From Trichosphaerium sp. ATCC 40318 (lineage: Eukaryota; Protista; Tubulinea), in assembly GCA_038496445.1 (NCBI GenBank), contig JALMLS010000466.1, forward strand, positions 62,001 to 126,000: a stretch of 64,000 bases of DNA, read 5' to 3'. The notes beneath the pieces were generated by a model that had not been told where the DNA came from, did not search any database, and saw only the letters and a program-made list of their open reading frames with translations. The translations under genes were made by a program, and so were the position numbers. This document shows, one piece after another, positions 1 through 64,000 of this stretch. Numbering within the stretch: the first letter of the stretch is position 1; every line of letters starts with the position of its first letter.

Positions 1-3000
1 AAGGCTGCTTCTGTTAACTGGAATACAATAATGGATGATAAACATTTGTTTAAACTTATCTACAACATGCAGATTATGCAGGTAAGTATCTCTTTAGTCC
101 TTATTTGAATTCTCGGATTTCTCCATTCAAAGCATGTCTATTTATTTGTTTCATTAGGGTCTCATAAATGCTGATGCTGAACAAGAGAAACAAAGCAAGA
201 AGAAGGAAGAAGAGGCCAAAAAAGCCGAAAAGGAAGGAAAAAGTGATAAACCTGCCACTAAAGTGACTCCACGAGAACTTTGGGTTCCTTCCTTTATTGA
301 ACTTGGAGGTGTCCATAAACTAGTTGAAATACTAATGGATATGTCTTGTGACTCTCCTGCATGTACTACGGCTGCAAGGTTCATACTAGAGATAGCAAAT
401 AAGCTTGCTCTAAAGAACGACAAGAACAAAACATTTTCGTTGAAAAAGAAGATGCCACCATTAACATCAAACATTGCAAAGCTCGTAACAAAGTTGATGG
501 AATTTTTAATAAGTACTTCAAGTACAAGTCAGACTCTTCTTCACTTGTTAAAGAAGGACTGAAACTTTTGGCTCCTTGTGTATTATCAAGTGATGATGTT
601 CTTGGTAAATTTCTTGAATGTGACTTAAAACGATGGATTGTTGGTGTTTCTCTTGATTGTGAAAATGAGGCTATACGATATGAAGCCTCAAAAGGTATTA
701 TTAATCTAATAGTACAAATCAACAACAGGTAAGTTACCATCCTTAATGTTCAGTGAAAAAACAAAGCAAAATCTTATGTTCTTTTCTTGACATGCGGTTG
801 TTCTGACACTTTTTCTTTTTTTAGCGGGCTAGCAAGTGGAAAAACTGTTATAAACAGATTCTTTGGCGTGTTTCATTCGCTGTTTATCCAGATTGACGAA
901 TACAAAGATAGATGTGATAGATACTTTGATATTTTTGCTAGCATTCTTCAACTGTATGATGGAGAGTTACTTCCTGGACTTATGGAGCAAACCTCAAAAG
1001 CTATAGTAAAGCATCCAGTCAGAGAGGTAAGACTAGAGTATTTGTGCCAAACGTACTAACAGACGTCGTTAGATGCACGGGTCAACACCAGAAGACCAAG
1101 TTCTTATCGGTTACCTTAAGATTGTATCAGAGATTCTGTCAAAGGATGTTGCATATAAGAAAGAGCATCAAGACTTACTTTCGGAAGTACTTACGAATTG
1201 TATGTTTGTTATACCGTCTTCTGATCAAGGTCATAATGCTCCACCAAAATGCAAGTGCAAAGCAACACGAAAGGAGGGATACAAGGTGCGTACATCTTTT
1301 TTTTCTTTCCTTTTCTTTTCGCGCTGTTAACTTTTTAACGTAGATCCTTACTGAGTTTGCACGTGATAACCCACCTGCATTACGGTTTATTGTATCTATG
1401 CTGAACAATCAATTGAAAGAACTTGAGGCCAATGATGTAAGAGAGTACTCGTACAATCCATCAACCCATGAAAAAGCACTTAATGGTACGTATCAATAGC
1501 GCTTTATTTGCTTTATATTTAGTTTGTTTTACTGATTTTACATCGTGAAGGTTATGTTGGACTACAGAATCAAGGAGCCACGTGCTACATGAACTCATTG
1601 ATGCAACAACTCTACCTAATCCCTGAATTCCGTCAGACTATTCTCTTAACGAATAAAGATACAAAGAATAAATCAGAGAGCTTATTACATCAGTTACAGA
1701 GGATGTTTGCATACTTACAAGAGTCACAAAGAAGTTACTTTGACACTACAGACTTTTGTGGTACTTACAAGGTAATTATCAAGTTCGTTTTGTGTGACTT
1801 TGTGCTGACATTAGTTTCTTTTGTAGGACAGTGAAGGAAATGCTGTGAATACTTCACAACAAATGGATGCTGATGAGTTTTTTAATATGTTATTGGATCG
1901 CCTTGAAGGCGAACTTAAAGGTACTGGAAACGAGAGCATCTTACGTGAGGTATTTGGTGGTACCGTCGTACATCAGATCATACCAAAGGTACGTAACTAA
2001 TACACTGTATTGATACCTTATTTGTTTTAAAAATTTAGGATTGTTCGCATAGGCGTGAACGTGATGAACCATTCTATGCATTATCTGTTGAAATTAAAGG
2101 TAAAAAGAACCTAGAAGAAGGTTTGAACCTTTATGTTGAGGTACTGTTTTCAAAACAAAAGCGAACTTAAGTTTTATTTTTTTGGTTAAAATGGTTTTTT
2201 TTGGTTTGGCTTTATGAAACACAACTAATAGTTTCTTTTAGGGTGAGACTTTGACTGGAGAGAATAGTTTCCGTTGCGATTCTTGTGATAGAAAGGTTGA
2301 GATTTTGAAGCGTGCTTGTATTAAAGAGCTTCCTCCAATTCTTGTAATTCATCTTAAAAGGTTTCATTGGGATTACTCCGATATGGTAAGCTTAATACCT
2401 AATGACAGTGGTAAAGTATAATACTAATTCCATCTGTATAGACACGAAGGAAGCTCAATACAGAGTGTGCGTTTCCTGAAACACTCAACATGAAGGACTA
2501 CACGAAAGAGGGTCTTGCTGAGAAAGAAGGTGAAGATCCTGGCCCAGGGGCTTTCCGTGATCCATCTTACTATGAATACCAACTCACTGGTATTGTTGTA
2601 CATACTGGGACAATTGATTGCGGCCATTACTACTCCTTCATCAAGGTACACTTTAAAAACTTTATAAAATACTTGAGGTTTTAACTTTCTGGGGTTGTAG
2701 GAGCGTTATCCGAGACAAGAAGGTGATGAGTGCAAGTGGTTTGAGTTTAATGATGTCGATGTTGATCCTTTTAATCCTGAAGATATTGCTGAAGAGTGTT
2801 ATGGTGGAGAAGTAGAAATCACACGATTTGATCGCGTTGAAGGTGTAGATAAGAAGATTATAAAGGCGAAGAGCAAGAACGCTTATATTTTGATCTATGA
2901 ACGCAAACACAAGGTAAATAACTCTATTGGTTCATGTCTAGGCTGTTTACGACGTAAATATGTACTCAGCTAGAGCGTTGTGGCTGTAAAGAAAAAAGCA

Positions 3001-5718
3001 AATTAATGTGCTTACTTTGTTTTTTTTATAGTTAGGTGATAGAGTAGGTCTTTATCATGACTCTAGCCAACAACTACCAGATGATGTTGTAGCTGATCAA
3101 GATAAAGATGATATTTTATTAGACGGTGGGGCTGTTTCAGATATCATAGAGGAAGATGGTAGTTCAAAGGAGGTAGTAGTACCCTCATTCTTTGTAAAAA
3201 TATCTGTTAATCGTTTTATAGAGCAACGAACAACCTAACGGTAAAATACCTTCAGAGATTGTTGAGAACGGCAAAGAAGAGAAAGAAAGTGAGTTCATAC
3301 TAACACTAAATCATCTCTAATAATTAATTAGCATCCACTGCAATTGTTACCACAAAACGTGAAGAATCTGGTGAGAAAGTTGATAGGTACTTTTTTTTCA
3401 CCACGTGTTTTTCGGTTTGGTTACTTATTTTATTTGTCTTAGACCTCTGTCTCTTGGTGCTGCTTCGTATGCAGCTATCTTCCTTTCTAAACTTCAAAAG
3501 TCCGTTGCTGCAGCAGATAAAGGCATTGTGCCTGCTACAGCAAGGGCTAAGGTTCCATCTGATATTCAAGAAGAGATCTGGAATGAGAATTCCAGGTTCT
3601 TGCTTGAAAAAATGGTTTTCGACACAGATTACTTTGCATTTGTTTCGTACGGGTTTTTTCGCTTTTGTTATCTCTTAACTCCTCTAATCACTCTAAAGGT
3701 CGTTGATTGATCTTATGCCTTCACTTAAGCATACACCTGTGTTGCCTTTACCTTCTCCTGAGAAAGTTAAGAGAAGAAGCAAAGGCTCCAAAAAAGGTAG
3801 ATCAGGATCTGAAGCAAAGAAGAAGAGGTCAAGTGAAAAGAAAGCTAATGGTAGCAGTAAAAAAGAGAGAAGAGGATCTCGTACTGGATCAGAGAAAGAC
3901 AGTGATTCTGCTGCTGGTGATCTGCCTAAGCGTAAACAGAGTGTTGGAAAGAGAAAGAAGGACAAAGAAAACGAAGAAGATGTTGCGCTTGCTTCTCTTC
4001 AGTATGTCACAAAGTTCCTCATCTCGGTCTATTCTCGTTGCTCAGAGCAGGTATGTGGTGTTGTGTATTGTGCTATATGATTAATCTATACTTAGGATAC
4101 CTTACAATCATGGGTTCAGCGTATTGCTAAGTTATATGAAGGACGTGTTTCTGCTTGTCGTTGGTTTTTGAAAATGTTTTGCTTGGATGAAGATTTACTC
4201 AGACGTACTTTGTTTACTTGTCCAAGAGAGAATATACGTAAGGCATACACGAGTCTTATTACAACTGCGATTAGAACTCTTGCACCACAAGAGCATCCTA
4301 ATTACAGAGCGGCAAGAAAAGCTGTACGTTGCTTACAAGTTCTGTTCGATTTTTTTTTGTGATGTTGATTTTGTTGGTTGTAGTGTGCGAATGTTGAAGA
4401 GCTACCAAAGAAGTCTCCTGGTTCATATGTTATTTGGTTCTTAGAGACTCTATTACTTATGCTTAAGCAAGTCCGTCGTTCTAAATTTGCGGACCAGTAC
4501 TTTGCTATCTTTGCAGATTTTGCTGAAATAGGTTTACCTGAGGTACGAGAAAGATTTGTTTTTTGTCTTTAGGGTTGTGTTTATTAACTGGGTTTACTTT
4601 ATAGAGAAATTATTTACTACGACGTGATGTTATACCTATATTTAAAGATGCTTACCTTGGAAAAGGTGATTTTGGAGGAACATCAAAGTCAACTGTACGC
4701 AAAGTGTCTTTTTTTTTTTTGTATTGTTTTTTCAAAGTTGACATGGATTGTTCGCTCTAGTACAAGTCTGGCACCTTTATGACAAGCAGGTTTCATTCTG
4801 GTTATAATAAACAGTTTCATCATATGGCAGATGTATTCAGTACACTTTTATGTAACTCTAAAGTAGCTGGTACACATCCAGATGAACAGGAAGATGATGA
4901 TGACTCTCCTCATAAAAAATCAAAGGATAAAAAAGATAAACGGAAATCTGAAAAGAAATCTATACAAGCGGATGAAGAAACAAAACCAGAACTAAAACCT
5001 CTGAAGGAAAGCGACTTTGATGCTATTCTAACAAAGGTAAAAAAAAATTCTCTTTTTTTTCTTTATTTTTTTTTTTTTAAACTGGTTTTGTAAGCACTTA
5101 CCTAGCTACTAATTTTATAAATAATATTTGGTTACAATTCTTCTATATATTAATAAGCAAATTCGTATAAATAACATTGTATACGAAGTATAATTTGATG
5201 TGAAATCGCTTAAAAACTTTTTTTTTTTCATTGAAAACCCAACCGAAATAAGATTCGCGGTTTTTTCTTTTTTACTTCAATTTATCACGTGCTAAATCAT
5301 TTAATAATAGCCATTGTGGATGAAGATGCTAAGAGAAGATATAAATGGTGAAGCTATTGCTAAAATGACAGCACATTTCTGTATAGAGTCCAAGGGATAC
5401 ACAAGAAGTTTCTTGGATATTTTCTCAGAAGGTGTTTTTAAGTTCAAGTCAGCTGACTATCAGTATCTTCCTTTCCTCCACTTTTATAAGGTTCTTGTTA
5501 CTATGGAGGACTCATTAACAACATGGAGACTCAAATTAGGTCTAGATACTTACTTGAAAACGTTACAACGTCTCAAGAGACACAAGGATGTAGTCAAGAA
5601 AGTTGTCACATTTTTATCACAAGACTTAGCATCCAATACTGATTTTAAAGCAATGCTTGATGCTAATAAGATAGCAGTCAATGAACAATTACATTCGGTT
5701 GGCTACAGGCTTGTGTAG
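1..5718 (+). CDS. Large ubiquitin-specific protease (USP9X/USP24/USP34-like), 5' part outside the window, multi-exon
   Basis: The spliced translation gives the Cys box GYVGLQNQGATCYMNSLMQQLY (~1550-1620), QMDADEFF (~1860), LPPILVIHLKRF (~2330), the His box YQLTGIVVHTGTIDCGHYYSFIK (~2575-2645), WFEFND and NAYILIYER. There is a Lys/Ser-rich insert at 3760-3975 and the stop TAG is at 5716-5718. Confidence 0.93.
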
Positions 5719-6180
5719 AGAACTTTTTTTTGGAACAAAAAAAAAAAGATCAAAAAAAGGTTCTTTCTCAAACAAAAAGTAAGATGATGTCCTCTTTGTG
5801 TATGTAACAAAAAAAAAAAACTTGTACTTTTATTGAATAAAGCCAGTTTTAGAAAAAGTATATGTTGTTGTAGATTAATCATTGGCGTTTACAATGCTGC
5901 CATCATTCAATGAATTTTGGATTAGTTTCAAAATGAAGAAACCCAGTTTTCGGTGTAATTTTTCTAAAGCCGTTTTCATTGGCTTTATGATTTACATTTG
6001 TACGCCTTTGTAGCGCTTGTGATGTATTTGTATATTGTATTTTCTTTAATGAACAATGATGTTTTAAGCATAGATTTATAATCCTGAAAAGAACAAGTTA
6101 CAACTTCTAAAAAACCTTTGTTAATTACAATCTTTTTGTTTTACTTTTATTATCACATTTTTTTTTTTGGTTTTTAAATA

Positions 6181-9100
6181 TCACGATATCTTAGGCTTAT
6201 GACAAGCAGAAAAATACAAAATTTGCTGTCCATTCGTTGGAATACCTTCCTGAGGTGCACATGTAAAAATTTCAGGAGTACTAATCACAACACTATCTTT
6301 TGAATCAACTTCGCTCTTATCAACAGGTAACACCTTCTCAGTAGTTTCTTTATGTTCTTCAACACTTTGTGTCGCTTCCACGTGAATATCTGAGTCAACA
6401 ACAGCTACATCTTTCAATGTAAGTTTGTCTTCAACCGCCTCTGGTTTGTTCAATTCTTCGTCAACAAGTTGTTGTGGTTTCATCTTTGCAGATGCCAAAC
6501 TGTTGAAAAAGAGTACATGGTTCGTAGTGTTGATCTTTGGTAAATCGAGAGGCTGTTGTATTGGCTGTATATCTTTAGAAGGTTCCTTTGGTTCCTGTTG
6601 TGTAATTTGATTATCATCTTTCGAAGGCTGTTCCTCGGTTTCGTCAGATTCTGTAACGTCTTCAGCTATGCTTGGTTCTGAATTGTCCTCACCACCGTTT
6701 GGAGGTTGTGCTGTGGCTACTGGTTCTTGTGTTAGTTCTTTGATGGCTTCAGGTACTTGTTCTTCAGATTCTGATTCGTTAGCTGGCTCAGGAGCTTCTG
6801 CAACAGCTGCATGTTCTAACGCTGGCTTGGATTGTTGTTCTTTAGGTTCTGCCGATTCTTGGTCTGTTGTTTCAGGTTCCGTTGTGGTCTCAGGCTCTGG
6901 TTCTTTTGGTTCGGGTGCTTGTTCTTTGACTTTCTCAGATTCTGTGTCCTCACTTTGCTCTGGTTCTGATTCATTTGGCTCGGATTCCTCTGTTGGTTCA
7001 AGTTGTAGATCTTTTTCTTCCGTTATTGGTTCAGGTTCTGACTCATTCGCTGCCTCGGGTTCTTGCACTTCGCTTGATTCCTCAACTGATTTAACGGGCG
7101 TGTTTTCTTCAACTGCTGACGCTGTTTGCTCATTATCTAGTTCCTCTTCTTTGTTTCCATCAGTTTCTTGTGATTCCTCAACTACACCTTATTAACACGC
7201 GCCACCATTTAAAAGTCAATATGTACCATCCGAAACCAAACCGTCGCCATCACCTTCGTTGGCTATAGGCTCAGTAACAACTGATTCTTTCGTGACAGCT
7301 TGAGTATCATCAGAAGCCTCCTTTGTACCTTCATTTAAGCCTTTGCTTTGCTCGTTATCCTCAATAGGTTTGACTTCCACTACATCCATTACTTCTGATG
7401 GAGTTTGTTCCTCATTATCACCGAGTACTTCACCTTGAGCTGGAACATTGTTAGAAATAAAAGTAACGTAACAACTTAACATGCCTTCACTTTCAATAGG
7501 TTGAGCTACCTCAACAGGTGTTTCTTCGGAATCTTTTGATACTGGTTCTTCATTAGCACTAGAACCATCACCTACAACTTCTGGTTCTGTTTCTACTTGT
7601 TGTTCAGATGAAATTGGTTCTGTTGGGTGTTCTACTTCGGAGGATTCTTGAGTTTCAGGCTCATTAGCTTCAACGTTGGTAACATCTGCATCCAACGCAA
7701 CAACTGGTAAGTCATTTGCTGGTTCAGCATCAACACGTTCATTAGCAAGTTCCAAGACTTGTTTAGTGGTTGACTCTTCGTTAGTACTGGTTTCTTGATT
7801 CGAAGGTTCAACTTCACTTTCATTACCTTCTTCAGAAAGTACTTGTGTCGTTGGTTCTTCGAGAGCAGTTTCTGCTGTAGCAGTTACTTCTTGCTCATGT
7901 TGATTCTCTTCTAATTCAGTTTGTTCAACTGGTACAGCTTCAAGTGCATCTTCCTCTTGGTTACTGACAGGTTCATTTTCTTCAGTAGCGTCTTCGTTGG
8001 TTGGTGTAGTTTCTTTAACTTCAGCTTGTTCACCTTCGGTTGATTGTGGTTGCTCTCTGTTTTCATTAGCTTGCTCTTCTTCGGTACTAACCTCCACTAC
8101 GTCTTCACTACCTTCAGTTTGTACAACTACTTCTTGAATGTCTTCATTTAATTCTTCAGGTTCTACGGTTTGATTCTCCTTCTTGCCTTCCTTAACCTCT
8201 GTATCTGTGACAATACCTTCTAGTGTCTCATCTACAACACTGTCAACAACACCATCGGCATCAGGAGCTACTTGTTCGGCGTGGTCTGCCGCGTCAGTGG
8301 AATCTCCAATAACTTCTGTCTCAGTTTGCGCAAGTGCGTCATCTTGAGCGACAATGCTGTCATTTGCTTGTTTATCAACTGCATCAAGCACAGCAACATC
8401 CTCCATCGCATCAGGCTCAAACAAGTCGTCATCGCCCCACGTGGCCCAAGGATCATTTTCCTCAGGTATTGCTGCGACTTGGATGTCAGTGCTTCTTTCA
8501 AGCGCTGACTCTACAGGCTCTATTTGGGAACAATGAGTATCACGTGATGTTGTATTATTCCACAAACTTACGATGTTCAACAAGCATAGATATAGGTTGA
8601 GATTGTTCTTCAAGTACATCGAGTGTCACTTGCTTATCTTCCTCTTTTATAGAATCTTGTTGTGTATCTTGCTCTACTAAAAAAAATGAATAAGCAATAT
8701 TTCCTTTACGAGTCAACTGTACCTTCAGGTATATCTTCAAAGGCATCAGTATCATCCAACCAAGCATCGCCAACATCAAAAGCTATACAAGTCAAGTTAA
8801 TGGTCAACTAATTGGTCACAACAGTACCTGATACAGCACTGGCATCCAACCGTTCTACAGTTGGTGAAACTGGAGCAGGCTTTACACTAGGTTCTTCAGG
8901 TGCAGGTTTTGGTGTTGGCTCTTGTGAAGGAGTCGAGGCGACTTCTGTCACTTCAGGTGCTGCCGTTGTAGTTTTAGGTACTTCTTCTGGGGTTACTTTT
9001 GGCTCATCAAAGTCATCATCGAAGTCACCCCATCCTTCACCATCATCCCAAGCTGTAACCTCTGGTTTTACTTGTTGAGCTTTCTCTGGTTTAGCTTCTT

Positions 9101-12100
9101 GAGTCTTCTCTGCAGGTTGAGATTGAACTGGCTCTCCTTGACCTGGTGTGCCAAAGAACGATAAAGCATCCTTCAATGGAGAAGCTGTAAGCTTCTTTGT
9201 AATACCACCAAAGAAACCACCTTTCTTTTCTTCCTTAACATCCTAAATCAAAACCATGAGCCTTTTTTCATAAACAAGACTGTAGTACTTTATCAACATT
9301 AGTGATACCAAAAGAATTGAACCAAGAGCTTGCAGTACTAGCAGGGGCTGACTTTTGTGTTTCTGCTGCTGCAACTGCCTCAGCTTGTTTCTTTAGGCTA
9401 TAACCAAAAGTTAGACATTTCCTTGTGAATAAAAACTAACTAATCGTACTTCTTTTGTCTGATTCTCTCCTTTCGTAGCCTTCTCTGACGCTCTTGTTTG
9501 GTCTCCTTAGCTGGTCTAGAGCACAAAGTAAGTCATTATAGTGTAGGCAGTTGAATACGTACGATTTTTGTGGCTCAGGTGAAGATGGTGCTGCAGATGA
9601 TACAAGTTGTTCAGGTTGAGCAACTGTAGCTGCTAGGAGAGGTTTATTAATTTGTTCTTCTTCCTCTTTCTTTGCTGCTCTTGCTTCTGCAATACGTCTC
9701 CTAGCTTCTGCTTTTTTACGATCACGTTCTTCTTTGTCTTTACGAATAGCTTCTTGCTCTGCACGCTTACGTTCCTCTTCTGCACGTGCTTTTTCTTGCT
9801 CAGCTTCAGACTCGACACGCAACCTTTCAGCTTCCTCTACCTGACGCTCTGCTTCTTCTTCAACTACACGTTGAATCTCTGCTAGCTCTGCTGCCTCTTC
9901 ATCAAGGTGTTGCTCCTCTGCTAATCGTTGACGCTCTAGTTCCTGTAGGTCAAGTAACTTCTGCTCTTTTTCTTTTGTTTCTTTTACAACCCTTTCAAGC
10001 TCAAGACGCTTCCTTTCTGCCTCATCGTCTGGTCCACGTTCTTTGTTTGCTTCTTCTTCTATTATTCTTTGCTCTTTATCAATTATAGCTTGATCTTCAA
10101 GTTCTTTTCTCTTGGTATCTGCTTCTTCCTGTTCTAGACGCAGACGCTCAGATTCCTCTTCTTGACGTATCCTTTCTTCTTCTTCAAGGTTTAGGCGTTC
10201 TGCTTCTTCATCAGCTACACGTTTACGCTCAGCTTCCTCTGCTTCAAGCCGTTCGAGTTCAGCTTTTTCTTCTTCAAAACGTTGACGTTCTGCTTTTAAT
10301 TCAAGCATTTTCTGTCTTTCAGCTTCACGTTCTCTTTCGAGTTGGGCAGCTTCCTCTTCTAGCTTTTTAGAAGCAAGACGTTGCCTTTTATCCTCTTCAG
10401 CCAGACGTTTCTTTTCAGCTTCTTCTGCTTCAAGACGTAGGCGTTCTTCTTCATCAGCTATACGTTTCTTTTCAGCTTCTTCTGCTTCAAGGCGTAGACG
10501 TTCTGCTTCTTCATCAGCTATGCGTTTACGCTCAGCTTCTTCTGCTTCAAGTCGTTGGCGTTCAGCTTCTCGTTCCTTTTCTTGTCGCTCTAGCTCGATC
10601 CTCTCAGCTTCGATGCGTTTTCTCTCTGCTTCCTCAGCAGCTAATCGTTGTCTTTCTGCTTCTTCATTTTCAAGCCTTTGCCTCTCAGCTTCGAGACGCT
10701 GGCGCTCTGCTTCTAGTCTTTGACGTTCGAATTCTTCCACACGTTTGCGTTCTGCTTCTTCTTCTGCTAATCGTTGACGCTCAGCTTCCTCTTTAGCTTC
10801 ACGTATCCTTTCTTCCGCTTCAATACGTAGGCGTTCTGCTTCTTCATCAGCTATGCGTTTACGTTGGGCTTCTTCTGCCTCAAGACGTTGCCTTTCGGCT
10901 TCTTCAGCTAGACGTTTCTTTTCAGCTTGTTCTGCTTCAAGACGTAGACGTTCTGCTTCTTCATCGGCTATACGTTTACGCTCAGCTTCTTCTGCTTCAA
11001 GACGTTGGCGTTCAGCTTCTCGTTCCTTTTCTTGTCGTTCTAGCTCGATCCTCTCAGCTTCTACACGTTGCCTCTCTGCCTCTTCAGCTGCTTGCTTCTC
11101 TTCAAGTCTTTTTTGTTCTTCGGCTTCTCTAATTTTTGCTGCTGCTTCTTCCTTCTTCTTGTCTTCTTCTTCAGCAATTTTCTGAAGGTACGCTTCTTCT
11201 TGCTTAACACGTGCATCAGCCTGAGATTGACGAATCTTTTTCTCTTCATCATCAGCTAACTGACGCTTACGTTGTAGATTCACATCATCTTGCGATCCAC
11301 CAACACCTTTAGCTATGTTCTCTTCGCCATTAGGCTCAACAGTACCGTTTGGAGCTACTTGAGTATCTTCTGTAGTGGATAGAACACCTGATTCAGTCGC
11401 AAATAGTAAATCGTTGAGTTGAGACACTTCCATATCAATTGGTGTATCAACATGTGCCATAAGTGCATCACTCATAAGATCAATATTAATGAGCCTATTG
11501 GAGCAACCAAAAATAGCACTGAAGCATCGCTGTGTGTATGGTAAAAACTTCTCTGCAGATACCTTTAAAGAGTTAGATAATCCTTGAAACCTGTACTGAA
11601 GAGCATAAAAAACTATACTTACCTTGCACAAAGCAGAGTACGCTTTGCGTTCTTCTTTGTCCATATTTTTCTTTATTATATCACGTTCTGCTATCTCAGA
11701 AACAACTGCGGCAAGACTTGTTTCAAGTCGTTTAGCTAACCGATACTGTAGTGATGACGGACAACACTTTCTAGAATACAAACATTAATAACAACTATAA
11801 AATAGGTGGTCAAGATATAGAAAAAGCAAGCGTACCTAAGTTCATTGAATGCTTTAAGCATCGCATTTACGAAAATTGCAAGAGGAGGAAAATCGAGTAA
11901 GATATTAGGAGGTACAAGTGATGTCTCATCCTCATCCTCATCATGATCCGCAACACCTTGGTGGTAAACAATTGTGGATAACTAAAAGCATAGATATTAA
12001 GTACACAAAGTGGATTAATCCAAAGATTGTTAAACAGCGTGTACCTTCTTAAATTGGCTACGAAATTGGCGTTCTGCTTGGCTCAGAGTATCTGAAAACA

Positions 12101-13719
12101 ATCCAAATACACGTCTCTCATAAGGTTCGATTAGTAAACCTACAATAAGTATTAATAATAGGTAGTTAGAGAACTCACTTTACCTCGAAAGTCAATGCCA
12201 ACAGTAGACAAGTTTTGACCAAAATACATGACATGATCAAGCAAAGCAGAAAGTGATGCACCATCGCTTATTCTCGGTAGGTATTCTTCTATCACTGATA
12301 CAAACTTCGTGATTTGAAAGTTTAACCAACTAAATAGTATGCTATTGGCTTCATATCCAACACTGTCGATAAAGATGGAGTTATACAATACAATAATCTC
12401 CCTCACTTCTGCTCTGATAATATCAATCACTTTACTCAAGTATATGTAAGCATTAGAAGTAGGTGTTAGGCTTATAGCATTCTCAACGTGTTGACTCCTA
12501 AACGAACATAAACAAAGGAACAAAACAACCACAAGTAAAACTGTAAAAAAACCAAAAAAAGCGAGAGAGGAGTATTTTCGCAGCAATTACTGGTTGGTAT
12601 AAGAACTCCTCAGAGCTCTATCCAGTAACTAAAGTACTTTTCTCATACATAATCTAGTTCTTTCAAGTTTCATTTTAGAAAATACGAACCTGCACTGGAG
12701 AAACGTGACGCGTAACTCTGCACCAGAATAAACATCAAGACGTTTTAAATAATCAATTATCTTGTGGAAATCATGAATATCAGGAGGTCCAGTAAGTTGT
12801 TGATGTAGCTATTATAATGCATTAGAATGGTTATAAATCATTATATATCATAATCAACATAACATACCTGAGAAATAAGAGTCTCAGTAGTGGTGTCAAC
12901 CTCTTTTTTAATATTTTGTATCAAACCAATATCAGCAAACCTTGTAGCAAGACGTAACGCAAAATCACGTAACTGTAGAGCATCCTAGACAATATATATT
13001 AGTCTGACGCACTTGATAATATCAGTGTACATCGTATTGCTTCGTTTTAATAGTTGTATCTATAAGTTGAGGCAATTCAAGCAATTCCACAAGCGAAGAA
13101 TGCTGGCGAAGCGTAGCTTGCTCTATAGCGCGTTGTTCAGCTATTGTAGCTGCTCTGTCGCAAAATTCGCTAAGACCTTTTGATACGTTCGGTAATAGTC
13201 CTGTAATGACTGACAAGCTTTCTCCAACATCGCTGACCTTGAAAGAAGGATTATTATTCCGTTGTTTTTTTCTTTTTTTTGTTGTAGAATGATGGAAAAG
13301 GGGTCATAACTCACTTGTTTTTTGATTTCTTGCGTGCATTGAGCCGTGTCAATAAATGTTTTGTAATTTTTAAACGTCAACGTTTCTATTTGTTCTTCAA
13401 GCTCCTTCCTTTCTCGTGATAGTCTTTTTGGCTCTTCTTGTAGTTTATCAAGCGTATGAGATGTTATTACACCAACATAGTCCGCCAATGACACATCCTC
13501 GGGAAAATCGATGTGTGATACGTCTTCAGTTGTAAAAACTGCCGTCCCTGGTAACAGAATTTTAGAAAAAAGAAGCGACGTTAAAAAGTGCCAATAACGA
13601 CATTCAACGCGTTGGAATAATAAATGGCGAGGATAGCTTGGTGTTTAGCGTGTTTTGTGATATTAATTGTGAAAAACGCGTAATAGTGGTATACCTTGAA
13701 TCTGTGATTGCGCTAACAT
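6181..13719 (-). CDS. COG8: Conserved oligomeric Golgi complex subunit 8 (Dor1) with a very long C-terminal extension (charged helical repeats plus acidic low-complexity tail)
   Basis: COG8 motifs: LQEEPKRLSRE..LTFKNYKTFI, LVELLELPQLIDT, LLDHVMYFGQNLSTVGIDFRG, LLDFPPLAIFVNAMLKAFNELR, EKFLPYTQRCF. The last COG8 exon runs without a stop into the E/R/A repeat ORF, and later exons join in frame through canonical splice sites to a TGA at 6181. The start ATG (13719) and the final exon are less certain. Confidence 0.85.
10130..11110 (-). repeat. Coding tandem repeats (EAERQRLEAE / EAERKRIADEEAERLRLEAE) including a near-identical ~120-nt duplicated block
   Basis: EAERIELERQEKEREAERQRLEAEEAERKRIADEEAERLRLEAE occurs twice (about 10480-10610 and 10930-11060). 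The DNA units ttctgcttcttcatcagcta and ttcaagacg recur. Confidence 0.9.
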
Positions 13720-14104
13720 CTGTTTTGTTAGGTTTAAGTATTACGTTGATTGTTTTAGCCGTTGTACGCTTTTAAACCCCTCACTAGCGTCAATTATGTA
13801 AACCACACCATGTAAGAGAGTCCGTCAACGTCCACGTAGGCGGTGTACTTAATCAACGTTGCTTAACAAGGTTGCTTGCTGAACTTTTCTGAAATGCGCT
13901 ACAGTGGGACAAAAACGCTAGCGTTATTATAAACTTTTGGTTTGAAAAAGGCACGTGTCAAGAAATTATTTAATTAACTGTTTTTGGTTACTGTACAAGT
14001 TGGTGACATTTTGCGGTAGCGGTTACGTAAACATAATGCCAATGTTAGATCGGAGGAATCTAGTTCGGTAAAATTAGTGTCACATGCATGAAAAAAGCGC
14101 TTAC

Positions 14105-15854
14105 TTACTTTTGAGATTGCCCAGATGGTTGGTCAAGCTTTACTTGTGGGTACACACGTGATAGTACTTGTGGCCAATATTTAATTAATCCACCTGCTCC
14201 AAAAGCTTTCAATTGGGCACTGGAGATATTACCCAGATCTTGGGGGTTTGAAATGTGTAACCGACTGCTAAGGGATGACAAAAATGTTATGACATTATTA
14301 TCATTAAGCCAATAATTTTGTGGTTTATAGCCTTGTGACGACGCTTTTGAAGAATCGTTAGAAAGTGCAATATGTAGTATCAAATTACTTACGGAACAAT
14401 GAGTGGTCCCAATGCCTTGTAGGATAAACTTCGCTGAGTAATTGGAACAACCTCGAACCACCTTTGTACATGCTACAAATTTGTTAATACTTGTACAAAA
14501 ATAATAGCATACTGTAGTAACTGCCAACCACCTTCATCAATTAAATGTTGCTGATTGACGTCATACCAATCATTTTCAATATAAACACCATGTTTCCTTT
14601 CAATCTAAAACAGTCACAAATCAATAGATCAACATACTCACATTTTCTACAAATAGTGCCTTAGTTCGTGGTGTCCAGCAGTTTTTCGAGGTGTAGGCTA
14701 AAAGAAAGCATAAATCTAAAGGTACATATTGAACAAGTAATCTCACTGAACAGCCAAGGAAGCCACGTTCGATCAGGATACACCTCCTCCAACATTTGGT
14801 GGAAGGAGTCATTGTATCTTCTATGCAAAAGTCACATGCCAAAACGGTTTATCATTCTTTACATACCGTAACAAACCTGCGCCACCAAATTCCTGGATAT
14901 CAGTAGTTCTAACATTATACCACTTATCTAGAGATGAAACACCGTGGTTTTTCTCAAACTAGGCTCATTTAGATACCAAAGTTCTTGTACTTTAGTGCCT
15001 CAGCTATGAATGCCATTTGGTTTTCTGTAGATTCCCAATAACTCTCTGGCACCTTTGCTAAGAACGTCATTAAATCTGGTTTGTTATTTATTAGTAATAT
15101 CCGTACAAAACCTCCAAGGATGCCAATCTTTTTCTGGATAAACAGTATAGAGCATTTTTGACAAAGAACAGTTAAACTTTCTACGTTTGCAATCAACACT
15201 AAATAAATGTAGCGAACGCACGCCAGTACACCATTGCCATATTTCATAATATCTTGTACATTTACGTTAAACCAATCATCCAATTGCATAACGCCAAGCC
15301 TACGTTCCATCTAAAAAACTGTCACTTCTCAAAAAATTTAATGTTTTTTGTACAGCAATAACAAATGAAGCAACGTTCAGTTCAGGTAATACAGAAACAT
15401 TCTCTAGAAGATGTATTTGTTATTTCGAATCATCAAGCGATAGTACCAAACTTCCAAGATTTCCATGAGTAGTCAGGATACACGTGTTGTAATAAAGATG
15501 CTTGAGAACCTCCGAATTCCCTGTTGTAGATTAGCCGAAAATACAGAGGCACGTGCTTACTTTTTAAGAAATGACTTTACTCTAGGTTGTATGACATCGC
15601 TCAGGATCACATTGTACCAATCAGACAGTGTTAGTACGTTTAGGCGGATTTCAGCCTAAGAAACAGTAAACAACGCTCACACAATATCATGGCAGTTATT
15701 GAGTACCTTCATGACAAGTTTTTCGAGCGTTGAACCATTCTCGTATGGCAGACGTGCGCCTGTGCCATAATAAGCCACAACGCAGTGCAAAGGGTGGTTT
15801 TTTACCTCTCAGAGCGCCTTTGGACGTAGACTGTGTCAGGTAGTATTTAGCCAT
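14105..15854 (-). CDS. Uncharacterised Trp-rich tandem-repeat protein with a possible mitochondrial presequence
   Basis: The exons repeat a unit resembling L(D/S)DW(Y/F)NV...DI...GG...Y..S...L..VYP...W.PW.F..VP..YW about 5 times. The N-terminus MAKYYLTQSTSKGALRGKKPPFALRCGLLWHRR is basic and lacks acidic residues. Confidence 0.7.
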
Positions 15855-15971
15855 ACTGTTTACATTGTTGGTATACGTTGAATAGAATAGTTGCAAATGA
15901 CAGAGACAGAGAAGCCAACAAAGCTTAAATTCTAGTACGCCTTAGTCAAATTTCGCTAATAAATTTCAGCA
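15855..15971. promoter_or_regulatory. Probable bidirectional promoter (~117 bp between divergent ATGs)
   Basis: Head-to-head starts at 15854(-) and 15972(+). Similar compact divergent pairs occur at 26241/26423 and 41209/41354. No specific element was identified. Confidence 0.4.
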
Positions 15972-18140
15972 ATGGCAACTTGGCGTGAAAGAGAAGCGTC
16001 TAAAATAGATGTTGAGGCGTTATGGAAAGAAGAAAGCGAGATGTCTTTGCAAGAACGTCGTGAGCGCTACAACTGTGGGGATGACTTTACAACGCTCTCC
16101 GATGTAAAGCCATGGACACAATATTGCGTAGAAGATTTATGTATGTTAAAGCTCCTAAGTAGTGTATTTCCTTTTCGTTTAGAGTTGTTATGCTTTTATA
16201 ATACTCATTTACCATTTAGCTGGCTATGAAGGTATTCATGCCAAAGATGCTCAAGAATATATTGCCGCCTTTAACGCAAAGGATGACGGCGACGATACTG
16301 AGGAAACAGAAGACACAGACGATATTTACCAACCAGACGCCGAAATTAATCGCAAAGTCGCACATTGGCGTGGCAATAGTACGTTTCGCACTCAATAATA
16401 CACAATTCTTTTCTTGTCCTGTTATTTACAAAAAACGCTAGTCACTGCCATTGAAGTCGGCGCAATTGTAAATGCAGCCAACAAAGGATTGCTAGGAGGC
16501 GGTGGTGGTACGTTAACGTCTTATGGTACAATAATAACCTAATCACATTTCAGTCGACGGCGCTATTCACAGTGCAGCTGGTAATATGTTGTATCAGGAG
16601 TGCCTTCCACTCGGTGGCGCGGATACAGGTTCGCTAATTCTTCAAAAATCTCAATTATTCAATTTTTCATCCTAAAAGCGCTAGTTTCTCTTCCCTTGTC
16701 ATATTTTGCGCTCTTTTATATCCCATACATTGCTAACAGAGTTAATTAGGCGAAACAAAGATAACTCGCGGTTATAACTTGCCTGCCGAATGTGCGAGAC
16801 ATTTTTTTCTCTTTTTTTTTTTGTTTGATCGTTTTGGTGGTTTTTTGCCTTATTACTGTTTCAAGATGTTCTTCATACCGTTGGACCTATTGGAGAAAAC
16901 ACAGAAAAGCTAAGGAGTTGTTATTTGACATGCTTAGAGCTCGTTAAGAAGCACAATATCCGATCTGTCTGTTTTTGTGGCATTTCTACAGGCACGCTTA
17001 GAATTGTCTTTGTTTTGAAGTGCTTATGGTGTTAAACTAGGTATATACTCATACCCATTGTACGCTGCAAGTCACGTCGCTCTAAAGACTATTCGCGAAT
17101 GGATGGAAGTACCTGAGAACAGAGATGCTGTACGTTAACATTTTTTTTCCCGGATTTTTGAAAAAAATCTAATGTTCCTGCTCTTCTTTTGTGCTAACTC
17201 TTTGAGTAGGTTGATATGGTTATTGTATGCACATATTTACCAAAAGAGAAGATATGTTATGACAAGTTGTTCCCAACATACTTCCCACCATGCCCAGATC
17301 CAGGATTTGAAGTACGCTGAATAAAATTTATTTTTGAACACAAGTCTCGGTGTTAATCACTATTCTAGGACTATTGGTCTGCTGCTTGTAAGAGATTTGA
17401 TGCTGAAGATGTACGTAACGCTCTCGTATATTTATTGCTTGTTTCTTAGCGTTTATTAGGATGAAGGTACAATTGAAGAAACAGGCATGACTACACCTTT
17501 GTATTATTATATTTTTCCTATTTTGTTGGCTTTTAGCGCTTTCGCAGCTTGTAGAAATGGGTTGTATACTAGCAAATAACTCTTTATAAACGAAAAAAGT
17601 TCTTAAAGACGCTCCATGTTGTTCGTTAACGTATTTTATTTCAGCTGACGAAGAGGTTGAAGCAGAACCACCAAGACCTAAAGGCGCTAAGCTTGTTACC
17701 TTGAAGATTCACTACAAGACAATGGTTGGCTGGAATATTTATGCTAAGGGTACTTTTGATGGATCTAATGATTGGAAGAAGAACCAACTCAAGTGGGAAG
17801 AAGGTATGGCTAAAAAAACGAGCGACTGTGAAATTTTCTTCGTTTTTTTTTGAAAGAGCGCAATGTCAGTTGAAGTGGTTTTTCTTCGACGAGACTGACT
17901 CTGGTAGGCCACTATTGGACTACAAAGATCATGGTACCAGCTCAAGTACAAAGCATAGAGTACAAGTATTTGATACAAAATGATGAAAACGGAGAGGTAC
18001 GGAGAAAGGTGTTGGTGTTTTTGTCACAAGGATTTATGTTTATTTTTGCTTCTTAGGTTTATTGGGAAGGATGTGATAACCGAAAAATTAAGATTGAGAA
18101 CCCTGACACCTACCTCCTACAACACTGGGGCATTAATTAG
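15972..18140 (+). CDS. MacroD-type ADP-ribose glycohydrolase fused to a C-terminal CBM20 starch/glycogen-binding domain
   Basis: Macrodomain: AIVNAANKGLLGGGGVDGAIHSAAG, GETKITRGYNLPA, VLHTVGP, CFCGISTGIYSYP. The C-terminal exons give LKIHYKTMVGWNIYAKG..NDW..QLKWEEGHYW..IEYKYLI..VYWEGCDNR, matching the CBM20 pattern. Confidence 0.85.
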
Positions 18141-18801
18141 TATGTTTATAGTAGTGTAAGCGGTGTATGCTAATTTTACGTCTTGCAAACGAATATACAT
18201 TATTTCTCACGTTTTTTTTTTTTTCAATATCCCATGCGATCACGTGCGCCATGAATTTGTTGTGAGTTGCCAGGTTTTTTTTTTCTTTTTTTAGCTCTAT
18301 TCCCTTCTTTGATTGAAAAGGCTACGTAGTCAGCGTTTAGTTCTGCACATCGTTGGAAGCTGCGTGAGTATTTGTGATTTAGGTATAGTACAGTAGTTAG
18401 CGATGGGATTGTTGGCGTCGGCAAGTGGGGCTAACGGCCCATAACAAGCAATAGACATCGTTGGATGTGAGGAACTTAGAAACTACGTGCAGGCATCAAA
18501 AACTGCTGTACCTTTTTTTTGTAAAGCTGCTAGTTTCGACATTACTGTAGGTTCTATTGCATGGTAATGTAGTTTTTTACGTGAATTAATATAAAGAGTT
18601 TGCTAGCCACAGAGTCTCCCAATACGAGGTCTTGTTTACAGGGGTAAAAATTCGCCCCGAGACGGCCAAAAACCCCGAAAAATATGGAACAACAATAGTT
18701 CTTAGAGGTACTACTTTTAGTTGCCTAAAAACTACAAAGTGCATAGCGTACACAACCTCAAATAGCCATAATCTCCGAATACAAACAAGGGTCGCAACAC
18801 A

Positions 18802-21800
18802 ATGGCACAAATATTTGTGAGTGGCCTTGACGGTGACTGTATTGCTATAAACGCTGATCATTCAGGTACATAAAATTTAAACTTTTTAGACGGAGGTGGA
18901 CAACAACATCTAATGTTTCGTAGAGTCTATTCAGAGCCTCAAGAAGTCTATCCACGCTCGGCTAGGTAAGTTACTTTCACGTGATAATACGGAACATTGT
19001 TGACGGTACTCAGGCATAACTCCGGAGAATCAGACTTTAGAGTTTGGCGGAAGAACTCTTGTGAACTACAAGTCCGTGGGATACTATGGGATGAAGTCCG
19101 GATGTACTGTGAGTCTATCAACTCCATTGAAAGGAGGTAAACATCAATACCAAATTAAGAATTATCGCTGACGTATTTTTAGGTATGATGCATAGAGAAC
19201 GAATGTCGTCTTCTCAAAAAGTATTTGCTATCACCATGTCATGCCTTGCAATCCTTTCTGTGTGTGCTTTGGTTGCTACGCTTTCTATACTCTATGTGGG
19301 AAATACGGACGCCAACACGAACACGAACACGAACACTCCTTATACAACCACCAAGCGATCTACCTTACAAGCTACGGTTGATCCCCAAATCGAAGAACTA
19401 CAGAACAAACTCGCTGCTCTTGAAAGCCGAACGATTTTACTGGAAGCTGCAAGTCCTGTACCAGGTCCAAGAGGTGCAAGAGGATACGATGGAATCCCTG
19501 GAAAGTGCACAGGTGTCCTTGGACACAGTGAAATCCAAGTCGGCCACATCTCTGGTGGGTGGAGGTATTACATGTCTGGTGATGTTTATCAAGTACGTTC
19601 TTTTGTGAGTTTTAAGCTGCTCTTTTTACTAAAAGTCTGTTACAGCCAATGGAACCTATTAACGCAAAGGTTGGTGATCACCTTATCTTTCACAACTCAA
19701 AAAATGGCAATGTTGATTTATGGCAAATGTACGATGAGCAAGATTGGATTAACTGCAATGACACAACTGGTAATGCGACACGCCTCCAAGATGGTGTTCC
19801 TCTGCGAAGTGAAGAATTCGTATACGAAGTAACCGAAGAAGATCTTGAAGCCGGCACTCTTTACTTTGCGTGCCTTGGAAATGTTGCTCATAGAAACTTT
19901 TGTGCATCTCGATATGTCAAAATCAAAGTGACAGTTTCGGATTTTGTCGAAGCTTTTATTACAACAGTTGATAATGAAGTCATCGAAGGGCATACTCAGG
20001 CTATCGTAGAACTCAGAGCTATCATCTCACAGCTCTCTCAGACCATCATTCTTCAACAAGTAACACATGAGCAACGTGTACGTTCAGAAGGTGGGTCAGG
20101 TATCACTGTAGGAAGGGGATACTCTCAAGGACTACAAAGTTATCACGACGGAACTTTTGGACAAAACGCTATCATGAACATTCATAACCACGCTAATAAT
20201 CAACGTACAATGGGTATGGGAGAGATTCAAGCTGTATTAAACGGTGTTGAGTTTCAAACACGTCACAACGATTATACTCTGGCCAAACCTTGCTTTAACG
20301 ATACTACATATCATTGTACTGAGACTGTAGACTTCCCTGAAGTACCTCCGGCTGTTCTAAACCTTCCAGTGGATGAACAAGTCGCTGAAATGCAAGCTTG
20401 GTTCAAAGCATGGAAAGATCAAGTACGTTTCTTTCTTTTTATTTTTGGCGTTTGTTTTGTTTGTTTTGACATTCTGCTTTTAGGATTGGAGTGTTAGGGA
20501 TTATAGGCCTTACTTTAGACCTGTTTTGACATACCTCGAAGGAGCTTGGATTAAAGATACAGGTGATATCGATGAACCTTTCAATTCAGACAGACATTTT
20601 ATTGATGCTGAGAATTGGCGTGAACTTCACGATAAATACAGATTCTTGTTTAATTCTGGTAGAAAAAACAACGCTGAGAATGTTCCATACTTACCAGGTA
20701 ATTATCAAATTCCCTCATAATCACGTGATTCTGGTTGAACTAACACCTTTTAAAGCTAGTATTCGTAATCTTATCAACGACTCTGTTCCAGAGATTGCAA
20801 ACTGGGAATATAGGTATGTTTGTAATCACGTGTTGGTTTTTACCTTTCCAGTACTTTTATTGACTTTGTTCTTATTTTTATTGTAGGATACTTGTAGCAC
20901 CTATTGGTCATGATATTCCAACATCTAAATTCAGAATTCATCGCGATTTACATAAGCAATTATACGCAACTCCGCTTAAAGTTGAAGAAATGCAATATTC
21001 GAGGCGTGCACGTTGGGAGCTAAATCCAGCACTAAACAATGATGGTACAGTACCACAACCGCAATTTGTTAATGATACTGTACCATGGGAAGAAGGATAC
21101 ATGACCAGAGGCTATCTAGACGTACTTATGGAGGTACACACCACGAAAGTGATTCATCATTTTATTAACTTTTTTGCTTTTAGGGAGTTCCAGGTAAAGA
21201 CAACTATGGCGCTTTCTTTCCAGACGTATTTGAAGGAGCTAAAGCAAAACAATTCTCCAATAGCGCTGTATCGATGAACGCTGCTCATTATTCAAGATAC
21301 TATAAGGTTACAGATAAAGATGCTATGGGCGTAAACAACAGAAGAAGAGGATTTAATGATGCTTACTTATGGACCGCACATACCACACAAGAGAAAGTTG
21401 TTGCTCTTTCTGTTGAAGACAAATTTTGTGATAACTCACAGCCTGATTGCGAAAATACTGCTGAGTATGGAAAACGAAGAAAGCAGAGATGGACATACGC
21501 TATTCCTCTCGGTGAGAAGAACTTCACTTTTTTTTCGTCATTACTTTTCTTGATTTATTCTTATGTTCTTTTAGAAATCGTTTATTTGACGCCTCTCACC
21601 AAATGGAATCCCTACAACATTACTTACCACGGAGATAAGTCTGATATTCCAATATTGCCTACAGGACAAAGAGATGGCACGCCGGATCAGAATGGATGCG
21701 ACAGCCGAGCAGATCAAGCATTTAATGGCACAAACCGAAAGCTGTATTACAGAACACCTAAGGAGTTCTTTGCTTCCAATGATGAGAATCGAGACCCTGC

Positions 21801-22397
21801 AGACACTTCTGCTGTTGGTGGCGTATGTGTTTTGGATCAGGCTGGAGTGCCTCGTCGAGTTGAGGCTTCAGGACATTGGATTGTTTTCCCAGAAATCGGA
21901 GGAGGCGTCGGACAAGTCAGGTAATTGAATCAAACATTTGTGCATTTTTTTTTCCCTACTAACACTATCTTAGGCAAAGATACCCTATTCCACCTATTCA
22001 CGCTAGTGGTAGTACAACATGGAAGGAACTAGAAGCTCTAAAGGATATCCTTATATCAAGTTATGACTACGAAAATGACCAGGCAGGAAAATTCGGAGAT
22101 AGTAGAGATTTAGAAAATGGATTTACTCTTAGTTTGAGAGGAGGTGGACATGACCATGACTTTGTTGTTAAATCTTCGAAGGTTAGACAATGGGTTGAAA
22201 GTAATGATTCGAGTACATTAACATTTACAACTGAAAAAAGAAACAATCATCAACACAAGATTAAGCTCTCAAGAAGTAGACCTGATGCTTCATCCGAATA
22301 CACTTATACACTTGAATTATGCAAGTTTGATGGTGGTAATGACGCCTATACACCTGATAGTTGTTTGGACGGCCATAACGAAGTTGTCAGATTGTAG
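18802..22397 (+). CDS. Ubiquitin-like leader (ending LKGG) fused to a signal-anchored extracellular protein: coiled coil, short Gly-X-Y stretch, phytocyanin-like cupredoxin, large uncharacterised domain, His-rich C-terminus
   Basis: Exons 18802-18865, 18924-18965, 19014-19136 and 19183- splice in frame to MAQIFVSGLDG...LGITPENQTLEFGGRTL...VSLSTPLKGG|MMHRERM. They are followed by the TM VFAITMSCLAILSVCALVATLSILYV, GPRGARGYDGIPG, VGDHLIF..C..GTLYFAC..C..KIKVTV, and the stop TAG at 22395-22397. Confidence 0.85.
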
Positions 22398-23018
22398 ATA
22401 ATCTTCGTTTGTCTGAATGTGTTTAAATAGTATGTAAATAAAATTCTATGATCAAACTTTTGTTTCGCTGCTTGCTTGCTGTGTCCTTAATTTTGACCCT
22501 TAATTTACACCATTCTAGCCTATTACTATTTAGTAGATTAGTATTATAGTAACTTGTAGCTTGTGACATTCAGCATTTCGCGGTGAAATACAGCAAGTAC
22601 AAGAAGGTTTGCAAAAATGGCTTGTAATTGTTGTTATTTTTTTTTTGCAAAATACAAGAATGGAGTATTGTGCTTTGGAGTCTTGAAACTCGAATACACG
22701 CTGCGATGGTCAAATCATTCAGGAACACAAAATGCTAGAGGTTGCTACATAGCACTTCACAGTAGAAAAGTTGCTTGCGCATACCAGTTCTTAAATCCTC
22801 ACAAAGTATTCGTGATTGCTTCCTCCCGCTGCTGTTTGTTTATTACTAATGCATGCATGTAGTCTCATTCCTCACAATCGCACAACTAGGTCAAACCTGG
22901 AACAAAAAGTGCATCTGTACAAAATAGTCTTTTTTTTTACAAATATACAGCTATTTATTCAATCACACGTGCTCTTGAGAGGAGGGGTTTCACCTTGGCT
23001 CTGTTATCACATCTACAC

Positions 23019-26000
23019 CTATGTTTCTTTATCCGGTGTGCCTTCTTTAACCTCCTTCAACTGGCTTTCTAACTGAGCATTCCTTTCCTTCAGCTTTTGT
23101 AGCTCTTTTTTCACGTCCTCACCAGGGTCAGTAAGTTGTGATACAGTTCTTCTTGTAATAGTATAACTCCCTGATCTATCGCTTCGTTTTAACTCCTCGT
23201 CACTCATTGTCATGTATACCATACGTGGTACAAGGAGTGACATAATAGAAATAAAAGGTCCAAGAATGAGACATATAGATCGAAGAATAAACGCAATTTC
23301 GCGATGTTGTGCTCCAAATATCTACCAGTAAATATGAGTATCGATATCCACAAAACCGTGTGATGATATTAAACGTACTTGAATGATGATAATGATGACA
23401 ATAAAGAATGTGAGCGTATAAACAGCAAACCCAATAGATCTAAAAAAAAAAAGTTAAATCAATTTTCGCGTGTACACAAGCTAAGTATCAGACACTTACT
23501 TTGATTCATTGTATAGTATAGCTTTTAGTTTCCATATTCTTATCACCCAGTATATACCATAAGCTAACACACCAGCATTGAATACCATTAGAATTACAAG
23601 AAATATTAAATCTTTTGTTGTATTCTGACAAGCAATGAAGTCATCTGAACGAATAAACGGTTCTGCTTCGTTCAGCTCAGAACGACCTGTACTTATCGCT
23701 GTCCATAAAGTTAAAATAACAACCTCAACAGCAACAACAGCAGTAACAATTGGTATGATCATCATGTTGGTCACTTTAAAAACTTCCAAACTTTTTTCAA
23801 GGAAGATTTGTCCTATTCTGTATATTCTCGCAAACAAAGCGCCATATGTAAGCTACAAGATGATTAACAGCTAGATATTAAAAGCCCTAGTACCCCAAAC
23901 CCAACTGCTAGTAACCATCTATGGACATTACAATGAAGATCATCCGTGTGTAGTGTCCAAAAAAAGACAGAACAATACATAAGAATACTGCCGAACTACG
24001 ACACCATGTTAAGTTTTACTTCGAACTAGTCGAATTGTAGACGTACGAGAGTAAGGACAACGAAAAGAGGTTGGGCAGCGCGAATAACTTTATGTTGTCT
24101 ATAAGCTAGTACCCAAACCATAAGACCAGCAGAAATAAGTATAGCAACACCAACGAGTGCCATCATCACTCTCTCGCTCGTAAATTCTACAATTGTAAAT
24201 ACCGGTTGATATCACGTTTCCGTTGAAAACACGTACTGTACCAGCCATAAGTAGTATGTCTCTCACTCCATTTTGGTACAGGGTAAACGAACTGTTGGGT
24301 TATAGCAAATAGGGGAGCTACTATTTGATACACAAAGTCATCATCAATCTGAAACGACAGCGCGTTTGTGCCAAGGTTCTCCCCGAATTGATCAAACGTG
24401 AATTCACCTGAGAACCCATTTATTTTCATAGCATTGATGGCTTTTTGAATATCATCTGCGTCTAGTGAGCTAAAAGAAAAAAGAATAAGACAAGAGACTG
24501 GCATTTGAAAAGAATGAAAAAAATTGTCACGTGCTTAGCAGTTTCGAGTGCGTATTGAGTAATATATCCCAATGAATACCCAATCATACCGCTATTACCA
24601 GGTTCGTATCCATAACGATCAGCGAACCTGTTATTGAACAGAAGTGCTGACGGTGTTGTTCCATTACTGACAAAGTGGTGATAGCGTGTTGTATTTGATT
24701 TTTCATCATTAGCCTCACCACGGAGCCTTTTGTCCCACTATAACCAGTAAGTAAGTAAGACTAAATAACCAATCAAGAAGATTCTTACCAGTAAACCAGT
24801 TGATACAACGTATTTAGCAGCATCACCGATATTAGCACGAACCGCAGAGGGAAGAATCAAACATGGATTTGAAATTAAGTACGCCTGTGACATACGTTAA
24901 GTAATGTTGACAAAAGCATAACGCAAGATAAATGAGAAGGTAGAATACCTTTGCGTTAAAGTCCATTTTTCTAGCTGTCTTAAGAAAAGCGCCACAAGAG
25001 AAAAAACTTCCAGAAAGGACAACATCTGTTGGAGATATAAAGTGTTAGTTCGAAATCAATGACAAAAAAAAACTTCATCTAACCACGTGCCTGGTTGAAT
25101 CTCTTTTAGTTCAGTTATCAATTCATCTATATCAGGTTGTACAAGTGTTGCATTCGGAGAGAACTTAATTACTTTAGTATATACGAGCTCCATCCCTATA
25201 AACTGTATAGCACGAAGAGCTCCATCTGCAACTGAAGCTGTGAACGAATTATCTAAAATAGAATAAATCAAACTATTCATTCATTACCCTATTTTAGAAT
25301 AGTACCTTCCCAAAATACAGCAATTGTCTTTGCATTGTGTACTTGTAGTAAATTCAAAGTTTCTGTAAAAAACTTTGATGTAGGAGTAATAAGGCTTGTA
25401 GCATATGTAAGCCTACGACCAAACGGACTTGTACAAGGAGGAAGCATCTTATCATCGCAAATATATATCTCAGGGGATGATGATGCAGCTAAACAAAAGG
25501 GTCAATGTAAGAACTTACATTGGTCACGTGTGTATCCAAATATGATTCACAAGTTGAACTACGCACGTAGTAAAACGTTAACTCCAGCCTCGTTAGCCAC
25601 GAGAGCACTTGTAAGTCCCAAAAAAGATGATACAGGCTACAGAATAAATCCGTCAGAAGGACAAAGACTAACAATAAAAAAGAAGTTAACTGCATACAGC
25701 AAAAATAAGATCGACATTTTCTTCTGTTATAAGCGACATAGTCGCATTTGCTGAGGCCTCACCATTATTTGCTACGCGAAACGAGGTGTTAGAACGAAAA
25801 CGACAAAAAAGCTCCCGAAAGGCTATTTTCAGTTTGAAGCTTCTTAAAACGCTCTAAAAGCGTAGTTTCTAGTAACTCCGTTTGTTTTAGCGTACTTATT
25901 CCTCTTTCTATTATTTCCACTGTGTAAAATGTGCCGTTAATGTTAAAACCTCCTCTAGCATTAACCTAATGCGTAGAAAATAAGCATTGATGTAAAACCA

Positions 26001-26241
26001 GATGAGTTTATATTAATGTAAACTGTAAAACGAGAAATTGATTTAAAAAAAGATCAACTTGTATTTCAATGTCACATACCGTATCCTTCCACATTTGTTG
26101 GCCATCTCGTACGAGAGCACTTGTTCTTACTTGTCCGCCTTCTGTCGGGTATATATTCCCAATTCTAAATACAGGTTGTTGTTGAGCCCAGCAAGCAACT
26201 CCGAAAGCACATAGAGCCAATATAAACAAGTTGTGATGCAT
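23019..26241 (-). CDS. Class C (GABA-B/Grl-like) GPCR with an N-terminal periplasmic-binding-protein-like Venus flytrap domain
   Basis: Signal peptide MHHNLFILALCAFGVACWA; VFT motifs (EENVDLIFAP, GFSGEFTFDQFGEN); 7TM motifs HKVIRAAQPLF, YGALFARIYRIGQIF, LYNESK; C-terminal coiled coil ELQKLKERNAQLESQLKEVK. Confidence 0.88.
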
Positions 26242-26422
26242 CTGTTATTAAAATAGAAGTACAGTTGATATGTGACTTGTGGTAACTATAAAGGTGCAAC
26301 AGAGGTTTCAACCGAAAACTAAACAGGTTTTGCTTTTTGCCAGAAAATAAAGCAGGTAACACGCACTTAACTTAAATGACTTAAAACGATATGACAGTTT
26401 GCCTTCTTTTTCCGTCTTTGCC

Positions 26423-27467
26423 ATGTCACAATCATCCCAAGAAACCAAAACCTCTTCATTTACTAAAATACTAGTTACTGGTAGCTCTGGTTACCTAGGA
26501 GCTCATCTTGTTGGAGTTTTACAGCAAAGAAACAGCTACATTGTTGTAGGCGTTGATATAGTCCCAAGTGATACCACAACTGTCGTTGGTTCTTTTGGTG
26601 ATGCCGAGCTTATTCGTAAAACGCTAGAAAAATATAAAATCGAAGCTATTCTCCACGTGGGTGGGTTACACAAGCCAAACATAAAGAATCATACAAAACA
26701 GGATTTCATAGACGTTAACGTCAGTGGTACACTATGTCTGCTTCAAGAGGCTGTTCGTTGTGGCACTGTACGTTCGTTCGTCTTTACTAGTTCCACGAGC
26801 ACCTTTGGCATGGCTCTTCATCCAACCAGCGACGATCAAGATACTATATGGATAGATGAGACAGTACAACCAATACCAAAGAACATCTATGGTAAAGAAT
26901 AGTTAGAGAATTTTCTTCTTTATTTCCTTCCCATTGAAAAAGAAATGATTTTTTCTTACCTTGTTGTTTTTTGTAGGTGTTTCAAAGCTTGCTGCTGAGA
27001 ACCTTTGTAAACTTATATCTTCTCAGAATGATAAATTTGATGTGGTCGTGTTAAGGACATCTCGTTTTTTCCCTGAAGATGACGACAACCCTAAGAGAGT
27101 TACCAAGTTTGGCGATGCTAATTTGAAAACCAACGAAATGCTTCATCGTCGGATTGCTCTTGAGGATGTTGGCGCAGCTCACTTGGCAGCTTTAGAAGCG
27201 TCTCCTAGATTAGGATACAAGATTTATATATTGAGTGCGACAACACCTTTCACTAGAGCAGATGTAAGCCAGTTGAGGTATAACTCTATAGATGTTGCAA
27301 GAAGAATTTTTAATAATCTCGATACAATCTACGCCGAAAAACAGTGGTGTTTTGAAGGGTATTCTATTGAAAGAGTTTATGATAATTCACTAATACTAAA
27401 AGAAATACCTGAATGGAAGCCAAAACACTCGTTCAAGACTTGTCTTGAAGGAAAGACAACTTTCTAA
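26423..27467 (+). CDS. NAD(P)-dependent epimerase/dehydratase (extended SDR), single intron
   Basis: ILVTGSSGYLG; DVNVSGT; FVFTSSTSTFG; the YxxxK motif (NIYG|VSK) is split by the intron at ~26892-26997; LRTSRFFPEDD. Confidence 0.9.
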
Positions 27468-27767
27468 ATAAATAAATAAAATAAACAAAATTATTTCCAA
27501 ACAAAGAATATCCACGTGGCACGCGCGTGCCTTTGTTTTTTTAATTCACCCTGAAGTAGGCGTGTTAAACTGAAGTATTTTCTTGAAAGGCTGTGAATGT
27601 GTTTAGGGCTTACACACGTGCGTTTGTTTTGAACCTCTTAAAAATTTTATTAGCATTACAGTACAACTTACAAGCGTTTATGAGCAATTCCAAATTAACA
27701 TTAACTGGTAACAATGCTTGTATGTTCGTTTAAATTAGCAGTATGATCAGTTTTTAACCATGTTATC

Positions 27768-29783
27768 TCAATAAAAGCAGTAGGAGGATACAACAGCCCA
27801 AACTTTATAACATGCTAAACAGAAAGTACACGTTAGTAACACGTGATCAACGTATAAAAATAGATTTACTTTCAGGTCAAAAAAAACCTTTCTTATTACT
27901 CACCTCTAAGTGGACATGTACAGCAGGATAATCAGAAGCAAGCTCTTTGATAGCATACATTATTTCTTCAGCTTCCTTTGTACTTCCATATTGAACAAAA
28001 ATCTTCCAAAGAGAAAGTATCTTATAAACAGCAATAGGATATATCCGTTTCCCTTTTATCATTCTCATAGCGATAAGCCTTGCTTTCTCAGCGTACTTCA
28101 ACGCTTCAGCTGGTACATTGAACAAATTGTAAGCTCTAGCAATACTAACACATGCGTAGAAATGATAGATAGAGTATTGAGGAACAGAAGTAATGATATG
28201 GTCCAATACGCGGATATAACGAAAGACAGCATGCCAATGTAGTACATCACCAGTTTGAAACCAAAGATTTACCTGTACAATGGATTTTTAGAAGAGACAC
28301 TGAAGAAATGTTGGTTTTTTTTTTCCTTTTTCAGCTTACCTCCACTTCTATTAATCCCTCAACGATCAACTTTAGCAACAATGTGTCTCTGTAAGGTATA
28401 TTTTTCTTGTGCTCGATAGAACCTGTGCTATACTTATTATACATGAGACGTAACGTGTGCTTCTGCCATCGCCTATCCAAAAAGTACTCCTTTGTCATTT
28501 TGAAGTATTTGTATGTTGTCATACGAAGTCGGTATATCCGAATATACTCAGCCATCTCCTGAACTTCAGAACCTACATTACCACTATTAGCTACACTAAT
28601 GCATGGCCCATAGAATCGCACTGTATTTATGCCTCCTAGCGGCCATGAGGAAGACCAACATATCATCGGCAAGATCTAACATTGTATAGCCTCTGAGATA
28701 CTCTCCTGTAGTAACGAGATACGTTGACATTACAACTAATCCAGCTAGCGCACGTAAAAAGGTAAGTAATTTATCACAAGCTTGAAGAGATAGTACACAA
28801 TTGTAAAGAACTAGCGTACCAGCTGTAACTACATTAGGAATGTCTGGAAGAGAATTGAGTATTTTCAACGCTTGAGCTGCGAAGTCCTTTGCTCTCTTCT
28901 TACTCCGGCAACTCAATTGTTGTAAGGCCAGTACAGCGTATGAACGGAACGAAGAAGGCGTATCTAAGAAGAATAAACTGCATTACCGGGCGGAACTGAT
29001 CGTACTTTTGTGTTCAAAAAAATCATCAAAACTAAGCGGAGGCTGACATAGAGGAATCTCTGCACCCATCATTGTTTTGAATAGATCGATTTTACTGTAT
29101 ACATCGTAAGAATGAACGAGTTTAGCGTTGGGTAACATAACGAATTTCTAGTATAATAAAAGCCACGTGTTAGTATCGTGATAACGATAGGAGTCATATA
29201 TCTTTTTAATTAGTAAAGAGTACCTGTCTTGGTAAGTTTATAAGTTTTCTTTTTCTAGAATTCGTTGTATTCAAGTTCCCTGTATTGCTGAGAACGATGA
29301 GTCTCTTCAACTTTGCTTGAATGGAGTGTTGCTCCATTATAGCGTTTTCTAGAAGCTCTATCTTATGTACTAATGCCTCTTTTGTTGATCCTCGAATACC
29401 AAAGGTTAGTTACGGTAACCAAACGAATTTTGAAGTTTGCGTTTGTTTTTTTTTTTTCGTTCTTGTTTATCATTAATTTTTTGACACTATTATCACGTGA
29501 TTTTTTCACTCTATTGCGTTTGTTTTAACAAATGCTTAAAGAGTTTGGGGTTTTTCTATTAAATAGACTCGAGACGATTTAGTATGTTTTCTAGAGTACC
29601 TTTTTTTCTTCCACTACGCTGTTGGATTGGATATAAACATAATTTATTCGATTTAACGCAATAACCTATTTGTAAAACACGTGTCAGCGAATCGATACGT
29701 TTTTCATGTTCTAAAATACCACAGGGACGTTTATGATCACAACGTGCATGTTTTTTCCTGCAAGCAACACAAGCAACTTTCAT
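27768..29783 (-). CDS. Zn(II)2Cys6 binuclear-cluster transcription factor with a helical C-terminal region
   Basis: MKVACVACRKKHARCDHKRPC|GYCVKSNKLCLY gives C-x2-C-x6-C-x5-C-x2-C-x6-C across one intron. The 3' end is approximate. Confidence 0.85.
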
Positions 29784-30642
29784 CGTTTTGACTAAGGTGT
29801 TTTTTTCTTGTTTGAGGTGGAAAAATGGGAGACGAACATTTAATACCAAAAAAGTCATAGTTCGCTCAACGCAGATAACAGTTCACAATCATATAGTTGC
29901 CTCACCTATGTTTTGAAACACTTGTAAAACTCTGACATGTACATAAAGAGCCAGAAACCGAAGAAGAACTCAGAACTTCTTTGTAGTTTAAAATCACCAA
30001 GAAACTGGCAACCTGAAAGTACTGCATAACCGCCAATTGTTATTTGATCTAGAGCGGCGAAACTAAAACTCCATTTCACTGTCATGACTGCGCCTTAAGA
30101 GAAGAAGAAGAGAACGCTTTAAGAAATATTCTTTCTTTGACAGTTCTGTCTGAATTTCGCCAGAAAAAACAATTATACAAGCTATAAGTAGTGTTTTAAA
30201 GGGTACAGAATTCGCGAGCTGTCAGCCAAAGTTCACATTATTTTTGAAGTATCTTCTCACAAAGCTCATGGAGGTAATTTGTTAACTACAGATCCTGCGA
30301 GATAGAGTAGAATGATCGCGAATAAAACCAGTGGACAAGTCGTGCAGTAAATGTTGTCACATGACATTTTTTTTATCTTTTTTAAACCTCTGAGAACTCA
30401 GATTACTTTTACACCACTAAGAGATCGCTCTAACTACCAGCATTGTAGCCGTCATTATGTCTCACACCAAACACAACTATGTACTAACTATAATGGAGGT
30501 TTTATGTAGCTAAATACTCCGCTAACGAGGTGTTAGTGTCCTGGATGCGTAGTATTCAGTTTTCATCTACGGTAAAAATGATTATGCCACAGTTGAAGCT
30601 TGTCTAATAACCTCCCCATGACCTTTATCAACTAACACAATT

Positions 30643-31170
30643 CTCATGCTAACGAATACTGCATATAGAATAAACTATTAACGACATGAAGGAACACAAA
30701 GAATGTTGCTACTATGCCTGTAGAAGTCAACCATTGCAATGAAAAGTGGATAGCCACAAACACCAGTGTGCCAACACAACCCAACCCCGTGATCAATGAA
30801 AGTACATCCTAACAATACAGATTGATGTACATGTCTTGCGGCAAGGTATTTCTTAGGTACAACCGTTTACGGTGAAGTATAAAAAATGCAGTCTTTGAAT
30901 TCAAGAAGACGTTGTTTATACCTTATTGTCTAGGCGCAAAGACGATGAGGGCTACCAGCGCTAGAAAAATTGAACTCCATAACTCTACGAATAAAGAAAT
31001 AGACGCTCGTGGAAGGACACGCGTCCAGCTGACGGTACAGACAAGGAGGTTTAGGAGATAACCTGAAATATGTTACTTTAACATTGCACAGAAACTCTAT
31101 AAGTAGTACACTCCTCCTAACCATTACTATAACCACATTGCTGCACGCAAACATTATAAAAACAACTAGC
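30643..31170 (-). other. Possible small multi-exon membrane-protein gene or remnant, unassigned
   Basis: AG-preceded hydrophobic segments on the minus strand (GYLLNLLVCTVSW..LFVELWSSIFLALVALIVF; DVLSLITGLGCVGTLVFVAIHFSLQWLTSTGIVATFFVFLHVV). No consistent full splice path was found. Confidence 0.25.
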
Positions 31171-31573
31171 CGTATAATCCTACGTGACATCATGTAATAA
31201 AGTTGATAAACAATCATGTTTGAGCGAACTCGGGTTTCTTGGCCACGTTAGAACCTATCCTTTTCCAACCTACCACACATTTCAATTTCAAGGACAGCTT
31301 TGGGGGTATACATCAACGTCAAGCGGTGCTTAATGTTGTTCTAGCAAGACAGCGTACAAGTTGACATAAAAATAGTCACTTGAACGGTTCAACACGTGAA
31401 CCCAAACGTTGCGAAATATTTTAGTGCGAACGATACTGACTAGATTTACCTTGCTGAATGTTGAGCACGTCTGGAAAGTAAAATTTTTTGGACAGTGACT
31501 ATTTAGGAAAGTGTTAGAAACTCATGTCAAAAAAAGTCTAAACAACTTCGTTTATACACGCTGCAAGGAAGTA

Positions 31574-33562
31574 ATGTCCTACCCAACGCCACTTATCGCT
31601 ACCACGTTCATAAGACGTCGACTCGTTCGCCCGCCATTTTCAACATACAATCTACCAACCTCACACGTTGACGCCCGTCATACACTCAAGCACGTGACAG
31701 AGATAAACAAAAAAAGTATTTTGTATTTTCCAAATTGATTTATAATAAAAAAGGACAACATTGATAGATGGAGGAATACTAAGCGTAGTTGGTGCTTCAG
31801 GCGTAGGTTAGAGTTAATTTAAAAAGAGCGCGTAATTGATTTTAAACAAGGGAAGCACACGCTTATAAAAACGACCATAGACGACATCAAGAGTGCATCT
31901 GAACGCTTCATTAAGTAAAACTAAAAAGAAAAAAAGTTGTTTTTTTTAAATGATGTAGATGTATTTCAGTGTCAGGGTTATTGGTGTCCGCGCATAATAT
32001 GATATCAACTAGAAGAGATATAGAAGCGTGGACAGCAATTCAACTTGGTATTATAAATGATGCAAAAGACTCTGCACGTGATTTCTTTGACAAGCTGTTT
32101 TTAAAAAAGTCCTCTATTAATAGACTATCGCTATCTCTCCTTTTTGTCATCAAGTAATATACTTCTTACTCTGAATAAGGATGGAGGCATAATAAAGGAA
32201 TACTTGGATAAACACACAAACACGAACATATGTTTTATTGTTGATCACTTCCACTTGTTCACAAAAGTTCGTCAAACTTTCATTTACTGTCTTCTAGAGC
32301 TTGCAGACTCAATGGTACGTTACATGATAATCCCTGTTGATAAAAACTAACACTCACTTAAGGCCGGAAGAATTTCTGTTATTTGTGTATCCAGGCATTT
32401 GGTGCGCACTTTTTTTTTTGGGTAATTTTTTTACAAAATTTATTTAGGACGTACTTGATTCTTTGGAAAAAAGGGTCAGGTCACGTTTCAAGCAACAACA
32501 AGTACTGATAGTCAATAGTTAATAATTAACACTGACATATTTCGTGAAAGATTGTTATAACACCTCTCATCACAAGTTGTAATGATGCGAAACTTTTTAT
32601 ACAAGCTGGATTAACTTTACCAAACGATTTTCCCGCTGAAGAATACCGTATAAGGTTTAATAACCATATCAGAAAACTTCTATCTGTACCAGAGATTAAT
32701 GAACTCATCAAAGCGGAGATTAACTGCCATAAAAATGCTCACAGGTTGATCCAATTGATGGTACTATTGTAGAAAAAAAACACCTTTGATTTTAACTTGT
32801 TTTCTCTTTTTAGTTTCTCATGACATCGCAATTATCTGAGTACCATAAAGCACCCACGGTAGGTGATATGGTAAAGGCGTTTAAGATGTTGAATCCGAAA
32901 ATCAACGTGAACATACTCTCTGGTATGATTGCAAACAAAAGCATAACGTGATATAACTTTTATTTCCATTTGCTAGGTTGCACGATGCTTGAACTTTTTC
33001 TCGTAACAACGATGCTTAAAATGAGGCAAAAGGTACTTGGTAATCCTTTTAAACAAAGTCGACACTAAAAACAGCGACTGCCACTTGTTATCACTAAAAG
33101 TTTTTGAGGACTTGGAAAAACCGTCTTTTGAGCAAGTTTTTCAGGAGTACCGAGACTTCATCCTAAAGAGACAATCAAAGGTAAGTACTAGTTGATTTAT
33201 TATCAATCTCACTATTTATCATACTATTGGCCGAGTTACGAAAACTCAAAGCCAAGATAGAAGTGGAATCACGTTTCTTACTTTTTTCTTCTAATTGTTG
33301 TATACTGTATCACTAATCTGCTCTTAAATAGTCTGATATGCTTGGTATATACTTATATGAGAAGCCTCTCTGTATGAGAGCTTTTGAGCAGTTGGAGCAT
33401 ATGAGTATTATAGGAGCTGTTAGAAAAACAAGCAGACAAGAAAAGAGATTTGAGCCAATGAGACTTCAAGTATTACGTAATGAGATAATTGAAGCAATGT
33501 CAATGCCAACAGCAGATTGTCCAAGCATTCTATTAGAGTGGGCAAGCCGTTGGGTCGATTAA
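31574..33562 (+). CDS. ORC4: Origin recognition complex subunit 4 (divergent)
   Basis: GASGV|GKHT, RQTFIYCLLE, DVLDSLEKRVRSRF (arginine finger), MLELFL, FEQVFQEY, YEKPLCMRAFEQL and CPSILLEWA appear in ORC4 order. Confidence 0.85.
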
Positions 33563-33987
33563 TTAAGCGACAACAAATTCACTTTGCTAGCAAGAACTGA
33601 ATAAAGCTATATTTATAGCCGGTTTTACATCCAGTTTTTTCATGCATATAGGTTTAGCATGAACACCTGAGATTGCCTTAACTCCTTTGTGATGCCATAA
33701 CAGCATGCAAGATTAATAGTATGAACACCTTTTCTGTTAGCTGTTATTTACCTTTAAGCGGTGAAGGTATTGTTTAGACATTAGACGTTGTATTCAAGTA
33801 AGTAATAGTAAATAAGTGAATGCCCAGGAAACCATGTTTTATTGGGCGCTAATCACTATAAGATTGCGGTTTACTTGTACTTTTGTTTGAATGGATGCGG
33901 TAATAACGATTGAAAAATTGTTTATTGCTCTTTGGTTTCAACGCTGAAACTGTACTTTTTTTGGCGTTCTGCCATTGAAACATAGTT

Positions 33988-35798
33988 TTAATTCTTCTTT
34001 TTAGATCCAGGTGGTGTAATGTGTCCATGACTAATCAAATCTGCTACAGTATCTACATGAATTGTTTTAATGTACAAGCAAAGAACTAAGAAAGAAACAA
34101 GAAAAAAAAAGCTAACCAAGAATACTCTCATTTATCTCCCTGAACTCCACTCCTAGACCTTTTACCTTACTATTATCGTACTCTGGAAATTTACCTTTAA
34201 ACAGCACGTTAAAATAAACAACCAAAATAAAAATTTCAAAACAACACTGTGTTGTCTTTGCAAACAAAAAAAAAACTCAAATCCTTACCAACATTTGTTT
34301 TGATATAATCTTTCATTCCTTTCTTTTCAAAATTCGCCATGAACTTTGTTAATGTAGCACCTGATTTACAATCCAAGTTGAGTGTTGGTATCTTCTTGTA
34401 CTTGGGATAGTTTGTTTTTAAGAGTTGAACAACCTACAAAAATCATAACGTATCAGCAAAAGGGACCAAAAAAAAAAACAACAAGAACTCACATCTCTCA
34501 TCGCAACAGTTTCATTACAAGTCAAGTATCTACCACTTGCATCTTCTTTTTCCATAGCAAGTACATGAGCCTTAGCTACATCTCTAACATCAACCATTCC
34601 CCATCCTAAAGCATAGTGTAAGCTTGTTGAGAGTCCTCTACAAAAGAAAAACTGAACTAAGGTTGTACCTAAGTGTAAGATTGCTGGCATTCCTCCCATC
34701 ATTATATTTTTAAGTATCTTGTTACTTTCATTCAACGACGTATTAAGCGCAGGACCAATGACAACGAAAGGCTATGAAACAACCAGTTAAATCCAAGAAA
34801 ACAACGTTTGTACTTTGCAAAAAAAACACCAAAAAAAAACCAAAAAACTGGAACTTACATTTATAACAACTAAATCCATGTCATTATCTTTAGCATACTT
34901 CCATCCTGCTTTCTCAGCTTCAACTTTACTGAAGTAATAAGGATTTCTGGTAAGTGAAGACTAAAACAAACAATCAACAAAACCACCATGGTAACAATAT
35001 TTAGCAATCTACTGGTTCTCCAAAAACACGTGATTTCTTCATGCCCAGCTTCGCGAAAATAGTGCAAACTCTAATTAAACTTACCTTTGTGTTCCAATCT
35101 GCTTCAGTGTATTTTTTAATAGGTTCATCTGTAATAGCAGCCTACAACCAAAACGTCAAAAAACGCCTTAAAAAGCAAAAAAAACAATCTCAAAAAAGAG
35201 TGCTTTACGTACCATAGAAGATGTAAGAACAACTCTCTTTACACCAGCAGCTTTAGCAGCTTTCATTACATTAAGTGTACCGTTAATAGCAGGATCCTAA
35301 AAGACATGTTAGTTCAAAACCTTGATTTGTCTAAAAAAGGAAAATTGGCAATATTTCGTAAGATAGTGGTTTCGAAGTTTGGTTTTTTTGTAACGCACAA
35401 CGAGCTCTTTTTGGGGATCTGTTACGTCAATAATGTATGGTGAAGCCATATGCATGACGTAGTCACAACCTACACCGAAAATAAGGATAACTGACTTCGT
35501 AATTAAATAAAACCGTTTTCTTACCTTGTATGGCATCGTCAAAAGCTCCAGGAGTCATCAAGTCCGCTTTAAATAGTTCTAAATCGCCTTTCATCGATTT
35601 GAGGTGTTGGACTTTTTTTGCGTTTGTTGGATCTCTGCATGACCCTTTAACCTTATACCCCTTCTCAAGGAGCTGTTTAATAACCCATGAAGCAATAAAC
35701 CCTTCAAGTAGGTCACAAAAGCAGGAAATAGCCAAAAGTACCTGTAGCGCCTGTAACGCATACTGTAGTTTTTGAAGATATCATTTGTTCCTTCTGCA
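33988..35798 (-). CDS. Dihydroflavonol-reductase/cinnamoyl-CoA-reductase-like SDR
   Basis: VCVTGATG|FIASWVIKQLLEKGYKV, GCDYVMHMASP, DPAINGTLNVMKAA, PYYFSKVKAEKAGW, GMVDVRDVAKAHVLAME. Confidence 0.92.
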
Positions 35799-36250
35799 TG
35801 TTGTTTTGTATTGTTTTGTTTTAAACCGATTTAACTAAAAGATTTTAAGTCAATTCTGAAAACACTGCGAGTTTTCGGGCGAACTTTTACTCGTTTTCGT
35901 GAAAAATACTTACAATTTTAAAACTTCAGAATCTATTGACTATTCCGAATCCACTAAGTGTCAGTCGCAGCTAATCAAAAATTTTCCACCAGTTTCCCCG
36001 CATCGGATATTTCGACTTTGGTGTTTAAGATAAACAGAATTCGTATTTCTCTCGAAGTGTCAGACACGTCAACGGCATAGAACCAAATAGTAGTGTTTAC
36101 AGGGATGTCGTTTTCGGCGAGGAAATGTGAGCAAGCTACAGAATTCGTTTAAAAAAAACGGCCGAGGAACCGGAAACGAATTCATTTTGTACTCTTGTCA
36201 AACTTATTAATATCATTACTAAACAATTCAAACACATAGAACAACACACC

Positions 36251-36990
36251 ATGTCTTCAAAGATCCTCTTTATCATCACAAATAACTCCAAGATGGGTAA
36301 CAATACCGAATACGCTGTTCTCACTAAAGCTGGTTTCGCAATTGACTTCTCTTCGTAAGACACCTTGTGATGTCGGTAGTGAGCAATACAAAGACAAAAT
36401 GAGGCATCAAAATCACACCTCCTGACGCTAGTATAGCTTTTACAATGACGCTGATATTCAAAAGCGCATGCAAAATACACTTGTCACCTCGAAAGTGAAC
36501 CCTGCCGATTACGTCGCTGTTTTCTACCCAGGTGGTCATGGACCAATGTGGGATCTTCCTGAGGATGAAGCTGTAGGTGCAGTTGCAGCAAAGGTATACG
36601 AGAATGGTGGTGTAGTAGCCGCTGTATGCCATGGACCAGGTACCTTTCAAACGAATTTGGATTGCTAGCGTCTCTTTCTGTTTTTTCGTCTTCTGTTCTA
36701 TCTCTTACCGTGTTCTTCTAGTTGGCCTTGTTCCTATCAAGCTATCCAACGGAAAATACCTTGTTGATGGAAAGAAAGTAACATCATTCACCAACAGTGA
36801 AGAAGAAGTTATGAAAATGACTTCAACAATGCCTTTCCTTCTTGAAACAAAATTAGGCGATTGTGGTGCTAAATTCGTTGGGCCAGATTGGCAAAATCAT
36901 GTTGTTGTTGACGAGCGTCTTGTAACTGGACAAAACCCTGCATCTGCTACTAGTGTAGGTGAAGAGATGGTCAAGTTGCTAAAAAAGTAA
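36251..36990 (+). CDS. DJ-1/PfpI (Hsp31/glyoxalase III-like) protein with a degenerate 5' region, possibly a pseudogene
   Basis: [24 protein letters not shown] (catalytic Cys-His), [22 protein letters not shown]. The N-terminal TGW..E..HP segment is missing and the reading frame is broken at 36355-36440. Confidence 0.75.
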
Positions 36991-37774
36991 GCCAATAATT
37001 CTTATGGAAAGAAGGAAAAAAAAAAGAAAGAAATGTCTTCGGTAACTTGTTGTTATCGTCCTCTTTTTTCTCTTGTTAAATAAACAATGTAGTTGTTAAA
37101 ACTAGTATGATTATTTTTGGTTTTCTGCAGTACACTATTTATGGGATATGTAAAAACGTGTTGAAAGTCAAAGTCACGTGCACTATAAAAAATTTTATCA
37201 CGAAAATTGTATTTTATTCATTTTTTTGCTGTTGTGCACTTCGTAATGTCGCTTCATCAATGATTATATACCAAATCCGCAACCTTAATGTAATAGGGCT
37301 AGTTTTATGATAATTTATATTATTAGTTCATGCAATGAGCAAAAAAATTGTTAGAAGTTTAACTTTTTGAGTAGCATACTGGTGATTGAGGGTGCTTTGC
37401 ACATGCAATACTGGCTAGTCTTAATACCTTTTGTTCAACAGTTAACTAGGCTTAATAGAAGCCTTTAGCTACTTTAATTGTTGAACTGTTACCATAAGCT
37501 AAAGCTCAAAGTGAGCGACATGCCAACCTTGACAATTCGTTTGTAAATTGTTTCTTCTACATACGCTGAACTACTAGCACAACCTTCATAGCCTCATTTC
37601 CAGGTCAAGTAAGATTTTAAAGGTCGTACTTCGTTCAACGGCGATTCTTTTTGCTCTTTCTAGCACAAAATCTCCCCACTATAGCATGAAATGTCTCAAT
37701 TAAAGACAACAAACAAACATCAAAAAAAACATTCTGGTTTTTTTAATTAATTTTGTACAATGTAATTTCATCGT

Positions 37775-37798
37775 GGTCTCCAATATATATTGGAGACC
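37775..37798. repeat. Perfect 24-bp palindrome GGTCTCCAATATATATTGGAGACC
   Basis: Directly self-complementary. It lies ~57 nt downstream of the stop of the minus-strand gene ending at 37855. Confidence 0.9.
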
Positions 37799-37854
37799 TA
37801 CCCTCCCATTTTTCCAGAACCAACTCTTAATATTAAACACAGATGTCTATTTGC

Positions 37855-40800
37855 TTAAAAATCAATTTCAGCAATTGTAATATCTGCAAACGGATCATCT
37901 TCCTCAGCTTGATTACCAGCGTTAATAAAAAAGGCATCAGCATCAACAAATCCTTCCTCGTTTGTAACTGCAGTTGTAACCTTTGGCTTCTTTACAGGAG
38001 ATGTAACTGTAGCAACTTGTGGATGTATAGCATGCTCTTGTAGATGCTCAAACTTTTCCTCAACAATCTTGAGCTCTTCTTCCTAGCAACAAGCATTAAT
38101 CAACCGAAACTCATACACCAACAAGAAAAACAAGGACTGATCAAGTACGTACTTCTTCTGCGCGCTCTTGCTTCATAATAGCTTCAAGTTCCGTTTGAAT
38201 TTGAGTCCACGCCTGGAGCTCTGCGCCAAAACGTGCAGGTCTATAAAAATATTTGTAAGTCACTGGGAGAAATAAGGATAGATTTACCTTTGATGCATTT
38301 GAGCATAGTAGCTATTATAGCTAGTTATCAAAGTTTTACACTCCTTACATGTGCTAATATACCTAACACCTCTAATCTCATTTATATTATTTTTAAACTC
38401 AGACACTTGCTAAACAAAGAACAAAGTTAGAATCCAAAAAAAAAACTCTGAAAAAAAAACCAGAAAAAACAACTCCATCTTGGTTGTTTTAACGTTCAAT
38501 CTTCTTCTTACCTCTTGCATCTTTTTGATGTCCAAGAACTTCTTCTCCCATTCAAGTAAAATACGCTCCTCTAAATCACCAAACCCTTTCTCTAGCGTTG
38601 GTTTTGGAGCAGTAGCAGGGCCAGAGAACCATGCCATCCAAGAAGCATTATCAACTGAATAATACTGTGCAAAATAACGTGCACACTGAACAAGACCTCT
38701 GTACTGTGTAAACACTTGCTTATACTGAAGTACAGACTTTATCCAGTCCTCTTCTGTACGCTATAGTAAAAAAAATTAGACCAAAAAAAATCTCTTTCTG
38801 CTCTTGCTTACCGGTGCTGGCATTACTGAAAGACCTTCCCAGCTTGACTTTGTGTTTGCTGACTTCAAATGGCTAATAGTAGCAACAATAGATGTTTGTT
38901 GATCCAATTGTCCTTTAGCTTGTTGTAGTGATTGTACTTGGACTTGAATAGCTTGTATCCACTCACGCATTGATTTATCATTTGAGCACTGTATGATAAG
39001 TTCCTTTCCTTCTGAAGGAACAAGGAAAGCATGTTCAAACTCATGCAAATGTTGTGCATAAGAAGGAGGAGCAACGTCCTTAAAAGGAGCAATACTAGTG
39101 TGATTCACAAAGTCTAAAATCAATCCACCAAGTGGTTCATCTTCTATCTGTGGTGGAGCTCCCTGTCGGCAGAAAAAAATCAGTTCATCGGCTGAAAAAA
39201 AAAACGACACAAGAAGTAGGAAAAGAAGGACGTACATGCTCGCCTGCCTTGTAATAAAGCAAGTAATTGCACCATAGTGCAAAGTATTTACCTTCCCACG
39301 TTACAGTAGGATCTTTCATATCTCTTCTTCTCTCAAAACCTTCAATCACAGTATCACCCTTTAACCTGCCCCAAGGGAACATTGATACTTTAACCTGAGC
39401 TGCCATGGCTGTATCAACCATAAATTGCTTACCGCCTCTTGCTGAAGAAGCTTTGGCGTTTGCTTTCTTCTAAACAACTAAAATTAGCACTCTCTTGATA
39501 CTTTGAAGCACGTGCTGTGCTAGAATTTCAGAAAAAAATGTAGAGCGTACTTTTTTTGCCCATTTTGGTAATTTCTTCCCTTTGACAACATGAAGTATCT
39601 CGTCAGCTCTTATACGCTGTTCATTTAATGATTTATCATTGTCAACAACTAAATTTAAAAAAAAAAGAGATCAATACAAACGAGCCTTTCCCTTCAAAAA
39701 AAAAAAACGTACAGTCTCCGTCATCTGTTAAAAGCATTCCTTTTTCTTGATTCAAATGATACTTTGATAGAATATCATCTATGAGGTTTGACACATGTGC
39801 ATCGAAATCAAGTTGTACACGATCCGTAGCACCCTTCATAATAATACTCATTAGCACGTAGTAATCATAGAAGAAATACATCAATACAAACGTACTTTTG
39901 GTGTTTTAAAATTGATAAATAATGGTCGCTTCTTGAACTCTAGTAATTCAATATTACCAGGGTTATAAGTTCCGAAAGATGCAGCGTTATCATATATTTG
40001 ATCGCTGTCAGGATTAATAAGAACATAAGGATCCAATTCAAAGTATGTCAAGTTAGCTTTCTCGCCAAGAATCTAAACAAAGTAAACAACTTGTTTTTCA
40101 AAAAAATCAAAAACCAAAAGGGTGCAAGTACCTCTAAAGCGCCTTGTACAGTGCAATCAAGGGGAAATCGAACTTTCTTGGTGGCATCGAGTGTAGGTGT
40201 AATCATACGGATTCTACACGTCACAGAAGGTCCATCGAATCTTGGAGATGCTATAGGTGCATTCATACTACTTTGCAAAGCGTTACAAAGCAGAAAAAAA
40301 ATTATGAATTTTTGAAAGTAAAAAAATTAAAAAACGATGAAGAAATGTACCGTGGTGGGCTAAGAGCAGCAGTTGTTTGGATAGGAGGGATATTTGCTCG
40401 AGGTAGTGATGTTACTGGAGGAGATGTGACAAGTCTTGGTGGAGCTGCTTGTAGTGATCCACCGCGTTTTGGAGCTACAGGTGGCAAACCCATTGGTGGT
40501 GGCGCACGTTTTGGTACCATGTGGGCTGGTGGAAGTCCAGTTGGAGGACCTTTGCGTTGTGGTGGTAAACCCATTGGCGCCAAATGAGCTGGTGGCAACC
40601 CTGTTGGTGGCGGCGCGCGTTTACCGACTGGAGGAAGTTGTGGTGGCAAACCAGTTGGTGGTGGTGCACGGTTTGATGCCAAGTGCGCTGGTGGACCATT
40701 ACGATGAGGTGGCAAACTTGGAGGTAAATCTGTTGGTGGAGCGTTTCTCTGTGGTGGCCTCGCTCCAAACTTTGGTACAGCGCTTGGAAACTTTGGTGGG

Positions 40801-41209
40801 AGACCTTTTGGTGGACCTGCGCGCTTTGGTGCTATTGGTTGCCTTACAGGTTGTGATGGAGGTAATCCGCCTGGTGGTAGCTTTCTTGGGGGTAAAGCAA
40901 ATTTCTTAGGCCCGTTTACGTTTACTGACGCGGAGAAGCCTGGAGGACCACGTTTAGGTCCACGAGCCTATGCAATTTTTAGTTTTGGTTTTTATTTTGG
41001 TCATTTACCTGTGCTTTCTTTCCTGCAAGTAGGTTCATCTGTTACAAAGAAATTATGACTAGAAGGTGATATAAATGACCTTTTTTAGAGCATACCTGAG
41101 ACTGTCGCTTTTTGGCTTGTATTTGCGCTATAACTTTCGCACGTTGCTCAGGAGGCAACGACTGAAGTTTTTGCAAGAGGGCAGCTTGTCGAGCCTTTGT
41201 ATCTGCCAT
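37855..41209 (-). CDS. Pro-rich protein with tandem talin-F0/F1-like ubiquitin-fold domains, a PH domain and an acidic C-terminus
   Basis: Repeats of RAPPPTGLPP; TKKVRFPLDCTVQGA..LLEFKKRP and DKSLNEQ (talin-head-like); PH domain WEGKYFALWCNYLLYYK..EPLGGLIL..IIQCSNDKSMREWIQAI; ends DPFADITIAEIDF*. Confidence 0.75.
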
Positions 41210-41353
41210 ATTGGTTTTTTACGTTAAAAGTATAGCGTCAAAGTATAAAATAGGCGTAATCTAATTGGGTATTGTTAAAAAAAGTCAACGGAGACAAATT
41301 TGTACAGAAAATATCACACCCTTGTTTAAACAGCCTGTTGGCTTCGCAGGCGC

Positions 41354-43466
41354 ATGTTGTCGCCGGTTAATGGCCATAGAAGTAGATGCGGTTCGTTATT
41401 ACGACCACAGCGCATCACTAGATCCCCATCATCGCTTTGCGACTTTTGTTTTAAAGTTATAAGCAAGTTTTTGATACTATGTAACGGGAGCAGGCGAAAA
41501 GCACGGTTATTGAAACTTCAAAACGCTCCACCACAACTAGTAAAAATGGTACATTGGCGTCATCATTATCACTCCTTACCGTACAATAGCTTCTAAACCG
41601 CCTTGCGCGCAATCGAAAGCTCGACACTAAGTACGCAATTGCTTACACACGGATATTGCCTCACGTAAACCCTACAGCTCTTTACGGCTTATCTTGAACG
41701 CCTGTCATGTGCAGGAGTTGGATTTATCACGTTGTTCTCAGGTAGACTTGAAACAAATAACATGGCGTTATTTGAATCTAAAAGTACTATCCCTGAGGAG
41801 TTGCCACGCAGTGACGGATTTCATTTTGGTCCACAGTACGTCATTTACAGTTTTTTAAACTCCAAATACAATACCGGGTACGCTTAATAGCGTATTTTAC
41901 GCGTGATTGGTACAAAAATCCACGTTAAATTGTTAACTAAAAAAACAAGTCGTAGATTTCATTGCTTATTCAAAACCTTAGTTGTAAATAACTGCTGCAA
42001 ACTGGAGAGCTTGAATTTATCTTTTAACAAAAAGTTAACGGATAATGGTATTCTCAGAGCGTGCGTCAAATGCCCGAATTTAGTTGATATCGATCTTTCA
42101 TGGACGTGTATAACTGATGCCTCACTTCAACACGTTGCTGGCTATTGTACAAATCTAATGAAGCTTAATGTGAGCTCATGTAAGGTACGTCATTTAAAAT
42201 AACCAAAAGGGCTGTAACGTCGCGAAATCTGGCGTTTAATCTCAGAGTAATTGACATGAACTTTTCGGATCTCGACAATTTTTTTGAAATTTGTTTTCTT
42301 TCGTCTTGCGGTTTGTTATTATTCGTTTTATTACAGTTTCAATTCAGTTTTAGAAAAATATTAGCTTAGCACGTGTCACGTGATTTATTGTTTATTTTAC
42401 TTTTTTTTTTCATAGCTCTTTGATCGTTCTAAGTCTTCTTTTGATTTTTGATATTATATTTCTTGCTGATCTGAATAATACAGAAAATCACGTCAAAAGG
42501 TGTCACAGACTTGCTTACTTCAGATATACCTCTTGTATGGCTTGAACTTAAAGGATCAACGATAGTGGATCCAATACTAAGATCAACAACACTACAACAT
42601 CTAAATATTGCAAACTGTTTCCTTATTACAGCAGAGGCTTTGAACACTATAGATTGTCCTAAATTAAGCGATTTATGCTTATCATCTTCAAAGTCTTTGG
42701 GCGATGCATCTATACAAGTTATAACAACAAGGTGTTCTTCACTACAAACTCTTGATATTCAACATACAAACATAGTTAAGCCTAATTTTTCAGAAACAAC
42801 ATCTCTTACAGCGCTTGGGATGAGCGGATGTAGTAAGCTAGCTCCTGAGTGGCTTAAAGATATAACAAAACAGTGTAATCGTTTACAACATTTATATTTG
42901 AATGGTACGCGGATAACAGACGATTCTTTGGCTTCTTTGGCAAAGGTATGCTTCTTTTTTTTTTTCAATGACTGAAATCTGATTTTAATTTGTATCATTT
43001 TTATAGACACGTATGATGCGTATAATCGATGTGGGTAGATGTAAAAATATAACAGATGCTGGGGTACATAATTTTAAAGAAAATTAGCCGAAGCGAATCG
43101 AGTGGTTGTTCGCGAAAAGATTCTTATTTTATTCTTTGTTCTGATCTTTTTTGAAGGTGTCAAATATTGCTAAACACTGTCCACTTGTAAAGTCAGTTGA
43201 CCTTAGCTGGTGTGAGATAACATATGCTTCCTTAAAACATCTACAACGTTGTACCCGGTTACAAGAAGTTAAAGTCTTTGGTTGCACGAAAATTGATGAA
43301 CACAGCGTTGAAGAATTTCGAGTACGTTCAAAAAAAAAAAAAAAAACAAACTCAAAGAAAATATTTTGTTGATGTTCATTTACCTTTGTGTTAGAAACAA
43401 CGTCCAGAGATAGAACTAGGCGTTGTGAGAAACGAGAGGGACTGGAGTATGTTCGAAAGTTTGTAA
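41354..43466 (+). CDS. Cys-containing LRR protein (AMN1/FBXL-like) with an N-terminal BC-box-like motif
   Basis: SSLCDFCFKVI, followed by many LxxLxLxxCxxITD repeats (LESLNLSFNKKLTD, LVDIDLSWTCITD, LQEVKVFGCTKID). Confidence 0.85.
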
Positions 43467-43619
43467 ATTTGGCAGGAGTGTCTTCTGGTCCCGTTAAAAA
43501 ACAAAATAAAAAAAAATTCAAGCGCAAAATGAACCATTTTCTTCTGCCTGTGAAGCATCTTGACTTTCTTAACCCACAAAGTCGGTTAAATAGTAGTTAT
43601 TACTGCAAATACATTAGCA

Positions 43620-45332
43620 ATGGCTGCAAGAGTACCATTAAATCACGGCGTGCCACATTATATTCCAACTGAGTTTCATGGCTATCAAGTACCTCTCTAC
43701 GCGTTGCGACGCGTCATTGATGGCTTTTAGGTACAATTCAGTCCGTTTGAAGAAAACTTGCTAGCTGTCGCTACAGCACAAAATTATGGCTTGCTTGGCA
43801 ACGGAAAGCTTCACATATTCGACGTACAAAACAATGCGTCACCACCTAGAGAAATCGCTTCATTTTACACAAGAGATTGTATATATGACGTAGCATGGTC
43901 TGGTACGTACTAATTAGCATTATTGGCCAAATCTGGGGTAACATTAACATTCCCAGTCATTTTTTATGCTTTTTTACGTACCTACGCATTGTAACGCGCC
44001 TACAATTATGATAGACGTACAAAACAAATAAATCGCTTAATTTCATGATTTGGAATCAACCACAACTCACTTTATTCTTTAGAAGAGAATGAAAGACACT
44101 TGCTTACGGCTCTTGGAGATAAATCAGTTAAACTATGGGATTCTCAAGGTGGACCAAATAATCCTCTAAGGAGCTTCCAAGAGCATAACGGAGAAGTATT
44201 TTGTGTTGCTTGGAACATGTTGGTACGTCTTTTAAATTAAAACAAGACGAGAAAAAACGTCAAACGGTATTTTTTTTTTGGTTGACACTCTTGGATTAGA
44301 GGAAAGATTTATTCGCCAGTTCGTCATGGGATCAAAGTATAAAAGTGAGTCAGCTATAAATTAAGGGTTTTTCTTCTAACCTAGCTTAAGATTTGGACTC
44401 CTGCGAGACCACAAGCGATACAAACTTGGGCTGAACATAAATATTGTGTATATGAAGTTTCTTGGTCTCCAGCTGTACCAGAGCTCCTTGCTTCAGCGTC
44501 AGGAGACTCTAGAATAATGTTATTTGACATGCGACGTACGTTTGGCTCCCAGGAGAAAAAAAAAACATCGAGAGAGCGAGTACTAATTGTTTTTTTTGTT
44601 GTTTAGAGCAAGCTGCTGTTAATTCAATTCTTGGGCATAATGGAGAGGTTCTATCTTGTGATTGGAACAAATATAATACAAACTTACTTATATCTGGTTC
44701 AGTAGACAAAACAGTTCGTGTTTGGGTAAGTTATGAAGCACCAAATGATTGTGTGTGACATAAATTCACTAAAAACTGATTTTTTTGGTTTTAGGATATC
44801 AGGCGTCCAGAACGTGAAGTGAAGCTTCTCATTGGCCATGACTTTGGTGTTAGACGTGTTAGATGCTCTCCTCATGCTGAAAATATCATGGCATCAGTTT
44901 CTTAGTAAGTAGCCCATTGCGAAGTGTCGCATTGGTTTTTTTTTCTCTTTTTTTCTCCGTTGCTTACCTTCCCTTAGTGATAGGACACTTGTTGTATGGG
45001 ATGCACAAAATCCAACGCCGCTCATACATAAAGCAGCACAGCATAATGATGCTGCTATAGGCCTTGATTTTAACATTTTTATTGACGGCAAGATCGCAAC
45101 TTGTGGATGGTAAGAGTTCTTTGTTTTGTTGGTGACATTTTCTAATTGCTTTTTTTCAAGGGATGCTTCCACTTTTGTTGGTCATTTCACTACACCTGGA
45201 AAGTTCTCAACACAAGGACCAGCTCCTGGTCAACCTGGAGGCATGCGCCATCCAGGAATGCCACAAGGACATGGACAAATGCCTATGACATCTCCTGGAC
45301 CGGTAGCTAAAATTCCACCACGACCAAACTAG
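43620..45332 (+). CDS. PEX7: Peroxisomal targeting signal 2 receptor (WD40) with a Pro/Gly/Gln-rich C-terminal tail
   Basis: GYQ|VQFSPFEENLLAVATAQNYGLLGNGKL, DCIYDVAWSEENE, SSSWDQSIK, HNGEVLSCDWNKYN, GHDFGVRRVRCSPH are PEX7-typical motifs. Confidence 0.93.
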
Positions 45333-45869
45333 CATTTTTTTTTTGTCTGTGTTGTGTACAAAGTAAAAAACCAGTTTATGTACTTTTTTGGCGTTTTTTT
45401 GTATAACACTCATGCCTGGTGTTTGGTAATACGGAAATGGCAGCGATCAGGGAATAGGAATAGAAGTTGTTGGTTAAAATTATGTATTGAAGAAAAACGT
45501 TTATTTTTTTACAAAGTTGGATTTTGCAGGCTAATTGAAAGGCATCTATCTATAGATATGATAACCAACAACAAGATTTGTATTAGAGTCCGTTTATTAC
45601 TTGCTACTAGTCAAAGTAAGGATTTTCAGGAATTAAGTTTTGACAGATCAATCAGAGGCATTTCAGGATCTTCAGTTTCTGATAGTGTTTTATAGAGGGT
45701 ACTGAGCATTTATAAAGTTTATTTGCTACGATGTTCTAAAGTTCAATACAGTACTAACAGATGAGGTTTAAATAGATTCGAAGTGCTTGGAAGCTGATCA
45801 ACTATGAGGTATCACGTGACAACCATGTGAGTTTTCCAACTAACAAAACATTCAGTACACAACGTCAAA

Positions 45870-48800
45870 ATGAGTCAAAATAACGACAAAAAGTAGACAG
45901 ACGCAGGCTTGGAATATATTGTGTTCTGGCCGTGCGAATCAATTAGTACGTTTGTAACTAACATTTTGACTTAACGATTAGTATCGTAGCTTCAGTGTGT
46001 TTAGATTAACAACCGACGAGCTGATTGGGCGGAAATCGTCAAAAGTTCACTAATATTTTTTTTTTGGCACGTGATACTGATTGACTTTTTAAAGTACAGA
46101 TGTGGGAAGAAAAAGAGTTAGAAGATTTCGAGACTACAAAAAAAAGCTATCTTGTAGAAGCCGGTGAAGATGGCCTAGTATTCGTACACGAGAAAAAGGA
46201 AGGCAGTAACACAGTAGATCTCTTCCTCTTGGAATACGGTAGAACATCCAACATTCTGGTTTTTTTTCTGTTTTTTTTTTCTGTTTCTCAGCTTCTCTGT
46301 AGGTTCATGGAAATGGAAGAAAATGAGATCATTTGAGATTGACACGGACATGAGACAATTTCCAAAATTTTTTATAGCACAAGGGAAGTTATGGAGTACG
46401 TTACATTCTTTTCTTTTTGCAATCTAAATTTTTTTTTTGACAGGTTTCTACTCAACACGAAAAATCAAAAGTTCAGTTGGATTATTTGATATTGAGTCAG
46501 GAAAGTACCAAAAGATACTTCATGTCAAGATTTTGGGAGATGCTATTTATGGTAGCTTACCTTTTGATCGTATTGGACATACTTGTATTGTACATGATGA
46601 AAAAGTAGGTATGTACATGTAGTTGAAAACCTACAATAAGTCATGAGTTGTTCTATGATCAATTTATACTAAACTTACCAATAGTCGTAATGGGAGGACA
46701 CCGTAATATTATTGGTTACCATTATGTAATTAAAGATGTACGAGAATTCAATCCAGGTACTACTTACCAATAAAACTGTAATTTATCAAAAAGATTGACA
46801 AGGTTTTTTAGAAACAAAGACATGGAGCATGTTATGCCGATGTTTAAAGAATTTGGATAGTCCAGGTGTGCTAATGGTTTAAGTTTCTTCTTCGTTTTAT
46901 AGCATTTACAGTAGGCATCTTTGTTTTGATTAACTTTATGTTTAATCAAAAGGAAAGGCCATAAAGTTTAGGACCTTCACTTTGTGCTACTATTTTTTTT
47001 CTTTGTGTTTACTAGTTAGTTGGACGGCAATGGCATGCAATGGCACCTGTAGATAAAGACCATATACTTATACATGGCGGCACCATAAAGCAAATAGGAT
47101 CTGTTGTTGGTACATTTGGACCGTAAAGCTCCTTTTTAACTAAGTACAAATTATAGGTGACTTATGGCTATTTCATGTCAAACGAAGAGAATGGACCAAA
47201 TGCAAGATTAATCGTGCTGTCATTATTGCTAGGCATACGTTAACAAAAGTTTGTCATAACAAGTGGGTGAGTTATGGTGGAATTACCAATGGCGGAAAGA
47301 TACATAACGAGACATGGTTACTAACACGTGGTACATACTAGTTTGGTTTTTCTTTCCTATTTCTTTCTCACCTACTTTTTCTTTCAAAAAGAGGAAAGAA
47401 CAATCAAGTTCAAATGGGAGCGATTGGAATGTACTGGTGGTCCACGTGTTTGCTTTCATAAGGCCGTATATATCCCGCATTTGAATAGTGTGTGTATTAA
47501 AGGTAATCTACAATTGGTTATGTAGTTATGTACTTACAAGCGTTCTAGGTGGTTACAGACACTATTATTTCGCTGCAAACAGTGTATACTTGTTAAATGG
47601 AGACGAGCTCTGGGGAAAGCAGTCAAATCCAACTGTTGGATCGTTAGATAAAAGTTACTTTACACCAGATGCGGTTTCGTATGAACAAGATGCGTTACAA
47701 GTCAATGAGTCAGAGGATGAGAGTAATGAAGAGGATTTTGATGAAAATGGCGAGGATATATTTCAGGTTGGTGATGAAGATAATTCAACAAGGCGAATAG
47801 CGCCTTCGCTTATCGAAAATGAAAGTGAAGTGGTTAGTGATGTATCAAATATTGTTAAGTTAATAGCGTATCAGGAGAATCTTCACTTCAACAGTAGCTT
47901 TTGGGATAGACCAGGAAGCAATGATACTGATTCATCAGACAGTGATGAATACGAAGAGAGCGAAAACAGTGTATTTAACGATATGATTGATGAATGTGCT
48001 GTATGAGACGTTTTTTTTTATTTGAAGAATTTTTTTATCTTTGTTACTCACGTGTTCGTAAAGGAAAAGTGGCATGAAGAAGAAGAACCGAAATTGTGTG
48101 CTTGGGATTTTTGGAGTTCGTTTAAGACCCAAGAGGATAGAGATATCAGACTTGATATATTTGAATATCCAAAACAAAAACAAATTAACAAAGTATGTTC
48201 TCTAGTACCTTTAAAACGCTTACAATTCACCCTAGCGTCTTAACGTTATTTCAAAGCTGCTTGGTGATAGGGTGTCTATTAATCAAGTCGAACAAACTGT
48301 TAACAATTATTGTGAATGCGAATGGAGAATAGGTGTGTTAGAAGGAGAAGAGCCTGAAAAACCTGAACCAAAGCCGAAACTGAAACAACTTCAGCGAACA
48401 TCTACCATCCCACAACACAGACCAATGAGTGATGGAACATCAGAATGGGTTGTTTTAGATAGTGATGATTCAGAAAGTGAAGGAGAGAGACCAGAAAATA
48501 GACACAACACTAGTACAAAGAAAGATGATGAGTTGGTGTTCCTAGGCCGTTTAGAAAGCAATCAATCCTCACCAGGTATGTAATCAAAACGCTTTGACAA
48601 GTGCTCAATATGTTTATTATCAATAGAAAATGAGCCAGTGTGTTCTTGGGAAATAGGCGGTGTAGTAAGAGAGGTAGGTGTAGAGTTGCCTCTTTATGAG
48701 GAATCCACACCCAAAAAAAGGAAAAGGCCTTCTACAACTGCACCGATGCTGAACCGGAATAGCCAGAAAAGGTATGCATATATTACAAGACGGGCTGTAG

Positions 48801-51308
48801 GATGGGTTTATGCTGACTGTATTTTTTTTGTTTACAGGGCCAGGGTAACTAAGAAAATAATATGGAAGGAAAAAGAAGTAACTGTTGATCTCATTCTAAA
48901 CCCGGAAGAAAAAGATAAAAGAAAGCACGTTTCAGTGCCAAAAGAGGTCAATACAAGGTGAACACCTTTCAACAACGTGCTGGATTATTCACTAACTTTT
49001 TTCAAAAGGCTACAAGACTTTCAGAGGAAAGGTGCAAAGTTTCTTTACAAGATAGCTACAACAACTGGAGTACGATATATTTTACTCGGAATATACAACT
49101 TGTTCGTGTTTTTTGCTTGCAGCAAACTTTGTGTCACATCAGCACAACTGAGAATACACTAGTTTTTATCATCTCGTTGTTTTTGTTTGCTTTATGTTTT
49201 TTAACCACGTGTTTTTTCATCTTTAGGGTATTCTTGGAGATGACATGGGTTGTGGAAAGACAGTTCAAGTCCTTGCTTTATTATACGCCTTTAAAGCATC
49301 TAAACCGACTGAAGTTATCAACCTTACTGGAGATAATCTATGGTATGATAATACTACTCTAGTAGTTGTGCCAAACATATTCATCCTTCAATCATGGCAA
49401 GGTACTCAACCTTAAAAAATGACAGTTAAGCCCTTGTGATGCTCATTCTCTCTCAGATCAAATCATTTCTTTCAATTCTCTTTTCTCCGACGAGCAAGAC
49501 CATTTAAAGCTTACTTATGGAGTGTACCATGGTAAGGATACTTTTACAGCATATGAGGATGTCAAGAAAGGATATGATGATATTCTACTAACAACAGCTG
49601 CGACATTGACTGGGAGTGATCACAAAGACAAACTCAATGTTGATTGGCGCATGATTGTCTTTGATGAAGTTCACATGTTCAAGAAAGACAGTGGGAAACG
49701 ATACAAGATATTGAAGGCGTTCAAATGCAAGTCAAGGATTGGTCTCACAGGTACTGTGTTTCAAAACAGTCCAAGTGAATTGTGGGCCACGATCAGCCTT
49801 GTGGTACGTTAGAAAGTCATTCACATTGTTTGTTCCTGATGTCTAAAGGTTAATGACTACATGGATAAAGGTTCATTTGAGAAGCAGTTCGCCGGACCAA
49901 TAAGACAAGCTCTATCTAATGAGGCATCTTACATTGATGTTGATCTTGGTGAAACTGCTGGAAAAGAACTACAAGAGCAATTGAAACATCTCATAGTAAG
50001 GAGGCACAGGAGTGTTTGGAACAAACCAGGATTACCACCTGCGCTACCACGTGCGTTCCCTCTACTTTCCTCAGCACTTTTTTGTAATTTTTTTAACTGG
50101 ATGTAGCTATAACAAACTATAAAATAGTCCTTCCTCTACTCAAGGAGCAAAAGATAAAGATGAACAAGATATTGCACCCGGGTGCTCACACCATAGTAGA
50201 AGCAGGAACAGCTAATAAAATAGCTGTTCGTACGTTGCAAAAATAACACGTGGCTTGTGATTTGATTTTTACCTTTTTTGTTTAGATCCTTTGCTACCTG
50301 ATGTGTATCAGAAAAAGATTAGACTTAGGGATATTGACTATAGAAATGTTTCTCAAGACTCGCTGAAGCTTCAATTTCTTGAAAAGGCTATTCGTTGGTT
50401 CTCAAAACAGGAGTCTTACACTAAAGTTTTATTGTTTTGCAAATATGTTAAGACGCTACAGTTTGTTGAAAAGTTTCTTCGAGCAAACAAAATAGCCAAA
50501 CATGTTAGAAAAATAATAGGTGATCAATCTGAGAACAAACGCTCAGAACACATCACGTGGTTCAAGAAATTAAAAGATAATGGTATTCTGTTGATAAGCA
50601 GAGACACGCTCAGTGAGGGTGTCGGAATAGTAGGTATGTGAAAATAAGAAAGAATGACGAAAAGGTAATTTTGTTCCTAACCAGTCTTTTATCTAGAAGC
50701 ATCTATAGTTGTATTTCTTGAACCATTCTTCAACCCATCAAAACATGCTCAGGCATCAGCAAGAGTACATAGATTTGGACAGAGTAAGTTTTGTCTACAC
50801 TTCAATTCCTCCTTTTTTCTTTTTTTTTTTTTCTCCTTCTTACTTATTGTTATTAGAATGTCACGTGCATACTTTTATGCTTGTTTCTGGTGCTATAGAG
50901 GAAAAAATTGAGCAAACGCAGTTAAAAAAGAAGATAACGCGTGCAAGGATGCTTGACAATGCACATGTAAAGGCTGTTGATGACAAAATTGTTACGTACA
51001 AAAAGCCTAAATTATCCAGCACAGATGCATCAGTTAAACCTGTCCTTATAAGCGATATGAGAAAAGAGATTGCAACAAACAACGCGCATCATAATATTCA
51101 TAGCGCTATGATTCAGATTGTCAAGGATTTGGCAGATGATGGTAAGATAATCGACTTGGAACTTAGATACCAAACATATAGCGAGTATAAAGCAAGCAAG
51201 GATATGATGAAGAAATTGAGTGAATCAAATGAGGATACAATTAAAATACTTGATAATGAAAACGCGAAAGAGTCTACTGGTCCAAGCATTGAGGATGTAA
51301 AAGATTAA
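45870..51308 (+). CDS. Kelch-repeat + uncharacterised domain + SNF2-family helicase (paralog A)
   Basis: Kelch: RIGHTCIV..VMGG, GRQWHAM..ILIHGG, GDLWLF. SNF2: LQDFQRKG, GILGDDMGCGKTVQ, IVFDEVH, RIGLTGTVFQNSPSELW, QASARVHRFGQ. The exons join in frame. The start codon is uncertain (45870 or 46100). Confidence 0.8.
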
Positions 51309-52433
51309 TTTTGTTTCCAATAAAACGCTCTTGTTTTACTGACAAGTGTAAATCATTTACTAACAACATTGACACTACAGAAAGGTGCAGGCTTGTTCTT
51401 TTAGATGTACAGAATGTAACAACCTGTGTTGAACCTTCCATCGTATTTGCGACATATGTGTGGATGCGATAAAGCGACAAACACGTTTAGATGCTCCTCA
51501 GCCCAAGCCATCTGCAAATATTGTTTTACCCTCATTGAAAGATGTTTAAACACGACAACTCGAGGCCTTTTTTTGGTACCTCACATAGTCCGCTACAACC
51601 AAATTTCTATGAGTGATGCGGTAGCAAGGCAGGGCGTAGGCCTTTCTGGGGCGCATATTAGACAGGATTTTTTGCACAAGAATCCATGGATTGGGTAAAA
51701 AAAAAACAATGTCAAAATAACTTTCTAGGTACAATTAATACAGTACAAATTACGCTTCCCAAAGCATAAGACTGAAATTAGAACAGTTTCTTTCCCTCTC
51801 CACGTCTAAGCCGATTACTGTTTTTAGCTACATGTGTGCCTAGTGCGAACGGGAAGTATTTCCACGTTTGAACTAACACCGATAGTTTGTTTGGACGTTT
51901 AGCGTGTGTAGTACCTCTCTACAGAAACATACATACAACGACTCTACTTAACTCCACTAGTTCCGTCGTTCTAATAGCTGTCTCGTATTGTCACCACCTA
52001 CGTAAGTTTCAAATTTCCATAGCCTGCACTCTTATTCGATGGTGTATGTTAGTTAACACGCAGGTACGCTCTTATTCACTACCGCGTCATACAACGCGAG
52101 TGTCCTTTCACTTAAGCCGCAGGAAAAAAAGTGGTAATTTTGTAGGAGAGCGTGTCACTATTCTGTACTGGTAACCATATATGTTATAAAAGCTACCCGT
52201 CATACTGTGGTTTTGTTCTAAAGCTTCACTACAACCGAATATTTCCTAGCAATCCCAGAACATTTTAACTGCCGGCAATTCACGAAAAAAAACAAAGGCT
52301 GACTTAAGTCGCATGGCATATATTCTGAACATAACAATAATTACATACAAGAACAACAACAACTCTTGTTTATACACCCACCCTCTTTTAAAGAAAAAAA
52401 AAAGGATACAAACATCAATCGTAGCATACAAAT

Positions 52434-53296
52434 ATGAGTGATAATCAAAAGTCATTTTTTGAAAAGCAGTTCGGAAAGAAAGCTGATTGGCATCATACAG
52501 ATCCAACAAAAGAATGGTGGTTAGGTCATCCTTTCACTAAAAAGGCTCACTTGGATTACGTTGGTTCGTACAAGCTAGCACATGACCCAAAGCACTTTCA
52601 AATATTTCGCTTTCCAAACGATATTCATCATACAAAGAGGTCTTTCTACAGCGTATGGATAAGAAATCCTGGCGTACGTCAACTTTGATTTTCTCCACAA
52701 AACGATAAAACAAGTTAACCTGTCAAGCACTCTTCTTGTATTTCTCTTCTTTTAATCGCCCAAACGGCAACAGGTTTTCACAACTTGGTTTTAAAAAAAA
52801 ACCGTTTAAATCTTGAATAAAAAAAACGTTTTCCCCATCACCTTACACTCGTTTTAACGTCTCTCACGTGATTTCTGACGCTCCTTCTTTAGAAAAATAT
52901 GCAGCTAACACTAGTCACGTTGGGTTTTACAGCAATCGGCTATTTTATACTTTACCGCCTTCAATGGCTTGATAACTCCATCAGGTATGTAACGAACTTT
53001 AGGCGGTTTTTTTTTGTTGAGATCCTTCAATTAAAAAACAGTTTAGCTGGAAAGCAAAGCCAATACCGCACTTAGAACATAAGTCCTACCATGGCATTGA
53101 ACGGTATAAGATCCTAGGTTATGGCATGGGACCACAATACCTAAGGTTACAGAGTATTGAACCTAGTATTGTACCTGGTGTTCCAGAGCAAAGCGAGTTT
53201 ACTCCAATGGCAGAATACTCAACCAGACAACAACCTTCTCCAATTAAATTTGATCTTGACTCGTTTAACAACTTAGCAAATCAAGACTGGGACTAA
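52434..53296 (+). CDS. Single-pass NDUFA4/B12D-like mitochondrial protein (3 exons)
   Basis: The spliced WIRNPGKNMQLTLVTLGFTAIGYFILYRLQWLDNSISWKAKPIP..ERYKIL resembles the NDUFA4 pattern (P-TM-RL-x6/7-W-x3/4-P-x-P..YK). Confidence 0.55.
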
Positions 53297-53562
53297 GACC
53301 TTTGTAATAGCTGTAAATAAAATAAAATCAATGCAACCTAGTAACCACACGTGCCATTTTCGTTCAGAACTTCAGTTTCTAAGGATTTCGTTAATGTTTC
53401 ATGTAATGCCATATCGTATACTAGATTGACTAGAATCGTATCTTTACTTACCTACAAGCGTTGTACCTTTTCACTTACCATTAATCAAAGCGACTTAGGT
53501 ACAGTATGTTTAAGGCGATAGGTACCAGAGCAAGAATACAGTAGATAATTTTTTTTATTTTG

Positions 53563-56500
53563 TCATTGCTCAAGTTCTGAATATTCACTCTTGTCGTCAT
53601 CTATCCCAAATTTTTGTCCCTTAGCATAGTTCGAATCTAGTTCATTCATAAAGTCTATATTGACACCGTCAAGTACAGATTTTAAGTCAGAATCAGATAC
53701 AACAAGAGACATTGGTTGCAATGTTCCTTTAAGATCGTGTATGATTTTCATGATTGCACTGTCATTTCCTTGTTGCGCTCTGTTCTCAGCAATCTTTCTT
53801 CGTATATCAGAAACACTGATAGGATCCTTGACACTAAACAAAGAGCTCAATATTTAACATTCAAAATTTTTTTGCTTTGTGAAACACGTGAAAATCACAT
53901 GTACCTAAGGAATTGTACTTCATCAGAATCAGTGTTTTTATCCTTGCTAGATGACGTGCTATCATTTTTGCTTGGATCATTACTGGGTGTTGCGCTATTC
54001 TCTTGCTGACTTTCTATCCGTTCTGTAACACAGTCTAAATCAGTGCTTGGGCCGTTGAAATAAAGGTCCTAAACGATACAATAATGAGTTGATTTATCAA
54101 GATTGGTATTCAAAGTTGTATGCGTACATCTCTATCAAGACATTTGAAGTGGCTCACGTTATCTATGAGTTTAGCACCCATACTTTTCTTCCAAATTTGA
54201 AGTTTGAAAATGTGTTCTTCTAATTCACCTGCAACAAGTGTATACGTCTTTACATGCTTTTCTACGACGCCAACGAGTTAATACTATTACGACAGTTTTT
54301 TAAATGCGTACTTTGACCAAATCTATGCGCACGTGCAGATGCTTGATCGTGCTTAAATGGATTACAAAATGGTTCAAAGAATACTACAACGGAAGCTTCT
54401 AAAAAAAATTCAATCAAAGCATCCAGATAACCACTATCATACCGACAAGTGCAACGCCTTCACTAAGTGTATCTTGACTAATCAATAGAATACTTGGCTT
54501 CTCTTGGCTCTGGAACTCTTTGATATATCTCTCTCGCGTTTTTTGGGTAACTTCTCCGGTGATACACTCACTGTCATAGTTTTTACACTTCAAGAACTTC
54601 TTTATGAGGTGCAGTGCCTTTACTTTTCTAGAGAATATCAGAACTGATTCTCCCCTTTCCTTCCACACTTTGATAGCTTTCCAATAAATTCTAGTTTACA
54701 AGAGTCATTTGCATAGGACTCCTGTACTATTGCATCTTCTGATACCAAAGAATGTAAATGTTTATCTAGTGTATCATCTCCTACGATCAGATGCTCGTTA
54801 TAATACTCAAACACAAGCCTCAAATCTAGTGTATAACTTTAGTATGGGCTATTTATACTAGTATCGGTATTAAATACGCACGTGCGGCTATACACTGTGA
54901 TGCATGCATCAGTTCAAGGAATGAAAGTCTTTTTTTTGTTGTCAGAGTAAAATACGATTCAATGCTCCAGTACTTACTTGGGGTGGGTTTTCTTCATCTG
55001 TTTCATTGCCATCTCTTGATAATGGCGCAATGGTAATATAAGTGCACAGTTTGTAATATCTATACAAAAGGTCATTAAAAGCAATTCCTTTTTTTTTTCA
55101 AATACCTGGAAGTGCAGCGTGCATGTTTTCAGTTTTATTCCACACAGTGCGATGTCGTCGAAGAAGATATTTCTTTAAAGTGCTTTGTAACTCTAGTCCT
55201 TTCTCTGTTCCAATACGTATAGTCTCTGGATCTGCACTATAGCATAAAGCGCTAATTATTGGCTTACTGAACTTTTTCTCAAAATGTTTCCAGCTCATAA
55301 ACTCTGACTAAACCACGTGATTAGAAATCAATATTAGAAGAAACTGTAAGAAAGTAGAATGTGTTTGCGAGATAAAAAACCAACGTTCGATTATGAGGAT
55401 GACACAGGCAGGTGAGAGTTGTGTTTCTAAATTTTTTCAAAGAAAAAAAAAATTGATATCGTACAACAATGTTAAACGTCGCCCATAACTCCCTCGTGTT
55501 ATTTTGAAAAACTGTGCCAGAAAGCCCAATTCTTGTCTTGCATTTAAGGTTATTAATGCATTTATAACGTTTCCCTGCAGTGTTTTTGAACATGTGTACT
55601 TCATCAATCAATATTAACCTCCATGGTTTGTCAAGTTCATCCAAGTTTTTTGCAAGTGTAGCAGCTGTAGTCAAGACTATATCACAAGAATCAGCAGTTT
55701 GAAAAGCTCTTCTACGGTTCTGTCCATGGTAAAGAGCACACTTAAGCTGGTAAGTACCAACCTCACCATAGAGCCTATTGAAACGCCCTATTTGATCTTG
55801 CCATGATAGCATAATCAAACGATTAGGCACAATAACAAGGGTTGTCTCAGTCCACTTTTCTTTTGTTTCTGATAGATCACAGTACGTCTTAAAAGCATAC
55901 AAAAGAGAAAGAGCTTGTACAGTCTTACCACAACCCATGTCATCACCCAGAATTCCCTGAACAGTACCCAATTAGTCGTCAAAAAAAACCTAAAAAAACA
56001 CGTGCTCCTGTCTTGTGTTTGTATATACGGTATAAAAACTTTACACCAACACGTTGAAACGGTTGTAGCCTATTAGATATTGAGAGTAAATATACATACA
56101 AGACATAAATTGACTTTACCTTGTGTTGATTTCTTGAGGTACCACAATATGTTTTCCAGTTTCTCGGCAATACTCCAGGTCAAGAGGGTCTTTCGCTGGT
56201 ACATCTTCCCACAAGTAATCTTCATATTTCCGTTTATCAGTCCGACTAGACGTAAAAGTTAAACAAAGAGACATCTTTAACTTCAAAGCCCCCAGTGAGG
56301 ATATTTAACTTGTAAATTTTGCGAACTCTCAACTTTGAAAAAATACTTTACCGTTTCTTTTTTTTGGTAGGAATGATAGTTTGGGCTTTTCGTTTTCTTG
56401 AGATTTCAATAACATTGTTGTCGTCCTCATCCATATCATCATAACCATCACCAAATTCACTATCTTCATCATTGTTACTATCTTCTTTGCTATCACTTCC

Positions 56501-59500
56501 ACCAGTAAGATCGATAACATTTGCGTTAGGTGTTGCAGCTGTAGTTGGAATTGAGTCCATAGGTATGGATGTAGTTAATGGAACATCTTTTGTTATTTCT
56601 TCCATACTATCCTCCAAGTCATTAACATCATCTTCATCTGCAATAAAGTCGGACATGTCATCTACAACCTGGGTAGCGTGCTGTACAGTAGATTTTTCAA
56701 CAGAGTTATCCTGGCTACTTTCAAGGCTAGGCTCAGGTTCTGGTTCATTGGGCTTGTCTGGTTCTGGACCACTCAATACACTTATACGCCAGCTAATTTC
56801 AAGGCTATTTTCTACTGTTGTTTGAAGCCCACTACACCTACGCTTCTTATTGGATTCTGTTACTTTACCTTCTTCATTTATAAGTTTGATTAGCTTCTTC
56901 AACGCCTGGTAAGAAATTAGTTTGGAATACATAATCAAAAGAAAAGGTAAAAACCAAAAACTGGGTGACACGTTTTTTCTTTCAATGGTTAGTTACCTTG
57001 TCACACTTTTGTTCGTCGTCATGTAGAATCTTAAGTTTTATTTCTTTATCTGGATTATCATGCCAGTAAGTCCAAGCACAAAGGTTTACCACCACGTTTT
57101 CTTCCCAATTAGTCTAGAGGGTAGAATAAGTATCAAGTTCGGGTAAAAAAAAAGACAAACATACTGTAAACTCTTCAATAGCTTCGTTTACCAAAGGTTG
57201 AATAACGACTTCTTCTGAGTCTATATCCTTAACGAGTAATTAATATTGGAAATGACATATATATGCTATCTAGCACGTGTATCTTACTTCTTCTCCTGAA
57301 AGATCATCAAAGTTGACGATATCTGACTAAACCACTAATGTAAGCCAAAAAAAAAACTTAGTCCAAACTTACTGTGTCTTCAACTAATTCTGGTTGTACA
57401 CGGCGGATTGGCAGTTCCTCAGGAGCGAAATCACCTTGAATTTCTTCATCCATTGAATCCGAAAAGTTGTTATCAAAAGGCGCTACAGTCATTACATTGC
57501 CACTGATAGACGTTGAGGTTCCCAACTTAAAGAACTCCAAAGCCACCTTAACAATTACAATTAATTTGCTTTCATCTCATTCAAAAAACTCAATCACCTT
57601 TTCTAGAGCTTCGCTGGATAGTTCATCATCATATCGTATACCATTCACTCGTATACCATCCTATAAAAATAATTAAAGATGAACTGAATATCGCTTTTGA
57701 TTATTTTTACCTTCTTGAACTGAGAATCACATTGCTGTACTAGAGATACTACATGATAAAATGAGTTTGCCTCCTAATATGTTAGATGCTGTTAGACATA
57801 CCTAGGGCTTCTTTACCCGTGATAGGTAAACCGAGAAGAATAGAACCACCCATAGGTTCTTCACCTAAAAACCTTGTCAAAAAAGGTAAGTAAACAAAAA
57901 ATAATCAGTACCTGAAAAGCATCCATAATTTTGACGTTTTAAAAAAGTTGTTGCTGTTCTCAAGGTATTTTTTAGCTCAATCATATCTACCTCTCCATCA
58001 ATAGAAAGGCAATCATGAGAACTATTGCAATCCTTTCGTGAACAATCAACAATAAGATCAAACCTAATATAATTATCAGCAATACTTGACCAATGTGCAA
58101 ACCCTTACCCTCCATAACGCTTAACACAGTCACACATTGCTTCTGCAAAGGAATCTTTGATAGTTTTTGTAACCAATCCACCTAAATGCGTAAACAAACT
58201 TAACACCGATCCAGGAGACAAAAAACTCGATGTTTGACTTTGTACCTTCTTCAATATCGTCCAGCTCCTCTTGGGTTTGTGCTATAGCATGAACATTACA
58301 CCCAGCATGAACAAATAACTAAATTAAAGTAATTAGAAGTACTATAAAGACAAGAAAGAACACACCTTTAAAACAGCTTCACCAAGAATTGTCGAGGCAC
58401 CAACAATAATTACAACCATACTCGGACAACCAAGTTCCTTAGTGACACTATTTTCTTTCTGTACTGGAACATCCACACTGTGTTCAGACATCTCAAAATG
58501 CCTTTCAATACTTGGAAGGGCTGTAAACTGACCAATAGACATGGCCCAATGTATCTCTTTAATTTTCTCCTCAAACATCTTACTAAGTACTGTAGCTTCG
58601 GGTACCTGCTTTCTCGTTAAAGTTCTGCCGTTTTGTCACTATTTTAATATCCGTACTGTCTTTGCAATAGCAATAAGTCCAATACCTCTTATAACCACTA
58701 TTTCAGGGTAGAGTAAAGATGTTTCTGACTGGTATGCATCAAACTCGTTCAACAAATGTTCCCCGAGGTCTTGCTCATCTGAGCTAGGACACTCGATAAA
58801 TAGGCATCCCTTTAGAGTAAAAGCATAAGAATAATATAGGTTATATCCTAAACACAGAAAAAGAAGACTGTCAGTACCTCTATTTTTGCAAGGTGATTCG
58901 CAGTCTTCATTATAATTTTTATCCATTCTTCTGCTTGCTCTGATTGGGCAAACTTTAGGATTTCGTTATCTTCATTTTGTACAACTACATAACGCTGCCC
59001 TAACGTTGTCCATATTAATCCACGTAATACCTAGAGGCACGTTAGGTATTATAAGTCTGCAACAGACAAAATAAACGCACAGGAGCCACTAGTGAGTATG
59101 AAAGATAATTCTTTGAAGGAGTCTGAGAAAGAGCCATTTTTTGGTGCCTATCAAGAAACTCTCGAATCTTCTGTATTGCTAATAATTGCGCATTATATGC
59201 TTTTTCATATGTATCACCAAAAGTGATCAAACCATGATGCATTACAACAAGACCTAACACCAAGTTATTTCTGATTATTTTCTTCAAAAAAACAATAACT
59301 TTGTGTTTGTCTATTTCATACCCACAAACGATTTTGATTGTTTTTGTACTTCAACAACACACTTAACTAATTCAAGTATATTATGAGAGTAAGAAACTAC
59401 ACCAAAATCTTCTCCTAGAGCCTAGGAAAGGTGTAAAGTTTCGAAGTGGAAAGAAAAGCTGTGATTTTACCTGTTTTATAAATTTGTCATCTGTTTGGTT

Positions 59501-61692
59501 AACGAGTGCTAATACTTCACTCGAAAAAGATTCATTGACAAATTTAAAAGGTAAAACCAGATGTAAAAGCACATTGAGTGGCCTGAAAAAAAAAGGTTAA
59601 ACTAAGAAAAAAAGAGGAATAACAACGCACGGTCTAACATCGCTGTTTGAGAATTCTCTAGCACTGCAAAGCTCGGTATACACTTTCTCGTTAGATGCAA
59701 CTGCTTTCACACACCTTACATGAAGGTAAGATAATAGGAACTACTAAAAACCGTACATAAACGCAAACTTATGTGTATGCAAAACAATGTTGCATCGGTT
59801 GAATATCAGCTAGCGAACTGCCACGTGGATTGATAGCTATCTAGCAAATAAAAGTAAACACTAAATAACTTGTTCTAAGACCTCCTTGTACTTTTGTATC
59901 TTTACCAAGCCAACTAGTTGTTGTATACTTCACAGAGCAATGACCGTTTAAAAATGCTTGTCTGTGATAATTGAATAAGCAAAAAATATGACCAAATAAG
60001 TATTAGACGTACTTATCAACGTTACACAGCACGTGATTTAAAAAACATCGTAATTTCAAATCTGGGCACACTTCATCTCCAAAACGTTCTATATACTCTT
60101 CAACTGCATCGAGTTAAGTCTAAAAGTACTCTCATGAAAAACAAGGCATTACCTTCCAAAAGCGGATCTGGATCAATCTTGTCGTCAATAGAACTCTCTC
60201 GAGATTGATCGCTGAAGGTCTCATCTACATCCATTACATCATTTGTTGAAGACAATAAATACTTCTTGCTCTTAAACCATGGGAACATCTCATGTTGTTT
60301 AGCAGGAAGCTCTATGTTACTCAATATCAAAGCATCTGTGGCCATGTCAAATAATTTCGGAATACTGGTCCAAAGATAATCGCCCAGTAACAAGTAAATA
60401 GTGTCCAAGCGTCTCATCTTGTTATTGTGGCCTTTTATCCGTTAATTTATTTGTTAAGTTCTACTTCTCGCTTTGAGAGTTCAGACTCACCATAAGTAAG
60501 TATAGCATTCAATTTCTTGATGTAAACAGATCTATGATTAAAACAAGGTTTAGGAGCATCTCTGACTTCAAGTTTACGCCAGGTAAACTCCAAGGTGCTC
60601 TCTTCAACAAGCTGTCAGATATAATTTTTAAAAAAAGTCAAACAAAAACTTTAAAGGTGTACCCCGTGTGAGAAGCCATGTGTCATTCATTAAGGTTCCA
60701 TCACAATCTAGGCCGCCATGTAAAATCCACTTATTTTCTTGCACACGTGTTAATGTATGATTAGCACGTGGCAACTGTTTGGCATGGCACTTCTTCCAAT
60801 TAATGGCATTCCTGGAGCTATCGTAAAGCCACAAGTCTCCTATAAAACACCATTAGTCCACACTTCAGTTCTAGCACATACCCAAAACCTTTCCATCATC
60901 TTTCTCGCCAATATGCCCACCGTGAACAATAGCACACGTACCGCCTGCAGGCGCCATTGCATGAAATCGTCTTGCCTCTAAATTGTTAACAAAGATGTAC
61001 ATACAAATATGGTAAACGCACGTGCTCCAGTATAGGGTTCTTCACCACGCATTTGCCAAGCATATCCTATATCCATTAATTCGTACACCCATACATCATG
61101 TTGAAGCGTGTTGTTACTATCACCTCCAAAAAAAACTGAAAAGCGTCAATACAATCTAAGTGTCACTGATTTGTTCTTACCAACATTTTGATTGTCCAGT
61201 AGTGCACTAGCATAACCAATTCTATTACCAGGTCCCCACGTATCCTTCAAAAGTAAGGTCAATCAAGAAAATCCACAAAAGCTCCACCAAAAATCCAAAA
61301 ATCCAAAAAAAAGTGAAACCTACATCATCACCAAGATCATAGTATTCTTTGGTGTCAAATGAATACTTGCTAACCATACTTTTACCTGGTGCGTTACCCA
61401 AAAAGCCTGTCAATAAATCAGATAATGTGTAAAAATCATCCAAATACACAAAACGCACTGTACAGTTCACCATTAAGCATATGATAAGTAGCGTGTTGGC
61501 GTACAGCTCCTTTTGGAGCCAAAGGAGCTAGTTTTTCCCATAACCAACCCTCTGCGCTTGTATTAGCGGTATTACGTAAAATATAATACCATGGCGTATC
61601 GTACGGTTACTTTTAGTATTCAACAGTTCGTTGACGTCTGGTGGCTTTTTAGGTAACTCTAACCACCTACAATGACAACTATCACGTTTCAT
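53563..61692 (-). CDS. Kelch-repeat + degenerate class II aldolase/SDR + uncharacterised domain + SNF2-family helicase (paralog B)
   Basis: Kelch (RQWAPA..LFTVG, GDLWLY, RANHTL..ILHGG, NDTWLL) at ~60400-61400; aldolase/SDR-like region at 57480-60103; SNF2 motifs GILGDDMGCGKTVQ, ILIDEVH, RIGLSGTVFQNNTRELW, QASARAHRFGQ. It shares intron positions with paralog A. One junction (~59700-59790) needs a weak or GC donor, and the start is approximate. Confidence 0.75.
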
Positions 61693-61953
61693 TGCTCCTA
61701 ATGACGCATTGAAAATCCTGTATGTTAAGCTAGGCACTAATTGTACCAAATTCACGCGCGAAAACCGGTTAGCTGTCAATGGCTACTTAAAGGTGTGCAC
61801 ATGTGCGTCGTTAGTTGGGCATACTACAGTCTAGACAAAGTGCACCAGGCTTCATTTTAGAAATCACGTGAGTTGTCTTTAAATCAGAAAAGGATCTCGG
61901 TTTGTTGGAAAATGAAGGTGTTTATTGCTTCTTGGCCTTCCATAATCAATAAT

Positions 61954-62279
61954 TTACATAAAGAGTCTTCCATCTTCGTCCCACCATGTATAATTACCGT
62001 TTGGTTCAGCGTAGCTTAAAGCTGAAGTTGTCGATTGTCAAACCGCTCTTTAAATTCACCATGCTTTCTACTATCAACCCACCCTTGTACTGTTGTTGTC
62101 CGTTTTGATACCATTGTGTACCCGCCAAATTGCACTCCATTAACATACTCTTTATGCATCTTGATTGGTCCGTTCTCATACCATTCCTTGTATTCACCAT
62201 GTATCTCAGCATTAACAAAAGTAGTAAGTACTTTTAATTGCCCATTTGAAAACCACTCCTTGTGCACCCCATTTTCCAT
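61954..62279 (-). pseudogene. Intronless MORN-2/YwqK-type repeat gene remnant
   Basis: NGVHKEWFSNGQLK, HGEYKEWYENG, QWYQNGQ (shifted frame), HGEFKERFDN, an in-frame TAA, then GNYTWWDEDG. This requires two frameshifts and a premature stop. Confidence 0.75.
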
Positions 62280-62398
62280 AGCATTGCTAACCTTGGGTGG
62301 ACTGTGGCTTTGACAACATTTTTTTTGTTGAAACATCTCAAGGCTCACTTATGAAATAATGACGCTTGGTTAAAAATACAGCACAACAACTGAGGCTT

Positions 62399-64000
62399 TT
62401 ATTTATGTGTCCATGAAAAAAATATCTTTTTTTCTGATGCATCAGAAAAAGTTGGTACAAAGTTAATATCGTGGACTTCTTTAATTCCTTCAGCAAGATT
62501 TGGATAAGTATATTTCTTATTAAAAACATGATAAGCAATATCAGGGATTAGTTTCCTTTGCCCTTCTAGTCAAAAGAGTTAGAAAACATTTCACAAACAG
62601 CTGAGTTTGTTTTTTCCTTTTCAGAGCAACCAAAGTGGCGTACTTGTCTTAAAGGTTCTCAATTGGTTCAAATGTCTGCACAAGTCCTTAGGCGCTAAAG
62701 TAACAAAGCACCTCACAGGTACACCTGTGAAGAAAATAATAAGAAACAAAAGATAATGGATTACGTCTATTTTCATACCAAAAGATTTGGCGACTTTTAT
62801 GTAACGTGCACGTGCAGCTGCATCAGGGTTTGTATTATCTATCACTATACTCTTTCCACTCTAAACAATATAATTAGCGTTATAACAAACAATTAGATAC
62901 CGCCATACCCTAATACACTCTTTAGTCTTCTTAACGCATTTGTCTTGTGATCCAAGCTCATCCTGAGCCAAGTTAGTTTTTGACCGAAAGAAAAAAGTGA
63001 AGAAAGTGGCAACGCTTACCCTGCTTATACGAATGTAGCCTGCTGGGATCAAGTAACGCTTTACAAACGAAGATTTTCCAGATGCCTGTATACCAACCAT
63101 AATTATCATCTCTAGTTCATCAGATGTCAAGTTAGCCATACCAGACTAAATTCAACAGAGTTATGATAAATATTAACTTAGGTTTGTGTGTACCGGAAAT
63201 ACTTGAATGTTATTGGCTTTCACTTTCTTGTAATAAGCTTTAGGATCGAAACTATTCCAGCTCCATACTGTAGGTGGAGGGTCTCCATGAAAAAACTCTT
63301 CTGGCGTTTGAAATTGAATTCCAATGTTTGCAGCAAACTTTCTATTCAAAAAGTCAGTTAAGCGACAAAAAAAACAACAAGGTATACCTGTCACTACAAG
63401 AAAAATCTCCTGGCTTTAAAAAAAGATTAGTGAGGCGATTTACTACAATGTGAACGTACTCTACCAGCTGCATCGCCTACATACCTTTGAAAACAAGTGA
63501 GAAAAAAAACGTTTTGTACGGCAAATAAACTGTAAAAAAATGAACTAAAAAAAAATAGACGTACAAGCAGTTTGCCATATCTGGAGCTATTTTGTTGTTT
63601 GAGTAGTTAATCATATTATCCCACATTGTAGTATTTGGCTTTCTAAAATGATCTTTCTTTGATGAAATGAAAGCTTGCATTGGTACTCCAAGCTGTAGAC
63701 AAAACGGTAAACACCTTCAAAAAAAAAAAGAAAAAAAAAGATCAAGTACCCTTTGTATCATATCATCGATCTTTCCTGTTAAACTTTCTGGCGATTGTTT
63801 CTTTGAAGCAATACCAGCTTGATTTGTAAATATAACAATCTTGTATCCTTTATCATAAAAAAACTTAAGTCTAGTAACAACCTTGTCCGACCACCACTGC
63901 CAATCCTGCCAAACAAATTAAAAAAAAACACTACAGAAAAAAAACCCAAACAATGCCTGACAGCCCAGCAACGCCATCAAACACCAACAAGGCTTTTTTG
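62399..64000 (-). CDS. PNKP: Bifunctional polynucleotide kinase 3'-phosphatase, 5' part outside the window
   Basis: GYKIVIFTNQAGI, FRKPNTTMW, YVGDAAGR, DFSCSDRKFAANIG..TPEEFF, kinase P-loop MVGIQASGKSSF, VIDNTNPDAAAR.Y; ends KIFFSWTHK*. Confidence 0.95.

Follow-up and report, generated by a model that had tools for sequence, protein, structure and literature searches.

The gene at 13719-6181 on the reverse strand of the window (the whole 64,000-nucleotide stretch of Trichosphaerium sp. DNA that was analyzed) is, judged from its sequence, the Trichosphaerium orthologue of COG8, which belongs to lobe B of the vesicle-tethering conserved oligomeric Golgi (COG) complex. Very probably it is a single gene of at least 17 exons and ~2,150 codons, with a COG8 core followed by a long charged helix and a long tail; total lengths of 460-720 residues are usual for COG8. 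The explanation preferred here, taken whole, is that of a long-armed COG8 in which the helix would serve as a spacer and motifs beyond it in capture. It is considered reasonably, though by no means strongly, probable. All features described below are on the reverse strand.

Homology searches were run with individual exons as queries. Each of exons 2-6 matches the Pfam family PF04124 (Dor1) with E values of 1e-10 to 1e-19 and scores of 23.7-70.7 bits (gathering cut-off 23.3), and profile positions 4-319 of 339 are covered; exon 6 has 239 COG8-family matches. Exons 2 to 9b are collinear with residues 42-609 of a Ceratiomyxa COG8 (P0014), and their order is likewise collinear with the COG8s of Diphylleia, Mastigamoeba, and others. 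The core, ~515 residues in all, begins with exons 2-5 (13547-13315, 13237-13031, 12984-12868, and 12808-12690; Pfam and collinearity) and 6-8 (12497-12184, 12139-12045, and 11981-11836; collinearity, with Pfam on exon 6). Its introns are GT-AG and 44-192 nt long. The N-terminal Vps51/COG-type helix and the C-terminal segments PPLA..N..L..NEL and FLPY..C are all present. Exon 9a (11623-11770), in the COG8 C-terminal region (KCCPSSLQYRLAKRLE...SALCK), matches P0014 residues 475-522. It is followed by an easily overlooked intron (11563-11622; GTAAGT...CTAAC...AAG), 60 nt long, in frame and stop-free, whose excision joins LCK to VSAEKFLPY, matching MCKSVSEVFLPY in P0014; exon 9b then begins at P0014 residue 525, right after the end of 9a at 522. 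At the 5′ end, exon 1 (13695-13719; ATG, MLAQSQIQ) is a proposal with no homology support, placed there because exons 2 and 3 have no in-frame ATG. Its phase-1 donor, GTATAC, pairs with an acceptor at 13548, and a split GGG codon restores the frame; the neighboring upstream gene stops near 14106. At the 3′ end is a TGA stop codon (6183-6181), with AATAAA, read from the sequence as a likely polyadenylation signal, ~30 nt beyond it (6146-6151). The model is least secure at exon 1 and at the last intron, which is 39 nt long.

Counting from the PPLA..NEL motif to the C-terminus gives ~1,734 residues; in 79 representative COG8s the same count has a median of 141 and reaches at most 813 (Mastigamoeba), and this appears to be by far the longest COG8 found. 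The extension is very long, and far outside the range of the family. A first sequence-only reading of the window put it at ~1,500 residues; past the COG8 core it is in fact ~1,620. At the level of genome sequence it is a real and extreme variant within a known family. Its novelty is lowered by precedents for long or charged tails at the C-terminus of COG8: such tails vary widely, being rich in poly-Ser/Asn/Gln in dictyostelid-like sequences and acidic and Ala/Glu/Gln-rich in Mastigamoeba. The COG8 of Mastigamoeba balamuthi, also an amoebozoan (EukProt EP00727_P013266, 1,255 aa), and two other long-tailed COG8s (P0113, 1,164 aa; P0100, 855 aa) likewise combine a core with an acidic low-complexity tail, but these tails are half as long or less and have neither an ER/K helix nor Trp-acidic clusters. 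Four metagenome-derived COG8s (P0075, P0044, P0028, and P0073) do have an ER/K-rich, Pro/Gly-free segment directly past the core, but of only ~50-80 residues, and without the long tail. Trp-acidic motifs were found in one of 49 representative COG8 tails. The transcriptome-derived COG8 of Diphylleia rotans (EukProt EP00002_P022786, 722 aa) has an acidic tail ending in Asp/Glu-flanked Trp motifs (WKDDGWGDDGWGEEE) that resemble WDDGEGWGDFDDD of Trichosphaerium; its tail is only ~200 residues long, with the motifs at the very C-terminus and no helical spacer.

In Trichosphaerium, exon 9b (9563-11562) carries the last conserved COG8 segment, with KFLPYTQRCFSAIFG (~11562-11480), then a linker (~11480-11293), then an ER/K/A-rich helix of ~554 residues (9631-11292), assigned from composition, charge pattern, and AlphaFold2. 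Depending on where its ends are set, the helix is ~540-554 residues long, with one break at GPDD (~10044-10033). Only one Pro and one Gly occur in 540 of its residues, in keeping with the nearly Pro/Gly-free helix of ~550 residues first described. Its composition is 32% E, 17% R, 9% K, and 15% A; 62% of residues are charged and 14% hydrophobic. AlphaFold2, run with no alignment, predicts helices at exon residues 91-506 and 511-644 (pLDDT mostly 75-89), a prediction that is blind to oligomeric state. Opposite-charge pairs at i/i+4 number 154, vs. 99 ± 7.6 in shuffled sequences, and same-charge pairs 34. Tested for heptads, the helix has a mean best a/d occupancy of 0.31 and not a single 28-residue window at 0.75 or above; a search for 3.5-residue periodicity of the helix hydrophobics found none. 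Because heptads are absent, the i/i+4 charge pattern is strong, and hydrophobic residues are few, the helix is more readily taken for a single alpha-helix (SAH) than for a coiled coil of the golgin type, by simple in-house measures rather than published predictors. It would then probably be monomeric in solution, and ~80 nm long if fully helical (0.15 nm per residue).

Characterized SAH domains range from tens of residues to ~200; the Trichosphaerium helix is predicted at ~550, and is net acidic. In composition, i/i+4 pattern, and want of a hydrophobic seam it matches the ER/K helices of myosin VI/X, INCENP, and the CAF-1 KER region (PMC4571873, PMC5812594, PMC10335832). These SAHs also share the spacer or leash role proposed for it here, and the INCENP single helix is described as a flexible leash (PMC4571873). 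No SAH in a tethering complex was described in the literature searched.

The tail beyond the helix is ~1,000 residues long, and is in frame with COG8 as originally read, but divided by seven more introns. Exon 10 (9450-9515) encodes a basic patch (PAKETKQERQRRLRKERIRQK, net charge +7) and exon 11 (9289-9397) a segment with SSWFNSFGITNVDK (SWFNSFG). Exon 12 (8828-9242) encodes GGFFGGITKKL...LSFFGTPG and then a Pro/Glu/Lys-rich stretch; within it is the first of three Trp/Phe-acidic motif clusters, TAWDDGEGWGDFDDDFDEP (~9056-9000). A second, aromatic-acidic cluster (FDVGDAWLDDTDAFEDIPE) is in exon 13 (8723-8782). Exon 14 (8572-8676) is acidic, and exon 15 (7227-8519) carries a third cluster, ENDPWATWGDDDLFEP (~8460-8398), and then polyacidic, disordered sequence, with a net charge of -112 over its 430 residues. 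It may also contain a 45-nt in-frame GC-AG intron (7484-7440). Exon 16 (6181-7187; net charge -66) is polyacidic and Pro/Glu/Thr-rich, with a less biased last ~130 residues. Both SWFNSFG and GGFFGGITKKL therefore do follow the helix, as had been noted, and a long acidic tail does follow them, with ~760-800 residues of polyacidic sequence. The hydrophobic FG-rich patches show no strong amphipathicity: their hydrophobic moment does not exceed 0.40 in any 18-residue window. The tail has five Trp residues, all in a region of ~260 residues right behind the helix; four belong to the three clusters. The aromatic-acidic motifs are in the middle of the extension rather than at its tip, with ~800 polyacidic residues beyond them. 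Trp-based motifs amid negative charge and predicted disorder (AWDDGEGWGDFDDDF, DAWLDDTDAFED, DPWATWGDDDLFEP) are recognized by pattern only, and the di-Trp class was likewise judged by pattern, not by the ELM regular expression. No Pfam family was matched by any tail piece at E <= 0.1, exons 12 and 16 included; an Atlas search with exon 12 gave no usable match; and no relatives of the tail, including exon 15, were detectable in the collections searched.

In the usual view of vesicle capture, coiled-coil golgins catch vesicles at a distance and compact complexes such as COG dock them. A golgin is a homodimer whose coiled coil is anchored through a GRIP domain, a GRAB domain, or a transmembrane segment. 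The Trichosphaerium arm is like those of GMAP-210, TMF, and golgin-84 in offering a long rod able to hold vesicle-binding motifs off a Golgi anchor. It is unlike them in having no heptad pattern and no golgin anchor: no GRIP, GRAB, or transmembrane segment was found by Pfam, or by eye in the polar end of the last exon, which has no hydrophobic span. The COG complex itself would be the anchor. Of the earlier suggestion that a tether subunit had gained a long golgin-type arm, then, the arm is retained, as an extension of the COG8 polypeptide, and the golgin character is not.

Another parallel is the acidic unstructured lasso of Dsl1, which captures COPI vesicles through Trp motifs that bind both delta-COP and alpha-COP; COG too interacts with COPI subunits (PMC4868844, PMC7145657). 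In the lasso (ELM LIG_deltaCOP1_diTrp_1), as predicted here, acidic Trp motifs are carried by a subunit of a CATCHR tether, but the complex and the subunit are different ones, and coat binding by COG8 is a candidate function by pattern. With that proviso, the COG8 core would join COG, with COG5-7 and COG1, in the normal way, and the helix would be monomeric and semi-rigid, a spacer like the INCENP leash that keeps the aromatic-acidic motifs tens of nanometers off the complex. There they could bind vesicle coat appendages, much as the lasso does with COPI, and the capture radius of COG would grow. Coat binding and a vesicle-tethering role for the arm are suggested by analogy, and the combined spacer and coat-capture mechanism is offered tentatively. 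Weighing against it are the scarcity of Trp-acidic motifs in other COG8 tails, the placement of the clusters well short of the tip, the lack of strong amphipathicity in the FG-rich patches, and a tail without relatives, whose conservation thus lends a function no support. Slightly more doubtful is its most specific form, a CATCHR tether with a built-in ~80-nm monomeric SAH as a “fishing rod” for COPI- or adaptor-binding Trp-acidic motifs. If that were true, one polypeptide would do the long-range capture given elsewhere to separate golgins, with a type of rod not known among tethers and several times longer than the SAHs so far characterized. With such a rod and with candidate motifs for coat binding, a COG subunit would amount to a natural experiment merging capture and docking, and would tie COG to vesicle coats in a way open to testing. 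As a natural SAH of unusual length, the helix would also be useful for spacer mechanics.

The extension could conceivably be translated and yet be a low-complexity expansion that is largely neutral or serves only by its bulk, as an entropic bristle or a tail for solubility, grown by repeat slippage and without a specific part in tethering or coat binding. This possibility is also a minority one, but it deserves the most attention of the alternatives. COG8 tails differ greatly in length and composition among eukaryotes, this one is without relatives, and short motif matches might arise by chance in acidic sequence. The helix, moreover, is made of tandem repeats: its DNA has tandem repeats of 30/60 nt, and 252 nt of it are duplicated internally at 87% identity. 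The helix was enlarged through tandem duplication of units of 10/20 residues, together with a segmental duplication of 150 residues. Against neutrality, dN/dS between the internal duplicates is 0.19, and the helix appears since to have been held under purifying selection, although constraint on composition can explain part of so low a value where a repeat is of low complexity. The ~4.9 kb that stay open across eight exons, the i/i+4 charge pattern far above that of shuffled sequences, and the confinement of the tail Trp residues to one region, mostly in aromatic-acidic clusters, also argue for something more than slippage. Even a neutral tail would document how freely the COG8 C-terminus accepts additions across eukaryotes.

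The reading frame suggests an mRNA continuous from core to tail. KFLPYTQRCFSAIFG and the E/R/K/A run are inside one stop-free ORF (11784-9439, 782 codons). That the COG8 motif and the helix share a stop-free exon was correctly seen at the outset, but the exon proper is 11562-9563, the whole ORF being cut by the 60-nt in-frame intron. Exon 9b has 666 codons without a stop, and its remaining two frames are closed. There is no in-frame stop from core to helix, and the linker is open in the COG8 frame only; with the base composition of introns from the same gene, the 66 codons of the linker would be free of stops with a probability of ~0.009, and the 666 codons of the exon with one of ~2e-21, so that an open frame of this length is far from a chance event. 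All seven tail introns are canonical GT-AG, 39-52 nt long, and frame-preserving, and their donors are of the GTAC style seen in those COG8 introns that homology supports. Exons 10-13 (214 codons) contain no ATG and so are not translatable alone.

It is nonetheless conceivable, if improbable, that the model overstates the product: the main mRNA might end or be spliced after the core or after the helix, with the full form rare or absent. Retention of the first tail intron (9562-9516) would close the frame within ~40 codons, at 9439, leaving COG8 plus helix only. Stop-free in-frame introns do hide in this gene (11622-11563, and perhaps the one suspected in exon 15), making unseen splicing possible, and no transcript-derived or other protein of the gene was found in the protein collections searched. 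The open frame from core to helix and the phase-compatible tail exons speak against early termination, and untranslated exons 15 and 16 would not be expected to keep long open frames.

Less probable again is a fusion of two loci by misassembly in or near the repetitive ER/K-coding DNA. Internal repetition might invite this, and the published Trichosphaerium assembly, a polished long-read one, was made from DNA whole-genome amplified before sequencing (PMC10521059); amplification can generate chimeric molecules, if that assembly is the one that applies here. Long reads and polishing count the other way, however, and the COG8/helix junction is in unique, non-repeated sequence with the frame kept. 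At 60-87% identity the internal repeats have drifted apart instead of being near-identical, similar ER/K DNA is found nowhere else in the 64-kb window, and short ER/K helices directly past the core arise independently in other COG8s. Just as improbable is a golgin-like parallel coiled coil dimerizing two COG8 chains or COG complexes: such annotation is common for long charged helices, and AlphaFold2 would not distinguish it, but heptad occupancy and hydrophobic content are both too low, and the dominant signal is of charges placed to favor i/i+4 salt bridges.

Three elements are encoded on the minus strand between 13719 and 6181: a COG8 core, a long charged helix and an acidic tail, and they probably belong to a single gene. 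The region has ~38% G+C and short introns, and the window fits the published Trichosphaerium assembly in both respects (37.7% G+C, mean intron 75 bp; PMC10521059). Pfam family PF04124 (Dor1/COG8) matches five successive open stretches, from 13545 to 12185; farther downstream in the gene, no Pfam family matches the long open stretches. An exon model was read from the sequence with canonical GT-AG introns, and phases, split codons and stops were checked exon by exon. In its first form it has 16 exons running from an ATG at 13719 to a TGA at 6181 (2,172 codons), with introns of 39–192 nt, mostly 44–77. Its outer limits are clean: the upstream gene stops near 14106, and an AATAAA (6151-6146) follows the stop at 6181. 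The model is at its weakest in exon 1 and in the last intron, which measures 39 nt.

One additional intron (11622-11563, minus strand; 60 nt; donor GTAAGT, branch site CTAAC, acceptor AAG) is in frame and stop-free, and therefore invisible to ORF reading; it was exposed only through collinearity with COG8 homologues. Its removal converts LCK...(20 residues)...VSAEKFLPY to LCK|VSAEKFLPY, as in MCKSVSEVFLPY of the Ceratiomyxa COG8, and on the Ceratiomyxa protein the flanking pieces now meet, one reaching residue 522 and the next starting at 525. Introns of 27 or 32 nt after LCK were dropped, since the 60-nt version fits the homologues and preserves the frame. With it, the model has at least 17 exons and ~2,150 codons. 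A second stretch, 7484-7440 on the minus strand, may be a GC-AG intron: it is 45 nt long, AT-rich, in frame and without a stop, reads GCATGT...CTAAC...TTCCAG, and as coding sequence gives an odd hydrophobic insert, MLSCYVTFISNNVP, amid polyacidic sequence. If it is spliced, the model would be shorter by 15 codons. Over all introns of the COG8 gene, GTAC starts 10 of 16 GT donors (plus the one GC-AG candidate), and acceptors are mostly TAG; this bias in donors is unusual, and could be of use for gene modelling in the Trichosphaerium genome.

The sequence-only reading had placed the charged helix in one exon with the COG8 C-terminal motif KFLPYTQRCFSAIFG, and this is the case: both are in exon 9b (11562-9563), whose 666 codons are open in one frame only. 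Between COG8 core and helix lie only ~200 nt, stop-free, in frame and coding-like. Given the base composition of the same gene's introns, the chance of the 66-codon linker staying open is ~1/110, and that of the whole exon ~2e-21. Beyond the helix, the seven tail introns resemble the homology-supported introns of the COG8 core in length and in their GTAC-type donors, and the frame is kept in all of them. A separate downstream protein could not begin in exons 10-13 (214 codons), because they contain no ATG. If the first tail intron is retained, the protein ends at 9439, as COG8 plus helix. The most secure part of the model is therefore the COG8-helix junction, whereas the helix-to-tail link depends on splicing. 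The extension after the COG8 core had been put at ~1,500 residues; it is indeed long, but its length is corrected to ~1,620, and seven more introns interrupt it.

A chimeric assembly could in principle also bring a COG8 core and an unrelated helix together, and the published assembly, though it combines Nanopore and PacBio reads with Illumina polishing, was made from amplified DNA (PMC10521059). From the sequence, however, a chimera appears unlikely, because the sequence at the COG8-helix junction is unique, the internal repeats have diverged from one another (60-87% identity), and no similar DNA is found elsewhere in the 64-kb window. The last of these speaks against mis-assembly via a dispersed ER/K repeat family.

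In the helix region (11292-9631), Glu accounts for 32% of residues, Arg for 17%, Ala for 15% and Lys for 9%, and 540 residues include a single Pro and a single Gly; 14% are hydrophobic. A heptad signal is absent: in windows of 28 residues, the a/d positions of the best register are on average only 31% hydrophobic, and no window reaches 75%. Opposite-charge i/i+4 pairs number 154, vs. 99 ± 7.6 in shuffles, and same-charge i/i+4 pairs only 34; the measures for heptads and for single alpha-helices (SAH) are simple in-house computations rather than published predictors. On these measures, the putative helix has the pattern of an ER/K single alpha-helix rather than that of a coiled coil. AlphaFold2, given no alignment, places helices in exon 9b at residues 91-506 and 511-644 (pLDDT mostly 75-89), the sole break being GPDD. 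At 0.15 nm per residue, the helix would be ~80 nm long. Its DNA has tandem periodicities of 30 and 60 nt and contains a 252-nt duplication, with copies 450 nt apart and 87% identical. Between these copies dS is 0.41 and dN 0.08; the ratio of 0.19 indicates that purifying selection has acted on the frame ever since the segment was duplicated.

The tail begins with a basic patch (exon 10, 9515-9450), after which come three Phe-rich patches. SWFNSFG and GGFFGGITKKL, earlier noticed after the helix, are in exons 11 (9397-9289) and 12 (9242-8828); the idea of an ALPS-type amphipathic lipid sensor here is unsupported, as 18-residue windows never exceed a helical hydrophobic moment of 0.40. Three clusters of Trp and Phe are embedded in Asp/Glu: AWDDGEGWGDFDDDFDEP, DAWLDDTDAFED, and DPWATWGDDDLFEP. 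The ~1,000-residue tail has five Trp, all within the ~260 residues that follow the helix, and the clusters account for four. The acidic end of the protein was also correctly read: the last two exons (8519-7227 and 7187-6181) are polyacidic (net charge -112 and -66, respectively). No Pfam family, relatives, recognisable domain or membrane anchor was found for the last ~760 residues; a word-index protein search with exon 15 (8519-7227) gave no matches among 8,000 scored candidates, and exon 12 has no usable ESM Atlas look-alike. Of the description of the extension as “golgin-like”, the long arm stands, but golgin membership does not, with neither of the two features tested, a coiled coil and an anchor, being found.

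Searches and structure predictions took the exons one at a time. Searched against 1.84 billion representative proteins with full HMMER, the Dor1 exon (exon 6, 12497-12184) has 239 matches, the best 45% identical and none from Trichosphaerium; complete COG8s among them are mostly 460-720 residues. The comparison of COG8 lengths upholds the unusual size of the extension: ~1,734 residues follow the conserved PPLA..NEL motif here, vs. a median of 141 (quartiles 92 and 200) and a maximum of 813 in 79 N-terminally complete representatives. The longest protein compared, annotated as COG8 in Mastigamoeba balamuthi (1,255 aa), has an acidic low-complexity tail; the Diphylleia rotans COG8, from a transcriptome, ends in WKDDGWGDDGWGEEE; and four metagenome-derived relatives (P0075, P0044, P0028, and P0073) have an Arg/Glu/Lys-rich helix of 50-80 residues directly after the COG8 core. 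The occurrence of such predicted helices in several unrelated-looking environmental eukaryotes suggests that an ER/K helix recurs at the COG8 C-terminus, a feature so far undescribed. Each element thus has a small-scale precedent in COG8, which makes the fusion biologically plausible and its categorical novelty lower; judged by these comparisons, the novelty lies in how the elements are combined and in their size, in a real, extreme variant of a known family. Residues 1-200 of a 782-residue ORF had no match in a word-index search of proteins of 430-1,368 residues, and scanning metagenomes with the COG8 C-terminus and the linker as query found no relatives. A 467-residue ORF (8619-7219) is not on record by exact look-up, and the representative library has no protein above 45% identity to exon 6; on both counts, the products of this gene are absent from the collections searched. 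A literature search found no paper on a COG8 extension, and COG8 is not among the entries listed in the accessible part of the Trichosphaerium gene table (PMC10521059 supplement).

As to function, the preferred reading, at low confidence, is that the helix is a spacer presenting motifs to vesicle coats. The COG8 core would join COG lobe B as usual, and the best reading of the helix would be a spacer or leash, monomeric and semi-rigid, similar to the SAH of INCENP, for which a leash role is proposed (PMC4571873). It would keep the aromatic-acidic motifs away from COG, by up to tens of nanometres, within reach of coat appendages on arriving vesicles, which they could bind; the polyanionic chain may serve as an entropic, membrane-repelled extender. 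In Dsl1, another CATCHR tether, acidic lasso motifs of like kind bind delta-COP and alpha-COP, the likeness to the COG8 tail being one of pattern only; Trp-acidic motifs are catalogued as ELM class LIG_deltaCOP1_diTrp_1, and for COG, interactions with gamma-COP and beta-COP are reported (PMC4868844, PMC7145657). The protein would be of considerably greater interest if a full-length transcript and binding to coats were shown.

The upstream gene (14106-15200, minus strand) has apparent repeated modules with short introns between them, each module ending in a VYP..W.PW.F-like motif (e.g., VYPEKDWHPWRF, VYPDRTWLPWLF). Among other COG subunits, COG3 is usually ~800 residues long. In supplementary file 5 of PMC10521059, the figure 1240 is given for the Trichosphaerium COG3 model TRSP10117.t1; if this is a number of residues, it is well above the usual COG3, and other COG subunits of Trichosphaerium may be extended too.

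Follow-up and report, generated by a model that had tools for sequence, protein, structure and literature searches.

A diverged ubiquitin-like domain probably encoded in frame ahead of a signal-anchored surface glycoprotein in Trichosphaerium sp. ATCC 40318

Introduction

Does a short ubiquitin-like (UBL) sequence that ends in di-glycine belong to the membrane-protein gene directly downstream of it and, if so, what becomes of the di-glycine? The locus lies in the window, by which we mean the whole stretch of 64,000 nt that was analysed. A sequence-only reading had proposed that the UBL is fused to a signal-anchored surface protein, that partners of known UBL-GG fusions are cytosolic or nuclear, and that cleavage would gate ER targeting through a deubiquitinase (DUB), release a conjugatable UBL, or both. 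In silico, the UBL proved real, the junction intron-like, and the join to a type II glycoprotein in frame; the premise about partners, the DUB gating and the conjugatability were not supported, for reasons given below.

Results

A diverged ubiquitin-like domain in three short exons

The favoured gene model is laid out in Table 1. As had been claimed, three small exons encode a 77-aa UBL, and our translation is identical to the sequence quoted; the domain is indeed absent from the ORF track, with 0 of its 3 exons in the list of ORFs of at least 40 aa. An in-frame TAA lies at 18769, upstream of the ATG. The UBL matches Pfam PF00240 (ubiquitin) at 52.4 bits (cut-off 25.4, E = 4.5e-14), residues 4-71 falling on profile positions 1-68 of 72, and phmmer aligns residues 3-77 without gaps to ubiquitin 2-76, so that the terminal GG of the LKGG tail sits at ubiquitin G75-G76. 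Identity to ubiquitin is 25 of 75 residues (33%). The ubiquitin patch residues are altered (I44E, H68S, V70S, R42T and R72P), as are K48 (to R) and K63 (to S); among the L8/I44/H68/V70 patch, R72 and the Lys sites only L8 and K27 are kept. By these residues the leader is classed as a diverged UBL, the patch, R72 and K48/K63 changes excluding ubiquitin proper. That both Gly residues persist in a domain of 33% identity is a weak sign of constraint. A single-sequence AlphaFold2 model was unreliable (mean pLDDT 44), with an element order, beta-beta-alpha-beta-beta, that fits a beta-grasp.

Table 1. Coordinates of the favoured gene model and its parts (window positions)
Feature	Position	Strand	Description
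Gene model	18802-22397	+	11 exons; 1010-aa precursor
Exon 1	18802-18865	+	ATG and UBL residues 1-21 (plus 1 nt); start context ACAATGG, good
Intron 1	18866-18923	+	58 nt, phase 1, GTACAT..CTAAT..GTAG; splice-model total 20.2 bits
Exon 2	18924-18965	+	UBL residues 22-35; 42 nt, symmetric 1-1
Intron 2	18966-19013	+	48 nt, phase 1; 19.4 bits
Exon 3	19014-19136	+	UBL residues 36-76 and first base of Gly77; 3' end ...CCA TTG AAA GGA G
Candidate intron 3	19137-19182	+	46 nt, phase 1; donor GAG/GTAAAC, branch CTGAC, acceptor TATTTTTAG/GT
Exon 4	19183-19592	+	last two bases of Gly77, MMHRER linker, TM signal anchor, stalk
Linker	19185-19220	+	12 residues, basic; opens Met-Met-His-Arg-Glu-Arg
TM segment	19221-19298	+	aa ~90-115
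Coiled coil and short collagen-like stub	about 19374-19502	+	in exon 4, which also encodes an Asn/Thr-rich stalk
Exons 5-11	19646-20422, 20484-20697, 20756-20813, 20887-21133, 21184-21511, 21575-21920, 21974-22397	+	cupredoxin-like domain and ~650-aa conserved His-rich ectodomain; stop included
AATAAA	22437-22442	+	40 nt 3' of stop

Candidate intron 3 probably joins the UBL to the downstream frame

All three leader introns are GT..AG and phase 1. Since they share this phase, the leader appears to have been gained by exon shuffling. The third splits the last Gly codon, as had been noticed: G76 is GGA (19133-19135), and the G77 codon is divided into G (19136) and GT (19183-19184). Furthermore, the Met-Met at 19185-19190 does follow Gly77 immediately, with the TM helix 12 residues on. 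A TGA at 19128 shuts the frame of exon 4, which leaves it no alternative start and counts for fusion.

Candidate intron 3 was scored with a position-weight model whose training set comprised 181 candidate introns and left this one out. It reached 21.4 bits, between the 75th and 90th percentile of the training set (median 17.7). Its GC content is 0.28 (other introns 0.27-0.40, exons 0.37-0.50), and it resembles the other nine introns in its branch (CTGAC, 11 nt from the AG). At 7.6, the acceptor ranks first among the polypyrimidine acceptors of this region and is the only strong one in reach; the donor is the best in reach, yet of median strength by itself (6.6 bits), with similar-scoring decoy GTs nearby. 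An alternative in-frame donor lies at 19104, and skipping of exons 2-3 would also keep the frame. A frame-joining pair equally good arose in 30 of 38160 shuffled configurations (about 8e-4), and with all such pairs of the real window taken as the null the chance is still about 0.01. The loose intron pattern GTR...YTRAY...YAG was discarded as a splice test, as it gave ~670 matches per strand in real and shuffled DNA alike. In a read-word sampling of 18500-20500, run X1 (possibly labelled RNA) contained 45% of words and runs X3-X5 37-38%; the exonic share of words was 57% without the UBL exons and 64% with them, which fits spliced RNA and is equally compatible with one gene or two. Given a score above the window median and a shuffled chance of about 8e-4, a single gene of 11 exons is favoured, and we consider it probable that the UBL is joined across a well-formed 46-nt intron to the surface glycoprotein in one fusion gene.

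The partner is a predicted type II glycoprotein of an uncharacterised family

In the 1010-aa model the TM segment is the sole hydrophobic stretch: hydropathy over 19 residues exceeds 1.6 only in windows that start at aa 88-100. Charged residues flank it, HRER..K N-terminally and D C-terminally, and beyond it lie eight NxS/T sequons and 12 Cys. From these features the partner is predicted to be a type II, signal-anchored, single-pass glycoprotein. Nothing significant was found by Pfam on the partner exons.

Searched exhaustively by phmmer, exon 5 gave at least 434 homologues, which form an uncharacterised eukaryotic family of type II or secreted proteins. From aa 218 to 1009 the partner is collinear with the family representative P0004 (41% identity), and homologue P0003 has an N-terminal stalk that the stalk and collagen-like part of exon 4 matches (E 1e-7). 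The P0004 fold has an ephrin/phytocyanin-like N-domain; Foldseek against PDB matched only this cupredoxin-like N-domain and not the core. Homologues start either with a signal peptide or with a short cytosolic tail of 13-75 aa ahead of the same TM, and the type II layout is common to P0001, P0003, P0027, P0074 and P0123. Mixed alignments A2 and A3 were rejected as queries, as they overlaid non-homologous exons.

No UBL was seen by phmmer in any of 188 homologues, nor did tblastn detect anything ubiquitin-like upstream in the five homologue loci searched, a set that leaves out the P0074 locus. On this ground the UBL leader appears to be lineage-specific, and conservation supports neither the fusion nor the GG. 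Nothing above 46% identity came from the protein searches (the UBL alone, 42-135 aa; an exon-piece profile, 528-1680 aa; the exon-4 ORF, 118-376 aa; exon 5 by phmmer), two metagenome scans, one with exon 4 and one with the UBL, gave no match, and no protein or contig of the species itself or of a close relative turned up in the collections searched.

Discussion

A proposed removable leader

In the fusion gene the predicted product would run from the UBL (aa 1-77) through a 12-residue basic linker, whose first residue would be the former initiator Met of the partner, to a signal-anchor TM and an N-glycosylated, Cys-containing ectodomain. The UBL is the first part of the sequence to emerge. It would fold in the cytosol, and the TM would insert during translation as a type II (N-in) anchor, leaving the UBL on the cytosolic face; in the published account of signal-anchor orientation, a folded N-domain and flanking charges favour N-in (PMC2139883). 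An LXGG-directed UBL protease or deubiquitinase would most likely clip after Gly77, freeing one UBL per membrane protein and restoring the ancestral N-terminus MMHRER.... By analogy with FUBI-eS30 or ubiquitin-NiSOD, the UBL would in that case serve as a removable leader and not as an ER-targeting gate. Cleavage after LKGG is plausible from the sequence, since the LXGG motif is kept in the tail and Met is permissive at P1'. LXGG is described as a site cut by USP-fold proteases (PMC7854729), and the natural N-terminal UBL-GG fusions treated in two reports are processed (PMC8354635, PMC13572447). General DUBs may fail to recognise this UBL, because the surface that most of them use is changed at I44, H68, V70, R42 and R72. 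Taking fusion and cleavage after Gly77 together, we regard the chances as evenly balanced.

Alternatives to fusion with cleavage

A UBL that is fused and stays on seems rather unlikely. It would be a permanent cytosolic domain of a type II membrane protein, used for docking or quality control, or it might simply fold quickly at the N-terminus and so settle the N-in orientation. HERP, TMUB1 and Usa1, which work in ER quality control and differ in membrane topology, likewise have a cytosolic UBL on a membrane-anchored protein; unlike the present domain, theirs have no terminal GG and are not leaders. Integral UBL domains usually lack both a terminal GG and the exact length of ubiquitin, whereas the present domain retains length, register and LKGG and runs directly into the former initiator Met of the partner. 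The splice evidence at candidate intron 3 serves an uncleaved fusion equally well, and the family can accommodate cytosolic tails as long as ~75 aa. Loss of the patch that DUBs and readers bind (I44E, H68S, V70S, R72P) would also suit a UBL that is never removed, but a Glu at position 44 makes the usual UBL-binding partners unlikely too. As to orientation, N-terminal folding is reported to influence that of signal anchors (PMC2139883).

We think it improbable that candidate intron 3 is left unspliced, always or sometimes, and that the locus makes two products, an 87-aa UBL precursor and a separate membrane protein starting at ATG 19185. The membrane protein would then have an internal promoter of its own, or be the downstream cistron of a unit that is operon-like or trans-spliced. 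Read through, LKGG is followed by KHQYQIKNYR and a TGA (19169-19171), so that the GG is preserved ahead of a 10-aa tail and a stop, like many UBL precursors. Homologues begin exactly at the exon 4 start, an ATG-ATG lies 2 nt past the acceptor, and the acceptor and branch signals would suit trans-splicing too. Against this, a mere 13 nt would part the stop from the next ATG in a region where genes are spaced about 600 nt apart, and the UBL stop has no poly(A) signal closer than 1 kb: there is no AATAAA or ATTAAA between the UBL and 20236, and after 18000 the only such motifs besides the one downstream of the final stop are two ATTAAA within exons 5-6. Both the short gap and the placing of the poly(A) signals, none between the UBL and 20236 and one 40 nt past the final stop, count for fusion. 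Moreover, the donor falls exactly at the GG codon in the right phase, and an mRNA retaining the intron would have its stop far upstream of seven exon junctions. Signs of a spliced leader are likewise absent: neither ATG 18802 nor the ATG of the upstream gene at 15972 has a good acceptor (0.9-2.0 and 1.9, respectively, against 7.6 at 19182, in a small sample), and an Rfam scan of the window gave no family match. Finally, protein searches of 5.8 billion clusters found no match to the UBL in the 42-135-aa range, which also speaks against a free-standing precursor.

ER targeting gated by a DUB, or a released UBL acting as a new conjugatable modifier, is very unlikely: the GG is in register with ubiquitin and the UBL stands 12 residues ahead of the signal anchor, but a signal anchor need not be N-terminal and is recognised on emergence, so that nothing needs exposing (homologues have their 13-75-aa tails before the same TM), I44E, H68S, V70S and R72P argue against use of the ubiquitin E1 and readers, R72P and I44E against that of E2 as well, and no dedicated E1-like gene adjoins in the ORF lists of 17000-27000. 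It would be equally surprising if the UBL were a dedicated new modifier that exists only as a glycoprotein leader, is freed by a protease at the cytosolic face of the ER and is then conjugated or signals; one UBL per inserted molecule would in that case couple secretory output to a cytosolic UBL pathway.

What a cleaved fusion would mean

If fusion and cleavage are both true, the cell would be applying a natural "ubiquitin-fusion technique" to a signal-anchored surface protein, with one LKGG-tailed UBL made for every membrane glycoprotein and cut off on the cytosolic face of the membrane. This would point to a UBL-specific protease in the organism and offer a clean case of a UBL leader acquired via exon shuffling. 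Should the products be separate instead, the locus would be an unusually tight gene pair (13 nt), notable for the gene organisation of this genome.

Comparison with known fusions

A close parallel in layout is FUBI-eS30 (FAU), in which a diverged N-terminal UBL shares one ORF with an unrelated partner; that UBL has the length of ubiquitin, ends in GG and is identical to ubiquitin at about a third of its residues. As described for FUBI-eS30, the UBL is removed by a specific USP, USP36 or USP16 (PMC8354635, PMC10611586). FAU differs in having a cytosolic ribosomal partner and a fusion conserved across Holozoa, whereas here the partner is a predicted type II glycoprotein, no homologue has the fusion, and cleavage is proposed from the tail. 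SDE2 also has an N-terminal UBL ending in GG, and its removal by a deubiquitinase is reported to create a new functional N-terminus (PMC5131917, PMC13572447); here the corresponding cut is a prediction. Unlike the present protein, SDE2 is nuclear, has no membrane segment, and its cleavage is coupled to PCNA/USP5.

Among protists, N-terminal fusions of ubiquitin to integral membrane proteins (IMPs), NiSOD and actin have been described with a patchy, lineage-specific distribution (Sibbald et al. 2019, PMC6332867), contrary to the premise that such partners are always cytosolic or nuclear. The present gene, if the fusion is real, would resemble them in the N-terminal position of the UBL, its non-ribosomal, membrane-integral partner and its apparent lineage specificity. 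Their ubiquitin is near-canonical, often in poly- or partial units, and their IMPs are multi-pass and of bacterial type, whereas the present UBL is 33% identical to ubiquitin, has an altered I44 patch and stands before a signal anchor that spans the membrane once. The same authors warned that gene predictors readily overlook the short ubiquitin part, and the short UBL exons described here, upstream of those of the partner, likewise escape ORF-based annotation. With ubiquitin fusions to membrane proteins already published, this probable fusion gene is unusual and not unprecedented.

Gene model and reading frame

The stretch 18400-22600 reads on inspection as eukaryotic DNA with short GT..AG introns. 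Translation from ATG 18802, which is preceded by an in-frame TAA at 18769, reproduced residue for residue the 77-aa ubiquitin-like domain (UBL) that the sequence-only reading had placed in three small exons. Its other structural claims held as well: all three introns are phase 1, the final Gly codon is split (G at 19136, GT at 19183-19184), and with the candidate third intron spliced out the frame runs on as Met-Met-His-Arg-Glu-Arg, the transmembrane (TM) helix starting 12 residues past Met-Met. This helix, aa ~90-115 (19221-19298), is the sole strongly hydrophobic segment of the protein. The model could be carried across seven more introns to a stop, for a total of 11 exons and 1010 aa. Exons 5-11 are validated by the collinearity of aa 218-1009 with P0004, the database homologue representing the partner family (41% identity), and since exon 4 encodes a stalk and short collagen-like stub that match the stalk at the N-terminus of a second homologue, P0003 (E 1e-7), exon 4 and the ectodomain form one gene. 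Intron 9 is a multiple of three and lacks an in-frame stop; a mechanical ORF (21274-21924) passes through it uninterrupted, and its retention would lengthen the conserved core by 21 residues, with no truncation.

Features of the predicted fusion gene and its surroundings
Feature	Position	Length	Strand	Remark
UBL exon 1	18802-18865		+	translation from ATG 18802
UBL exon 2	18924-18965		+
UBL exon 3	19014-19136		+
Intron 1		58 nt	+	phase 1
Intron 2		48 nt	+	phase 1
Candidate intron 3	19137-19182	46 nt	+	phase 1
Ectodomain, exons 5-11	19646-22397		+	stop 22395-22397
Intron 9	21512-21574	63 nt	+
Convergent multi-exon gene	23019-26241		-

The leader is a diverged ubiquitin-like domain

Against the Pfam ubiquitin family the 77-aa product scored 52.4 bits (cut-off 25.4, E 4.5e-14). 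It forms a gapless alignment with residues 2-76 of ubiquitin (25/75 identities), in which the GG falls on G75-G76. I44 is replaced by Glu, H68 and V70 by Ser, R42 by Thr, R72 by Pro, K48 by Arg and K63 by Ser, and only L8 and K27 are retained; judged by these residues, the domain is a UBL and not ubiquitin. The tail is T-P-L-K-G-G, so the LXGG motif is kept; PMC7854729 describes LXGG as the motif recognised by USP-fold proteases and LKGG as a known PLpro site. A single-sequence AlphaFold2 model of the UBL was too poor for use (pLDDT 44).

Is the junction spliced?

A loose intron pattern is frequent by chance, and donor 19137, taken alone, is only of median strength, with similar decoys nearby. 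We scored the junction with donor, branch and acceptor weight matrices whose training set comprised 181 other candidate introns that join ORFs in the window, with 19137-19182 excluded. The interval reached 21.4 bits, where the training introns have a median of 17.7, and outscored 5 of the 9 other introns of the gene. Splice pairs scoring that well number 86 in the real window versus ~4.8 per strand in composition-preserving shuffles; a frame-joining pair that good in the required geometry was seen in 30 of 38160 trials with shuffled sequence, and the chance is ~0.01 even when all high-scoring pairs of the real window are counted as noise. The interval has a GC content of 0.28 (nine other introns, 0.27-0.40; exons, 0.37-0.50) and a CTGAC branch motif 11 nt before the AG, a spacing matching that in other introns of the gene. 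Its acceptor, TATTTTTAG, is the sole strong one before 19330, and donor 19137 is the best reachable from it. Altogether, the in silico splice tests favour the proposed in-frame fusion of a UBL to a membrane protein, and we consider this fusion probable.

The strong acceptor at 19182 would suit trans-splicing too, but no sign of it was seen at two other start codons checked, and the window has no Rfam match. A reading with separate UBL and partner genes is awkward: the unspliced UBL frame ends at TGA 19169-19171, just 13 nt ahead of ATG 19185, while flanking genes lie ~600 nt away; TGA 19128 closes the exon 4 frame upstream, leaving it no other start; and neither AATAAA nor ATTAAA occurs for >1 kb after the UBL stop, an AATAAA lying 40 nt past the final stop.

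In the upstream macrodomain/CBM20 gene, a CTAAT...TTTCAG string (15950-15974) lies 2 nt ahead of the ATG (15972). Its acceptor scores only 1.9 bits with no good donor within 110 nt, and it is probably there by chance.

Within the predicted fusion gene, a second in-frame phase-1 donor candidate, GATGTACTGTG, lies at 19104 (6.2 bits, 79 nt to acceptor 19182); its use would remove the last 11 UBL residues, including LKGG. Loss of exon 2, of exon 3 or of the two together would likewise preserve the frame, since every leader intron is phase 1, and the gene could thus yield isoforms that have a cleavable UBL and others that lack one.

Topology and possible cleavage

The spliced frame gives the order UBL-GG-Met-linker-TM-ectodomain. 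The TM is flanked by basic residues (HRER..K) on its N-terminal side and an acidic one on its C-terminal side, and the region past it contains 12 Cys and eight sequons. According to PMC2139883, signal-anchor orientation is influenced both by the charges flanking the segment and by how the N-terminal sequence folds. By established topogenesis rules the TM would insert N-in, and the UBL would then be cytosolic. A UBL protease could cut after Gly77, releasing the UBL and giving back the ancestral N-terminus; this is suggested by the length, register and LKGG tail that the domain has kept, and by analogy with FUBI-eS30, SDE2 and ubiquitin fusions (PMC8354635, PMC13572447 and PMC6332867). Given the fusion, we lean modestly towards such cleavage; for fusion and cleavage together the balance is about even. 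General deubiquitinases may not act on this UBL, because the I44 patch is lost.

A hydrophobic segment stands at the start of 34 of 109 full-length homologues, and another 11 carry a 13-75-residue tail and then a TM. Since signal anchors work internally and homologues have comparable tails, ER targeting would be independent of the cut, which argues against the suggested deubiquitinase-gated targeting. Conjugation of the freed UBL, also proposed, is possible but unsupported, given R72P and I44E. That either gated targeting or a new conjugated modifier applies is very improbable.

The partner family and the origin of the leader

An exhaustive search with exon 5 returned 434 homologues (E <= 1e-3; best 39-54% identity); the named ones are "uncharacterized" proteins from cnidarians, molluscs and a nemertean, and others come from protist transcriptomes. 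Pfam gave no match on the partner and only collagen or plastocyanin-like pieces on its relatives. In an AlphaFold2 model of P0004 (pLDDT 82), the N-terminal domain resembles ephrins and phytocyanins (cupredoxin fold). The ~650-residue core has no match in the PDB; its AlphaFold DB matches are limited to uncharacterised animal proteins and a weak resemblance, at low TM-score, to phage tail-fibre proteins. Nearly invariant core motifs of the partner family include IHNHA, TRHNDY, NWEYRI and PLEI.Y..PL..WNPYN, with H.H...H.H...C.DGH at the C-terminal end. Convergent with the predicted fusion gene is a multi-exon gene whose ORF pieces, going by their translations, look like several TM helices and, upstream in the protein, a large extracellular domain of ligand-binding type; a class C GPCR-like receptor is one possibility.

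P0003 has the layout M-11 residues-TM-stalk, the same as the present protein from Met78. The ancestral protein would therefore have begun at the start of exon 4, and by this comparison the UBL is an addition to it. No UBL was found in 188 homologues (0/188), and nothing ubiquitin-like upstream of five homologue loci. The absence of a UBL from these homologues and loci suggests that the leader is an addition in one lineage, via phase-1 exons. Protein collections, at all queried lengths, contained nothing from Trichosphaerium sp. ATCC 40318 or a near relative, and two metagenome scans were empty; sequencing runs with sequence from the locus do exist.

Comparison with known fusions

The premise that partners of UBL-GG leaders are cytosolic or nuclear proved too narrow: Sibbald et al. 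2019 (PMC6332867) reported N-terminal ubiquitin on integral membrane proteins of Bigelowiella natans and 87 further species, and also on NiSOD, actin and others, noting that gene predictors often miss the short ubiquitin part. The locus would gain most of its interest from proof of cleavage or of a dedicated protease. It differs from the fusions of Sibbald et al. in pairing a strongly diverged UBL, similar in degree of divergence to FUBI, with a single-pass type II glycoprotein, in one lineage and through phase-1 exons.

Follow-up and report, generated by a model that had tools for sequence, protein, structure and literature searches.

Two old, diverged and adjacent copies of a gene joining a Kelch propeller to a SNF2 DNA-motor ATPase are confirmed at this locus, and one of them, gene B, holds in its linker what is, judged by its sequence, a full-length yet catalytically dead aldolase/short-chain dehydrogenase (SDR). 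The interpretation we favour, and consider rather probable, is that A and B form a lineage-specific pair of Kelch-targeted SNF2 translocases, B with a captured pseudoenzyme, and that the pair is not NLR-like. The original prediction survives as far as the architecture goes, with a whole foreign enzyme module in one linker, whereas its analogy with NLRs and decoy domains does not.

The region is eukaryotic DNA rich in introns, which are short and of the GT-AG type (median about 50 nt); across the window, i.e. the whole 64-kb stretch of DNA analysed, Rfam and tRNA scans returned no matches. As predicted, the two genes lie tail-to-tail on opposite strands, and the anchored models place A on the forward strand (20 exons, 19 introns of 43-157 nt, 1314 aa) and B on the reverse (about 39 exons, about 1850 aa, relying on several weak splice donors). 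Gene A had been expected from position 45870; it is indeed there, but its most likely ATG is at 46100. The 2.25 kb between the genes hold another ORF, for which Pfam gave no family and a word-based search no homologue. The models of A and B are our own predictions, tuned with A/B homology anchors, and path-finding of this kind always yields some open path. Sequencing runs, RNA included, were sought over 55950-61900, and none came up. Ab initio splice models built without such anchors skipped the short Kelch exons or over-spliced and were discarded in favour of the anchored ones. The 57 predicted introns of A and B span 42-287 nt and all but one are at most 166 nt, so that separate promoters would not fit.

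Predicted features of the A/B locus, in window coordinates, with strand and basis.
Feature	Position	Strand	Basis
Gene A: Kelch, acidic linker, DUF7607-like domain, NLS, SNF2 ATPase, conserved tail	46100..51308	+	Homology-anchored splice model; Pfam matches on exons
A Kelch beta-propeller, about 5-6 blades, YLLNGDELW at end	46100..47613	+	Kelch_4; GG/W blade pattern; collinear with B propeller
A acidic linker, the empty 'slot', sharing an exon with the last Kelch blade	47614..48000	+	Uninterrupted exon 47549-48000
A ~100-aa domain conserved with B (LCAW..W ... W-R-I-x-V-L-x-G-x-E-P)	48064..48361	+	43-nt intron inside; weak DUF7607 match
A SNF2 ATPase core: GCGKT, DEVH, GTVFQN, RRHR, EPFFNP, QASARVHRFGQ	49009..50783	+	Pfam SNF2-rel_dom, Helicase_C; motif positions
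A C-terminal tail, conserved with B at about 30% identity	50857..51308	+	A/B alignment
Candidate ORF between A and B (the 'small gene' of the original prediction), 84 codons	52434..52685	+	ORF list; modest coding potential
Gene B: A-type layout plus ~560-aa aldolase/SDR module in linker	53563..61692	-	Splice models; Pfam; collinearity with A
B Kelch propeller, YLLLGDYLW at end	60370..61692	-	Kelch_4 and Kelch_3 on exon 60839-60663; weak PDB Kelch matches
B bifunctional class II aldolase/short-chain dehydrogenase module, catalytically degenerate	57472..60153	-	NCBIfam PRK08324 models; local HMM; blastp
B second acidic linker, in the same open frame as the probable SDR end	57165..57471	-	Open segment 57576-57361
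B ~100-aa DUF7607-like domain	56753..57113	-	PF24580 match; aligned with A
B SNF2 ATPase core: GCGKT, DEVH, GTVFQN, RRHR, EPFCNP, QASARAHRFGQ	54312..56068	-	Helicase_C; PDB SNF2 remodellers; motif positions
B 66-codon open stretch within a 287-nt predicted 'intron', apparent 1-nt frameshift near 54684	54641..54838	-	Sequence; tblastn; three-frame translation

Both genes share one layout, running from a Kelch propeller through an acidic linker, a ~100-aa domain and an NLS-like basic stretch (PKKRKRP at 48710 in A, upstream of the SNF2 core) to the SNF2 ATPase and a conserved tail; Pfam matches and blastp collinearity bear out the order of parts that had been proposed. Kelch models score above their cut-offs on one exon per gene: Kelch_4 in A (26.5 bits, E 6e-6, cut-off 21.6; exon 47157-47330), and both Kelch_4 (33.8 bits, E 3e-8, same cut-off) and Kelch_3 (28.2 bits, E 2e-6, cut-off 22) in B. 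The other blades are seen just by their GG/W pattern in the spliced models, because their exons are too short for the Pfam models. In both genes the last blade and the linker lie in one exon. The ~100-aa domain, which the original prediction had listed as unknown, is indeed conserved between the copies (38% identity), and it does have a sub-threshold match to DUF7607 (PF24580), at 24.8 bits in B (E 2.5e-5) and 16 bits in A, both below the 27-bit gathering cut-off in single-exon queries. The alignment is confined to the C-terminal half of the profile; the exons covering the N-terminal half gave no match on their own, and a word-based search with the DUF7607-like exon found no relatives. For the C-terminal tail of A, Pfam gives no family.

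That A and B are paralogs follows from blastp of their stop-free segments, which are collinear from the propeller through to the C-terminal tail. Identity between the predicted models is 39% in a global alignment, rising to 54% in the SNF2 N-lobe and 50% in Helicase_C, against 36% in the Kelch region, and it reaches 80% over the 30 residues around motif VI. Twelve of A's 19 introns fall at an identical column and phase in B, amongst them the three junctions quoted in the original prediction, and a thirteenth is off by one column; at least one intron of A, at 49402-49456, has no counterpart in B. Synonymous sites are saturated (pS 0.68-0.91), so the duplication must be old. The same saturation makes the per-domain dN/dS comparison that had been suggested uninformative, and it speaks of age rather than of the speed of evolution that had been ascribed to the pair.

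The motor belongs to the SNF2 family in both lobes. In the N-lobe, both proteins carry GCGKT, DEVH and GTVFQN; SNF2-rel_dom (PF00176) matches one exon of A at 48.3 bits (cut-off 24.9), and the N-lobe of B is recognised in PADLOC, PDB and Atlas searches, its PDB matches taking in every SNF2 remodeller there, amongst them Swr1, Ino80, ISWI, Snf2, Chd1, DDM1 and ERCC6 (E 7e-15 to 1e-8). In the C-lobe, both have Helicase_C (PF00271; 34.2 bits in A, 45.3 in B, cut-off 23.5) together with the motif Q-x-x-x-R-x-x-R-x-G-Q. No named subfamily stands out, as Swr1, Ino80, archaeal SSO1653 and SMARCA5 all score 51-58 bits in PDB. The C-lobe is strongly diverged, with one weak PDB match, and in both genes two of its blocks are atypical: motif V, usually GG-G-LNL in SNF2 proteins, reads LSEGVG, and EPF(F/C)NP occupies the position of the usual D-x-x-W-N-P. 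ATPase activity of the two proteins is not certain, because the C-lobe is so diverged and motif V atypical. Much of the design would nonetheless be familiar from SNF2 remodellers with N-terminal targeting (CHD chromodomains, HLTF/Rad5 HIRAN, ERCC6/CSB, Swr1/Ino80), in which a recognition domain likewise precedes a two-lobe motor with motifs I, II, III and VI; A and B differ from these in that their targeting module would be a Kelch propeller, and also in the C-lobe and the EPF(F/C)NP block.

The best phmmer matches of the B N-lobe in 1.84 billion representatives are uncharacterised and of bacterial type (up to 43% identity, E 3.5e-18), the nearest Atlas clusters are mostly bacterial, and PADLOC reports ZorD at 84.6 bits and DpdE at 77 bits. 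These two models match any SNF2 core, so they offer a lead to origin and not a membership. Bacterial-type SNF2 helicases (SNF2_assoc/SWIM 'RapA-like', ZorD, DpdE) are the closest N-lobe matches, yet they do not share the N-terminal region, and A and B are intron-rich eukaryotic genes.

The two copies differ mainly at one place, as the original prediction had it: past the Kelch motif A has a linker alone, and almost all of the B-specific sequence (about 560 aa) sits in a single slot that separates the propeller from the ~100-aa domain (B residues about 301-983). The module itself covers residues about 373-935 and is open throughout its roughly 17 exons and 16 introns. It is homologous and collinear along nearly the entire length of the PRK08324 enzymes (rhamnulose-1-phosphate aldolase/SDR type). 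NCBIfam models of this family match four module exons in order (single-exon matches, to which whole-protein cut-offs are not applicable), a local HMM built from 50 homologues of bacterial origin matches the module over its positions 106-595 of 667 (161 bits, E 2.3e-51), with weaker collinear matches from position 39, and by blastp the identity with bacterial homologues is 26% across more than 500 aa (E 1e-44). Unlike PRK08324, the module carries 16 spliceosomal introns and sits inside another protein. A tblastn search of plasmids with an aldolase exon gave no match.

The catalytic equipment of the family, namely three His, TGxxxGxG, NAG and Ser-Tyr-Lys, is not intact. The two metal ligands of the HxH motif are replaced, by E475 and F477, and the third His is retained; the NAD motif is degenerate, its second Gly being Ile; NAG has become SR; and the Tyr/Lys pair is incomplete, with Pro for Tyr in this splice model and the Lys missing in an alternative one. 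Of 116 family-invariant columns, 35 are kept, and TPDH..RTK and EYW.LE.AKL, blocks from the centre of the enzyme, have been lost; HGLITFGDT is retained (HGL-x-TFGDT in the family).

Could the module be a nested gene in its own right, or a leftover that splicing skips, such that the B protein would be a plain Kelch-SNF2 like that of A? We regard this as quite improbable. Path-finding would have produced an open path in any case, and, left unspliced at 60152, the Kelch-linker exon meets a stop at about 60100. Skipping, though, would require an intron of ~2.6 kb, far outside the range of the 57 predicted. The module also lies on B's strand, and its first aldolase-like open segment (60113-60006) has no Met, so the module could not start on its own at that point; moreover, about 560 codons have stayed open despite the low identity to bacterial homologues. 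At the other end, the reading frame of the probable last SDR strand stays open into the acidic linker, although this match to the SDR C-terminus (segment 57576-57361) is collinear without being significant (score -1.6), and the claim of fusion is not based on it.

A more serious challenge to our favoured reading comes from lobe 2 of the B ATPase, where the reading frame appears to shift by 1 nt near 54684. The stretch ..DSCKLEFIGK lies in frame 2, and homology to A resumes past this point in frame 1 as WKAIKVWKERGES, as seen in tblastn HSPs overlapping in two frames and in the three-frame translation. The predicted 'intron' at this point is the longest of the 57, the open stretch within it has a coding potential of 0.10 per codon, and manual inspection revealed no way of splicing that would leave the S-x-K-L block in frame. 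Either the assembly is wrong at this point or B has begun to decay. In the latter case B could be a decaying paralog, an accidental fusion with an enzyme gene on its way to becoming a pseudogene, with its first lesion at ~54684 and A alone functional. That the lesion falls within a conserved block of the SNF2 motor (S-x-K-L ... VLIF), and that the A homology goes on in another frame, would suit such a scenario, as would the loss of every checked catalytic motif of the module and the several weak donors that the B model requires. We nevertheless think decay unlikely: at saturated synonymous divergence B retains all the ATPase motifs and 50-54% motor identity to A, its roughly 1850 codons are open save at one site, a sign of long purifying selection, and the loss of one G from a GG run is a typical error of assemblies.

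The original prediction had likened the locus to paired NLRs with integrated decoys, such as RGA4/RGA5 and RRS1/RPS4 of plants. On this view the dead aldolase/SDR of B would be a decoy or ligand sensor and A the executing translocase, together detecting pathogens or metabolites. The resemblance is that A and B are adjacent paralogous NTPase genes, one of which has an extra, non-catalytic domain, and that they have remained neighbours over a long time; the nearest SNF2 cores also include the defence helicases ZorD and DpdE, with the same reservation as above. The points of difference are more numerous, and we consider a sensor pair very improbable. Pfam gives ATPase domains of the SNF2/Helicase_C type only, and no STAND NTPase (NB-ARC/NACHT), so that the motor is SF2 and not STAND; the genes lie tail-to-tail with an ORF between them, whereas NLR pairs are head-to-head with a shared promoter; and B may be frameshifted. 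Nor do we see evidence of a variable domain, of rapid evolution or of a tie to infection: saturation bars a test of the rate of evolution, and the swappable slot that had been envisaged amounts to two copies, one empty and one filled, with no third copy within the 64-kb window. The dead module may still have a ligand-sensing role, though nothing seen here hints at one. The boldest version, in which the module can still bind a nicotinamide cofactor or a sugar phosphate and acts as a gate for the motor, making A/B a metabolite- or pathogen-responsive translocase whose slot accepts different sensors, seems to us least credible of all; were it true, the pair would be a eukaryotic sensor in which an SF2 motor takes the place of a STAND NTPase.

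A Kelch-SNF2 protein with an aldolase/SDR in its linker appears to be an unusual architecture, for which we found no relatives. The N-terminal region of A/B occurs in none of 156 best SNF2 matches and cluster members (from 1.84 billion representatives), a Pfam scan detected a Kelch domain in none of 45 best SNF2 matches, and the literature searched held no report of the combination, all of which supports the earlier statement that no such subfamily has been characterised. Metagenome scans gave no relative and one prokaryotic-type SNF2 fragment, and viral scans no relative and two weak generic matches. These searches used single exons as queries, within a length window, and full-length relatives may have escaped them.

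How, then, might the pair work? We posit that A and B arose by an ancient inverted tandem duplication and encode a lineage-specific nuclear ATPase of the SNF2 family. In each, the Kelch propeller is joined, via a disordered acidic linker and the small conserved domain, to a motor that retains the ATP-binding and hydrolysis motifs GCGKT, DEVH and QASARxHRFGQ. By analogy with what is known of these families, the propeller could act as the targeting module through which the enzyme docks at some protein partner or mark, after which the motor could translocate along double-stranded DNA and so shift protein-DNA complexes or strip them off; basic stretches resembling an NLS suggest that this would take place in the nucleus. 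After the duplication, B took a complete bifunctional class II aldolase/SDR gene into its linker. The captured module later lost its metal ligands and its NAD-binding and catalytic motifs while still remaining open over about 17 exons, and is perhaps retained as a non-catalytic scaffold, an oligomerisation or a ligand-binding piece rather than as an enzyme. Because of the frameshift near 54684, B may have lost its function.

Protist genomes often contain odd fusions, and because of this we see the value of the A/B finding, which touches no long-standing open question, as moderate pending transcripts and relatives. Accessory domains direct SNF2 motors, and a Kelch propeller in the role of targeting module would add a new recruitment route to those of the family. 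A whole dead metabolic enzyme lodged in the linker would exemplify the capture of a pseudoenzyme by a chromatin or DNA enzyme, with the A/B pair as a natural 'with and without' comparison for the function of the insert. If the motor core is truly of the bacterial SNF2 type, these genes would represent a bacterial helicase re-fitted with eukaryotic domains.

On balance, we favour reading the convergent genes A and B as a Kelch-targeted SNF2 pair that would stem from an old duplication, with B carrying a captured, non-catalytic module. Both were recognised as long split genes from stop-free segments, in intron-rich eukaryotic DNA of ~37% GC with short GT-AG introns. Their splice models are predictions, built by a small dynamic-programming script with peptide anchors from A/B similarity; run without anchors, the script skipped short exons or over-spliced. 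The 57 predicted introns range from 42 to 287 nt, and none in A exceeds 157 nt. Under one parameter set the script also removed an in-frame stretch of an A exon, starting with GTATGC and ending in a T-rich tract plus CAG; by its sequence, it could represent an additional intron, or one that is retained or used alternatively.

Coordinates of the features discussed (in the window, except the last row)
Feature	Position	Strand	Details
Gene A	~46100-51308	+	20 exons, 1314 aa (predicted splice model)
A exon with in-frame stretch	48627-48957	+	
In-frame stretch	48772-48837	+	66 nt
A intron absent from B	49402-49456	+	55 nt, SNF2 N-lobe
ORF between A and B	52434-52685	+	84 codons, ATG start
Gene B	61692-53563	-	~39 exons, ~1850 aa (predicted splice model)
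First aldolase-like open segment of B	60113-60006	-	
B exon opposite the A intron	55956-55465	-	492 nt, unbroken
Longest predicted intron	54977-54691	-	287 nt, gene B
GG run in B	near 54684	-	
MORN_2 gene and AAA_33 match upstream of B start	62019-62348; 62861-63139	-	33.8 bits (MORN_2)
SNF2 C-lobe on metagenome contig L123	6-704	+	intron-less

In both proteins, Pfam places Kelch_4/Kelch_3 above threshold on one exon and also finds Helicase_C; SNF2-rel_dom was found on one exon of A, and the N-lobe of B was recognised via PADLOC, PDB and Atlas matches. Between propeller and motor lies a small domain of ~100 aa, which has a sub-threshold match to DUF7607 (PF24580; 24.8 bits in B and 16 bits in A, cut-off 27), whilst the exons of its first half, scanned singly, had no Pfam match. 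GCGKT, DEVH, GTVFQN, RRHR and QASARxHRFGQ are preserved in both, alongside the unusual shared features EPF(F/C)NP and a motif V reading LSEGV(G/A), and NLS-like stretches precede the motor (PKKRKRP in A, KRKAQTIIPTKKKKR in B). By analogy with the same families elsewhere, the propeller would bind a partner and the motor would translocate DNA, in the nucleus. In each gene the last Kelch blade lies on the same exon as the linker, and the linkage of Kelch to SNF2 within so compact a gene as A counts for a true fusion.

Similarity between A and B extends collinearly from the propeller into a conserved tail at the C-terminus, both by blastp of open segments and by tblastn of A against B DNA, with 39% identity overall in a global alignment: 36% in the Kelch region, 38% in the small domain, 54% in the SNF2 N-lobe, 50% in Helicase_C and 32% in the tail. 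Twelve of the 19 A introns fall at the same column and in the same phase in B, and a 13th is off by one column; the three junctions quoted in the original prediction are among these position and phase matches. One A intron in the N-lobe has no counterpart in B, where the exon is unbroken: an intron gain or loss that followed duplication. Synonymous differences are saturated (pS 0.68-0.91), so the duplication is old. No third copy was found within the window.

Nearly all B-specific residues lie at ~301-983, between the last propeller motif, YLLLGDYLW, and the small domain, a slot whose counterpart in A is an acidic linker only. Models of bifunctional aldolase/short-chain dehydrogenases (PRK08324, NCBIfam) match four B exons in the correct order. 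Using a conserved peptide from a PDB alignment, we fetched bacterial genes, extracted 120 ORFs and built an HMM from 50; open segments of B match it collinearly over positions 39-599, and the spliced model over positions 106-595 of 667 (161 bits, E 2.3e-51). The proposal that a whole enzyme was integrated in B is thus borne out by a near-full collinear match, with 26% identity to bacterial homologues over >500 residues (blastp). Is it still an enzyme? Just 35 of the 116 columns conserved at >=94% in the bacterial set are retained. E475 and F477 replace the HxH metal ligands (seen also against PDB 3m4r), the third His in HGLITFGDT is kept, and the TPDH..RTK and EYW.LE.AKL blocks are lost; the NAD motif TGxxxGxG reads VGASTILG, SR stands for the NAG motif, and the catalytic Tyr/Lys pair is incomplete under either plausible splice model. 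Judged by these residues, the module is no longer an enzyme. Its 16 introns and a frame open throughout argue for long residence and selection on the reading frame.

Could the module be a nested gene, or be skipped by splicing? Our script could always find some open path, which leaves room for this; however, skipping would need an intron of ~2.6 kb, against the far smaller predicted ones, the first aldolase-like open segment has no Met, and the probable last SDR strand (a match that is not significant) runs in one open frame into the next acidic linker. We regard this explanation as improbable, and retain an integrated module.

Further downstream, the longest predicted intron of B encloses a 66-codon open frame whose coding potential resembles that of real exons, and whose end (..DSCKLEFIGK) aligns with the S-x-K-L block of A; homology to A then resumes in a different frame (WKAIKVWKERGES ... 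VLIF) at overlapping coordinates. We sought a splice solution that avoids this frameshift and found none; the simplest reading of the sequence would be the loss of 1 nt from a GG run. Either the assembly is wrong here or the gene is truly damaged, and B may perhaps be a decaying paralog.

As for the neighbours, the coding potential of the ORF between A and B is modest; it matches no Pfam family, no homologue turned up among 5.8 billion protein clusters, and it may be an orphan gene or not a gene. Upstream of the B start lies a gene with MORN_2 repeats and, farther, a weak AAA_33 P-loop kinase-like match.

Where does the SNF2 core come from? Among 1.84 billion cluster representatives, phmmer with the B N-lobe exon returned 15041 matches, of at most 43% identity (best E 3.5e-18), the best being bacterial-type proteins with SNF2_assoc, SWIM or DUF3670, one of them annotated RapA. 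The unbroken B exon scores 82 bits to bacterial-type SNF2 proteins (P0001-P0150, the N-lobe matches) versus <=58.5 bits to eukaryotic remodellers in the PDB, where no eukaryotic SNF2 subfamily stands out and the C-lobe matches barely anything. PADLOC models of ZorD and DpdE match the core well and Atlas neighbours are mostly bacterial; since any SNF2 core would do the same, this is a lead on origin only. The core may have come from bacteria. Family-specific peptide patterns, scanned against metagenomes and viruses, gave no relative; the matches were a single prokaryotic-type fragment (L123) and two weak ones in viruses. At its W-N-P block, the L123 fragment shares with A and B the variant N-P-S-K-H-D-Q-A, which is therefore found in SNF2 proteins of prokaryotic or phage type too. 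None of the SNF2 relatives compared matched the N-terminal 700-1290 residues of A and B, and a literature search for Kelch plus SNF2 and DUF7607 found nothing; these searches for relatives queried single exons, and full-length relatives could be missed. As far as sequence can tell, the Kelch-SNF2 architecture is real and unusual, and without relatives in the searches made.

The original prediction likened the pair to paired NLRs with a swappable slot, an analogy that fails wherever it can be tested: in the class of NTPase, in gene orientation and in the evidence for slot variation. The dead module might conceivably sense a ligand, though nothing found here supports this. We propose rather that A and B would represent a lineage-specific SNF2 translocase targeted by its Kelch propeller. 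An ancient duplication of its gene would have produced the tail-to-tail, inverted pair, and B would later have acquired an aldolase/SDR gene that would since have turned into a non-catalytic module.

Follow-up and report, generated by a model that had tools for sequence, protein, structure and literature searches.

A degenerate bacterial-type aldolase/dehydrogenase module within a Kelch-SNF2 gene model, a candidate enzyme-turned-scaffold

How does a two-enzyme protein of bacterial type come to lie within the predicted gene of a chromatin-type motor, and what could it still do there? The question is raised by a locus in a 64,000-nucleotide stretch of DNA, the window analyzed here, in which a preliminary description had seen a complete bifunctional aldolase/short-chain dehydrogenase (SDR) with its catalytic residues lost, placed inside a helicase. 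The module occupies 57472..60103 (minus strand), as delimited by HMM, BLASTP and motif coordinates, and amounts to about 585 residues once spliced, matching bacterial residues about 10-675 of about 683. Its 17 exons, running from 60103 to 57373 (-), splice into an open stretch of 618 codons, of which the 585 or so residues align end to end with bacterial homologues. The module has no ATG at its start and no stop at its end. It is split by 17 short introns, 16 of which measure 45-68 nt and begin with a GT[AG] donor, and retention of every module intron tested introduces a stop. The exons are richer in GC than the introns (0.38 vs 0.31), with a coding GC1/2/3 of 0.53/0.34/0.28. The whole gene model extends from 62336 to 53566 (-) and contains 2027 open codons in about 44 exons.

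The bacterial ancestry of the module is supported by several comparisons. Against a family HMM built from 55 bacterial full-length homologues (ORFs), the spliced 618 residues score 175.5 bits (E 9.4e-56, local 99-488), and BLASTP against single bacterial ORFs reaches E 2e-46 (query 5-550, subject 14-612), with about 25% of residues identical. Scored separately, the aldolase, middle and SDR parts all reach significance, at 90.8, 50.8 and 34.6 bits, against maxima of 3.3-4.8 bits in 500 shuffles of each. Exon 7 alone gives 44.9 bits (E 1e-12) on the family HMM, and a six-frame scan of the whole window with this HMM finds the module as the sole scoring locus. The NCBIfam PRK08324 models match single exons collinearly, with a best E of 3e-6 and a top single-exon score of 25.7 bits. 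Their curated whole-protein cut-off (627-1240 bits) is not reached by the spliced protein, taking its 175.5 bits on the equivalent family HMM. With single exons as the only queries, Pfam Aldolase_II (PF00596) is best matched by exon 7 at 14.9 bits (E 0.024; gathering score 22.2), and adh_short (PF00106) is matched by no module exon. The structure 3m4r_A in the PDB matches one exon, again exon 7 (E 0.003); its match to the nearest bacterial relative, L071, lies in the aldolase half and has E 1.5e-58. This relative is itself an NF006192 member (871 bits) with Aldolase_II and adh_short domains. The layout claimed at the outset, aldolase II followed by the middle part and the SDR, is thus upheld by HMM, BLASTP and separate-part scores: it is complete, in bacterial order, intron-rich and in frame with its neighbors.

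The proposed rhamnulose-1-phosphate identity did not hold. RhaEW (YuxG), the L-rhamnulose-1-phosphate aldolase/L-lactaldehyde dehydrogenase of TIGR02632, was assayed in mixtures containing NAD+ and Zn salts (Rodionova et al. 2013, PMC3870299). It is a sister subfamily with the same domain fusion and the sole branch with demonstrated activities, but TIGR02632 is not the best PRK08324-type match for the module. Exon 7 gives E 3e-6 with NF006193 and NF006196 vs E 0.0015 with TIGR02632, the nearest bacterial relative scores under the TIGR02632 cut-off, and both rhamnulose-1-phosphate models (TIGR02632 and NF006189) are weaker than other PRK08324 models on the exons and on that relative. By these scores, the closest curated models are the PRK08324-type "bifunctional aldolase/short-chain dehydrogenase" families, which have no assigned substrate. 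The PRK08324 group (NF006192, NF006195, NF006196, and PDB 3m4r for the N-terminal domain) is bacterial and archaeal, and the module shares its three-part order over nearly the full length. In contrast to that group, the module is eukaryotic, carries 17 introns, lacks a start and stop of its own, has lost active-site and cofactor residues from both halves, and has had its Ser loop and lid deleted. In a tree, it sits on a branch of 7.6 substitutions per site (median 0.21) and is placed outside the whole set of 71 bacterial rows, without a supported sister, in a sample that the search pattern biases. Bacteria make up 89-100% of the taxa recorded for the nearest Atlas clusters; such taxa do not define how widely the family occurs. 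Searches of the protein collections and metagenome contigs found neither an orthologue nor an exon fragment of the module.

What remains of the two enzymes can be followed exon by exon, and the peptides first quoted for this locus are all present on the minus strand in the order given (coordinates here and below are minus strand). Exon 1 (60013..60103), joined in phase 1 to the preceding exon, which ends at 60153, encodes an N-terminal helix, DLKLRCFLNHVL (60062-60027). Exon 2 (59892..59961) carries NGHCSVK (59948-59928), the remnant of the family phosphate loop GGGNTSVK, and exon 3 (59786..59840) reads INPRGSS where the family has VKGSGWD. After exon 4 (59631..59700), exon 5 (59471..59582) has lost the catalytic Glu, with PSvE changed to PPLN (N at 59575-59573), and its Zn motif HsH has become ESF (within NESFS, 59536-59522). 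In exon 6 (59322..59421) the family PYvmPGF is replaced by SYSHNIL. The top-scoring exon 7 (59081..59253) keeps HHGLITFGDT..AY in full (HHGLITFGDT at 59239-59210), including the third Zn-His position. Two of the three Zn histidines, whose roles are established from FucA-type aldolases, are therefore lost, and the HG-motif histidine is the sole survivor. The middle domain follows in exon 8 (58878..59030), where VLRGL (59030-59016) is kept and TPDHvIRTK reads TANHLAKIE, and in exon 9 (58657..58809), which contains PEIVVIRGIGL (58707-58675). It ends in exon 10 (58366..58605), where EYW.LE is lost and FEMSEHS is found (58497-58477).

The SDR half starts in the same exon. Its NAD motif TGaasGIG reads VGASTILG (58404-58381), with T changed to V and the middle G to I, and the conserved beta-B Asp is replaced by Ala in exon 11 (58246..58318; HAIAQT). 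Exon 12 (58109..58181) closes with VKRYGG and exon 13 (57912..58063) continues with FDLIV, so that RYGG|FDLIV is kept across the junction (58119-58036). The DV Asp is lost, NAG in exon 13 has become CSR, and the Asn of the Asn-Ser-Tyr-Lys tetrad is Asp in EVDMI. In exon 14 (57802..57864), GGSILLGLPITGKEAL, which includes ITGKEAL (57823-57803), the 13-aa Ser loop is deleted and Tyr is absent; Lys is kept. Exon 15 (57711..57748) is followed by exon 16 (57598..57660), in which DGIRVN (from 57660) is kept and the substrate lid of about 35 residues that comes next is missing, one of the large deletions in this half. Exon 17 (57373..57546) encodes the SDR C-terminus, ALEFF..GNVMTVAPFD, which ends at 57472, and continues stop-free into an acidic linker. 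At columns conserved at 90% or more, the module keeps 43 of 125 residues (34%), compared with 80% or more (median 98%) in every bacterial member sampled. Judged from the family alignment, both active sites are destroyed, as the preliminary description had claimed, and these losses in both halves exclude catalysis.

The protein into which this unit is predicted to be spliced has a recognizable architecture of its own. Upstream exons in the same frame (60153..61697, -), ending in a phase-1 donor at 60152, encode a Kelch-type propeller (Pfam Kelch_4 E 3e-8, also Kelch_3) and an acidic linker. Downstream lies a DUF7607-like domain (56780..57113, -; PF24580 at E 2.5e-5, just under the cut-off), and then an SNF2 ATPase with a C-terminal tail (53563..56245, -; TGA stop at 53565-53563). 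SNF2-rel_dom (E 3.8e-31) and Helicase_C (E 1.2e-11) have intact motifs, among them DEVH, GKT and RAHRFGQ, and the structures matched best in the PDB are those of SWR1 and Ino80 (E about 1e-14). The ATPase shares this core with SNF2-family members that carry accessory N-terminal modules, but falls into no clear subfamily. In the gene model, the aldolase/SDR module sits in frame in the linker that follows the Kelch propeller and precedes the DUF7607-like domain and SNF2 ATPase. In the literature searched, no protein combining Kelch, DUF7607 and SNF2 came up, whether or not it also carried a metabolic-enzyme module.

A convergent paralogue lies 2 kb away in the same window on the opposite strand (46085..51305, +), with the order Kelch, acidic linker, DUF7607-like domain and SNF2 and no aldolase/SDR module; on its strand, the six-frame scan of the whole window with the family HMM gave no match. 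The two genes are 33% identical over their Kelch parts (E 2e-34) and 38% over their SNF2 parts (E 1e-102), and their DUF7607-like parts match by BLASTP at E 4e-8. The gene model is collinear with the paralogue on either side of the module, and at the equivalent position the paralogue has 54 residues and an acidic linker. Because the paralogue shows the same architecture without it, the module is an insert in the N-terminal linker of the gene model. The placement "inside a helicase" is accordingly correct for the gene model, which includes the SNF2 ATPase, but not for the helicase core.

The sequence evidence identifies the module as a full-length descendant of a bacterial-type PRK08324 gene, carried in 17 in-frame exons of a Kelch-SNF2 gene model. 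The simplest origin would be horizontal transfer long ago, after which introns were gained and the fusion arose. Comparable chimeras come from a survey of arthropods, in which horizontally acquired intervals are fused with host sequence in one ORF, with phylogenetic nesting required and RT-PCR performed for many genes (Kapoor et al. 2026, PMC13389597). Here too, prokaryote-type and host intervals share one predicted ORF, with flanks common to a paralogue that lacks the foreign interval. Unlike those cases, this one is a predicted gene, it has a long branch with no supported sister, and the foreign part is a dead enzyme placed mid-protein.

A fold appears to have outlived the activities. At 135 buried-type columns, 106 are hydrophobic in the module, against a shuffle mean of 51 (sd 5, max 68), and only 10 of 102 polar columns are hydrophobic, although the underlying alignment itself rewards such matches. 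The pattern is present in the aldolase, middle and SDR parts, and this retained hydrophobic core favors a folded, non-catalytic module. The preliminary description had suggested domestication as a metabolite sensor, an oligomerization module or a decoy. A precedent is found in the ALDO domain of adducin/Hts, a class II aldolase fold that serves as a non-catalytic, tetrameric binding module (PMC12599920). The module likewise presents an aldolase-II fold, as read from its sequence pattern, without catalytic residues in a eukaryotic protein. Assembly and partner binding are shown for adducin, and a role of this kind would apply to the module by analogy. The two also differ: adducin derives from a stand-alone aldolase placed N-terminally in a cytoskeletal protein, whereas the module joins aldolase, middle part and SDR inside an SNF2 protein.

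We therefore regard the module as a candidate enzyme-turned-scaffold, and consider the chance to be about even that the dead PRK08324-type unit in the Kelch-SNF2 gene remains folded and persists without catalysis in a structural or protein-interaction role. Tetrameric class II aldolases and the dead aldolase domain of adducin suggest, by analogy, that its most likely role would be self-association, which could gather several Kelch/SNF2 motors or keep propeller and motor a set distance apart. A fuller account is more tentative: a chromatin-type motor would have captured a bacterial two-enzyme protein that lost its activities and kept its fold as an assembly or regulatory module, making this an independent second "adducin-like" domestication with a Rossmann domain in addition. 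Two recognized routes to new proteins are the reuse of a dead enzyme as a scaffold and the fusion of a horizontally acquired piece with a host gene, and few well-documented cases combine them. Here the foreign part is complete and can be dated in a relative sense, with 17 introns gained and a very long branch, and the paralogue provides a built-in control. If transcripts confirm the fusion, the gene pair would offer a clean system for studying the contribution of a dead aldolase/SDR to an SNF2 motor and the conversion of a bacterial ORF into a spliced internal domain.

Alternatively, the module may be a spacer without a function of its own, open only since a stop or frameshift would kill the downstream SNF2 ATPase, and drifting toward an acidic unstructured linker like that of the paralogue. 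The extreme divergence and the large deletions in the SDR half fit this idea, as does the retention of enzyme-specific conserved columns, which at 43 of 125 is hardly more than the roughly 23% seen elsewhere. The paralogue functions with 54 residues and an acidic linker at the same place, and a splice-phase check finds that skipping the module breaks the frame, so that read-through is forced. We nevertheless consider such a passenger unlikely. The hydrophobic/polar pattern of the fold is strongly kept in all three parts, HHGLITFGDT..AY, YGGFDLIV and DGIRVN are intact, and frame constraint alone would be insufficient to preserve these over the time needed for 17 intron gains.

A further reading, less probable again, concerns one junction. 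When exon 3 runs beyond 59785 it reaches an in-frame TAA (59769..59771, -), which the gene model avoids through an atypical GTTTTG donor at 59785; the region called "essentially open" is so across the module except here, and the stop, whose retention was named beforehand as grounds for rejecting the idea, may be retained. Should the mRNA truly contain this TAA, the long protein would not be made, and the locus would be a recently dead paralogue, or the SNF2 part would be produced from an internal start with the module exons as untranslated relics; it would then be a snapshot of a dying chimera. Every path across 59840-59582 that keeps the ORF open depends on a non-consensus donor (GTTTTG, GTTCGC or GTGGCA). 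The resulting intron (59701..59785, -) is an outlier, at 85 nt the longest in the module, with T at +3 and a poor pyrimidine tract. A purine occupies +3 in 59 of 62 model introns, and the two exceptions besides GTTTTG belong to the automatic model of the paralogue, in a part of it that is doubtful. Exactly at the 85-nt intron, the module lacks about 14 residues of its ancestor. Against a broken locus, every other junction of the model is canonical with its 2027 codons open, coding periodicity and the compositional contrast between exons and introns are intact across the module, and the SNF2 motifs are preserved. The single lesion would be explained equally well by an error in sequencing or by a donor that is weak but in use. 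Under the scaffold reading, the intron signals and missing residues suggest that 59785-59701 may be a damaged coding segment that is now spliced out.

Finally, under the early proposal of a metabolite sensor, here for the remodeler, the module would still bind NAD(H), sugar phosphate or a metal; one could add that it might even retain weak activity. A sensor of this kind has a precedent in CtBP-like dehydrogenase-type co-regulators that sense NADH, and the module keeps the SDR Lys, the third Zn-His position and a recognizable Rossmann-type beta-A/Gly-rich/alpha-B layout (VGASTILG). The reading is nevertheless very improbable: the NAD motif has lost its middle Gly, the beta-B and DV Asp residues, NAG, Ser and Tyr are gone, the aldolase half lacks its GGGN phosphate loop, the catalytic Glu and two of the Zn histidines, and the SDR half lacks its substrate lid.

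The minus-strand stretch at 60103-57373, referred to here as the module, is homologous to bacterial bifunctional aldolase/short-chain dehydrogenase (SDR) proteins. Its single exons matched the libraries only faintly (PDB 3m4r_A, E 0.003), and because Pfam gave just one sub-threshold match to Aldolase_II (E 0.024), a bacterial family HMM was built. Relatives were fetched from bacterial and archaeal genomes with a degenerate DNA pattern for H-G-L-x-T-F-G-D-T, yielding 120 loci; in nearly all of them an ORF of 650-700 aa has the HGLxTFGDT motif near residue 195. Two ORFs were checked against NCBIfam and Pfam: L071, from Nitrospinota, is a full NF006192 "bifunctional aldolase/short-chain dehydrogenase" (871 bits), and L003 is NF006196 (1000 bits), each with Pfam Aldolase_II and adh_short. 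The first 260 residues of L071 match 3m4r_A at E 1.5e-58.

The family HMM, made from 55 complete bacterial ORFs and scanned over every six-frame piece of the window, matched at the module locus alone, in collinear order (HMM 117-146, 153-188, 165-248, 247-295, 334-353, and 349-428) and with a top exon of 44.9 bits (E 1e-12). Spliced by hand under guidance from homology, the 17-exon model has 618 open codons and scores 175.5 bits (E 9.4e-56) over its whole stretch. The part-HMMs give 90.8 bits for the aldolase, 50.8 for the middle domain, and 34.6 for the SDR; 500 shuffles per part never exceeded 4.8 bits. BLASTP aligns query 5-550 with subject 14-612 of individual bacterial ORFs at ~25% identity and E down to 2.5e-46, and curated NCBIfam models of the PRK08324 group match four of the exons, with the profile positions in collinear order and a best E of 3e-6. 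The aldolase/SDR layout proposed in the preliminary description is therefore confirmed. Its family assignment is refined from the rhamnulose-1-phosphate type to the PRK08324 group, not specifically RhaEW (PMC3870299), since rhamnulose-specific NCBIfam models score weaker on the module exons than other PRK08324 models.

Residue states were read from an L-INS-i alignment of the module with the 55 bacterial sequences. Their roles follow from what is established for FucA-type class II aldolases and classical SDRs. In the aldolase half, GGGNTSVK has become NGHCSVK, VKGSGWD has become INPRGSS, and PGF has become NIL; PSvE reads PPLN, losing the Glu, and dHsHad reads NESFSS, losing two zinc histidines, with HGLfTFGDT..aY intact. 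The middle domain keeps LRG and GlG, replaces TPDHvIRTK with TANHLAKIE, and has lost EYW.LE. Changes to the SDR half include TGaasGIG to VGASTILG, the beta-B Asp to Ala, NAG to CSR, the tetrad Asn to Asp, and vDGG to VAPF, together with loss of cDv, deletion of the Ser loop (13 residues), and a missing substrate lid (~35 residues). The Tyr is absent and the Lys kept (ITGKEAL), as is GiRvN. The catalytic losses first suspected at the zinc histidines, the VGASTILG loop, and the Tyr are thus all found in the alignment. At columns conserved in at least 90% of sequences the module keeps 43 of 125 residues, compared with at least 80% for every bacterial sequence (median 98%), and it keeps 25 of the 53 invariant ones. 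Sequence comparison shows a complete PRK08324-type unit that is predicted to be catalytically dead.

The hydrophobic pattern is largely kept. On an alignment that itself favors such matches, the module is hydrophobic at 106 of 135 buried-type columns (where 85% or more of the bacterial proteins carry a hydrophobic residue), against its own background of 38% and a mean of 51 in 2000 shuffles (sd 5, maximum 68). Retention is alike in all three parts (45/55, 32/39, and 26/35), and at polar columns the module is hydrophobic at 10 of 102. A folded pseudoenzyme would be expected to combine a retained hydrophobic pattern with lost enzyme-specific residues in this way.

The AT-rich sequence of the window (GC ~0.37) is eukaryotic and contains numerous short GT-AG introns. 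Stop-to-stop pieces on the minus strand give the order PNKP-like gene, MORN-type repeats, Kelch repeats, module, acidic linker, and SNF2 ATPase. The first of these is a polynucleotide kinase/3'-phosphatase-like gene at 63914-62402, with HAD-type phosphatase and P-loop kinase motifs in its translations. Pfam supports the Kelch, DUF7607-like, and SNF2 parts that flank the module in the long minus-strand gene model, and the SNF2 part falls in no clear subfamily. A plus-strand paralogue (46085-51305, 1324 aa model) has Kelch repeats, an acidic linker, a DUF7607-like domain, and an SNF2 ATPase, without the aldolase/SDR. The two genes are convergent, with 3' ends ~2.2 kb apart, and are 33% identical in the Kelch part (E 2e-34), 26% in the DUF7607-like part (E 4e-8), and 38% in the SNF2 part (E 1e-102). 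The DUF7607-like domain, ~100 aa and common to both (57113-56780, minus; 48064-48400, plus), has Pfam E 2.5e-5 and 24.8 bits against a cut-off of 27; a literature search found no paper mentioning DUF7607. Collinear alignment sets long-gene residues 436-1109 opposite paralogue residues 305-358, and so the module is ~620 aa of extra sequence. It was initially placed inside a helicase, which holds for the SNF2 gene model as a whole; it actually lies in the linker that joins the propeller to DUF7607 plus SNF2. The difference in length may reflect either gain in the long gene or loss from the paralogue.

No ATG opens the module; the preceding exon, which ends at 60153, joins it in phase 1. At its other end it lacks a stop, and its exon 57546-57373 continues into the acidic linker. 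The long gene model runs from 62336 to a TGA at 53565-53563 (minus) with 2027 open codons. An alternative isoform that skips the module as a cassette is ruled out by mismatched phases, with a phase 1 donor facing phase 0 acceptors downstream. Skipping would break the frame, and the module would therefore be translated with the long gene, if this is one gene. In the predicted gene model, then, the module is shown to be spliced in frame into a Kelch-DUF7607-SNF2 gene. The region is as intron-rich as was claimed, with 9.2 introns per kb of CDS versus 5.9 in the remaining, host-type parts of the model. Sixteen of 17 introns have GT[AG] donors and lengths of 45-68 nt. Retention of an internal intron brings a stop in or just after it in 16 of 16 tested, and retention of the 49-nt intron 60152-60104 reads into a TGA (by eye). 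GC is 0.38 in exons and 0.31 in introns (intron T 0.41), and by codon position 0.53/0.34/0.28.

We infer, from sequence and by analogy, that the module still folds and would serve as a non-catalytic structural or self-association unit. The dead class II aldolase domain of adducin is a tetrameric binding module (PMC12599920), a precedent for the proposed non-catalytic role, with tetramerization being a feature of adducin. Alternatively, the module may be a functionless passenger whose frame is kept open by the downstream helicase, a reading that we consider unlikely though a serious contender. As a gene, known here from its model, the long gene would belong with HGT-chimeras (PMC13389597) as well as with genes carrying a pseudoenzyme domain.

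Reading onward from the exon starting at 59840 meets an in-frame TAA at 59771-59769 (minus). When all GT-AG paths from 59840 to 59582 were enumerated, the open ones needed unusual donors; the one keeping the homologous residues pairs a GTTTTG donor at 59785 with an acceptor either at 59704 (82-nt intron) or at 59701 (85-nt intron). No GC-AG (by eye) or other ORF-keeping splice better than GTTTTG was seen near the TAA. Across the long gene and paralogue models, 59 of 62 introns have a purine at +3, and both other exceptions come from a stretch of the automatic paralogue model that is itself doubtful. The preliminary description of the region as essentially open thus holds except at the junction with this TAA, avoided only through unusual donors. 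That the locus is broken here is rather improbable. Relative to the bacterial family, ~14 ancestral residues are absent exactly at the odd 85-nt intron, which in two translated frames faintly resembles them. The intron may represent damaged coding sequence that is now spliced out, a lesion that disables the gene, or a mistake in the assembly. The coincidence of deletion and intron hints at intronization of decayed coding sequence. That the module, its substrate lid gone, is a residual ligand sensor is very improbable.

In BLAST and phmmer the top matches of the module, within the pattern-fetched bacterial sample, are from Nitrospinota and Myxococcota. These were rejected as donor evidence, as the sample is biased by the HGLxTFGDT search pattern and the tree provides no supported sister; with a module branch of 7.6 substitutions per site (median 0.21), no donor was assigned. 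A search for orthologues with exon 58605-58366 in a representative library of 1.84 billion proteins returned only five matches, to unrelated proteins that include Pfam Recep_L_domain and zinc-finger proteins; several aligned at more than one stretch, and the five were read as spurious. The same exon found no related locus in metagenome contigs, where the helicase exon found distant SNF2 genes only (at most 33% identity), and a homologous-protein search with the best module exon gave no candidate and no exon-sized fragment. In the Atlas, the closest clusters of the family, near L071, are recorded as 89-100% bacterial, taxa that do not give the range of the family. Some bacterial members in these clusters (477-558 aa) have Aldolase_II and little or no recognizable adh_short, so some decay of the SDR could even be older than the transfer. 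Within bacteria, too, the SDR half is thus decayed or truncated in the short clusters.

Directly upstream of the Kelch exons lie MORN_2 repeats (62336-61825, minus; PF07661, E 2e-8), which the automatic model chains in frame with them as candidate members of the same gene; the first ATG is only ~65 nt past the stop of the PNKP-like gene. Elsewhere in the window, a 781-aa open frame at 9436-11781 (minus) consists largely of EAER/KR coiled-coil-like repeats.
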